Source: Cyanophora paradoxa CCMP329
Lineage: Eukaryota > Plantae > Glaucophyta
Reading direction: 5' to 3'
Assembly (NCBI GenBank): GCA_004431415.1
Contig: QPMI01000085.1
Coordinates: forward strand, 1 to 64,000
Length of the DNA: 64,000 bases
Below, in pieces: positions 1 to 64,000 of this stretch. The notes beneath the pieces are model-generated. The model was not told where the DNA came from. It ran no database searches and worked only from the letters and a program-made list of their open reading frames with translations. Position 1 is the stretch's first letter. Every line of letters begins with the position of its first letter. The position numbers and the translations under genes are program-made.

Positions 1-13258: not shown

Positions 13259-14661
13259 ATGGCCGGACGCGGTATCTCTGTGCTCGTCACGTCGTCTTTC
13301 GCCACGCGCTGCCGCCCGCCGGCAGTCGACCTTGCGCTACTTGCCGCCCGGCGGATCCCAGCTCCTTTGCGGATGCAGTCGCTGAGCGGGATCGGAGCAC
13401 CGCAGCGCGTGCATGCGGTCAGTACGTTCTGTTGAGAGCGGATCGATGTCCTGCGCTGACTCCGCGAAGCGCATTGGCGCGCCGCTTGGTCGGCGCAGCT
13501 TCGCGGGCGGCAGCGGCGGCATTCCCACGCCCGTTGATGCAGTGGAGGCATTCATTCGTGCAGGGCACGAAGTTGTGGGCCTTCCCTGGTGGCTCGCCAT
13601 CGCGGGTCTGGCGCTGTTTCATCTACATTGCTTTTCGCCACAGCATACCGTTTGTCGATGGTGATTTCGAAATGCGATCGCAGGGTCCGCTTTGGCTGTC
13701 CGGCTCGCATTTCTTCCACTCGTTCTGTACAGCAGGAGGGTTTCAGCACGTTATTCGTCCCTGAAACCACATAGGCAGCTGGCTTTTGCACTAGCTACAT
13801 CCTCGGCAAAGGAGAAAAGGTTTGCAGTGTTGAAGCATCCCAACCCGGATCTGAAATGCTGCGAATCATTCAGAGAACAGTATCTGGATTACGTTCGAGC
13901 CGTCTGGATTCAGTGCTCATTGTTCGATTCAAACCCCCTGAAGGCCTTGGTCGCCCCCCTTGCTATGATCCCCGTCTTCATAAGCTTTGCTTGGGCGATG
14001 AGGCGGATGGCGATTCCTGGCTCTGGGATGGAATTGGGTGGCATTCTCTGGTTCGAGGACCTTACACTCCCAGATGTTCACTTTCCTGGAATCATGTCAC
14101 TGGCGATCATCAATTGTGCAATTGTTCTTGCCAACCTTGTGGTGAGCAGCATCGTTCCTGAGATACCGTTCAGGAGTTGTTTTTGTACTCATAGAACGAC
14201 CAGGTATCATTTCGAACCACCGATCGCTCACTTCTATATGTGAAAGACATTTGCATGGTCCTAGTTGTTGCTATGACATGCTTCACTGCACAGCTTCCTC
14301 AGGTGCGATTCCTCCCATTATCAGAACATGATTTTGCATCGTATATGAAACGCCATGCAGGGATTTTTCATGTATTGGATACCATCTTCACTATTTGCAC
14401 TGGTCACCACACTGCTTACCAGGCATCCATTGATGCAGGAAAGGTGAACTCAAAATTACTGTTTGAGCGATTTAAATCTCATTGAGCTTCACTGCAAGGT
14501 TGCTTCGGAGTGCATGGGCAGGGCGAAAGCTGCCTCCACCCGTGCAGGACTTCTTTGAAGATGTTGCTCGGCAGCCAACAGAACATGCTGCAAGGGCTTC
14601 GGGAGGAGATGGTCCCCTTATACCCTCGGAGCCACAAAAACCGAAGGTACCCGTGCAGTGA
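13259..14661 (+). CDS. Oxa1/COX18 (YidC family) membrane insertase
   Basis: GLPWWLAIAG, PVFISFAWAMRRM, GGILWFEDLTLPD, FFMYWIPSS motifs; N-terminus resembles a mitochondrial presequence. Confidence 0.9.
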
Positions 14662-15236
14662 GAGGTTCGCACGCTTGCACACGGGTGCTCATCATTTGCT
14701 GAAGCTTTGATCTGCTGCTCACCCTTCGCCCGTGCAGGCGCTCCTCTGAAGGGAGGCTCGTGATTTCGATTTCGATCTCGGAGCTTTTCGATTTCGATCT
14801 CGGAGCTTTTCGATTTCGATCTCGGAGCTTTTCGATTTCAATCTGACCCCTTAGCGCCCCTGGTGCAGGCTGACTCCATGTGGGGTTCCCAGAGCCCGTA
14901 GGGGCTCCCACCACCGCCCCAAGACGACCCCTGCCGCGACAAGACGTGATGCCGCACTCGCCGTGCGGGCACCTAGGCCTGTAGCGAGCTACAGTGCTCG
15001 TAGGGAGGCGTTTGATATAAGGGCCGGTCCGGACTCTATGATTGCTAGGGCGCGCGGTGTGGAAAGGGCTGTGGGGCAAGGGGAAGCAGTTTGGAGAAGG
15101 GGGCCCCGGATCGGGAGGGGGGCACAACATGGAATTCGAAATCTCAATTGCAAGCTAGGGTGGATTCGGTACGTAATTAAAGTTGCATTTGCGCGAATTG
15201 CATGCATATGTGGCACAATTGCATTTAATATTTAAG

Positions 15237-15314
15237 CTCTTTCTAAGCGACGGGCGCGCCGGACCTCCTACCTACAGCGCTTTAACTGTACCCGTGCTGT
15301 TTGGGTGAGAGCGT
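15237..15314 (-). mobile_element. Truncated Fanzor right end (omegaRNA 3' part), 78 bp
   Basis: Matches 34178-34255 except one substitution; starts at the same CTCTTTCTAAG terminus. Confidence 0.9.
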
Positions 15315-15990
15315 CTTCGGGTCCCGTCGCACATCTTCGGGTCCCCGGTCGAGTTCGAAGCCACAAGCGCGCCAGCAGCGGGCTTGCGTCTGGCCTGCGA
15401 CTCTCTCTGTTTCACAGCCGGAGAGGAGACGGTTATCGAGTTGCAGGCAGTGGACTTTTAGGGACGCAACTTCTCTGGGGATCTCAGCTCCACGGACGAT
15501 CTTGAATTGGACATCAGTGGACCAGGTCCTGCAAATGGCACCCTAATGGGGGACATCGCAGGGCGCTATCGCCTGTGCTGGCGAGCCGTGATCGCCGGGC
15601 AGTATGAGGTGTCGATTGCCAGCAAGTCGAATCGCAGCGCTTCACCACTGTCCTTTTCAGTGACGGTCGTCTCTTCGCCACTCGCTCATGGCCCGTCCTG
15701 CATCGTTCACGAGCCATCCCGCACTGTTGCCGGCGAGCCCGCCCTCTTCAAAATCGCGCTGCACGACAGATACGGCAACAAGCTCGACACTGGCAGTGCG
15801 ATGGTCGAAGTGCGCCCAGCCGGCATCACGTGCACCGAGCCAGCGATGTGGAAGTCATCAGCACGCAATACGACGAATGGTGCCCCTGCGCCATCGTCTA
15901 TCCCCAAACCCCTATGCCCGTGCCAGCTCCGTCTCATGCATGTCGCCGGGAGTAGGGATTTTCTCGTAATTTATGACGCATTTGATCCAA
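15315..15990 (+). pseudogene. Filamin/ABP280-repeat gene fragment with an in-frame stop
   Basis: HIFGSPVEFE...FTAGEETVIELQAVDF*GRN...GRYRLCWRAVIAGQYEVSI...VAGEPALFKIALHDRYGN; no 5' part, abuts the Fanzor end. Confidence 0.65.
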
Positions 15991-16127
15991 CAATATATAC
16001 AGTACCCCGCTCGTTGGATCAGTGGTACTGCGTACGCAGCCAGCACGGCGGCGCGCGTACTGGCCTTCTAGCTTTTTAGGAGTGGCTATCGAATTCTGGT
16101 TCGGCTCCTCGGAACACGATTAGGACA

Positions 16128-17175
<1,048 letters not shown>

Positions 17176-17287
17176 TGGTCTTATAACTGAGCGAAATCTT
17201 CGTTGTCGCGCAAAATAAGACTGCTCTTTCGACTGCTTAATGTGTTCGCATTTACCGTAGTACTACACTAGCTGCATCTGTGATATA

Positions 17288-17807
17288 CTCTTTCTAAGCT
17301 ACGGGCGCGCCGGACCTCCTACCTACAGCGCTTTAACTGTACCCGTGCTGTTTGGGTGAGAGCGTAACCCGCAGGGACTGGTGCCCTGATGGAGAAAAGG
17401 GGATGGGAGCCTAGCCTAGCTACGAGCCGAGCAGGCGCTTCGCGTCCACGCCCGTGCCGTAGCGGATGAAGATGCTCCTGCAAGAGTACGATTACGATTG
17501 CGATCGGGCGGCGCTGGGAGGGCGAGCCGGCCCTAGGCCTAGACGGAAAATTACGCCGTGGCTGGGCCGTGTCGGGACTAGGCGGGGGGAGCAGCGATTG
17601 TGTATAGGCGTGTATAGACACAACACGCACCGCGCGGCGCCGCCGTCGCGGTCCGCCCGGAAGCCGCACCCGGGGCGGCACTCGAAGACCCTCTTCGAGC
17701 CGAGCCCGTAGTTGATCTTGCCGCACAGGCCAAAATCTCCAGGCCAAATTAGATGGGGGGGGAGGGGAAGGCTCAGATGAGCATGTCTTCTCGTCAGCGG
17801 GCAGACG
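17288..17807 (-). mobile_element. Non-autonomous, internally deleted Fanzor element with both ends
   Basis: 17288-17727 near-identical to 34178-34617 (omegaRNA plus last Fanzor codons); 17739-17807 shared with 56932-57001; followed by CTTAAGC. Confidence 0.9.
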
Positions 17808-17939
17808 CTTAAGCGACTCATCCCCCTGTATGGGCGACTCATAGGAATGCAGCCCTCGCTGTTGCCGACCTGGCCCCGATCGCGAAGCTTGCGAGGGGAG
17901 TGAGCATCATGGCATTTGGACACATACTAAAAACGCAAG

Positions 17940-18370
17940 TCGGGGCTACAGGTGCGTGTGGGGTGTACGATTAGGGGTTGCACGGGAAGCTGCGGACCCA
18001 GCCCACATGCGCATATGCATGCACCAGCAATATTAATTGCAAGCTGGCCAGCCGGGCCCCCTACAACGCTAGCTGAGGAGAGTAATGCACCTAGGCGTCC
18101 CCGCGGACACTGTACAATGCTATACGGTACTACGGTATCTAGCTAGCTACATGTGTGCAACGTGCCGACGTCTTGTGGCGGCGGGTCCCGGGGGTCGGGA
18201 CATCATCTCGAGGTGGTACCGGTGGCGGGAGCCCATATGCATACGGGCCGCGGGCCCCGCCCTTCGAATTCAAGACCCTGAGGCTTGGGGCCCTACATGT
18301 ACATGGAGTCAGCATTAATTGCGGCATGCCCCAGGGGGCCCAGTGCGAAAAGGGGTCACTGAGTCAGATC
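17940..18370 (+). repeat. Diverged dispersed repeat, related to about 10600-10850 and (inverted) 14870-14957
   Basis: Shared blocks GGAGAGTAATGC, CTAGCTAGCTAC, ACGTCTTGT.GCGGC, GGGAGCCC, CATGGAGTCAGC, AAGGGGTCA. Confidence 0.6.
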
Positions 18371-18709
18371 CAGATCCAAAGGTCTTGACCGTTGGACATC
18401 AAGGACGCCCGACCTTAGCTTCCCGTGCAACCCCTAATCGTGCAACGCCTAATCGTAATCGTAATCGCAATCAAGGACTCCCAACCTTAGCTTTCTGTTA
18501 AACCCTAATCATAATCGTAGGCTCCTCCCACATTGGCCTTAAAAAAGGATTGGCCTTGGCCTCCCTCCCCGGGGACCACGTCATTAAAAAGGATTGGCCT
18601 TGGCCTCCCTCCTCCCATATTGGCCTTGCTCCATTAGGATTCGGAATGACATCCTACCTTGTACAGCTACGCTAGTTAACTAAAGAAAACCCTACATAGT
18701 GGAACACGA

Positions 18710-20093
18710 CTATGCTGAAAGAGCGTAGTCATCAAGTGTTCCATAATATCGCACACGGTCGAACTCATCAGTCTCCGAGTGAAAATGAACCTGTGAGCGT
18801 GTAAGGTACAGTAAAAGAAAGTGCATGCTGCAAGTACTGCACCCATATTGGAGCATCCCGTAGCAAAGGACTATCATCCAGGAATGCTGTGTCGCCTTGC
18901 CGAATGGCTTCAAAAACTTGAGGAAGGTGGCGCTTGAAGATAGTGTACCGTAACCTAATCAGGATAAGAATCGTGAAAACCAAAAACCGTAACAACCAAA
19001 TTCGGGCGAACGCGGACCTTAGTGGAAGTGTTCCAGGGACGAGACAAGGGAGACCCCCAGTGACCTGCACGTGGACACGGAGACTGGCTTCCCCAGCTGC
19101 CCGACCATCGGGATCCTCTAAACACCATTCAGCAAGAACTGCGACCCTGATTCAAAGAAAGGAAAGAAAGGCACAGATCATGCACAAACCTTCGTCCCTC
19201 ATGAGCTGCGTTCCAAAATCTCGCAGCTGTGCACGGTTGTACGCAACACCGATTGACAAAAAGAGGTCCGCCGTGATATCCGAATGCGTGAGCGTGTACC
19301 GCCGCGCTGGCATCTCCGTTGTACCTAGCCGACCGCGTCGTTGGATCCCGCTCAAGAACGTGACCTTGAGCTTCGATGGCTGAAGGTGGATGTACTTGGG
19401 ATCTTCCCGCAGGGCACGGACGCGAGTTCTGCGAAACCGATCGCGATGCTCCTGCAACGCACGCCGCGCTTCCAGCAAGCGCGCGTCGACAGGCGTTGGA
19501 GGGTGCTTGATACGGCGCGGCACGGCCGGCTCCGGGCAAGCGCACAGTCCGCCATTCTGTAGGCCCATGGGGGAGACTGCATCCCCAGGAACGAACTCGG
19601 CGACCGGACGGGGGGCGAGCAGGACACCAGCCTCCGTGCAGTCACACAGTCGGGTCTCCGCGGACGATTCGTCGAGACTCTCTGTTCCGCCGACGTCCTC
19701 CGCAAAAGTGATCAAAGATGGCGGGGCACGGGCAGTGTGCTCGTCGTCGCCCGCGGTGCGGGGAGTGCGCAAGTACATGCTCTCTGGGCCGCCATGTTGC
19801 GGCTGCAGCGGCCGCCGCGGGGCCGGTGCACGCAGATACCTTCGGCTGGAGTTCCTCGCTGAAAAGAGGCGGGAAGACTGCTGGGGCCAGAAGCCCGCCC
19901 GACACGCGCCCTCCACGCTGCACGCGACGGCGTGCCCCGCGGCCGGGTGCAGCACGCGCGACCAGGCGGCCGCGTAGCCGACGGCGGCTGACCACTGGCA
20001 GCACTTGGGGATGTGTGCCGGCGCGAGAGCCAGGGGCGAAACGCGCTCCGCTCGAGCGAGGGGCGGCCCGGCGGGCAAGGGCACGAAGGCCAT
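18710..20093 (-). CDS. SGR: Stay-Green (Mg-dechelatase) family protein with plastid transit peptide
   Basis: PSKLKVTF...RRYTLTHSDITADLFLSIG...RDEVLAEW...LRVHVQV...RYTIFKRHLP...WVHFHS...YYGTL; N-terminus MAFVPL. Confidence 0.92.
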
Positions 20094-20399
20094 CTGCGCG
20101 GCGCCTGCGTAAGTACACGGCGCGGCGCAACATCCGCAGCGCTTTCTGAGCTGTCGCGGCGCGGCCGGCGCGGCGGGCCGCACGCACGTGTGCTCCGGCC
20201 CCTGCGCTGCCCCTCGCCGCCGCCGTCGCACACGGCCGACAAGAACTAAGACTTCAGCAGCTCGCCCCGGTCCGCCCTCGATGAGCCACCGGAAGCCGAT
20301 CTGCAGTTGGATTGCCCGGGGGGGTATGGTGCTACACACCGCTTCTCCCCCCTCTTCCCGCCAGAATACAAATTTTCCAGCCCGACGCGCGGCGCCAGT

Positions 20400-22559
20400 A
20401 TGGGCAAGCGCGAGAGACCGGCCGAAGCGCCAGAGGAGCAAGCAGAGGGGGGCGAGCTGGTGACCGACGCGCCAGGCGAGGATCCCGGGCCATCCTGCGC
20501 CTGCGCTTTCGCTGGCTGTGTCTCACGAGCGGAGCCGCAGAGGTGCCTGCTGAAGTAGGCCAGGGGGCACCTGTTTGCGTCCGGCCGGGCAGCATCGACC
20601 CGCAGCTCCTCAAGTTCTACTACAGTATGCCCCGCGCAGCCGCGTCCCGCACGCTCGCTGACTGGCGCGGCTGCTTAGAGAGGCTGTTCCCGTACAAGAG
20701 CTTCTACCGCTGGCTCACGTACGGCAAGGCGGCAGGTGAGTTCGCCTCGAAGCGCAATACCTTACGAACCCGGCGCGAACGCCCCCCAGCCAAGGACGCT
20801 GCTGGTTGCGACGAGGCCAAATTCCCCAACCGAGAGTTTTGCTTCACTCTGGACGCCGGTGGTGGCGATGAGATTTTTGCGCGCTACCAGTCGTTCATGG
20901 GCCCCGAGGACATGCAGAAAGCGGTACGCTGCGATTTTTGAAGCGTTCACGTATTTCAAATCATTAACGCGTTCGAAGATGGTGGAGAAGTGCCCCGTGA
21001 AGATTGACATCGGCCCCATCTACTCGCAACAGGCGCGAATTTTCTCGTTCGCAGTGCATGCGTTCTGATTCTCTCAAGCAGTGCTCCGAACGGAAAAAAT
21101 TTTCGACCGAACAATTCAAGCCAGTGCAGCGCGAGCTCGTCTTCGATATTGACATGACTGACTACGACGACATTCGCACGTGAGCAGCTCAACCTGAGTG
21201 CGACGATCACGCAAATAATGCTCGGCAGTTGTTGCAAAGGCGCTGATGTATGCAAAAAATGCTGGGTGTTCATTTCCTGTGCGATTAAAGTGCTGGATGC
21301 CGGATTGAGAGGTGGCTTTCTCTATCGTGACCCACAGTGGATGAGTTGGATTTAATGCAGTTTGTTTTACCTGCAGAGGATTTCGGTTTCGAGCGCATCA
21401 TGTGGGTGTACAGCGGCAGGCGAGGCGTGCATTGCTGGGTCTGTGATGAACGAGCCAGGTGCATGGCTGACGATGCACGAGGTGCATTGGCGGAATACTT
21501 TGCCCTTTACAAGGTGCTGCGTGTCTATCTGAAGAGATGATGTCTTGTTGCCGATGTTGTTTTGCAGGGTAGCGAAAACAACAAGAACAAAGCTATTTAC
21601 ATGACGTACCCCATGCACCCGTCACTGGCGTGCGTCTACAGAAACTGTACTTGTCGCTGTTGCACTGATGCATCATGTGTTTGGCAGGCGTTCTCTTCGG
21701 CTTGTGGAACCGCTGTTCACACGCCTTGTTGAAGAGCAAGGCTACTTTGATGGTCCTGAGCAATGGGAGCGAGTACTCGCTCTGATTCCAGATGACGCAG
21801 CAGGCAACGATTTTTCTTCATGCATTCAAACATTTGTGCCCTCATGCAAATCAGCAGACCTTCGAGACCTTCTGCGGGAGCAGTGGCAGAAAGAGGGTGG
21901 TCGATCGGGTGTGTACCGGTGGCAGCAGTTCAGGAAGACTATTGAGCACGCAGCGAAAACTGTGCACAAGAAAGACGGCAAAAGATGGGTCGCTCTCCGG
22001 CAGCTGGTTGAGCAGGTCATCTTCTCTCATACGTATCCAAGACTGGATATCCATGTGTCGAAGAAGATGAACCATCTGCTGAAAGCTCCGTTCTGTGTGC
22101 ATCCAAAGACCGGTCAGCTTTCTTTAGAATCAGTTTTGCTCCTCCGACACTCACCTGCGGGCAGGCAAAGTCTGCGTCCCTATATTCACACATGACTGCG
22201 AGAATTTCGACCCAGCAGCCGTTCCAACGCTTACAGGGTTGTATGAGGAGTGCCTCAACGAGCCAACTGCCAACGCAGCCGAGCCCCTGCTCCGAGAAGG
22301 TTGGCTCCCCGGCCATGATTGGTAGTTTTTTACACCGAATAACCTAGCAGAGTACAAAAAGTCGATGCTCCGTGAGCCGATTATGCTCTTCCACAACTCC
22401 CTCATCCTACCATTTGAGCGAGCCATCCGCCAGAAGAGTGGTGACGTTTATTTTGCCCTCTTGTATATTTTCCAGCCAGCTCACTTCGAATTCCAGGCCT
22501 GGCAAGCGACGATCTGTTCTGACATCTCGAACTCCTGCACTGCCGAAACCCCTCAGTAG
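20400..22559 (+). CDS. PRIM1: DNA primase small (catalytic) subunit
   Basis: [82 protein letters not shown]. Confidence 0.97.
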
Positions 22560-23320
22560 TCCACTTTTTGTTCAGCATAGACACTGATGTACACTAGCGG
22601 CTAGCTAGCTGCATCTGTGACGCCGTCAACTGTATGGGCTACACATACAAAGGTCTCTGATGGTCATGCGTTCAAGATTTATTGTGTTTATAGACTTTCA
22701 CAACGTCTGTGCTACAAAACACAAAGTTAAAAACCACACACTGCAAAACGTTTCTCAGCATGTTTATGGATTTCTTTTGATTCGTCTCTCTTAATGTCTG
22801 AGCTTTTTGGGCACGAAACTAGAACACAACGCCCGCGCCGGCCCGGGCCCGGGCTAGCGCTAGCGCTACATGTACATGTACAATTGCGAGTGCACATATA
22901 TATATGCGCCTGCGGGCCTGCATGTCAACGTGGCACAGTGTGGTCATCATCGCTGCATGCGCAAGCCTGCCGGCTCAGCGGCTAGCCTATAGCTATTAGC
23001 AATAGGGGCCTACCAAGCTACTAGGCTAGGGGACTCCCCGGAGATCTCGAGCTCTGATGATCCAATGATCATGATCGCAATTGAAATCGTACGACGGTAG
23101 TCGCCGAGTCGATCGCGAACTCATCCCTGTAAGCGCCGAACCCTTGTTGACGTCCATGGCCAACCTCAGTCGACGTCCAACCAAATCGTATATACATCAT
23201 GGCATAATCGAAATCGAAATCAAACCCCAACCCCCGTCCAGCCAAATCGTGATTGCAGGCGGAGTCTCACAATGCGGAGCATGCACACTGTGACAGTGTA
23301 TTGGTACACTACGACATCCG

Positions 23321-24826
23321 TTAAGAAAGCTCCTCTGCTACTTTTTTCTTCTCAAGATCCTGAAGAACGTGTACGAGGAATTTCATCCCTCGCATCTTGT
23401 CACGAGGATGCCAGCTGTTCTCGGCAATGGTCCGTGATGCCATTCGTGCAATGTGCTGGTACTTGGACTCTGCTGGAAGCTGGGACAGAAGAGCATCGTG
23501 GTCCATGCCAACTGAGAGGTCCACCTTCGCCTGCAGCTCAGGTCCTGTGTCGAACAATTCCAGCTCTGCTCGTTTCGCGAAGTCCAGTGCCTTATCTTCC
23601 TTGAAAATGCCCTCGTGCTCGAAGTATGGCTCAAAAACAGCATCGATGTCTCCATCCAACTCCTCCTCTGCCTCGTCGTCCACCAGCATTCCGTATGGCG
23701 GGTACAGGTCGTCCTTGGGTGGGACAGGCCCGTGTGAGGCGGGGCGAACAAGCTCCACCAAGGCCTGTTTCATTTTGATGAGAGCCACACGTGTGTCCTC
23801 AACTTGGCTGCGGCTGGTCTCCTTCAAGATGGTGAGGGCCTCTTGCTCCAGGAGCTCCGAAATTCGCAACTCATGCGCGTCTGCACGCAGCTTCGCGTCC
23901 TCCTTCAGCGCATGAAGCTGCTTGCGTTGCTCCTGCCAGGGCAGCTGGCCGATTGCTTCAAGACGCCGCTCGAACCGGTCTGCATCGTGCTCGGCGAGCT
24001 CCCCAGACTCTCCCGGCGTCGCAGATGCCTGGATTTCTGCCTCCCACTCGGCCAGTTGCTGCTGCAGGACGCTGAACTCCTGCTCCCGAGCAGGCAGGAT
24101 GTTCTCCTCGATCGCCCGGATATCCCGCAGTAGCTGGGTCTCTTCGCCGTACGCCATATACGAAACCTGTTGGAGCGTCCAGCGCCAAACTGCGTCCGTA
24201 GGCCCACGGCCATCTGGCTGCAGCTGGTTGTCTAAGGGGAGCCGCCTGTCGCCTTCACGGGCTTCCCGTGGCCGCCGCCGATCGAAGTCGCGGCCCGTCT
24301 GCTGCCTCCGGTCACGACGGTCGTCCCCGCGACGGTCGTCCCAGCGACGGTCGTCCCCGCGACGGTCGTCCCCGCGACGGTCGTCTCCTCGACGGTCGTC
24401 TCGGCCGCGGCCGTCGCGGCTGATGACGGCAGCGGTGCCTCGGCCCGCGCCTGGTCCCGGCGCTGTGATCGCCAGCAACAGAACTTGTTAGAAGTTATCG
24501 ACTGAATACAGGGATGCAAGAGCGGTGTGAACCGGGGGGCTGGTTTGGAAGCACGCCCGCGTGGCCTCGCCCGCGACCAGCGCCAGGTGGCGGGGACGCC
24601 GCGCCCGCCGCCGAACTGTCACCAAGGAGCGACGGCCGGCATGCGTGCAGGCAGCGCAGGTGCTGGCCGGCGCGGCATACGACGAGCTGCCGAAGCGCCG
24701 GAGCGGCGCGCAGCATCTCTGGAGGCCGCTGAAGAAGCGTGCAGTTAGCTTCGCGGCGCGCGTGCGGCGTGCGCGCGCAGGGGAGACGGCGGACCTGCAC
24801 ACACTGAGGACGCTGTACCCGTACAT
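23321..24826 (-). CDS. Hypothetical protein, probably organelle-targeted, with DDRRG repeats and coiled coil
   Basis: 385-aa ORF plus an upstream Arg/Ser-rich exon (MYGYSVLSVCRSAVSPARARR); 15-bp tandem repeat at about 24316-24400. Confidence 0.65.
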
Positions 24827-24893
24827 TCCGCTCGCGGCTTTCAGTCGGCTCTCCCGGCTCGCCTTTTGGCGGGCACAGTCGAGGGAGCCGAAG

Positions 24894-25786
24894 ATGTCGG
24901 CCGCACAGCCGCCTGCGCAGTCTCGCGGGATGCTTACGAGCTTCGGTGAGCGGCCGACTCCCGCCACCGTTCCGATGGAATGCGCTCGGCCTCTGACACG
25001 CTTCGGCACCCAAAGATACGTACAAGATTGCGAAGACGCTTCGACTAGCGGCTGGAATTACTGGCGCTGGCCTGTCGGTCCGCCCGTCGCCGACTGATCC
25101 GTCCTGGCGTCCTGACCCCTTGCCCAGGTGCTCGGCTTCTTCAGCATTCTGACGATGATCGTCTCGGTCAACGTGCCGGGCCTTATCATCTCCATATACA
25201 TGATGTGCGTCACGGCACAGTACGCGCTTGTACGTGTCGCTCGACTAACCTTTTCTGCAGCCCTTTCGGTGCATGCGGGTTCGTTTTCTCTCCCTTTCCT
25301 CGAGCTCATTGCATGCAGGCCTCCTGATCGTTCTTGCGGAGCTGCGGTGGAACTGGAGGTAGCTTCCGTTTCTGGTTTTGCGGGCTGGCCGTCTTTCGTG
25401 ACAAGTTCGTCGCAGATTCGTGATGGACGCCTTCCCGTTCCTGACCACGTACCTGGGACGTGGTGTCTTCTACATCTTGTGCGTTCTTTTCCACCGCGTG
25501 CGCGTTCGGCGTCTTACTGGGGACGCTGCAGCATCGGCACCCTCACACTTGGTATCTTCTACCCGTGGGGATACGTTGCTGGCGCCGTCCTCATTGCAAA
25601 CGGCATCGTGTCGATGATCATTTCGTGCCGCCCGGATGCAAAGGAAGAGGCTGTCACCACGGCACCGCCCCCAGGAGTTGCCGTGCGCTCTTTGCTCATA
25701 TTCTCCAAGAAAAAGATTCACCAATGACAATTCTGTTTCACCAGGCCGCTGGAACCTTTGCGAACCTCTTCCGGGGCGGGCAGTAG
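24894..25786 (+). CDS. COPI-associated / TVP15-like Golgi membrane protein
   Basis: IYMIPFGLLIVLAELR...FPFLTTYLGRGVFYIFIGTL motif; includes an 8-nt exon. Confidence 0.8.
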
Positions 25787-26365
25787 AAGCGAACCTCTTC
25801 TGTGTACATTGTAAGCTTCGGAGAGTTTGGGCTTCGCTTTCATCGTTTAATCCGGTTTTACCTCACGGGATATAATCGCCATGAAACATAGCAGGTCGAG
25901 GGTGGTTAGACTTTGCCAACCGTCGGCTCGGATGCTGTGCACGTGGGCATGCATATGCACGTGCACAGGGCCCCTGGGCCTAGCTTAGTGCATGCGCAGT
26001 GACATGCACATGGGAAATCAGCTAGCGCTGCAGCGCTAGCGCTAGCCGTAATTAATAATAATAAGGCCGCCGCTGGGCGCTGGCGCCGGCAGCTGGCGCA
26101 TGCGCAGCTGCGCGGCCGGTGCACGTGCACGTGAACGTGCCACAGTGCATGTGGCCATGTGCATATGCATGGGAGATCGCAATCGTGGGGGACGGACGTC
26201 GACGGCGCGCGCGCGGGGCAAAATTAAATTATATATATATATAGCTCCGGCCCCTGCGGGCCGGGAGTGGGGGGGGGGGGGGGGGGGGGGAATCCGTTTC
26301 TATACCGACTAGATCAGGACTAGATCAGCTTGGACGCCTCGGAGCTCGCGGGCTCCCGCAGCGGC

Positions 26366-29300
26366 ATGGGAAATCAGCAGGGCGTGGCGTCCGCCGCCTC
26401 CCGAACCGGCCCGCCACCCGGCTCGGAGCAGATTCCGTGGGGTCCGCTTGCGCCCGCCTCTCAGCCGTGCGCACTGCCGTCGCCGTGTCGCTGACTCGTT
26501 CGAGCTCAGCCGGCGGAACGTATGAGGGCATCGTGCGGAGCGGACAGCCGGACGGTGTACGTGCAGACACGGTTGACCCTAGCGCTGCCCTTACGCCGCC
26601 CTTGCCCGTGCGCAGTTCGGTCAGTGGATTCATCCAGATGGGCGCAAATACGTTGGAGAATGGCGGCAGGGCCGCCGCGAGGGCACGGGCACAATGCACT
26701 ACGGTCAGCAGCGCACCCCGCCGCACGTTAGCTGCTAACCGGTGCAGTTTAGCTACGGGCGACAAATACGAGGGAAGCTGGAGAGACGACCTGGAAGACG
26801 GTGACGGCGTGCATTACCGGCTGAACGGCGAAGTTTTCAAAGGTCCGCGATGCTGTCTGCACGCCCAGTTGGAACTGACCAGCTTTTCGTAGGAACTTGG
26901 AGGGTGCACGCGCTCGAAGTCAATCTTTTTATGCGAAAGCGCTCATGTTGCATTGCTTCTGCAGGCTGGCAAGCGCGTTCAGGGCCAGTCCACGGTTATC
27001 AGCCAGCCTGTGGAGCAAATCTACCAGAACGGGCAGCTTGTTGAGGAACGGAAACGCACCACTGTAAGCCGATAATGCGCAAATAAAAGAACTCTTGGCT
27101 TATCTGTGCGTGCAGGTTCCTGGGGGGTCGTATGTAGGGTGCAATGCACCCCCATGAGAAGGTTTCGCTGCGTAAAGAACCGACTGGCCGAATTATTGCA
27201 GGCCCCTCGATCAATACGGCGAACCCAGCGGTAATGGGACGATATACTACAACGACGGGAGTGTGTACGTAGGGTTTGTCCAGAAAGGGTCCCGTGAAGG
27301 TTCGTGCACATCCACATCAGACCAAGTGGGAGTAGCATATCTCCCAACCTCACGCGAATTTGAATAGGCACCGGTGAGATGGTCTACGCTGGCGGTGGAA
27401 AATACGTCGGAGAGTAAGTTCGCTTTGCTGTGGTTCGCTATCTGACCTGCTCGGGCTTAATTCATGCTTTCCAAGATGGCGAACGAATGTACGGGACGGC
27501 ACGGGGCGGTTCGTTGAATCTTTTCTCAAGCTTGCAGAATTGAAGTTTGTATAGAATGGAGCATGCTAATGGCACCAAGTACTTCGGCACCTGGAGTCGA
27601 GACGCAATGCATGGCAAAGGCACACTGGAGTTCAGGTTCGCTAGCTTGTGCAAATCAGGCAGCGGGTTTTAATTTTCGCCTGCCCAGGGATGGGAGAAAA
27701 TATGAAGGTGGAATGCAGGACAATCAGCCTAGTGGCATTGGTTTTCTCACATACCCAGATGGCTCGAAGTATGAGGGCCAGGTTAGGAAACAATGCTTGC
27801 GGTTTTTTGCGAGACACTGATATTATCGTGCAGTTTCGGGATGGAAGCCGTGAGGGGAAGGGTAAGATGACTTATGCAAACGGCGATATATACGATGTGA
27901 GAGTCCACTGTAAATTTCAGGCCTCTCAGTTGTTCCCTCATATCATCCTTCAGGGTGACTGGGCACGAGACGCCAAGGAAGGCTATGGCCTGTACATAAG
28001 TGAGGTTCGAACAAGAAAGCGCCCGTGGCCTGTTTGCGCGGAACCTCACACGATCATCAGGACGGCCTCCGTTTTGAAGGGACGTACTCAGGGGATAAAC
28101 GCAATGGGCCTGGCGCGATTGTCGATGCCAACGGATCGAAGTGCGCTTTCAAATAATGGAGCCATTTTGCATGCCTTCCATGGCCCCGTGCTTAGACTTG
28201 CTCAGAGCTGTCGGCCAGTGGCGAGATGATCAGCTCCTCGGCCAGGTTTTCCAGAATGTCCGCTCGCCTGTCGGCACTCATCCGTGTGCAGATTGAGATC
28301 GTTTATCCAAGCGGAGCAAAATACCTCGGGGAATGGGGAGGTACCACTGGCCAATCACGTCATGGACGTGGCCGAATGACATACATCAATGGTGCACCTT
28401 GAACAATTTGAGCCGCTGTTTTTTGCAATATCGGAGCTGCTGTTCTAACTTTTGTTTGCTTTTCCACGCAGGCGATGTATACGACGGGGAATGTGAGTCC
28501 GTGTTCTGAAATTCGCAGACTTGGAAGTCAATGTACTCCGTTGTGCAGGGATTGATGATCGGCGTCATGGTCGTGGCCGAATGGTCATATCTGGGCGTCC
28601 AGCAGAGCCAGCCATGTTCAGTGGAAAGAAGGGGGCTGGCCCTTCCACGGGGACTCGGAAGGCTGGTGGCTCACAGAGCGGTCTGGGTGGCAAGAAGGGG
28701 AAGAAAGGCGCTACTCAGTCGTCCAGGTGCCCACATCGATCCTTGTTCTCGCTGGTTTTGCAGTGAACTCGAGCGAAGTGTAACTGGAGTGGATCTCAAC
28801 CGACCGGAGGGTTGGAGCATGCATGGTGAGACTGGATCGGATGCAGAGGGCCCTCTCACTGAGTACGATGGTAATTGCCCCTGCTTTTCATGGCAGTACT
28901 ACGTGTTGTGCCGAACGTTCGTGTGCAGGAGACTGGATGGCGGATGATGCAACTGGTAAGTTGCAGCCACTCCATAGCTGTGTCGATTCATCAAAGTGAT
29001 TTTTGCCCCTCAGGCCAGGGAAAGGTTGTCTATGCCAATGGCGACGTGTACGAAGGCAGTGTCGTAGAGGGACGGCGAACTGGCCGTGGCACTTATCGTT
29101 CACGCACGGGTGCCACAATCACCAGCGATTGGTGGGCTGACACTTTGTTGTTTGCCGAGGTGTGCCAAGTTGCGATTCCTTTGAAAAAAATTTCTTCCTT
29201 GCTCAATTCTTTCAGGTTTCATATCTTGGGCCTGATGGCACACGCTACGATGGCCGCATGCAGGAAAAATCTTCAAACAAGCGTGATCATTGGGTTTTGG

Positions 29301-32300
29301 TTCGTTGTTACGCCGCTTTACTGCTCCATGAGACCAACAATCTGGCAGGTTGAGCCACATGGCCCTGGAAAAGTTACATACGCTGATGGCTCGGCCTACG
29401 AAGGCCATTTCATGAATGGATTGAGACATGGCAAAGGGCAGTGGGTCGACCCTCAGAAGGGTGTGTTTGAAGGCCTGTGGATGAACGACTTGCTTGAGGG
29501 CGATGGAAAGGTATGCACGACCTCATGCAAAACATTCTACTGCAGTCTTCTAAGTGCTTGTTCTGCAGTGGAAAGACAGTTCGGGGTCTCAAGTTTATGA
29601 AGGACCATTCAAGGGATCCGTTCCCCATGGCCAGCGTGCGTTTACTGTACTTTGTTATAAGCACTGCTCTCAGACTCTCTTAGGTGGCAAGCTTGCTGAT
29701 CGTGATGGTCGCGAGTTCGAGGTGATTTTTGAGAACGGACAAATCCGTGATCGCCAAATGGTGCGACGGATGCCAGCCTTGTCAAATGCAGTGTTTTATG
29801 GCAGCACAGATTCTGGACTGGGAAGGGGGCAAGTATGTGGGTGATCTCAACCAGAGCGGGCGTCCTCACGGACGTGGCATTTGGACAAAGCCCTCTCTAT
29901 CTGGAAGAACTCAGCAAGAATATTCAGGCGATGTGAATTCCGTTGCCTTCATGTGGTCCTTGTCGTTTTCCTAACGCTTTTCGTTGCGAACAGTGGCATG
30001 ATGGCATGCGTCATGGCAAGGGGCGCTACTCCTACGAGAACAAGGTTCATCGAATAGAGCACATGGTATTGCATTGTAGTGCGTTCTGACGGGCATGCAG
30101 GATGTTTACGAGGGTGAGTGGCGCGAAAGCAGGAGGTACGGCCGCGGTCAAATGAAATACTGCAACGGTCAGTGGCATTGCAGTATTGACGCATCGTGCT
30201 GTTCGTGTCTGAACTCACTACAGGAGATTTATATGAAGGGGAGTGGGTGAACGATCGCCGTGATGGCTTTGGCTCCATGCGATATGGTGTGTGTGGATCA
30301 TTTTCAGAGCTATCTTTTTCCTTGCTGCAGTCACAGTCCCCGTACAGCTGGGCGGGAGTATTACGAGGGCATGGTCTGTTCAACCTCCAAAATTCTCATG
30401 CTTTGCTGAAACCGTCCTTGTGCAGTGGCGGCAAGACGCACGTGATGGCCGCGGTTTCTATCAGTTCGCAGATGGCCGGGAGTATGATGGCCCTTTCCGA
30501 GCAAACGAGGCACATGGTGCCAACGGCTTTTGCCTGTGGCCCGATGGCGATCTTTGTGCGTCCATTGCTTTCAGATTGCTTTACCTGTCTCTGGTCCCTC
30601 TGTCTTAATCCCCTGTTGCAGACTTTGGCGACTGGGAGAAGAACACTATGCAGGGCATGGGAACGTACTTCTGGCCTGGTGGTAAACAGTACTACGCGGT
30701 AGGTGTTGAGCATGGCTGCGTCTGCAGAACCATGCTCAACCGTGCCGGCTAGGGGCAATGGAAGGCTGGCCAGCGGACAGGCCAGGGGACGCTGACCATT
30801 GGAGAGCGGGATCAAAGAATCCGTTGGGCTCTGCACACAGATGCCCTCAGCGAGTGGCGGGAAGGCCGAAGGCCGCCTGGTCGCATATCAGAGGTCTGGT
30901 TTCTCGGATTCGGTTTGCAATTCGATAGTGATTCTCCCACAGCTGTTCAGGGATCTGCAACGCATGCAAGGTGCCGACCTGCGTGGTGGTGCTCCCAGAG
31001 ACGAGCAGCTGGAGGTGTACAAAGGCATCTGGGTTCGCCGGGTGCTCTTCTCGTCCTTTCTGCAAATTTGATAAATGCGCACAGACGAATGGAGTCCTCG
31101 ATGGAAAGGGCATGTTTCTCAAAGGGTCGTCTCAGTGGGTGCGTGGCATCCTAACTTTCACCAGTGCCAGGGCAGATCGTGTTCGCAGATTTCGGCTGTA
31201 CTTGCAGGGCGCCGCGGCAAAGAAGCCGGGTTCGCTTCAACCTTCGCTGTCTCCTGTCATAATGTGCAGATTGTACTCCAGGGATGTGGGATTCATGTTC
31301 GAGGGCGTATTTCGGCAAGGAAAAAGACTGCAGGGTGAGTCGCCCAACCTTGCCATGGTTTACGTGAATTGATTGCACTTTTGCAGGAACATATACACAT
31401 CGAGATGGTCGATCCGCAACAAAGGTTTGCCCTTCACCCAGCAACTAAAAAACTCGTCGGAGTCAAGCAAAATTGCAGGCGGAATCCACGTCTGGGACGA
31501 TTGAATGGCCCAACGGTGGAAAGTACAAGGGCCAGGCAAGATCGAATTGGGCCCCCGAGTTTCGATGCCAGCTCTTGAACTCCAATTAGATGGAAGATGG
31601 TATCCGTGGAGGCACTGGCACACAAATCTACCCAGATGGCGGCAAGTACGAGGGCTCGTGGCATGAGGTGCGCAAGTAAACGGAGCTGTTATTTTGATTA
31701 CTTTGAACCAAGTTCCCCTCCAGGATGTTCGACATGGGGACGGCAAGCAGACTTACGGAACCAATGCTGAGAGCATGGCTGATGTTATGGTTAGATTGTT
31801 TTGATCTCTGAGTGGCAACCTGTCTTTATTTGCGTCTGCAGGCAAATCGTGCGGGAAAGTCAGCATCAGGCGTGGATCCAACGAGAGCCACACAAAATGC
31901 TGTCTATGTCGGAAAATGGGGTGCGTAGGCACACTCATTTACATCCATGCAGACCTCAACCGCAAACGCAGACAAGCACAAACGGCATGGCTGGGGGAGC
32001 ATGCAGTATGGCAATGGTATGCATGCAACTGACTCGTTACCTTGGACTGTATGACCGAGGGTTGTGTGGAACAGGCGATTTGTACGAAGGTTACTGGAGA
32101 GAAGATGTACGGCATGGCACAGGCACAGTTGTCTATGTTGAAGGTGGGCGCTATGATGGCGAGTTCGTTGACAACCGCAAGGAAGGCATTGGAGCCATGC
32201 GCTACCCGGATGGCTCAGAGTGAGAGCTCTGCTTACTCTTTATCCGGCAAGCACCTGATACCGGTACTTGCTAGATACGAGGGCGACTGGAAAGACAACA

Positions 32301-32889
32301 AGGTGAGCTTTTTTTTCTGAGCTGTGCTCCCGATTGTGAATACCTTGGTCGTAGCGACATGGTTGGGGTGTGATGGTCATGAAAGCTGCTGGCTCACGCT
32401 ATGAAGGAATGTGGTTCGAGAATGCAATGCATGGCCGCGGCATTTGGCGGGGACCTGACAATGCCGAATACATTGGGTACGTGCCTTGCGTGCCTTGTCC
32501 CCAACTGGTCAACTCATCCAGTTGCAGTTCCTTTGTGCAAGGGGCCAAACATGGTGCAAGGGGTCAAACATCTGCGCAAGAAATCTTTCTTACTCCATGG
32601 TGCAGGCTCTGGGCACATTCTCACACCGGAGGGGCGAATCTTCGAAGTTGCATACGATGGTGGCCGCGAAACAGCCAGGTCCGGATAGTAGTTGCATGAC
32701 TGACTCATGCTTGCATTGTCTCACTCGCTTTCTTTCAGGCGCGAGCTGCCAGCAGGGACGCAGATCCCGATCCCTTCAAAAGCAGACATGGCTTCCTTCT
32801 CCATTCCCCCTGCTGCCGCTGCCCAACCCGCAAGCTCTAGAATGGGCACCTCTCAGACAAGCCAGGGTCAACGCCCTGTGTACCGCTGA
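26366..32889 (+). CDS. Large MORN-repeat protein (dozens of short exons; MGN- possible myristoylation)
   Basis: Repeated YEGEW...G.G...Y.NGD.Y motifs throughout; ordered GT-AG introns. Confidence 0.88.
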
Positions 32890-33564
32890 GAAACTAATCG
32901 GTCCAGTGCCCCCCGGGGGGCGTCTCAAATGATGCAATGCGAGAGAGCGCTGGAGCTTGAGGAAAGATTTTTATTTTTGAAGGGCTGTAATTTGAAGCCT
33001 TCACAAGCCTTTGAGCGGGTTGGACTTCGATTTCGATCCAATTACGCTTCAGGTGGACGTCGGTGGTGATAGGACGTGGAGGGGGGTTGGGAGTTCTTGT
33101 ACGAGTGATGTGCACGTGGAGCCTCGGAAGGTACGAGGTACGTATAAGGTTTGAAATCGATATCGATATCGATGAGCGTGCCCGCATGCCGTGTGCAGCA
33201 CGTATGTATGTGCCCGCCGGGCCACACAGCGGGTGCCACGGACCACAGTGGGGCACTGTGGCAGCCACGATGCATTTTCAGATCTAGAATGCGTTTAAAA
33301 AAAATTTTCTGCCGGCGGCAGCCAAGGCATAGGCATAACCCCTGTACATGTTGCGTTCTGAATTCGAAGCTGGCAGTTGCAATTAATGTTGCTGCTCAGC
33401 CTGGCAGTGCTGCTGTGCGATTTATTATAATTGGGGGATCATCATGGCATCATGGCATGACCATCGGACCTTCGAACTTGCAATTGGTGCACGTGCTCAT
33501 TGCCAAGGCCGGCCGCGCGCCGCGCCGGCGCCACGGTGCATGCACACTAGCTATATAGCATGCA

Positions 33565-33821
33565 TACCGTAATGCAGAATATTAAGGTCTGTACTTTATT
33601 ATGTCGTCCCGAAATTATGTCGCCTAAAACTTGACAAAACGACATAATTTGGGGACGTCATAATGGGGCGCGCAATGAGGTATCCCCCAAATTTTACCGC
33701 CAAGCCTGAAAAGTTCATGTCGACATACTATGATAATTTGGGGGCGTCATATTTCGCATAGAGAAGGCTCGGGTTTTAAAACGACATAAATTTGCATGAC
33801 ATAATATTGTGTGTTACGGTA
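33565..33821. mobile_element. MITE, copy 2
   Basis: Same TACCGTAATGCAGAATATTAAGGTCTG start and TTACGGTA end as 6885-7122. Confidence 0.8.
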
Positions 33822-34177
33822 ATGGCAGGGTACTATCAACTGCATTATAATTCTCACGGCTTGATGGTAACTACTATAAACAGCAGGCCACGTTCCCCTG
33901 CTAGGCAAGTGCAATGCATATGTAGTAGGCACACAAGGCTTCCTTCTAGATTCCCCCAGGATCCCCTTGGCAATTAATTTGCGCGATGAATAATTGTTGC
34001 AAGCGCATTTTAAATTTCGATTGACCGTCATGGCCCTGGCGCTCATTATGATCAATCGAGCGTCCGCGAGGGACCATGATTGAGATGCCGAAGATGAGGG
34101 TGAAAATCGGGCAAGCGCACCACATGTACAGTTAACTAACACTTGCCACCCAGGTCTAGTGTGCGACATGGGAAGCG

Positions 34178-34381
34178 CTCTTTCTAAGCTACGGGCGCGC
34201 CGGACCTCCTACCTACAGCGCTTTAACTGTACCCGTGCTGTTTGGGTGAGAGCGTAACCCGCAGGGACTGGTGCCCTGATGGAGAAAAGGGGATGGGAGC
34301 CTAGCCTAGCTACGAGCCGAGCAGGCGCTTCGCGTCCACGCCCGTGCCGTAGCGGATGAAGATGCTCCTGCAAGAGTACGA
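34178..34381 (-). ncRNA. Predicted Fanzor omegaRNA scaffold (element right end); the guide would be read from flank below 34178
   Basis: Directly 3' of the Fanzor stop; conserved in multiple copies with a sharp common boundary; complementary segments GCTACGGGCG / CGCCCGT..CCGTAGC, TACAG/CTGTA, CAGGG/CCCTG. Confidence 0.75.
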
Positions 34382-37300
34382 TTACGATCGCGATCGGGCG
34401 GCGCTGGGAGGGCGAGCCGGCCCTAGGCCTAGACGGAAAATTACGCCGTGGCTGGGCCGTGTCGGGACTAGGCGGGGGGAGCAGCGATTGTGTATAGGCG
34501 TGTATAGACACAACACGCACCGCGCGGCGCCGCCGTCGCGGTCCGCCCGGAAGCCGCACCCGGGGCGGCACTCGAAGACCCTCTTCGAGCCGAGCCCGTA
34601 GTTGATCTTGCCGCACACCCCGCACGTCTTCGAGGTCCAGGCCTCGCAGACGAGCTGGAGCGTGCACGGCGGGTCCTCGTCCTTGGGGTGCCGCCGGACG
34701 GCGTGCTGCATGAGCTGCCGGAACCTGCGCAAAATAAGCATCAAGACCGCGTGGCAGAGGGGGTCGAAACGCAAGACCAGCGTACTCGTAGTGGCGGCAG
34801 TCGAGAGCCTGACGCGCCACCCACGGGAGCATCGCCCGCCCCTTGCGGGCGACCTGCAGGGGAAAGTGAGCGGAATTCCCGGGGCGGGCGCGCCGACAGA
34901 GCTCGCCAACCATCTGGCTGGTGCGGAACTCCGGCGCAATGACCATCCGAGCGTGCCCCGCGAGAAAACTACGTCGCGCGCCGTGCGTGGTTACAAAGAG
35001 TACAGGATTCAGTGATCGGGGCCGCGCACCGAACCCAGCGCCGAATGACCTCCGTCGCCTGGTTGCGCATGCGCGCGTAGCGCCGACGCCCCAGCGCCCG
35101 GAGGTGCCGGCGCGTGCCGTGGCGCGCTGCGCAGAGGGCTCAGCCGCGGAGGGCGCCAAAAAGACCGAAGGGCGGGGGCGCACGGTAGGTCCGCTCTGGC
35201 TTGCCGTAGTAGAGGCTGGGGCAGGGGCAGGCGGGCCGCGGCTCGGCGCGCAAGCCTCTTCTGAAGGTCGGGGGGGCCGACGGCGGCGGCTGCTCGGCGG
35301 CGTGCAGGCCCCTCTCGCCAGGCGCCAGACTCTTCGCCTGTAGCTCCAGCTTCTTCGCCCAGTAGGCCGCCTCCCGTCTCGCCCGATCGGCATCGTGCTG
35401 CCGCATGCGTTCCTCCCTGCGCTCCTTCGCCGCCTCGGAGCCGCGCGGGGGGCGCGGGGGCGGCGGAACGAGGGGCGGCGAGCGGCGCCGCAGAAACCCC
35501 CGGGGGCCCCTGTTGGGCTCCGAGACGCGAGAGGCCCCCCGCGGCGGGGCCCGTGCAGGGGGCGGCGGGGCGGCGGCAGCGGCGGCAGCAAGCGAGGCAC
35601 GAAAATCTTCGAGCGTGCCCTTGCGGGAGTGCGCCCGGTAGCATTTTCCGCACAGCCCTGCTCGCGCACTATCGTCAAAACTGCATCGTAGGCAGGACGA
35701 GGAAAAAGGATCGAGCACCATGGGAATGGTGCGGGGCCTCCTTGTGCGGGCAGTTCACGTTCTTCGAAAATAGCGTTCTCGCCTCCCGCTCGAGGGCCTC
35801 CTTCTCCCCCGCCCGCACAGCGGCCTGCCGGCTCTTCCGCCGCTTCTTCCGCCCCCTCCGCTGCTTGTTACGCCGCCGCCTCCGCCCGGGAGACTGCCAA
35901 CCTCGCACGCCACCACTGCGCCGCCGTCGCTGCTGCTGCTGCTGCAGCTGCTGCTGCTCCCACACGCGGGCATCATCGGAGGCAGCAGGCTGTTGCCGGT
36001 GCTGATGCTGCCGCTGCTGCCGCCGGAGCCGCCGCAGCGCCACACCCGCCTCCTTCGACGACTTGGCCATCGCCTGCTCCGCCCGGCGCAGCTGAGCGTA
36101 CCGCCTGCGGTGCTCCTCGGGCGCAACCTGGGATACGGCGGGACCGTCAATTAACCGAGCCCCATACGGCAGCAACGAGGAGAACCACAGGGAGAGAACC
36201 TTGACGATGATGCCAAGGCTTGGGACGAAGGCCGTCCAGACGGTCTTCACGCCGGGGTCGATGACGACGAGGTCCCACTTCAGCCGGCGGGCCATCTCGT
36301 CCGCAAGAGCCCTCACCGCCCCCGTGCGGTGGCACGTCTTGCTCGCGGCTCGCGTCTCGTTCACGTCGCGGGGGACGCAGAATCTGCGGGCAGCGTCACG
36401 GACGGGGGGAGGCGAAACCGGCGAACCGTGAATAATTCAAAAGGGGGGCGCACCGAATGCCCCCGTCGGGCCCCATCGCGAGCCTCGAGTCGTGGGGGAT
36501 CTTGCCGGGGAGCTTCTTGTAGTCGTGCACCCGCACCATCGTCTCGTCCCTGAGGACCGCCCAGTGCGGCCGCGTGGAGTACTTGCCGGTGCCCGCGCCG
36601 TTGTAGCTCGTCGCTGGAACGATGATGGACAGCCGCCGCGCCTTGACGGAGACCCTCGCCCTGTGGCGACGGGGTGAATCGATAGCGACGGCCCGGGCCA
36701 AAAGGGGACGCGCACTGGAGGCCCTCAAGCGGGTTCCGCCGGGCGACCTGGTTGAGGACCGCGGAGAGCGCCTCCTCGGCTGCCACCGACAGGGTCTTGC
36801 CAAAGACCCTCCACGTCGGGACGATGTCGGCGCACCCCAGCAGACTCCGCTGCGCCGGGTCGAGGCCGTACAGCCAGCGCTCGCGGATGTCGCGCATCGC
36901 CTCGGGCGCGAGGGGCAGCGGCCTCTTCTCCGCCTCTGCGCGCGGCAGCTGCCCCCCCCCCTGGCACCCCTCCCACTCCTGAAGGCACCCGCTTGGTACG
37001 AGGCGCGAGCGACAAGGCGTACCACACAAGGGAGGCGCACCAGGTCCTCGATCTCGTCATCGGAAGGCTGGTTGACGTAGATCGTGCGGATCAACCCCTG
37101 GAGATCACCGCGCCGCCTCTTCAGCATGCCACCGCGCATGCCCGCCGTCCCCATTACCAGCTTGTTCAGCTGCGCGGCCCCCAGCGCGTGAGAGGGAGCG
37201 CCCGAGGCGGGAGCCAGAGGCGAGCACCTCGGGCTCGTGGATGCAGCCGTTCACCACGGCGTCGTACACGAACGCGGCCGCGTTCATCTCGCCCTTGATC

Positions 37301-38079
37301 GCCTCCAGCAGGGGCGGGGCGACGTAGGTGAGGTGGTACACGTCGGTGGCCAGCTGCTCGTTCGAATCTCGCGCCGGCTGGCCGCGGAGGCCGCGGACGC
37401 CGACGAGGTTCGGCTTGGCGGGCGGCGCCGGCACGTCGTCCTTGTCCGGCCCCTCGCTCCCCGCCGCCCCCGCGGCCGCTGCCCCCCCCCGACGTCAGCA
37501 TCAAAACGTTTTCTGACGCCAGCACGGTCTTGTCGAGCTGCAAGGAAATCACAGAAACGCACCCGTCTTCCGCGCGTAGTCCGAGTAGCCCTCGTAGCCG
37601 TGCTTCTTCAGCTTGGCCATGTAGCGCCCCACCTCCTCCGAGGCTCCTTGTCCATCTGCCAGAACTCGACGTTCACCGGCATGCCCTTGGCCTTGGAGAG
37701 GAGCCGCTCGGCCTCCTCGGACAGCTCCGCCACCTCCGCCCAGCTCAGCTTCTTCATCCCGCTCTCGTCCGGCACGGGCGGGATCTGGAGACCGCGTCAG
37801 CGCCTCGAGAAATAGACCCGGCGACGGGGTCATCGCGTGCAGCATACCATCTCGGAGATGCCCCTGGCGCGGTCGTTCTTGGCGCGGTCGCGCGGGCCGT
37901 CGGCGTCGGCGTCCCAGTACTTGACGAGGGCGCCCGACGCCGCCTGGCGGAGCTCGGAGCCGTAGCCCGTGCGCCACACGATGCCCGCGAAGTGGCGACG
38001 GACCTCGCGCACGCCGAACCCCCTTCCAAAAAAACAAAAGGAGGGATCTCAGCCGCGCGGAGGAAGGGGCGCATCGGAG

Positions 38080-38110
<31 letters not shown>

Positions 38111-38808
38111 CGCACAGCCTGAACATCTCGTAGGTCATGAGCCGGGCGATCGGCTCTGCGGCGTGCTCGAGGCGGCAGCGGGGGCAGAACCACCACTTGC
38201 TCCTCGGCCGCTGCGCCTTCTTCTTCTTCTTCTGCCTCTTCTTCTTCTTCTTCTTCTTCTTCTTCTTCTCCTTCTTCTCCGCATCTCCGCCCTGCGCGGG
38301 GGGAAATCAGAGACCCGTGCACGCCCACCGCCCCGTGCGGCTACCTCCTGCTCAGCCCCCTCCTCCTCATCGCTCTCCTCGTCGCCGGCCCCTCCCGCCC
38401 ACTTCATCGCCTCCGCGTCGTCCTCCACCAGCTTGGCGGCAGCCTCGAGGACCTCGCCCAGCGCTTCCTGCACGCCGAGGGGCGCGTGAGCACTCGAAAC
38501 AAGGCGCCTAAGCGGTGAAGGGGCGAGGAAACCTGGACGCGAGTGACGAGGGGCCGGGGGTTGCCGCAGGCCTCGGCGAGGATCGGGTTGAAGCGGCCGA
38601 GGCCTTTGGCCTCGAGCCCCCCGAACAGCAGCGCGTCGCCGGCGCTCTGGTAGCGCGCGCCGGTGTAGAGGTACGCCGGGAAGTTCAGCCCCGCCCGAAG
38701 CGTATGGGCTTGCTCCGCTAAGTGACCGTCGGCATCGTGGACCATGAGGAATGCGCGATCGTGGGTCATGGCCGCGGCGAGGGCCGACTTGAACCCCGTG
38801 CGCCTCAC
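34382..38808 (-). CDS. Fanzor (TnpB-like RNA-guided nuclease), Fanzor2/IS607-type, about 15 introns, 5'-truncated, one apparent frameshift near 37643
   Basis: TnpB-like N-helix (NAAAFVYDAVV), RuvC-I VVIDPGVKT, APEFRTSQMV, RHYEFRQLM, VCEAWTSKTCGVCG...FECRPGCGFRADRDGGAAR. Confidence 0.9.
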
Positions 38809-38913
38809 CTGGAACAGATGTCGGTCGGGCGGGGGGGAGAGGAGGGGAGAGGAGGGGGGGGGGGGGGGGGGAGGGGGCAGGGGGGGGGGTGCGGGGGGGG
38901 GGGGGGGGGGGGG

Positions 38914-39914
38914 GCAGGACGAAAGTTGGACGAAAGTTGGACGAAAGTCGGACGAAAGTTGGACGAAAGTCGGACGAAAGTTGGACGAAAGTCGGACGAA
39001 AGTTGGACGCAAGTCGGACGAAAGTCGGACGAAAGTTGGACGAAAGTTGGACGAAAGTCGGACGAAAGTTGGGCGAAAGTTTCTGATTCCGATCGTAACC
39101 GCAACTCTGATTCCGATCGTAATCGCAATGTGCCGTCGTAATCGCAATGTGATTCCGATCGTAACCGCAACTCTGATTCCGATCGTAATTCTGATCTACT
39201 TGATCTAGATCTAGATTTGGACATGGTCTTTGGTTCTTTCTGAGCTTCCTTGCTCGCCCAGTAGGGCACACCTCACACCTTCTTTGGAAGCCCTTTATTC
39301 TCACACCTGCAGAACCAAAAAAATCTATATCTAGCTAACAGGCACGAAAGAAGGCCTCTCGCGTTCTCCACTCTTTACACGCGGGTGGTGTACCCGTACA
39401 CGCGGGGGGGGGGGGGGGCAGGACGAAAGTTGGACGAAAGTTGGACGAAAGTTGGACGAAAGTTGGACGAAAGTCGGACGAAAGTTGGACGAAAGTCGGA
39501 CGAAAGTTGGACGAAAGTCGGACGAAAGTTGGACGCAAGTCGGACGAAAGTCGGACGAAAGTTGGACGAAAGTCGGACGAAAGTTGGGCGAAAGTTTCTG
39601 ATTCCGATCGTAACCGCAACTCTGATTCCGATCGTAATCGCAATGTGCCGTCGTAATCGCAATGTGATTCCGATCGTAACCGCAACTCTGATTCCGATCG
39701 TAATTCTGATCTACTTGATCTAGATCTAGATTTGGACATGGTCTTTGGTTCTTTCTGAGCTTCCTTGCTCGCCCAGTAGGGCACACCTCACACCTTCTTT
39801 GGAAGCCCTTTATTCTCACACCTGCAGAACCAAAAAAATCTATATCTAGCTAACAGGCACGAAAGAAGGCCTCTCGCGTTCTCCACTCTTTACACGCGGG
39901 TGGTGTACCCGTAC
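38914..39914. repeat. About 500-bp tandem duplication containing an 11-bp minisatellite (GGACGAAAGTY), CTGATTCCGATCGTAA repeats and the last exon/3' UTR of the 7-TM gene
   Basis: 38914-39399 is near-identical to 39419-39914. Confidence 0.9.
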
Positions 39915-41525
39915 CTGCGGGGAATCAGTATCCGATTGTGCGCAACCAGGATCACATTGACTCACGAGTCGTAGACGGGCACGAGGGTCTTGTCAATGGC
40001 GGTCGCGTACGGGAAGGAGCCGACGGCGTAGATGACAACAGAGACGATCGAGAGGATGAGCGCAACGGTGAGGGGGGTGTAGCCTGCGGATAAGCGTTAG
40101 ACGGACAGTACGTGCGTTAAGCAAGGGACGCACTGCCGACGGGGCAGGTCTTGCCAAGCTGGCAGGAGACGGACAGGGCAATCGCGGCAATGCCGAAGAT
40201 GGCGCCAACGAAGATGATGAGCACCCACAGCTGCAAGCACGTCAGATCGAAGTGGGGCGGGATGAAAGACGAAGCAAGCGCACGAAGGGGCGGGCAGTCT
40301 CGCGCTTAGCGGTGCACATGCGGATCACGGTGGCGAGCAGGACGAAGACCTGGGCGAAGAGCGCGAGCCTGTGGTGCACAATCAGGCACTGGGACGAGGC
40401 ACGGACTCGTCCTGCGCAATCAGCGCACCAGGCGGAGGTGCCGAGGGCGCCCGAGAAGAACACAATGTACACGACGAGGGCGATGGCCTGCGCCGCGGCG
40501 TGAGTGCGGGACAGGGCGGGAGAAGCAGAAATCCGGGCACGATGATGATGCCGACGACAATCAGGGCCGAGAGCACAGTGCCGACGGTCAGGAGGACGGT
40601 GCCGGCGTAGCCAAGAACGAAGGTCGAAGCGATGACCGAGAACACGTTGGCTGCGGAAGCCAGTCAGCATCTCCACCTCTTCAACAGGACGAGGCTCGAA
40701 CCCGCGGTCATGGTGTTCGACCAGTCGGAGTTCACGAGGCCTGGAAAAAAGCGTCAAGGCACGCGTTTTCGAGCGATTCGCGATGCTGCTGCAGTGCACA
40801 CCCTTCGCGGTGTACTGCGGGTAGTGATCTGCATGACGAGGTTCAGCTGTGCACGCCCATGATTGATTGGACACCCCACGCACCGATAGCATAGCCCAGA
40901 GCGATCAGGGAAAGGCAGCCGAACAGGCTGGCAAACCCGAACTGCATGAGGTGCGCCTTGGCCTGCGCGGAGGCAACGGCCGATTCAGAAGGCGGCCGCG
41001 TGGATGATTCGCCGGGTGGCCCCGATTTCACGTTTCGCGTTCGAAAACACGCCGGAAAACGCATTTCGGGGTGCCTAGGGCATTCTAGAGCCATCGCGGA
41101 CGCTATCCAGAGTTGTCCGCGAACATAACGCCCTCCCGAGACAATCAACGCATCCGCCAGCGAAAGCCCCACGGGCAACGCAGATACGCACGCTGTACTG
41201 GCCGACGGCGGCATTGCGCTTGTAGATCGAGTACCACTTGAAGGCCGCAACCGCCGAGATGACGGCGTTAATAGCCGCACCCGTGTAGGCGGCGTAAACC
41301 TCCGAGCTGGCTGTGGAGGAAACGCGACAGGGCGTTAGTCGAGGCTGATGAGCCGTCGGAATACCGCCAGGGCCATCCGCCCGCCCCGCTAGGTGAGACT
41401 AACGGAAATTTCTAACAGCCGCCGGGAAAATGACCCGAACGGGCGCCGCGGTCGAACAGACTCCATCGAAACCTAGCCCAGTCGCAGAGACGCTCACCCG
41501 TGGTGGCAATCGACGGCGCCGACAT
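39889..41525 (-). CDS. Hypothetical multi-pass (about 7 TM) membrane protein
   Basis: Spliced MSAPSIATTASSEVYAAYTGAAINAVISAV...VFSVIASTFVLGYAG...YTPLTVALILSIVSVVIYAVG...YGYTTRV*; GT-AG introns. Confidence 0.75.
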
Positions 41526-41885
41526 TGTAGGTTGTTAGTACTGAACCCCTCGACTGAGCACTGACTTCTGGGTACCCGTTTTAACGATTTCAAAAAAGAA
41601 CAAAGGCTAGATCAACGAAGGCCACGTCGGCTCCACGTGAAGCGATGGAGGAGTCGCAGCTCTCGCAGCGGCGGCGCGGCGATGCGGCGGGACAAGCGCG
41701 TCGTCGTCATCGCCCCCGCGGCGTTGCGGGCTGGCTTACGACGACCGCGAGCTTCGCCTGCGGGGGGAGCAGCTAGCGCTGAAGCTCGTGGTGGCGAGCT
41801 AGAACACGCAGGACGCAGGCGCTGCAGCAGCGCCGGCGACGCTGAAGCGGGAGGAGCGGAAGCGGAAGTGGACGGAGGGCATCGA

Positions 41886-42094
41886 TCGTGCACATCACGT
41901 CGGCGTCTCACACGCGCTTGCCGTGCAGCTCATCCGAAGAGAAAATGGCCCCGACTGCTGTGCACGCCGAGACTCCCGCTGAGGGTGCGATCCTGAGGTC
42001 TCGTTGCTAGCGCATCGCCGAGCTCCGAGCGCAGCCCAGGAGCTGGCCGTCGTCTACGCGGCGCTCATCCTCCACGATGATGGCATCACCGTGA
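41886..42094 (+). pseudogene. Captured copy of RPLP1 5' UTR, exon 1, intron 1 and exon 2, lying between two diverged copies of a repeat (41631-41870, 42111-42460)
   Basis: Near-identical reverse complement of 12698-12906. Confidence 0.92.
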
Positions 42095-45000
42095 TCGATA
42101 TCGATATCGTTCCACGTGAAGCGATGGCGTCGGCACAGCTCTCGCCGCGGCAGCGCGGCGATGCGGCGGGACACGGGCGTCGACGCCATCGAGCACTGGG
42201 GGGACCCCGCCGCCCTCCAGCGCGATGAGACGTCGTGCGCAAGCTAGAGGTAGCGCTAGAGCTGTTGCAGATCTCAACTTTGACATACTGCAGCGACGAG
42301 ATCCCGCGGCGCTGCAGACTGGGCTACGACGACCGCGAGCGTCGCCCGCGGGGGGAGCAGCTAGCGCTGAAGTTGGTGTTCGCGACCTAGAGCATACAGG
42401 ACGCAGGTGCTGCAGCAGCGACGGCGCCGCTGAAGCGGGAGGAGCGGAAGCGGAAGTGGGAGGAGCGGAAGAGGAAATGGGCTGAAGCTGGAGCAGTTGC
42501 TGGAGCAGGATCGCAAGCGGGAGAATTGGGAAGTGGAAGCGGCCACCGAGCGAGGATCCGCCAGCTGGCAGTTTGCGCAAGGTCAACGACCAGTGGGCGG
42601 CAGCATGTGGCGAAAGTCGACAAAAGAGAGCATGTGCGGCCGTGCTTGGCTGCGTTCCCTCTCTGAGACAGACCGCAAGAGTACAGACAGACCGTCGCCG
42701 CGTGCAGCCTTTCTCTGCCGCAGTGACCTTCCTCGGCACCTCCGCCGAGCCTAGGCCCTAGTAGGCCGGCATTACTGGAAGCTCAGATTCAAAAGGGTTT
42801 AAAGTGCCTAAGCTAGTTCACCGATCCAAGGGTTTAAAGAGCCTCGGACTCCGGGAGCCGCTGAGCTGCTGAGCATGCCGCAGCATGAGAGGCTAGCTAG
42901 CTATATAGCTAGCTTTTTCACAAAGCCCATATCAAGGGCGGTGGCGAGTGTATTTGTTCAGTGACATCGTACGCACTACCGGTTCGGACTGGGCCGAACT
43001 CTGGGTCAGAGCATAACCTGAGGCCGGAACACAGGGATAGGCGCCTCGACGCTACAGCTGAGCGTTTCTCTTGTGGGGGGGAAGCGTGGGGAGGGGGTCG
43101 TCGTCGTGAGTGTACGTACCAGATGCTGGGGTCGTGGCGCCGAGGGGGGCCAATTTTTTATCAGGCAGGGGTAGAGGGGTGGGGGGGAGGGGAGGGGCGG
43201 CGCGGGCGGTGGTAGCGGGCGCGCCCCCTTATTTTTATTGCGTGTGGGGCGCGGGGTATTTTGTGGGCCTGGTTGGGGGTGTTATCGAGGGTGCCGCGGG
43301 GGCGGGCGGTGGCGGGCGGGGTGGCCGCCCTAGTGTGGTCGTAGAAAAGAGGGGCGTGGTGGGGGTTTTAGGCCGTGGGGCTAGGTTATCGCTAGCGTCT
43401 GGGCCGTGGGCTTGCCTAGGGGGTGGGGCTGGCCCGGAGGAGGGCAAGGCTTTATGCGAGATCGGGGTAAGAGCCTCGGAGGGTGTCATTGCTTCATAAA
43501 GCTATCTAACTCAGAGAGGGAGGCGGCGGGCTTTCACAGGGCCCCCACCGTCGGTAGTCATGCTACCACAATTGCAAGTTGTGAAGAAAAGAAGAGAGAA
43601 AGAAAGCGGGGGCCGAAAGGGCGAGAGGGCCGAGGCCATTGGGGCCAAACGTAAAAGAGAGGGAGAGTTTATGCTGCCGCGTTGTCGGCGGCGGCCGCCC
43701 GGCGTCCGGCCAGGAGGGCCTCCATGGCGTCGCCGCGGGGCCCCCGAGGGCCGAGGTGAGCTCGGCGAGCATGCGCTGGGCCGCCTGGTAGTTGGTGAGC
43801 GGGATGGTGGCCGGCCCGGGGCCGGAGGCGGGGGCCGGGCCGGGGCGGGCGCGGGGCGGCGGCCGGCGCCGGGGCGGCGCGGCGGCGACGGCGGCGGCGG
43901 CGGCGGCGGCGACGGCGGCGGCGGCGGCGGCGGCGGCCGCAGCGGCAGCGGTGGCGGCGTTGGCGGCCGCGGCGGGTGTGGCTACGGCGCGCGGCTGCGG
44001 CCGCCGCGGCCGCCCCCTATAGCTATATATATATATATGCAAATGATCATGAGCTCAAGGGCCTATATAGCTAGCTATGCGCTTGTACGCATGCAGTATA
44101 CGTATATATATACAGTACGCGGACCCTGTCCTAGTTCTCTTGTTAAACGTTTAGACTCTGAGAGATTTGCATAATGGCTGCTACAGGCCTGTGCACTGGC
44201 ATGCAAGTTCGAGCTCGAGCGAGGGTGCCCAGCTCCCTCGTGCAGTTAAAATCTTTCGAATTGCTCCACTAGGGGGCCAAGCTTTTAAGGGCATCCCAAA
44301 GCAGACGGGGGCCGACTTATTCGTGTGTATATCGATATCGCAGGCGCCCCTCAAGCTCGCCGACCGTATAGGAGGCTTGCATCGGGGGGGTGTCAAGGGG
44401 ACCAGTCGCCTCGTGGGAGAGGGGCCGGCGGGCATGAGGGGCGGGCGGCGCGGGGCCTGGCAGCGGCCGCCGGGGACGCACTGCCCGCCGCTGGGAAGTC
44501 TTCGACGGAGCCCGGGGATTCCGGGTCCGATAGTGGGCGAGCGCCATCAGGCTCGGACCCCACGAGGGCGGGTCCCGGCGAGGCCGGGCCCTGAGGCAGG
44601 CGAGCGCCGTCTGGCTCAGACCCCGCGGTGGCAGCTGGGCGAGCGTTTGAGTGCTCATGCGCCCGGGGATACGTAGGGGTCGTCGGCTTGCATGCCGGCG
44701 CCAGCGGCGCCAGCAGAGGCGGCATCACAGCTCGGGGCTCTGTCCACCGCCGCGTCTTGGGGCGCTTGCTCCGCGTCCCGCCAGAGGCCTGCGAGCGTCG
44801 CGCACGCGTCACGGAGAGCCAAGTGAGCGGGGGGACGCGGCCCCGTGGTTCTTGAGTGTCGTGCTGGCGCGGGCGGCCCCGCGCACGGGCCGCCGGCGCC
44901 GGCGTGCTCTGTGGCCGTACGGGGCCGGCGTCAGAGTTCATAGAGGAGGGGCGCGGGCGGAGGGTGTGAGCGACGGGCGCGGGGAGGGTCCCGCATGATC

Positions 45001-47581
45001 GGCGGCAGCGGAGCCGGGTGCGTTGGCGGAGCCGCGCGTCCGACTGCGCGGAGTCGAGTCGAGTTGTGCGTCGTGCGCTGTGGGCGTGAGCTCAGGCGAG
45101 CCGCGCATGCGCGGGTGGCATGCGTTGGCGGGAAGGCGGGCGGAGCGAGGACGGGAGCTTAAACGAGCGTATGCTGGCTCTAGATGTTGTGTGGCGTCTC
45201 TCGGGCGCGCTCGGAGTGGCAGGAGAAGGCGGCGGGGACCGGCCCGTTTAAACACGTTACCGCGGGAGCTGGCGCGAGTCGCGGCGCCAACAGGGGCGCA
45301 GCTGCTCTTCTAGATGTCTGTGGTGTCGCTGCGGCTGTCGTTGCCCGCCCGGCGGACCTACTTTGCGTGTTCGGGCCGTGCTGGTCGTTGGGCGTCGGCG
45401 CCGCGAGTTTTGGGACCGGCCACGTGTAGTGCTAGCAGGCACCCTCGTTGGGGAAGCCCCACTGCGCCGGCTTACTCGCTCGCGGGCCTTCGCGCAATTT
45501 CCGCGGTCGCTGAAGCTGTACATATGTTCCTCGAGCTCGAGACCATGCATGTGTAAACGCGTCCCTCGTCTGAGTTGTCTCCCTGATCGTCTCGCGTGCG
45601 CTTGCGCCGCGTTCGCTTCATGAGCTCGACGAGAGGCTCGAGATCTTATTAACCTATATTATATCGCTATATAGCTAGCTATACTATGATATAGCGCTGT
45701 AGACACCAAGCCTTTGGCGAAGGGCCACATGTCGATCAGACAGAGCAACACAATCTGGATCGATCTGGATCTCGATTTCGATTTTTATTTCGATTTCTAT
45801 CTGCCAGGCTGAATATGCATATTCATATGCCTTTTCCGAAGTTCCCCGTTACTGCCAGTATTAGTGTTACTGCCCCATGGCCTAGCAACACATGGCCAAG
45901 GATCCCGGAGTCCGGAGCCCGGTCGGAGCCCCAGCCATGGACCCCCCACAACGTTAACAGCTCCGCAGTTCCTACACCCCACACCCACACTTGCGCATGC
46001 CGCCCAGCTCCCCGGGCCCGGGCCCACGGACAAATGCATTGCGATAAAGTTCGTGACTCTATGTTCTCAACCCCGCACAGCCCTCTCTCAAATCAAAGTC
46101 CATCACTCTCTCAATCTCTCAAATCTCAATCAAATCTCAAATGAGATACAGATTCCACTCAATGGCCGCGATCAGCCTCAGGCTCGGAGTCTGGATCGGC
46201 AGGGAGAGACTGGACTGCTTGGCAAGCTTCAGTCTGGATTTCCTGGGCCCGTTTCTCCTTGTACGAAGGGCGGGACAGTTTTGATGACGACGTGCCTGCC
46301 CCAATTGTCTGCTCCCGATTCTGCTTCACGTGAAATTCCTGCCGAGAACGCCACTGCACGACGCATCATGAATTCAGGGTTCAGGGGATTGCAATCATGA
46401 CCACAGGGTACCTTTGCTTGGGGCACCAGACCCTCTTGCTTATAGAACCCAACAGTGTACTCCCTGCTCGAGAATCATTACAGGGCGTCATTCAAATGAA
46501 AGGGAAATACACACCGTGGCGGCATTATGTGCTCGTCATGGAGAGTGAGTGTACCCTTCCGCAAAGAACCCAACCGGGTTTCAAGGGGGCACTCAAGAGC
46601 TGGCCGCTCGTTGCGCCGATTCCTCCCATCACTTTCCATGACCACCCGTTTTCGCGTAAGTTGCAACTCCGATTCAGCGGAGAGCGAGAATGTTTGCTCA
46701 AAATGTCTGCGACCGGGGGCCTTTTGGGGGAACTATGTTAGAGCATTGTGCAAACGAGCTAGATGAAATTGAGCTAAGAAAGACGAGCTTTGCGGGGGCT
46801 CTTATTAGCTTGCATTTGCTCGTAAGCTGGCTGGGCTTTACCTTGTCAGTTTCCAGCCGTAGGGGCTCTTGAACGCGGGCCACACCCGAGACGCGTTCGT
46901 GTCTCTGCTCGCTCTTGGGCGCTATTCTCACGCTCGAGCGCCAGACGGCGCCGGTCGTCGGCATGCCCACATTTGCACCGTCGAGGGCGGGTTGCCTCGG
47001 CGGCGAGAAGTGCCTTCGTTGCGCGTGCGCGTAGTCGGCGGAACTCGGCAGTCCCGGAACTCGGCGCTTCGTACCGCCGAGGCTCCAGGCTGGGCCCGCC
47101 CTCTCCACCGCGCCGGCGGACAGCTCCTCCAGCATCTCGAACGCTAGCTCTAGCTCTAGCTCTAGGAAATGCGGACGTCGACAAGCTGGCCAGCTGTGTT
47201 GTAGACAAAAAGGTCGAGCTGCGTCACTGGTGTGTCAGCGGCCAACGGCTGTAGCTAGCACATTGAGAACACGGGCATACAGCTGCGGACGACGCAAGAG
47301 CTAGAAAGGGCGGTGCTACCTACGGGGCTAGATGTTGCGGACAAAGCAGCAGGGCCCTCTGAAGCGGCTTTCGCCAACGACGGCTTTGGCTAGCGCTCTT
47401 TTTTTTCAAAGCTGAAGGGTATTGTAATTTCAGCGGCCTGCGCCCGGCCTTCGAAGCGGCCTAATCGCTTCCCTCCGCTTTCAACAGACTCGAACAGAAC
47501 AATACGCTGGCTGACCCGCACAGTCGAGTCCCGCCGCGCCTGCCCGCCGGGCCGGCAGGGAAGCAGCCTTCGTCCTCCCCG

Positions 47582-50009
47582 GTCTCTCTCCCGAATCCTT
47601 CCTCCGTCTTCGGCTCCGGACCGCCCGCTATTCTGCGCATCCAGGTCTGTCGCCTGTGCTCCGCGCCCCAGCCCCTTCACTCACCGGCACGCCGGAATCG
47701 CGCAGCTCCTCTCTGATCCCCCTGTGGAAGGATGCGAAATCACGCCCTACGTCCTGCTCTCGAATGTCAACTCTAGCGTGGGCGGGTCGCACCACAGCGG
47801 CGGCGGGTCACTTCCGAACGGCGCATCCCCGCTCAAGATCAATGGCACCAAAGTAGATACCGGTGATGAGAATGGAGTGCGCTACCGGTCCGCGATCCCA
47901 CCGCCCTCCCGCGACTCTCATCGCGTCGCCGAACGAGCCCTGCATAGGTGGTATCGGTGCCTCCACAGGAGAGTCTGCTCGTATCCAGCTTGCCCCTCAG
48001 GCGCGGACGGGGACGCGAAGGCCAAGTATGCAAAGCTGCAATGCGCGGTCTGCGCGAAGCTCCGCTGCTCTCTGCAAGAGAGCTACTTCTGCTCCGTCGA
48101 GTGCTTTCAGGCTGCTTGGCCCAAGCACAAGTACAACCATCCTCCGCAAGCCCTGGCCAAGCACGCCCGGCCATGGAACCGGCCGCTGGATGAAATGCAG
48201 GACGAGGAGGATGCGGTCTCGCGCGGCGGGGACAACAGCAAGGCCGCCAGCTCAGCAGGCATCGAGAACGAGCTCGACGGCGGCGTGTGGCTCGAGGTCG
48301 GCCGCTCCAAGTGCGCCCGCTTTGCTTGCTGATCCCCGTGCTGGGGGGCACTTCACCGCGCCATTCGCTCACGCGCACATCGCAGAATCTACGTGCCGGT
48401 TCGAGAAGACGTTGGGCGCGTGCTGAAGTTCGAGGTCGCCCCGGTCACGCGGGACGGTACTGTCATTGGGCGAGTGGAATCCATCGAGACGAGTCCCGTT
48501 CTTCCCGGTGACTTGGCATTAGTCGTGGCACTACATGGCAGACTGTCGTCTGACGCGCTTCGCAGCGCCACCGCCACCGCCCGAGCGCCGAATGGTGGTT
48601 CTCCCCTCCATGTACAGCAAGCCCGTCGTCGGTCAGCGCTCACCCACTCCCGTCCCCCTCTCGCTTGGAATACGCACTAAATATGAATTGGCATCCAGGG
48701 ACCACGTTCAAGTTTCTCACATACAACGTGCTTGCGGAGATCTACGCCGGGCAGAACATGTATCCGTATTGCCCTGGATGGGCGCTCGGCTGGAATTATC
48801 GAAAAAAGAACCTTATCCGCGAGCTGCTCACTAATCGGGCGGACATCATGTGCCTTCAGGTCTGTCTTCTTGTGGAAAAGGTCACTACTCGCCCCTTGGC
48901 TGAGTGCCCTTGCAGGAAGTCCAGTGTGACGCTTTTGAGGACTTCTTCCGCCCCGAGATGAGCAAGTACGGCTACGATGCTGTTTATAAGCAGAAAACCC
49001 GGGAAGCCATGGGAGCCGATGGTAAAATGGATGGCTGCTCCATTTTCTTCAAGCGCGATCGGTTCGTTTGTTCTAAGCCTGCCTCTTCGAGTTTTCTCGT
49101 TGACACAGCGCAGGTTTGCGCTTCGGGAGAGGCATGTGATCGAGTACAACCAGCAGTAAGCCCCGCGCAATTTTGCAGGGCCAGGATACTTTGTCTGACT
49201 TTCCCATTTTTCAGGGCGATCGAACACGCGGCAGCGATGAAGCTCAGCTCCCCTGCCCTGAATCGCATGCTGAAAGATAACGTGGGCGTGGTGGTCGTTC
49301 TAGAGGTAAGTGATTTCTTCATCTTTCTTGCCTTCGTACTCACCTGTCTTCAGGTCCTGCCTGACCCGACGCGCCCTCAACCGTCGAGGCCAGGGCGAAC
49401 GCGTGATCTTATCTGTGTCGCAAACACGCATGTTTATTGGGATCCAGACTACGCGGATGTGAAATTGTGGCAGGTAAGGTCGATCCTTTGCGGACTGCAA
49501 GGCATTCTAATGATTTTTTTTGCGCGCAGACACATGTGTTCCTACAGGAGGTCGAGCGCATCTGTAGAACACCCCGGCCTGGATCGGATGGCTTCTTGCC
49601 CGTCGTGATTGGGGGCGATTTCAACTCGTTGCCAGACAGTGGTGTTCACGAACTGCTGGCGAGAGGGCGAATCAGCCCCAATCACCCGGACCTGTCCTAC
49701 GACACCTACGGCATCCTTGGTGCTGGGCCGATGCGCCTCAACCTCTCCCACAACATTCAGTTGCGAGATGTATTTGCCGAGGTGGCAGAGGAACTGCCCC
49801 AGATGCCGAAGTACACGAATTTCACTGGTCACTTCGTTGGCGAGATTGACTATGTCCTGTACACTCCCGACCGCTTCCGTCTCCGCTCCTTCCTCCACAC
49901 CATCCCCGAGGAGGTCCTCTGCGACCTCACCGCCCTGCCCTCACAGCAATTCAGCTCCGACCACATATCCCTCCTCGTTGAGTTCGAGTATTTCTCTGGG
50001 GGCAAGTAG
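47582..50009 (+). CDS. CCR4: CCR4 deadenylase, plant-type (MYND-like Zn finger plus EEP domain); start codon not found
   Basis: PPVEGCEITPYV, QCAVC..YFCSVECFQAAWPKH, TYNVLAEIYA, ADIMCLQEVQ, ANTHVYWDP, GDFNSLP, IDYVLY, SSDH. Confidence 0.93.
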
Positions 50010-50959
50010 TTTGAGCTGTGTATAGTCCTCTGCCCTTCCTTTTTTCAAGCTCGTTGGATCAGCTGTGATGGGGCTCGCGTGCGGCACTGCGCAGCCTGTC
50101 AGAGGGCGCAGAGGGAGGTGGGCACACCCCCCTGCGCGTAGTAGCTCTACCTACGGGAAGGGGACTTGGTGCCTCGTCGACGTCGATATGGAGACCCACA
50201 TGCGTATGCAAACTTTTGGCATGCATACATATGTATACGTATCTTATACTCAGCGCTCCCGAAAGCCAAAATTGCAATTAATGTTTGGTTAATGCAGCTG
50301 CAGTATTGTTGCTTTGAATTGCCAGTTATATATATAATCAACGTTGGCTCTGGATCATCGGATATCGATCTTGCCAGTTGGCCATGGGGCTGCGCTTTTC
50401 CGGATCCAAGATTGATCGACTAGTACTCCATGGCCATGGGCCATCTCGGGTTCACAGCTGCAGGTGTCCTGCCGGCGCCCAGTGCCGCCCACCACCCCGG
50501 CCATGGGCCCAGCTGCAGTTTTAACGTTGGCTCAGCGGCTCTGGAAATATATCGATCTCGGGGCTTTAATTTTCCAAGGCTGATCGACTCCATGGGCCCT
50601 GGGCCCTGAGAACCCCCCCGCCCCCCGCCCCCGTCCCCCCCCCCCCCCCCCCCCCCTTTCCGCGCGGCAGGAAGCAATATGCCACACCCGGCGAGCGTGT
50701 AGCTAGAGTGTCCGCGGGGAGGCACATTACAACACAGGGCCCGGCCGACAGGGCGTGAGCTCGGTAGGCTCGGCCCGCAGCGACAGCAGCCGCGGTGTAC
50801 ACTTCCACACTTGTAGCCGGGACATCAAGCTTTTGATTCGTGTCCAAAACGTGTCATGACTTGTCACGGGCGAGCCGGGTCGGGGACAGGCGTCCCTCGC
50901 CCGATTGTAACTCTAACGGAATGAATCAGAATTAGTACTAGAGCTCTCTGTTCGACGGG

Positions 50960-51207
50960 TCATAGTTGAAGCGCGCACCGGCGGCTCATCGGCGGCACAC
51001 TACTCGTGGGCTCGCGGTATAACCGCAGAAGATAGAATGCCAGCGCAAGCACGTGGACCGCAACGAGCGCTCCGACGACGTAGTAGATCGTCTGCAACGG
51101 ATAAGGAAGCGCGGTGCACGGGACCCAGCGAGCTCGGGCACCTGGTGCCGCGACGACGCTAGGGAGTCCGGCGCCGTCGTTGCCGTCGCTGAGGGGCTCG
51201 GTTCCAT
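50960..51207 (-). CDS. Small single-pass membrane protein (hypothetical)
   Basis: MEPSPSAT...RHQ|TIYYVVGALVAVHVLALAFYLLRLY with one GT-AG intron. Confidence 0.45.
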
Positions 51208-51683
51208 CGACGCTAGCGGCGAAAATTCCACCGAGTGACCGGTGCACACGGCATCCCAAGCTAGCACCGAGTACCAGCCGCGTACGCGGATTCGATTGCA
51301 GTCTCTCCAAACGCCGCGACTCCAGGATGCAGGGGCGCTCGATCTCAGAGTCTCTGCAGCTGAAATCCCAGGTGGTCAAGTTGACGCGTCTTTACCCCCC
51401 ATCTCCCCCCCCCCGACTAGGGCAGCCTAGGAGCCCTCTAAAACACGGCGAAACAAAAGAAGATTGCTACCTGATTCGATTATTTAGTCGAGGAAGAGCG
51501 TGCTCGAGCGTCTAGCTAGCGCCAAGTACCAATGTTCTAGCTAGCTAGCTAGCACCGCCGGCGGATTCAGCTCGAGGCGAGCTGCATAAACTTCTCTTCT
51601 CTAGAGCAGAATGTATTCAGGCGACACTTATGCAACCCGGCCGCTCGAGCCGCCCGGGTCGTCCGGAGCGGAGCCGGCGAGCA

Positions 51684-54600
51684 ATGGAGCGGCTACGCAC
51701 GCTCGCGGTACGTTGCCAGGGAGTCGTGCGCTGCGCTTGCAGCAGTGTTCGAGGCTCGTTCGCGCAGCGCCTATTGCCCGCACGACGACCGGCATTCTCG
51801 AGGTGCTCGGACCACCCTCGGACGCCGCGCCTGCGGCCAGGGAGTGGTGCTGAACAGTGCTGTCTGCAGGGGAGAGGAGAAGATCCGGTGGGAGCTCGCT
51901 GGAGGAAGCTGGGGTTCAACGAGTTCAACCTTTCTTGGGTGCGAACGCCGTGCATCTCCTGAAATCGAGGCTGCTCGTTCTGATCAAGCTCGGCGCTGTG
52001 CCCATATCCACGGCCCAGGACTGGGTGAGCTCCGATCGCGCTCGAAAATGCTCGCCATCATATCTCGCGCAGGTCATCGTCTTCCGGAATCGGAAGCACC
52101 CCGACGTCGAAAGAGTGCGAAGAGCGCAATCAAACGCCTGTTTAAAAACTCATCTAGATATTTTCTCAACAGGAGACGAAAGGCGAGAGGATGGAGGAGG
52201 AGCAGCAGTTTCGCCGTCAGCTTGTGCAGAAGATCAAGGAAGGTGCACTCTAGCGCTGATATTGAGAAAGGCCCTCTAGTGTTGAAACGGAGCGCAGCGA
52301 ATCTGATGGTGTCAAAGCAATACAGTTCCGACGAGAAAGAGCTGTACCTGCGCATCGGCGCATCGGAGCATTTTCTCGAGGAGGCGAGCAAATAACCTTG
52401 CACTCTTCAGGGGTCCGGGCCTCTGTTCATCCGCGTGTGCAGGTTGCCGAACGTGCAGGGCTCCGCTTACGTCTTCGCGAGGAGGTACATTTTCGTCTCA
52501 TTTTTCATTGTTAACTCCCGCAGTGATTGCAAAGCACAGTATGGAGGCGCATTCTCTTCTTTCATGCGAGGGGACAAGTTCAAGTACGAGCGGCAGTCGG
52601 GCAGTCGTATGTTCTCTTCGGCTCAGCGAGTCCAGTTGTACGCAGCAAGGGCAACTGGCAGATCGAACATTGCTGAGTTGCATCTCGCAGAATTGACTGG
52701 GTGCTGGGTCAAGAGCAGAGTGAAGGAGGTGCAGGAGTGTTCCTTACAGACCTCGTGAAAGAGGCCCCTGATTTCGTCCTAGCGGTGCGTTAGAACTTCC
52801 CCCCTTCCCGCCCCCCCCCCCCCCCCCCCCCCCCCTCCCTCCTCCACTCCACCTCTCCCCGCCCCCATCCTTCCCTCCACCCGCCCCTGCCGCCCCCCCC
52901 CCCCCCCCCCTTCCCCCCCACGCCCTGTCCGCCTCCCATCCTTCCCCCCCCCCCCCCCCCCCCCTCAAATACACACGCGCACGCACACACACACCTCCCA
53001 TCCCTCCCACACACTCTCCATCCATCTTCCCTTCTCATAGTTCTTTGGTTCTGAGCAGGTGTATCCTCTACACGACAAAGGCACGAAGGGCGCATTTGCG
53101 AACTTGAGAGAAAACTGGGCTGCATTTCCCAAAATGTTCACGAAGGGCTGGACCCAGGTACGCTCAAATTCGTCCTCTGTGGCATGTGGCGTGGGGTCAA
53201 ACTCGGGGCAGCCGATCCACGACATCTACCGCTACTTTGGTGCAGAAATCGCCATGTACTTTGCATTCCTTGGATACTACACGTGCGCTTCTCTCGAAGT
53301 AGTCCCGAATCCCTTGCTGGCATGGCCAATTCCAACGTGACGCAGGAAGTGGCTGGGGTACGTGTGCGCCGTTGGGCTGGTGGCCGCCTACTTTCAGTAC
53401 ACGGATATGGAGATTGTGCGTGTTGTAGACCCGGTCACGCACATCGAGAAGGAGATGGAGTTGCGGTCTTACGATGGCAAGGCTCGTTGCATGCAGCCGC
53501 CACTTCCTTTGCGCGCCAGACTCTCGCCCGCAGGCTGTACCTTTCTTCTGTATCTTCTTGGCAGTGGCCGCTTCGCTTTTATTGGAAGGCTGGAAACGTG
53601 AGCAGGCCATCCACGGCGTCATGTGGGACCAGTACCATGCACAGAAGGTGCGCTGCATTCGTATTGCGCAATGCAGCTTGATTGAGATGCTTTTCTGTGC
53701 AGGTGGAGCGGGTACGATTCGAGTTCAACCATGCAGGCATCGACGAGCTGGGATTCTATAACGAACGTGCGCCGCTGATTCACAGTGGGCTTGCATGAGC
53801 TTTTTCTTGAACGAGGTACAGATGGAGACTGGGTTGATCTTAGCGGCTCGAATGTCATGAAGTACCCCGATAAGCTCGTCAAGGTTCGTTTTGGTACGTG
53901 TCGTCCACACATCGTCTCAGTGTTCCCGTCTGCAGAGCAAGTACGTCTCGAAGAAGAAGCTGCTGTGGCTTGGCGTACAGGTGACCATCATGACATTCCT
54001 TTTCGCCGTGATTGGCGCTGCCCTTGTTATCTTCGCGTTCCGGTGTGCCCTTCTCCTCCACGTAGCTCCCTGCTAGGCTTCAACTGCATGCAGCAACTTT
54101 GTCTACAACACGAAGGGGCCATCATGGGGAGGAGCTGTTGGCGGTGTTCTTTTCGGTGCCAACCCAGCTTACTAGTTCCCAGTTTTTGGTGTTGCTAAAC
54201 TTGCGCCTCACAGCTGTCACCATTAACACCCTCAATTTCACGTACCGGAAGGTCAGGTCTTTCCATTAATGCCCTTTCATTGAATTGCTGGGTAATCTGC
54301 ATGCTTGTGCAGGTGGCTGTTATGCTGAACGACAAGGAGAACCACCGAACGCAGTCTGCATATGACCATGCCCTTGCACTCAAAATATTTGTCTTTCAGT
54401 TTGGTCTGTGCAGCATCAAAGTTCTGTGCAGCTTCGCTCTGCTGACCTTCCCCGCAGTCAACTCGTATGTGACTTACTTCTGGATCGCTTTCGTGAAGTA
54501 TGCAGCGGCATATTCACTGGGAATCTTCACCGACCATGCTAAAACCTGTCGCGCCCACAGGCCGTACCAGATCGAGATCTTCGGCTTCCGGCAACAGTGC

Positions 54601-55921
54601 CTTGAAGTTACACCTGGCGGCCCCCCTGTGCGTCACTGGCAGCCACGATGAGGCTTCTGTGCTGATTGTATATCGCAGAACTGCATGTTCGAGTTGCAGC
54701 GGCAGCTTTCATCGATCTTCTTCACACAAATCGCCATTGGAAATGTTTTGGAGGTTTTTATTCCGTACGTCAAGCAAAAGTGGCGATTGATCAAGGCGTC
54801 CAAGACGGCGTATGGGGGTGCAAATGCGCCGAAGAAGGTCGAGTCAGAGCGCTATCTCGAGCCATTTGGTGGCGTGCTTGATGATTTCAACGAGGTGCCT
54901 TCTTTGTGTAACTCGAAATTCGAATCGAGATGCGGAACCTAAATGCTCGCTACAGATCATGATTCAGTTTGGTCAAGTTACACTCTTTGCTTCCGCATTC
55001 CCTCTGGCGGCTCTTCTTGCCCTCCTCAACAACCTCGTACCTCACTCGACCCCTATTGCGACTCCCCCTGACAGCTCATACCACCATTCAGGTGGAGATT
55101 CGCTCTGATGCATACAAGTTGATTCATGGCTCGCAGCGCCCCACGCCTGGCACTGCAAAAGATATCGGTTCGTGCTCGACGCCCAATGACCTACCAGTTC
55201 CCATCTCAGCCAGATGGCAGGCTCTTGGATGGGAGTGATGCAAGCAGTGTCCTCTATTGCAGTGGTGACGAACGCTGCCATGGTTATTTTCACGTGTGCA
55301 ATTTTGTGTCCTTGCAGATGCACAAAAAGCGCCTGATTGTTGTGGCAGGTCAGATGTGCTTGACCCATGGTTCAGCAGCTTCAAGAATCCCGCTGTTGTC
55401 AAGGTACTTTTGTGTATCCTTCTGCACAGATCCCTTGGCTGACGGATTTCGAGGTCTTGACTGTGATCGCCATTGAGCATGTTGTCTTTCTCATCAAGAT
55501 CGCCATCGACGTGGCGATCCCTGATATGCCAAGAAGTATCCGGACACGAATCGCAAGACAGAAATTCATGAGGTTTTCCCCGCCAGACTTCCATGCATTG
55601 CAACGGGCACTCATCCATTTCTGTGTTCCCCCTTGTCGCAGTTCAATCGAGGGTCGCTACCAGAAGGAGCTGGAAGCCCAGCGCAAGTTCGAGGCCCGCC
55701 GGGAGTTCGTATCACCGCCCTGCCCAAAACCTCGCTCAATGATTGTGCTTACACTCCACAGACGACGAGCGGAGATTATTAGGCAGGCAAACCTGAAAAG
55801 GCAAGGGCTCGTTGGGGGGCGGGCGGGGGCGCACGTTGTGCCTCTTGCCGAGGCCTCCATCACCGGCTCCACTCTCTCGAATGCACACATTTCGGAATCG
55901 GAGATCACTGATGAGGACTAA
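51684..55921 (+). CDS. Anoctamin/TMEM16 family protein
   Basis: YPLHD, IYRYFGAEIAMYFAFLGYYT, ENHRTQSAYD..LKIFVFQFVNSY, QFGQVTLFASAFPLA, NNLVEIRSDAYKL; start codon uncertain. Confidence 0.95.
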
Positions 55922-56207
55922 TCAAAACGGTCCCCACCCTAGCCCTGCATTTCCAACCTCTTGTCCAACAACCCCGGCCCACCCCCCCAAGTCTTGACCG
56001 TAATCGTAATTCTGGGGCGGCTTCCAGTGGCCCCATGTTCGACGCGACGGAGAACAAGGGGTTAGGAAGCATTTGGATACGTACTGAAAACGCTACTCCG
56101 GGCTACAACTGCAAGTGCGTGATATACACTGCGGCCGCCGCGACCGGAGAACAATGGGTTAGGAAGCGCGTGACGGAGAGTAAATTTGTATCTCTCGATG
56201 AGTGGTG

Positions 56208-57001
56208 CTCTTTCTAAGCTACGGGCGCGCCGGACCTCCTACCTACAGCGCTTTAACTGTACCCGTGCTGTTTGGGTGAGAGCGTAACCCGCAGGGACTG
56301 GTGCCCTGATGGAGAAAAGGGGATGGGAGCCTAGCCTAGCTACGAGCCGAGCAGGCGCTTCGCGTCCACGCCCGTGCCGTAGCGGATGAAGATGCTCCTG
56401 CAAGAGTACGATTACGATTGCGATCGGGCGGCGCTGGGAGGGCGAGCCCGCCCTAGACGGAAAATAACGCCGTGGCTGGGCCGTGTCGGGACTAGGCGTG
56501 GCATCCCTGCATGGCGTTTCATATACGATGCAAAATCATGTTCTGATAATGGGAGGAATCGCACCTGAGGAAGCTGTGCAGTGAAGCATGTCATAGCAAC
56601 AACTAGGACCATGCAAATGTCTTTCACATATAGAAGTGAGCGATCGGTGGTTCGAAATGATACCTGGTCGTTCTATGAGTACAAAAACAACTCCTGAACG
56701 GTATCTCAGGAACGATGCTGCTCACCACAAGGTTGGCAAGAACAATTGCACAATTGATGATCGCCAGTGACATGATTCCAGGAAAGTGAACATCTGGGAG
56801 TGTAAGGTCCTCGAACCAGAGAATGCCACCCAATTCCATCCCAGAGCCCTCAAGATCCCTGTGAGTGGTGCGTCACTCGTTCCCGATTTGATTCCAGTGG
56901 TGGGCGAGGGCCCAGGGGCGGAGAGTTCATGCCAGGCCAAAATTAGATGGGGGGGGAGGGGAAGGCTCAGATGAGCATGTCTTCTCGTCAGCGGGCAGAC
57001 G
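56208..57001 (-). mobile_element. Non-autonomous Fanzor element carrying a 346-bp piece of the Oxa1 gene
   Basis: 56208-56498 = Fanzor right end; 56503-56848 = reverse complement of 14019-14364; 56932-57001 = left end shared with 17739-17807; followed by CTTAAGC. Confidence 0.92.
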
Positions 57002-57012
57002 CTTAAGCATAT

Positions 57013-59462
57013 ATGCTGAGGTCGCTCCGCGATTTCCTCCGGGGCCCGACGCCAGGCTTGCACGCCAGGCTGCCGGTGTCGCCCGCGCGGACGCCGTTCC
57101 TGATCCGTGCGGCGTTGTCGGGCGGAGGCGAAAGGCGGAGAAGAGAACGGGCCTCGAACTCGAACCGACCGGCCGAAGCAGCGCCCCTGCAGGATTCGTT
57201 TGAAGTCGTCATTGGCCTCGAGCTGCACGCCCAGATCCTGGCGTCGTCGAAGCTCTTTTCGGGTGCGCGCCAGCAGACGCCCAGATGCGCGCAAGCGATC
57301 TTCCTCTGTACAGGCGCTGCCGCGGAATTCGCTGCTGCCCCCAACAGCCGCGTCGCTCTCTTCGACGCCGCGATCCCGGGGACGTTGCCGGTCTGCAGCC
57401 TTTTTGCCTTGCGGCCGCCCTCGCTCACATCGGTTTCGACAGCGCGTGAACGCATGGTGTGTCGAGCAAGCAGTCCGCACGGCTGTGGCGCTCGGCTGTG
57501 ACGTGCAGGAGCGTTCGTCGTTCGAGCGGAAGCACTACTCTTACCCGGACCTGCCCCTTGGATACCAGATCACGCAGCGAGCCCGTGCGGCCAATCCTCT
57601 TCCATACCCGACCTGGTTTTGAAAGCGTTTGTCCCCTGATTCTGACGGCCCTCGAAATCCAGACCCGATCGCAAAGAGCGGCACAGTTCGCTTCCGAACG
57701 AAGGCTGGGGGGCTCGAACGAGCTGTGCGCATAGCCCGAATTCAGCTAGAGCAGGTGTGGGTTTTCCTTCATTGCTCCCGTAGCCAGCCAACGCGTGCCT
57801 GTAGGACTCTGCCAAGAGCGTGCACGGGGAGACAGCAACTCTCGTGGACTTGAATCGTGCAGGCTCGGCTCTCATGGAAATCGTTACCGAGGCGGACTTG
57901 CGGTGCGCATAAAAAAACGCGTCATCCTTTTCTGACCGGGGGCCAGGAGCGGCGAGGACGCTGCAACCTTCCTGCGCGAGATGCAACGATTACTTCGCTG
58001 CATAGGAACGTGTGATGGGAATATGGAGGAGGTAACGTCGAAATCACAAGTAATGAAATCTAGTTATATCTAGTCCGCAGGGATCTTTACGGGTTGACGC
58101 CAATATTTCGGTTCGGAGGAAAGATGGAGAACAGCGGAGTGCTCCGGTGGAAGTAAAAAATGTGAATGGCGGCAGATACTTGCAACGTGCTATCGGTCAG
58201 TTTGGATAAATCTTGATAATTCTCCTTCAAAATTCGCGCTGACGCACTGCATGCAGAATATGAAGCACAGAGACAAATCGCACTCTTGGTCAATGGCAAT
58301 GCAGCTACCCAAGCGGATCGCGAAACCCGTCTCTGGGATGTCTCACGTGGCGTCACAGTCCCCATGCGGAGTAAGGAAAATATGCCAGATTATCGGTGAA
58401 TGTAAACGATGTCGCCGAAATCGTATTCCGTCTGAATGATTTTGTGATAGGTTCATGTTCGATGGAGACCTGCCACATCTTGTCCTCCCCTCCGACCTTG
58501 TTTCGGCAGTACGCGCTTCAATGCCTGAGCTGCCAGCTGAGGTCTGCATTTGCGGTCAACGCCACCCTGGTGGCTGACACTTTCCTTAAAGACCGAGGCC
58601 CTTCTAGTCTCCACGGGCGTTTCTGCAAGCGATGCTCGCATTCTTGTGGACTGGCCTGCAGCCCTGGAATATTTTGAGAAGGTTGAATATATTAGCCCTG
58701 AACGTGCAGTCCGCACTGAATGTGCACTTCGCAGCTTGTTCATGGGTGTGGCCGCGAGATTGCTCCCAAACTGGCCGCAAGCTGGTCTGCTATCACTGTC
58801 CCATTCTTAAGCATGTATCATATTGGATTTAGGTTGTGTGTGGAGCTACGCGGTGTTCTTGGCCCAGAGCCGCTCTCGTCATGCACTGTACAGCCTGAGC
58901 GCCTTGCGTCCTTGTTGCACCTGGTAATCGATGGGCTCGCTTCAGGTGCAGTTTGCATACCCCCGGACAGTCTCATTTGTTTATTCATTCAAAAAGCAGG
59001 CAAAGCCGCGAAAGAGATCCTGGAGGCAATGGTCCGCGGTGACCCTTCTTCGCCAGAATCGATTCTCGAGAATCGCGGACTGCGCCAGGTCTGCATTGAC
59101 TGTCTCCAGCTCGTCTGCAGGCACAGAGTTTTTCTTACAGGTCACCGATCCTCTCATGATTGAGAGCGCATGTCGTGCAACTCTGGCTGCAATGGCGCCA
59201 CAGGTGTTTTCAACTAGACGATGATGAAGATCTAGCTAAACCTTTTACTAAACCTTTTACCTCCCACAGGCCGAGCAGTACCGAGGTGGAAATACGAGAG
59301 TTCTGGGCCCCATGGTGGCAGATGCTATCCAGGTCTTCTAGAACGATCCGCTGGAAAGTTCTTTAGACTGACCATTCTTCCGATCTGCAGCGCCTGGATG
59401 GACGCGCCTCTCCCCCACTCGTCTCAGCTTCTCTCCAGAGATTGCTCAAAGGGGATCCGTGA
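57013..59462 (+). CDS. GATB: Glutamyl-tRNA(Gln) amidotransferase subunit B, organellar
   Basis: [83 protein letters not shown]. Confidence 0.97.
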
Positions 59463-59468
59463 TCAATC

Positions 59469-60056
59469 TCATCGGGAGGTCATTGGACTTTTGAGACTTT
59501 TTTGGCAAGATGCAGCCCGCACTCTTTGAGCGTCATGATTGGCCGCAGTTGTAGTTGTACCAGCGCTGCGTTCGGTGGAGGCTGACTGCGACCTTAGGGT
59601 CATCAGGTCATCTTCCGCACAGATGTGTGTGCGGGCTATAGAATGACCCTTATCCCGATGGCTATGAATGACCCTGGCTGGCAATCGATGCCTCACCTCA
59701 CTGAACATTATTTCGCTGTGGTCCGCCCGAACCTTGAGAGACTGCTTATCGCCCTGGACAGTCTTTACTCTTTCTAAGCTACGGGCGCGCCGGACCTCCT
59801 ACCTACAGCGCTTTAACTGTACCCGTGCTGTTTGGGTGAGAGCGTAACCCGCAGGGACTGGTGCCCTGATGGAGAAAAGGGGATGGGAGCTAAACAGTCT
59901 TCGTTCTAAACCACCTCACTGAGTCAGGCCTGAGAAGGCTTTTGAACATGAACGAATTTCCCAGCCCATACATGCGATTCGCAAGTGCAAATACGACAAG
60001 TGCAGCGGCGTCTTTCCTTCCGAAGACTGCCTACAACTTCCGAGTTCCCGCATCAT
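59469..60056 (-). pseudogene. Small hypothetical gene whose exon is interrupted by a Fanzor end fragment
   Basis: Removing the insert and one ACAGTCTT copy restores an open frame (SPDSVRWFRTKTVQGDKQSLKVRADHSEIMFSE) bounded by GT/AG sites. Confidence 0.4.
59768..59890 (-). mobile_element. Truncated Fanzor right end, 123 bp
   Basis: Identical to 34178-34300; flanked by ACAGTCTT direct repeats. Confidence 0.92.
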
Positions 60057-61231
60057 GATCAAGCCGCATACGCAGCCAACCAATTGTCAAATTCCCGAAT
60101 CTGGGATTCGAAGCCCGACCTGTCAAATCCTAGAGGCCTAGGGCAACTCTGCAGTTGCAGCTGTCCAACTTGGCAAGCTCGAGCGCCCGAGCTCGCGTCG
60201 AAGTTTTTTTCGGACCGGAACTCAGAAACACCCTAACTAGGCAAAATCAACTTGGCAAAATTATAACTAGTAACCCCATCCAACCACTGAAATCAAAGCC
60301 CAAGTAGAGGCCTAGTGATTATAGCCTAGCCTATTAGAGGCCCCTTAAATCAAGCAGCTATATATAGCCCGCGGCCTAGTAGACCGTCGGACGGGTACTC
60401 GCCGGCCGAGTCGCGCTCAGGTGATCTGATGATCAGGCGTAGCCTGCAGCCACTGAGCAGCGAGCCTCGGAGCTGCAGCGCTAGCTGGCAGATCATCGCG
60501 GGGTGATCAAAATTGATTATATGATTACGTTGTCGTGGGCCTCTGCAGGATCGGAATTTATGATCACTGTGTCATGCAAGATGGTGGCCATGGGAGTTCC
60601 TGCTGATCATGCGACGTCGACCATCGGACTGGTGCCACGGTGCACGCCATGGCCAGCATCTTCTTTGATTGCTTTGATTTCAAGTGTTATAATTATTGAA
60701 TCGGACGCCCAATTCGGAGTTCGAAATTCAACTCCTGACCAGACCCGTGACCCTGTCCGACCCTTGAATCAACTTGGCCAACCCTCAAACCGAAATCCAA
60801 CCCCGTCGACGTCCAACCCTTTGATCAAATGGAAAGCTCGAGCTCGTCGATAAAGTGCACGCCTGTTAACGTTGCTTTGATTTGGATCGGGGCGGGCATC
60901 TGTAAAGCCAGTGTACATGTCCACGGCGAGGGGAATTACTCCCCTGAGGGGCAACGCAGGGCCTGGCCGGCCAGGCACGAGCTCGGTGGGCTGGGCCTGC
61001 GGCGACTGCAGCCGCAGTCACTGAGTGTACATTTCCACACCAGCAGCCCGGACGTTGCGTTTTAATTCGCGTCCACATGCTAATTAAAGAATGGAAGTCT
61101 CGAGTTCGGATATGAGTAAGATGAAGCACCACGGACTCCAAATTGCGCATACATTGCATACAGTTGCATTGTAATCCAGATGTGTTTCTAGAACAGCTAG
61201 TGAACATCACGACCATGCATAAGCGCTGTCT

Positions 61232-61759
61232 TCAGAGGTCAAAGATCTCGTCTGCACTGTAATCCTCGCACGAGAAATCATCCATATCGATTGAGACTCC
61301 GCGCTCGTCTGCGGCGGTTGATTCTACGAGCTGGCCCTCCAGGAGGAACTCATCGTAAGCAGCCTCGTCCGCGCTATCCTCGCTCACTTCCAGAATCGAC
61401 TCGTCCAAGCGCTCGGGGCAGACGCCCTCCTTGAAGCGCTCAGGCTTCCCCGAAACTTTGCAGGCTGCACATAACCGGCGTTTAGTTGCAGGCTTGCGGA
61501 CGAGTTGCGGCGTTAGAGCGCTGGGCGAGGAGAGAAACGCACCCTTGTGCGACGAGCATTGGTGGCACCCGCGGAAGCACTCCTCCCCTGCCGCGCGGTC
61601 GTACGTCTCGAACCCGCCGTACTCCTCTGCACCTGATGTCGCGGACGACGTCAGCGGCGACGTCGGGCGCGTTGCCCGCAAGCCGTTAACGCCGCGCCGC
61701 GGCTTGCTGGGAGCGGTGGACGGGAAACGTGCAATGGGTAAGGCGCGGGAAACGTACAT
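61232..61759 (-). CDS. Hypothetical 175-aa protein with Cys motifs and acidic C-terminus
   Basis: Intronless ORF; CxxC-like motifs (CHQC, CAAC); divergent from the Ulp1-like gene. Confidence 0.55.
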   Translation of the reverse strand: MYVSRALPIARFPSTAPSKPRRGVNGLRATRPTSPLTSSATSGAEEYGGFETYDRAAGEECFRGCHQCSSHKGAFLSSPSALTPQLVRKPATKRRLCAACKVSGKPERFKEGVCPERLDESILEVSEDSADEAAYDEFLLEGQLVESTAADERGVSIDMDDFSCEDYSADEIFDL

Positions 61760-62326
61760 GTCTCCTTCCAGGACGAGATTTCCGCCCGCCGCGCCTCCGC
61801 CTCCCGCTGCCGCCTCATCTCGTCCTCGTTTCTCCGATCAATCTCCTCCTGGATCTCTTCCGGGTCCAGGCCCTCGAATGCTAGCTGATTGTCGGATTCC
61901 TGCGGCGGAAGCCATCAGTCGCAGCGGCGGCTAGCGGACCGCTTCTAAAGTTCAACCGCCGCATACCATCCTGCCTCGGCCGGGCGGTTCACTACGACGG
62001 AACAGTCAGTAAAACGCCACTACTAAAGCTAACCGACGCGGCGGTCGCACCAAGGCCGGCGTTGCTACTTGTTTTCGGGGTACAGGTACAAAGCAGCGCA
62101 GGGCCACTCTTTGGACTTCCGGAGTTCCTAGCACTCCCGGAGACTCTCTGAAACGTTCGAGCTACCGCTGCGTGTGGATCTGCAGTGCGCGCTTTAGCTA
62201 CGCATGAGCTGTGCGGCAGGGCATGCGTTTTGACGCGACATTTGATCTCAGCTAGCTGTTTTACTAGCCGTGTTCACGTCAACCGCTCCAGTCCTTCCGA
62301 ACGGGAGCATCGTCGCGCCGGAGCGC

Positions 62327-64000
62327 ATGCCACTCGAAAAGCCCCCGCGGCACTCGCACGGCGGCGCTTTGCTTGGCCCCGCGCGCCATAGCAGGCCGTG
62401 GGCCGGCGGCGGCGTCGTGCAGCGGGCGCCTGTACGACCGCCTGCGCCGTTGTGGCATCCCCCTCGTACAGGTTTCAGGCCTCCCTCATCGGGGGGCGGA
62501 GCTCAATCAGCGTTCCGCCTCGCTTGCCCCGACGTGCGCGCGTCATCTTTGAAGCAGCCCATTGTGCCGCAGAAGCGCTCGGTGAGCGACCCCGCGCTTT
62601 CGTGTGTTGCACTGCAGCTGAGTCCGTGTGCAGCGCGAATCTGAGGTCGCACCGCTTTCATTCTCGAATGCAATGGGGTGAGCTTATGTACACGACTCCT
62701 GTGTCCTTCTTGCGATCGACGATCGCTCAGTAACGCAAGCGTGCACGATTCTGCCTTCGGGCCCGCTCTTCCAGCCGGCCCCGACGTGGGGGGCGTCCCT
62801 GGGGAAAGAGCATCGTCGTCGACCGCGCTCCGCCGATCGGTCCTGCAGGCGACCCCGAGGCCGTGGGTCTCAGCTCTGAGAACTCCTCCATACGGCCAGT
62901 CAATGCACATTCAAGGAGATTCGCGAGACAGCAGTCGGATGCAGATTGGGCTGGACGAGCAAATTCGCTCGGAGAGAGAAATCAGGCGGTGCGTGCTTTG
63001 AAACTTGCTGCCATGTCAGACGCCGATGCGCAACAGGGGGGAGGAGATTGAAGACCTTCTTAGCCAAATGCAGATGAGGACAATGGCCCTGAGCATCAGC
63101 GACAGCCGCATGTCCTCAGCATGCGACGGGATGGCTCGCACATCGAGCAAGCCGGTTCCGCATCGTTTGCAGATTAGGGAGGTGCCCGAAGACACCTATC
63201 GTGGCCCATCAAGCAGCACACCACAGCCTCCAACATACGCAGAAATTGTTTCAGGAGCACCGAGGCCAACAGGGGTGCGGTTGTTATATCTGCTGCTCTC
63301 CGTTCGTTCAAACCCAGCAGCGTTTGCAGACGATGCTGTCTTCACATTCGAGCCAGCCAGTGGTTTATTTAAAGAACGTGGAAGGGCTTCCTGTGTCTCT
63401 ACAAGAGGCACTCGAAGAGGACATTGAGCAACATGTATGTCTTTTCGATTGCACTGTTTGTCCCGTCTCCTGAATTTCTACAGTTGCAAGAGCGGCTAAC
63501 CATGAAAGAGCTTGCCCGTGCTTGGTTCTTCAGAAAGCGCCCCCTTTCAGTGTGCGTTCAATGCGAACCTGTCCAGGCTGCTAGTGTCCCGCCTTTTACT
63601 CTGGTTGCAGGGAAGAGGAAGAGCGTGTCAAGAAGGAGATGCGAGGGGCATCTGAAGCCGTGATAGTCGAGCACAGCTTCCCCATTCTGGGACTCATCGA
63701 GGTCAAAAGGCGGCATCTTCAAACACTAAATGGCACAGCCTGGCTGAACGACGAGATCATCAACTTCTACATGGGCCTGTTGGCTCGCCGAAACACCCAG
63801 GCCAACCCACCGCTTCCTTTGAAGGTAACCCTACATCCGTTTCAACGAGTTTCTTGCCTCACTTTCGTTCTGCCACCAGTGCCACCTTTGGCATTCCCTC
63901 TTCTACACGCGATTCACTCAGCCTTCATATAATTACAAGAATGTGCAGCGCTGGACACGGAACAAGGTGCACATGCCCCAATACATTCCCTCCCGAGTGC
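62327..64000 (+). CDS. Ulp1/SENP (peptidase C48) SUMO protease, runs off the window
   Basis: LQTLNGTAWLNDEIINFYMGLL, SLFYTRF, YKNVQRWTR; start codon uncertain. Confidence 0.88.

Follow-up and report, generated by a model that had tools for sequence, protein, structure and literature searches.

Internally deleted copies of a Fanzor2 transposon family in a Cyanophora paradoxa subtelomere, and a tentative AG-directed model of their insertion

Two short elements near a chromosome end of Cyanophora paradoxa, copies A and B, are independent, internally deleted, non-autonomous copies of one Fanzor2 transposon family, and we regard them as ordinary deletion derivatives. The window, by which we mean the whole 64,000-nucleotide stretch that was analysed, also holds a long copy with a multi-exon nuclease gene and two bare 3′ tails. 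Our favoured reading, to which we give a probability of roughly 45%, is that the insertion of this family is directed by AG, that the window copies arose mostly by a one-ended copy-and-paste process, and that the (GC)TTAAG in front of copies A and B is host sequence. The features on which the argument turns are collected in Table 1.

Table 1. Coordinates of family members and associated motifs in the window (a slash marks a junction)
Feature	Position	Strand	Basis or remark
Copy A, internally deleted non-autonomous Fanzor2 element	17288..17807	-	alignment; tblastn of annotated tail proteins
GCTTAAG directly 5′ of copy A	17808..17814	-	target/TAM context or first 7 nt of the element
78-nt 3′ module, as placed in copy A	17288..17365	-	
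Copy B	56208..57001	-	window sequence comparison
GCTTAAG directly 5′ of copy B	57002..57008	-	
Filler inside copy B	56503..56848	-	100% identical to window 14019-14364 (+)
Long copy, multi-exon Fanzor2 gene, same right end	34178..~38808	-	
Tail T15237, last 78 nt only	15237..15314	-	left junction ...CCCGAAG/ACGCTC
Tail T59768, last 122-123 nt	59768..59890	-	100% identical to copies A and B
5′ copy of the 12-nt repeat flanking T59768 (AAGACTGTTTAG)	59890..59901	-	ends in AG at the junction
3′ copy of the repeat flanking T59768 (AAGACTGTCCAG)	59754..59765	-	

The window opens with 5.6 kb of (CCCTAA)n containing scattered variant units (1-5590). It is the first 64 kb behind a telomere, i.e. a chromosome end, and is wholly subtelomeric. 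The (CCCTAA)n unit is also the telomere unit of vertebrates, but no other feature hints at human DNA. After the telomere array the subtelomere is repeat-rich, with 51-69% G+C, and the coding matches of the window are EukProt gene models (tig..._g....t1) at 88-91% identity. An isolated fragment was also seen: 38 nt at 7910-7947 (+) match exactly the 3′ end of the last Fanzor intron together with the opening bases of the last exon, in unrelated context and with a tandem duplication of about 60 nt (7780-7900) just before them.

The right boundary of the family is exact, because five window copies stop at the same base and then diverge. A 23-mer from the right end has five occurrences in the window, all on the minus strand (15237, 17288, 34178, 56208 and 59768), and in the alignment all five copies are identical through ...GCTTAGAAAGAG and unrelated from the next base onward (first flank bases C, T, C, C and T). 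The family thus finishes in ...GAAAGAG, with AG as its last dinucleotide. The 78-nt 3′ module is the minimal part found in 5/5 copies and is presumed to be the 3′ part of a putative guide-RNA (omegaRNA) scaffold; Rfam returned no match for the right-end module, and its RNA fold was no better than that of shuffles (z = +0.51). Two other explanations could be discarded. Homing by repair from a common right flank is ruled out by the five unrelated right flanks, and a piggyBac-like TTAA duplication is ruled out because the right flanks are without TTAA.

In copy A, a left end of about 87 nt is followed directly by the final 440 nt of the family, which are 99.8% identical to 34178-34617 in the long copy. 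It keeps the zinc-finger/RuvC-III exon (including the RuvC-III aspartate), the last intron, the last exon and the 3′ non-coding tail, and the intron is confirmed by tblastn against annotated gene models of other contigs. Since copy A retains this intron, the copies are DNA-derived, and retroposed mRNA is ruled out as their source. Copy B is more composite, with a left end of about 77 nt, 83 nt of unassigned sequence, 346 nt of filler and the last 294 nt of the family. Judged from its sequence, the 346-nt insert looks like filler captured in copying or repair rather than a carried gene; the identical locus lies 42 kb away in the same window, and a more distant copy (88%) is found at 11325-11439. 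At their right ends, copies A and B have about 294-300 nt in common. The flanks of the two copies have nothing in common but a 39-nt dispersed repeat some 100 nt away, and A and B are therefore different loci. This repeat (80-87% identity) is seen at 17912-17950, 56069-56107 and 10581-10619, and thus lies within about 100-140 nt of copy A and copy B alike. Across neither copy were direct repeats of ≥5 nt found, and the left and right ends show no similarity above chance in either orientation (1307/2000 and 1844/2000 shuffles reached the same score).

The nuclease of the long copy is, by its sequence matches, of the Fanzor2 (IS607-lineage) type. This assignment follows from three matches: the last large ORF of the long copy matches PF07282 (3.8e-9), the closest solved structure is the mimivirus L79 Fanzor2 (PDB 9b0l, E 5.8e-6), and the closest viral loci are 11 giant-virus Fanzor2 loci at 34-40% identity. 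Among these loci are ones on giant-virus contigs of 330,611, 344,691 and 368,683 bp, lengths that match those of the chloroviruses PBCV-1, AR158 and NY2A. In the 17 ORFs of the long copy and upstream of it no serine-recombinase domain was found; PF07282 was the only Pfam match. Upstream of the long copy there is no left end of the type seen in A and B. The N-terminus of one annotated tail protein on another contig (P0004) matches a tandem-repeat array at 39082-39138 and 39597-39653 (minus strand), just upstream of the long copy; the array may therefore be part of the element, with the long copy reaching past 38808. Further upstream, a minus-strand TTAAG (45158-45162) was seen 10.98 kb from the right end of the long copy. 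Nothing related to the A/B left end follows this TTAAG (26% of controls reach as high a score), and the GC-rich block upstream of the long copy stops closer to 45.6 kb.

In contrast to the five right ends, left ends are few. A 23-mer from the left end occurs exactly twice in the window (17785-17807 and 56979-57001, minus strand), with 0 occurrences expected by chance, and the left block common to A and B (17738-17814 and 56932-57008) has 76/77 identity and begins with GCTTAAG. Further left ends were sought in the window with up to three mismatches to the 23-mer and by BLAST at word size 9, and none was found; the left end had 0 matches in a metagenome scan, the window holds no empty paralogous sites, and the DNA fold of the left end is at chance level (z = -0.32). 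Both left flanks finish in AG, as does the right end. The first-pass annotation had reported that A and B have both ends in common, that they lack terminal inverted repeats (TIR) and long target-site duplications (TSD), and that AG stands at both junctions. We reach the same description. Its caveat that GCTTAAG could itself be element sequence is equally sound: with n=2 left ends, the boundary may fall anywhere in the common 7-mer. The 7-mer offers six dinucleotide positions, so that a register matching AG is expected about 1 time in 3. As to the claim that the empty sites contain CTTAAG, it is true of the reconstructed sites, but it is true by construction only. Two further features of the left end are that GCTTAAGC forms an 8-bp palindrome across the proposed A/B junction, and that GCTTA recurs 12 nt from the right end.

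Additional left junctions are provided by the two bare tails, neither of which is preceded by anything resembling the left end of A and B. T15237 has no flanking repeat. Its right flank starts with CTTAA (15232-15236), the reverse complement of TTAAG, abutting the right end; this may be a coincidence (about 1% by our own estimate). T59768 has the left junction ...GTTTAG/CTCCC, in which one G is ambiguous, as the element also has a G there. The register of the junction is nevertheless fixed, because a 12-nt repeat flanking this tail ends exactly at it. The two copies of the repeat agree at 10/12 positions, and two extra bases, TA (59766-59767), lie between the right end of the tail and the 3′ copy. 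The chance of such an in-register repeat is 0.0019 per pseudo-insertion in the window, and that of its perfect 8-mer core is 0.0013; a flanking repeat is present in 1/2 tails only, and with two mismatches.

Taken over all readable left junctions (A, B, T15237 and T59768), AG ends the flank in 4/4 cases, against an AG background of 0.062, a regularity that was noticed post hoc, among many features, and that we discount accordingly. From these junction sequences, AG is probably a real insertion target, because both tails also join after AG and the repeat flanking T59768 ends there. Even when discounted, the regularity raises our estimate for the boundary of A and B, and we now think it likely that their true left junction is G/C, which would make (GC)TTAAG host sequence. 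If AG belongs to the flank, then so does the GCTTA before it. Five identical bases at two independent sites would arise by chance about 1 time in 1000, so an extended target or a TAM-type constraint is needed, and such a constraint would hold for the copies that bear a left end and not for the tails.

The extended motif bears on the TAM of the nuclease. For IS605 and IS607 TnpB and some Fanzors, the left end is bordered by the TAM, and the right end has to be different from that motif. In IS607 elements, TAM and right end finish in the same two bases, and the discriminating position is -3 (TGGG vs CGG). In the window, GCTTAAG stands at 2/2 left ends and the right end finishes in AAGAG, where n=2 and the motif may be element sequence; by analogy, TTAAG versus AAGAG would mirror the IS607 arrangement of TAM and right end. 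Eukaryotic Fanzors are known with A/T-rich TAMs (TTTA, TA, TTA), and the viral TAM is GGG. Our tentative prediction, at slightly below even odds, is that the nuclease uses TTAAG or the 3′ part of it as its TAM. Depletion of CTTAAG/TTAAG as a sign of self-targeting was considered and dropped: a deficit relative to dinucleotide shuffles was gone under a corrected model (telomere removed, order-3), with 8 observed vs 7.7 expected.

In the favoured reading, the single exact 3′ end would carry the putative guide-RNA scaffold, and the differing flank after each copy would serve as the guide. Copies would insert in one orientation, directly 3′ of AG; those bearing a left end would have TTAAG, while the tails without one would need AG only. 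The enzyme moving the family would act in trans. Most window copies would be products of one-ended copy-and-paste, in which the 3′ end is retained, the 5′ part is truncated or deleted, the target is duplicated in some cases and filler DNA is taken up. We favour this model because it accommodates the five right vs two left ends, the tails, the internal deletions, the filler, the repeat flanking T59768 and the AG junctions together. The two bases TA that follow T59768 on its right might, speculatively, have been carried over from a parent resembling copy A, whose flank starts with TA. No transposase, HUH or other, could be tied to the family.

The other readings differ mainly in how they treat the imbalance of ends and the common 7-mer. 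The first-pass annotation had proposed an IS607-like mechanism with an AG crossover and a (GC)TTAAG TAM. Spelled out, a serine recombinase would excise the element as a double-stranded circle and exchange strands, without TSD, at a 2-bp AG core found both in the target and where right and left end meet in the circle; the nuclease would re-cut the empty donor joint with TTAAG as its TAM. IS607 TnpA performs a conservative double-strand exchange at a matching dinucleotide, for which both ends are required and from which no duplication results. The absence of TIR and TSD in A and B and the AG at both of their junctions are as such an exchange would leave them, the nuclease is indeed of the Fanzor2/IS607 lineage, as the annotation assumed, and the closest viral relatives show the same pattern with TA at the left start and the right end in at least five copies. 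TTAAG versus AAGAG would likewise fit the position -3 discrimination seen in IS607 systems. Yoon et al. propose that insertion at the dinucleotide is promiscuous and that sites with a TAM are then retained, a scheme that would account for TTAAG at the excisable A and B and for mere AG at the tails. Yet there are five right ends to two left ones, and a conservative two-ended exchange cannot yield tails. T59768 has a 12-nt target duplication with two extra bases, the AG match falls within a 7-mer that would supply one about a third of the time, and no serine recombinase was found in the long copy or its upstream ORFs. Serine recombination at internal AG pseudo-sites was tried as a source of the tails and rejected, as the element bases before the break points include no AG in a register that fits the junctions. 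The tails alone do not exclude an IS607-type partner, because the closest viral relatives also have short tail-bearing elements; it is the end imbalance, the truncated tails, the target duplication and the filler together, none of them products of conservative exchange, that leave serine-recombinase exchange unsupported. We consider this mechanism distinctly unlikely, and the annotation as a whole is partly supported. A variant would keep the IS607 logic, with an AG core and a five-base TTAAG TAM, and add a replicative pathway that scatters bare guide-RNA tails. Insertion would then need only AG, excisable copies would persist at TTAAG sites alone, where the nuclease can re-cut the empty joint, and each scattered tail would gain a new flank as its guide. 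We hold this combination to be improbable.

If the element instead began with GCTTAAG as its own first 7 nt, possibly a terminal motif that recurs as GCTTAG close to the right end in the manner of Replitrons, the left flanks of A and B would end in TC and AT with no conserved flank motif, and neither TAM nor crossover could be read from them. Default parsimony assigns sequence common to two copies to the element, the recurrence of GCTTA near the right end has a chance of about 5% by our own estimate, and the palindrome GCTTAAGC spans the proposed junction, although a reading as a GCTTAGC-type palindrome is inapplicable. The warning that site-specific targets and element termini are indistinguishable without de novo insertions (Craig 2023) applies here as well. 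Against these points, the element would then have no motif abutting its left end, unlike every characterised TnpB/Fanzor element. Both tails also join their flank after AG (chance about 0.06 for each), and both copies of the repeat flanking T59768 finish in AG. We regard an element-borne GCTTAAG as unlikely. Finally, the tails and deleted copies could be debris of subtelomeric rearrangement, produced by deletion and end-joining capture, with the AG and the repeat coincidental. The window is subtelomeric and repeat-rich, and end joining typically leaves filler DNA and microhomologies; but random deletion would not spare the exact right end in 5/5 copies while losing only the 5′ side, and the repeat flanking T59768 is in register with the junctions. 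Such an origin is very improbable.

Among known systems, the giant-virus IS607-type Fanzor2 elements (ISvNY2A_1, ISvAR158_1 and ISvMimi; Bao & Jurka 2013; Yoon et al. 2023; Jiang et al. 2023) carry a nuclease of the same lineage. As in these elements, copies A and B are without TIR and TSD, and the putative guide-RNA scaffold lies at the exact right end. In each case the dinucleotide at the left junction equals that at the right end, being TA in the viral relatives, GG in mimivirus and bacteria, and AG here. In the viral Fanzor2 elements, of about 1.46 kb, the alignable sequence opens with TA (TATCGACA...) and finishes with TA (...AACTTA), in varied flanks, across NY2A-sized, PBCV-1-sized and metagenomic copies. 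Such ends were seen in six viral loci (L003, L006, L010, L008, L001 and L004; about 4990-5000 and 6440-6455), which fits a TA core. Two short elements on the 344,691-bp giant-virus contig (L005:7103-7262 and L009:11682-11852) have only the right-end tail of the viral Fanzor2, about 160 nt; both have the same differing 5′ part, and their right flanks are different. Unlike the giant-virus elements, the family described here has a large multi-exon gene, truncated and TSD-flanked tails and no serine recombinase that we could find, and its proposed AG core with a 5-7 nt A/T-rich flank motif differs from the GG with (T/N)GGG of IS607 types.

Close parallels to the behaviour of the family are found in another alga. 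CRe-1/2/3 of Chlamydomonas reinhardtii, a Fanzor1-carrying non-autonomous Helitron2, show 5′ truncation and internal deletions, while their 3′ ends stay intact; where the consensus 5′ end is present, the copy follows TTTT without TSD, and truncated copies have TSDs of 7-19 bp and captured sequence (PMC3627910). The Cyanophora family resembles CRe in its overabundance of 3′ ends, its 5′ truncation, its internal deletions and its TSD on a truncated copy only (here two full-ended copies, two tails and one TSD). It differs in that the nuclease is a Fanzor2 here and a Fanzor1 there, in that CRe has asymmetric terminal inverted repeats and hairpins at both ends where we find none above chance, and in that TTTT, the CRe motif, is found upstream of the 5′ TSD, while in the Cyanophora family it is the repeat that finishes in AG. 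Replitron-1, also from C. reinhardtii, has a fixed orientation of insertion, immediately 3′ of RG; its TSDs are variable and take in the RG, and its right end is fuzzy, with a few bases copied from the flank of the parent, consistent with copy-and-paste (PMC10288648). For comparison with Replitron-1 and Replitron-N1, the family has AG at 4/4 left junctions, and a TSD and a 2-nt extra are seen in one copy only. Replitrons differ in having 6-bp direct terminal repeats and a Rep HUH protein and in lacking a Fanzor. Under the AG boundary no terminal direct repeat is found here, and only GCTTA repeats if the 7-mer is counted as element; Replitron Rep proteins are reported absent from glaucophytes. 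IS200/IS605 elements (TnpA-Y1 plus TnpB) insert 3′ of a 4-5 nt motif that doubles as the TAM, lack TIR and TSD and have their guide in the right flank, much as is proposed for this family. They differ in their subterminal hairpins at both ends and their Y1 transposase, of which we found none here, and have not been reported in eukaryotes.

In the literature we found no joint mention of Fanzor and Cyanophora, and works that mention both Fanzor and glaucophytes are without such elements. Nothing in the window is surprising enough to alter current views ahead of genome-wide or bench data. The family behaves like the Fanzor-carrying elements of Chlamydomonas, with an exact 3′ end, ragged 5′ ends and occasional target duplication, and it adds a second algal lineage to an unexplained pattern that Craig (2023) tentatively tied to Fanzor cleavage. 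If the motif in front of copies A and B is a true TAM, it would offer a prediction ready to be tested for a large, intron-rich algal Fanzor2 as an RNA-guided nuclease, and an AG/TTAAG type would join the GG and TA types known in the lineage.

Follow-up and report, generated by a model that had tools for sequence, protein, structure and literature searches.

A 5'-truncated, intron-rich copy of a large Fanzor2-family gene in Cyanophora paradoxa, with a candidate omegaRNA end

Results

The window analysed here comprises positions 1 to 64,000 of contig QPMI01000085.1 of Cyanophora paradoxa CCMP329, with TTAGGG telomere at 1-5600. Its minus strand carries at 34310..38808 the remnant of a Fanzor2 gene (public annotation tig00000342_g24202, g24202; protein P0158) made up of 17 exons (38808-38533, 38467-38345, 38291-38116, 38022-37848, 37784-37563, 37478-37228, 37169-37041, 36978-36716, 36660-36454, 36383-36200, 36127-35719, 35657-35184, 35126-35030, 34968-34911, 34853-34786, 34724-34521 and 34367-34310) and 16 GT-AG introns, with ~3,370 exon nucleotides encoding ~1,120 amino acids and a stop codon at 34312-34310. 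GC3 of the exons is 0.84-1.00, and the introns are 53-93 nt long save the last, which is 153 nt. Splicing was assessed in contigs from two probable RNA runs and two DNA runs; among the joints listed, the spliced junctions of introns 5 and 8-16 (at least 10 of 16) occur in both probable RNA runs, each of them from a separate study, but are absent from the two DNA runs, ruling out a chance or mis-spliced open reading frame. Intron 6 is retained in one low-depth RNA contig. These data bear out the minus-strand GT-AG introns of the original prediction and its protein of roughly 1,100 or more residues, with a count of 16 introns in place of about 15. The exons of our own spliced model were searched singly, and whole-protein comparisons used P0158, an annotation that passes a frameshift in exon 5 by means of an intron of its own.

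Exons 9, 10 and 13-17 match the homolog profile with their order kept, exon 10 at E 4.6e-5. RuvC-I is the IDPG motif at 36251..36259 (minus strand), with its catalytic Asp codon (36259-36257) in a column that is 100% conserved in 82 homologs, and RuvC-II is APEFRTSQMV at 34911..34940 (minus strand), where Pro (codon 34934-34932) stands for the canonical Glu, as in 96% of homologs. Exon 16 holds, at 34535..34645 on the minus strand, the shifted catalytic Glu, a C4 zinc finger and the RuvC-III Asp, identified by profile, PDB comparison and alignment of the 82 homologs: the Glu codon of CEAWTSKTC (34645-34643) lies just before the zinc finger and aligns with 9B0L, and the Asp codon of DRD is at 34537-34535. 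The corresponding positions in P0158 are residues 613-615 (DPG), Pro971 (RuvC-II) and Glu1028 (the alternative Glu). When profile and structure searches were run exon by exon, exon 16 matched PF07282 (C4 zinc ribbon, then RD) at 1.9e-9, over the curated cut-off, and its best PDB match was 9B0L, a mimivirus Fanzor2, with no Fanzor1 structure among the matches listed. Close homologs lie in IS607 elements, adjoining TnpA (L004, L005). An N-terminal FW...LWxP block at 37770..37930 (minus strand) is the likely start of the Fanzor2 core (hhalign of three paralogs against 39 homologs, 40%, E 2.9e-4), and exon 6 likely contributes the WED-start/HTH segment at 37246..37341 (minus strand), from a weak hhalign match (E 0.018) in the expected order; HTH_OrfB_IS605 gave no Pfam match. 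Two Asn conserved near the RuvC-III Asp in the 82 homologs are Gly and Ser in this copy. Every motif originally predicted (IDPG, APEFRTSQMV, CEAWTSKTC, HYEFRQL, CxxC...CxxxC and DRD) is present in the exons, and, as read from sequence, the D-E-D catalytic triad of Fanzor2/IS607 TnpB (DPG, shifted Glu, DRD) is intact in this copy. The predicted Fanzor2 identity is thus upheld by PF07282, 9B0L and the conserved signatures; profile and motif tests support membership of the Fanzor2/IS607-TnpB family, and by analogy the Fanzor2 protein would be expected to have nuclease activity.

The protein has the unusual size that had been predicted, ~1,120 aa against a homolog median of 491 aa, and the extra length is a ~265-aa insert inside RuvC together with an N-terminal extension. 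The insert, at 35190..36000 (minus strand) between RuvC-I and RuvC-II (Asp-to-Pro spacing 358 aa against a median of 92), answers to the long insertions first noted; it is Gln/Arg/Pro-rich, with a second basic cluster and a Cys/His motif at 35752-35641 that gives a weak PHROG HNH match (E 0.04). The Lys-rich run noted originally is present at 38217..38276 (minus strand), behind the acidic linker of exon 2, and may serve as an NLS, as judged from published Fanzors (PMC10530073). Introns and NLSs being already known in Fanzors (PMC10530073), what is unusual about this gene is its size and its N-terminal extension with an AP2-like half domain.

At 38668..38793 (minus strand), exon 1 probably encodes the latter half of a DNA-binding domain of AP2/ERF type, detected with a home-built AP2 profile and hhalign; of the three strands and helix of AP2 it holds the helix half only, the first half being missing because the copy is 5'-truncated. 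Exon 1 scored best of the 17 exons against the profile (7.0 bits, 9 of 5000 shuffles) and by hhalign reached 51% (E 1.5e-4), with all remaining exons below 1%, in a test biased in its favour because exon 1 contains LNFP, part of the pattern from which the profile was built. The paralog segment P0006:726-800 gave 0 of 5000 shuffles against AP2, and a two-sequence profile gave 93% (E 2.5e-7), compared with 0.2-2.6% for TnpA; exon 1 and this segment show no significant pairwise likeness. Pfam and PDB searches of this copy found no AP2 and no convincing PHD, and word-based homolog searches for the N-terminal part led nowhere. AlphaFold models of exon 1 (pLDDT 37) and P0006:726-800 (pLDDT 49, a hairpin and helix) were both too poor to use, and a fold search with the latter gave no useful match. 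Our reading is that the front end probably carries part of an AP2 DNA-binding domain. A W-x-C-x2-C motif at 38175..38195 (minus strand), common to paralogs P0095 and P0006 by alignment, resembles the final third of a PHD finger interrupted by an insert: P0095 has by eye the full C4-H-C3 pattern, split by an insert, of which this copy keeps the last WxCxxC only, and PHD matches are weak and found in P0095 alone (Pfam E 0.035, PDB E about 3), with none in this copy.

The right end of the element is fixed in five window copies, and loose ends occur at 34177 in all four runs. From this fixed end and the geometry described in PMC11832414, a candidate omegaRNA scaffold of ~205 nt would run on the minus strand (34178..34385) from within intron 16 to position 34178, and the variable flank beyond the end (34163..34177, minus strand) would act as this copy's guide, following the known Fanzor2 layout. 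Intron 16 (34368..34520, minus strand), defined by the exon model and RNA joints, is 153 nt long, about twice the other introns, and contains at 34376-34372 the sequence CUCUU, the sole complement of the last five bases of the element within 420 nt. By analogy with ApmFz2 this may be the pseudoknot partner of the element end; the pairing is of 5 bp at -198, was chosen after the ApmFz2 paper and is lost when the fold is extended to 34420. The right-end RNA had no Rfam match, and its folding energy was no better than that of shuffles. The flank 34163-34177 has no match with fewer than 3 mismatches elsewhere in the window, nor do the guides of any of the five window copies match within it.

This copy is damaged. 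Its 5' truncation, as originally predicted, is clear, and a frameshift that the prediction missed lies at 37582..37668 (minus strand) in exon 5 (37784-37563), where the window and the DNA contigs are 8 nt longer than in-frame RNA contigs; agreement of the DNA contigs with the window argues against assembly error. The 5' junction region (38809..39922, minus strand) consists of a C-rich tract and then two tandem 510-bp units that are not Fanzor coding sequence. Besides 24-bp and 11-bp arrays, the units contain what are probably the final exon and the 3' end of a host gene; they were rejected as missing Fanzor exons on finding no AP2 or TnpA match. The spliced RNA contigs are in frame and carry alleles of a sister copy, and they therefore validate the family more than this locus. 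The full protein cannot come from this locus, which could at most yield guide RNA or a truncated product.

Four further end copies in the window, all on the minus strand, are 97-100% identical, share the right end and keep their introns, in keeping with the predicted near-identity of end copies and a young lineage. One, of 440 nt with intron 16 (17288..17814), continues into a 77-nt segment (17814-17739), which we take as a candidate left end. Another (56208..57008) has 294 nt of tail, 346 nt of captured DNA identical to 14019-14364 in inverted orientation, and the same 77-nt segment (57008-56932), with a 10-bp duplication at 56871-56862 and 56208-56199. A 123-nt copy at 59768..59890 is flanked by an 8-bp duplication (the chance of each duplication being about 5e-4), and for a 78-nt copy at 15237..15314 no duplication was found. 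In two copies AG stands at both the right end and the candidate left end; these two ends show no match over 7 nt and no terminal inverted repeats, and TTTT is absent at the tail junctions in the window. The shared orientation of the five tails was not taken to be meaningful (p about 0.06). Many further sites of the genome carry copies of the tail. DNA contig depth in run X11 drops stepwise from the right end through roughly 18, 12, 9, 5 and then 1-3 times body depth, figures that are not copy numbers. Neither DNA run contains intronless joints.

The Cyanophora genome holds at least four related Fanzor2 genes, whose sequences P0158, P0095, P0006 and P0031 form one group (SH-aLRT 92) in a quick tree with long branches and no Fanzor1 rows. 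Viral, metagenome and phage searches for close relatives proved a dead end. In our literature search, Fanzors had not been reported from Cyanophora or from glaucophytes, and no paper on Fanzors with PHD or AP2 domains or on a PHD-AP2-Fanzor2 layout was found. No mobilising enzyme or transposase was found in the window, and a 152-sequence TnpA profile had no match there.

Discussion

Fanzor2 has been described as a compact, TnpB-like and mostly viral branch. A nuclear Fanzor2 lineage that exceeds the usual size more than twofold, has 16 introns and has probably gained DNA- or chromatin-binding additions would indicate that this branch too became deeply eukaryote-adapted. The locus is probably a copy, 5'-truncated and frameshifted, from a Fanzor2 family specific to Cyanophora; intact members of this family would be RNA-guided DNases of 1,100-1,800 aa with eukaryotic additions. 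Following what is known of Fanzor2 and IS607 TnpB, a right-end RNA of ~200 nt with ~15 nt of flank would direct the enzyme to the empty insertion site for cleavage, and the element would be restored by repair off the filled copy. In this family, the AP2-like and PHD-like front end would add DNA or chromatin binding. Tail copies would arise by DNA-level copying that begins at the right end and stops early, aided by an enzyme encoded outside the window. The guide RNA may start within the last intron, and if so fully spliced mRNA could not yield it. A bolder and rather unlikely reading is of an active lineage of giant Fanzor2-AP2-PHD nucleases in which the intron-16 start lets splicing decide between protein and guide, and in which breaks made by the enzyme itself give rise to hundreds of one-ended insertions that bear guides, with no dedicated transposase involved.

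The AP2-like and PHD-like front ends, the zf-CW and ubiquitin hydrolase domain in the annotation of P0006, the replacement of two conserved Asn near RuvC-III and the transcription of tails could be read as signs of a domesticated or nuclease-poor RNA-guided chromatin regulator with the dispersed tails as its guide library. We consider this unlikely. The catalytic triad is intact, and the broken state of this copy agrees with the decay of a transposon; none of the five guides finds a match in the window, the tails show no enrichment in RNA relative to their depth in DNA, and the front of P0006 could stem from an annotation that merged it with a neighbouring gene. A fusion of an IS607 serine recombinase remnant (TnpA, in exon 1) to Fanzor2, giving a single transposase-nuclease, would suit the TnpA genes adjoining homologs in IS607 and a 26-residue stretch in register with TnpA (hhalign 2.6%, E 0.018; 53 of 5000 shuffles). 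We rejected it as highly improbable, since exon 1 has a negative bit score against the TnpA profile and does not keep the DRL motif, the three paralogs, like the window, lack any TnpA match, and AP2 fits exon 1 better, with an AP2-like domain at the same place in a paralog.

A fixed 3' end, graded 5' loss and duplications of 8-10 bp are typical of target-primed reverse transcription, and the tails show all of these; RNA contigs containing intron 16 also exist, so that a host reverse transcriptase copying unspliced right-end RNA could account for the 5' truncation and variable target duplications. Retroposition is nevertheless a decidedly unlikely source of the tails: there is no poly(A), copies end at the element end without the donor's guide flank, all copies contain introns and the DNA runs lack spliced joints though spliced RNA is the main form, and one 77-nt candidate left end is shared by two of the tails. 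It is likewise very improbable that the working product is a shorter protein of ~645 aa from a transcript starting in intron 7, with the upstream exons as relics. In both RNA runs depth does drop by a factor of about ten on the upstream side of about 37000, where DNA depth stays level and DNA contigs run on without a break, and an in-frame Met lies at 36897; however, such a protein would be without the N-terminal block and the WED/HTH start that binding of guide and target requires, RNA starts cannot be placed from contigs, and the main RNA contig has sister-copy alleles.

Taken as a Fanzor2, the present Cyanophora gene resembles ApmFz2 and pro-Fanzor IS607 TnpB (9B0L; PMC10711439, PMC11832414) in DPG, Pro at the canonical Glu position, the shifted Glu before a C4 zinc finger and the RuvC-III Asp, and also in the N-terminal FW...LWxP block, a basic N-terminal run and a fixed right end with variable flank. 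As in ApmFz2, the last bases could pair with a site ~195 nt upstream. In contrast to ApmFz2 (520 aa), the Cyanophora protein has ~1,120 or more aa, 16 introns and a ~265-aa RuvC insert, and this copy has an AP2-like and PHD-like front, no adjoining TnpA, and ends in AG rather than GG. IS607 elements have the same dinucleotide at both ends and neither target duplications nor inverted repeats; here AG marks the right end and the candidate left end of two copies, but two tails have 8-10 bp duplications. The Cyanophora family may provide examples from nature of ways in which a compact RNA-guided nuclease could gain access to chromatin.

The intron-containing gene, frequent 5' truncation and intact 3' ends are shared with the Chlamydomonas reinhardtii Fanzor1 elements CRe-1, 2 and 3 (PMC3627910; CrFNuc, PMC10530073), as are variable target duplications and foreign DNA captured at 5' junctions (PMC3627910). 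The Chlamydomonas genes, however, are Fanzor1 and sit in elements of Helitron2 type that insert after TTTT, whereas here the gene is Fanzor2, and no Helitron-type ends or helicase were found in the window. The one-ended tails and target duplications repeat an unexplained Chlamydomonas pattern in an unrelated Fanzor class, and whether Fanzor itself drives one-ended insertions becomes testable in a cultured alga. The value of this copy, itself defective, is that it adds a further member to the family and that its guide RNA is predicted to overlap the last intron. With a guide-RNA start in intron 16, splicing and guide-RNA formation would share sequence, as in IS607-type IStrons (group I intron plus TnpB; PMC13565253), although the overlap here is predicted only and involves an ordinary spliceosomal intron within the nuclease gene rather than element-spanning self-splicing. 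Fanzor2* in terminal-inverted-repeat transposons of molluscs and Chloropicon (PMC10711439) is likewise a Fanzor2 outside IS607 in a eukaryotic nuclear element, from which the Cyanophora element differs in having no terminal inverted repeats (candidate left against right end) and in being much larger and intron-rich.

A large Fanzor2 nuclease

At the protein level the minus-strand gene at 38808-34310 is a Fanzor2, as originally predicted, a class assignment that does not extend to an IS607 or Helitron element, and judged by its sequence features it would work like Fanzor2. Searched exon by exon, the gene matches PF07282 in exon 16, above the Pfam cut-off; among solved structures the best match to this exon is the mimivirus Fanzor2 (9B0L). 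In comparison with 82 homologs, each of at least 350 aa, Asp613 (in DPG), Pro971, Glu1028 and Asp1064 occupy columns that are 96-100% conserved (numbering of the public annotation, P0158), a pattern corresponding to the published Fanzor and pro-Fanzor signatures (PMC10711439). All motifs quoted in the original prediction were present in the gene, and the homolog profile matched exons 9, 10 and 13-17, in order. After the third Asp, two highly conserved Asn are replaced in the C. paradoxa family, by Gly and by Ser (or Gly). Two of the homologs are ordinary IS607 loci with TnpB overlapped by TnpA; within the 64-kb window, TnpA gave no match. A metagenome contig of 1,167 nt encodes a 303-336 aa protein (P0009 / P0160) in which an IS607 TnpA, comprising MerR HTH and resolvase, is joined to the zinc-finger end of TnpB, probably the product of an internal deletion merging both genes.

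The unusual size claimed for the protein is borne out by its annotation (C. paradoxa tig00000342_g24202, 1,087 aa) against a homolog median of 491 aa. From the RuvC-I Asp to the RuvC-II Pro it spans 358 aa, compared with a homolog median of 92, the insert being of low complexity and containing a single Cys/His motif. The N-terminal block typical of Fanzor2 apparently starts in exon 4 (E 2.9e-4), placing at least 190 aa in front of the Fanzor2 core. Three other C. paradoxa proteins, P0095 (1,449 aa), P0006 (1,839 aa) and P0031 (473 aa), cluster with P0158 (SH-aLRT 92) in a quick tree with long branches, and P0095 and P0006 share with it a WxCPxxRL motif and the block that follows. As annotated, P0006 (tig00021617_g22932) would unite Fanzor2 with a ubiquitin hydrolase domain (E 2.7e-16), a CW zinc finger (E 3.4e-8), a segment resembling AP2 and a weakly matched HRDC.

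Profile tests of moderate strength suggest that exon 1 encodes the half of an AP2 domain that contains the helix. Against an AP2 profile of 113 metagenome domains, six of them checked by Pfam and the seeds selected by a pattern including LNFP, exon 1 ranked first of the 17 exons (7.0 bits, 9/5000 shuffles), and the P0006 segment at the same place scored 12.4 bits (0/5000 shuffles). A serine recombinase origin was rejected: hhalign gave 51% to AP2 and 2.6% to an IS607 TnpA profile (152 sequences) for exon 1, 81% and 0.2% for the P0006 segment, and 93% and 0.2% for both together. Pfam and PDB searches of the front end for AP2 were negative, and predicted folds were too poor for use. Weak evidence from P0095 points to a PHD finger, of which P0158 retains only the last Cys pair. 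NLSs, and introns at densities reaching 9.6 per kb, have already been published for Fanzors (PMC10530073); we found no description in the searchable literature of a Fanzor2 of such size or with such front-end domains.

Splicing and state of the copy

The splice model derived from sequence comprises 17 exons and 16 GT-AG introns (38808 to 34310), about 4.7 introns per kb of coding sequence, in a window that begins at a TTAGGG telomere. An intron-rich gene had thus been recognised correctly, its count of about 15 becoming 16. Exon GC3 is 0.84-1.00, and in-phase stops are absent from all exons but exon 5, the site of a frame shift. Introns 5 and 8-16 are skipped exactly in the contigs of two runs, probably of RNA, that come from separate studies, and contigs of two DNA runs lack this skipping; introns 1-4, 6 and 7 remain predictions. 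The public annotation shares these 16 junctions and bypasses the frameshift with an additional intron.

The 34310-38808 copy is defective. DNA contigs agree with the window throughout exon 5 with no gap, and the frameshift is therefore real. In RNA contigs of both runs exon 5 is 8 nt shorter and in frame, and these contigs carry S878N and Y918C, both also found in g6958, annotated at another locus (tig00001085); the simplest reading is that the transcribed open copy is a sister copy. Between 34983 and 35377, several fixed differences separate the window from contigs of all four runs, the set differing by run, which suggests either that at least two long copies exist or that the assembly contains consensus errors. 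RNA contig depth is about tenfold lower upstream of ~37000 in both studies (step at 36981-37006, in intron 7) and DNA contigs are unbroken there, and transcription may start internally in intron 7, near 37000. The predicted 5' truncation held: exon 1 opens in the middle of a domain, and the sequence upstream is the duplicated 3' end of a host gene, accompanied by repeat arrays. At 38900-39922 are two tandem 510-bp units, each a probable host last exon with a 24-bp and an 11-bp array; a 24-bp repeat of similar kind is found ahead of a further tail copy (P0002, tig00020554; tblastn E 0.003).

The right end and a candidate guide RNA

Near-identical end copies had been noted, and five in the window end at the same base (equivalent to 34178), reaching inward 78, 123, 294, 440 and 4,631 nt and retaining intron 16. 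At 34177 reads from all runs split into varied flanks, and DNA depth drops stepwise with distance from the right end. Two of the tails, the right-end copies of varying length, have target duplications (8 and 10 bp), one of them with 346 nt of captured DNA, a pattern of ends, duplications and captured DNA the same as that of Chlamydomonas Fanzor1 elements (PMC3627910). One 77-nt segment, preceded by GCTTAAG, is joined to two of the tails and is a candidate for the left end, in which case the element would have AG at either end; the 10-bp duplication in one of these tails permits an alternative.

A predicted guide RNA overlapping intron 16 (34368-34520) is a lead only. In the viral ApmFz2, pairing joins the last bases to a site around -192 (PMC11832414). 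Here only one stretch within 420 nt is complementary to the last five bases, at -198 to -194 in the intron 16 acceptor tract, and it is absent from the acceptors of all other introns. A fold from 34385 pairs the two with a probability of ~0.8, and a longer fold lacks the pairing. Folding of the right end was no better than that of shuffles, and an Rfam search of it gave no match. If the pairing is real, the guide RNA would require intron 16 to be kept; an alternative acceptor (joint 34376-34521, one RNA run) keeps the complement.

Other repeats were observed in the window. A 4.3-kb unit at 10671-15010 has ~750-bp inverted arms (95% complementary) and internal 22-bp arrays, and 346 nt of this unit recur without change at 56503-56848, next to a Fanzor tail. 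A 212-bp sequence, probably another small mobile element, occurs in inverted copies (99%) at 12698-12909 and 41883-42094, the latter inserted between diverged direct repeats (41632-41877 and 42111-42465). A diverged AT-rich repeat of ~250 bp lies at 6884-7122 and 33564-33821, one copy being 350 bp beyond the Fanzor right end.
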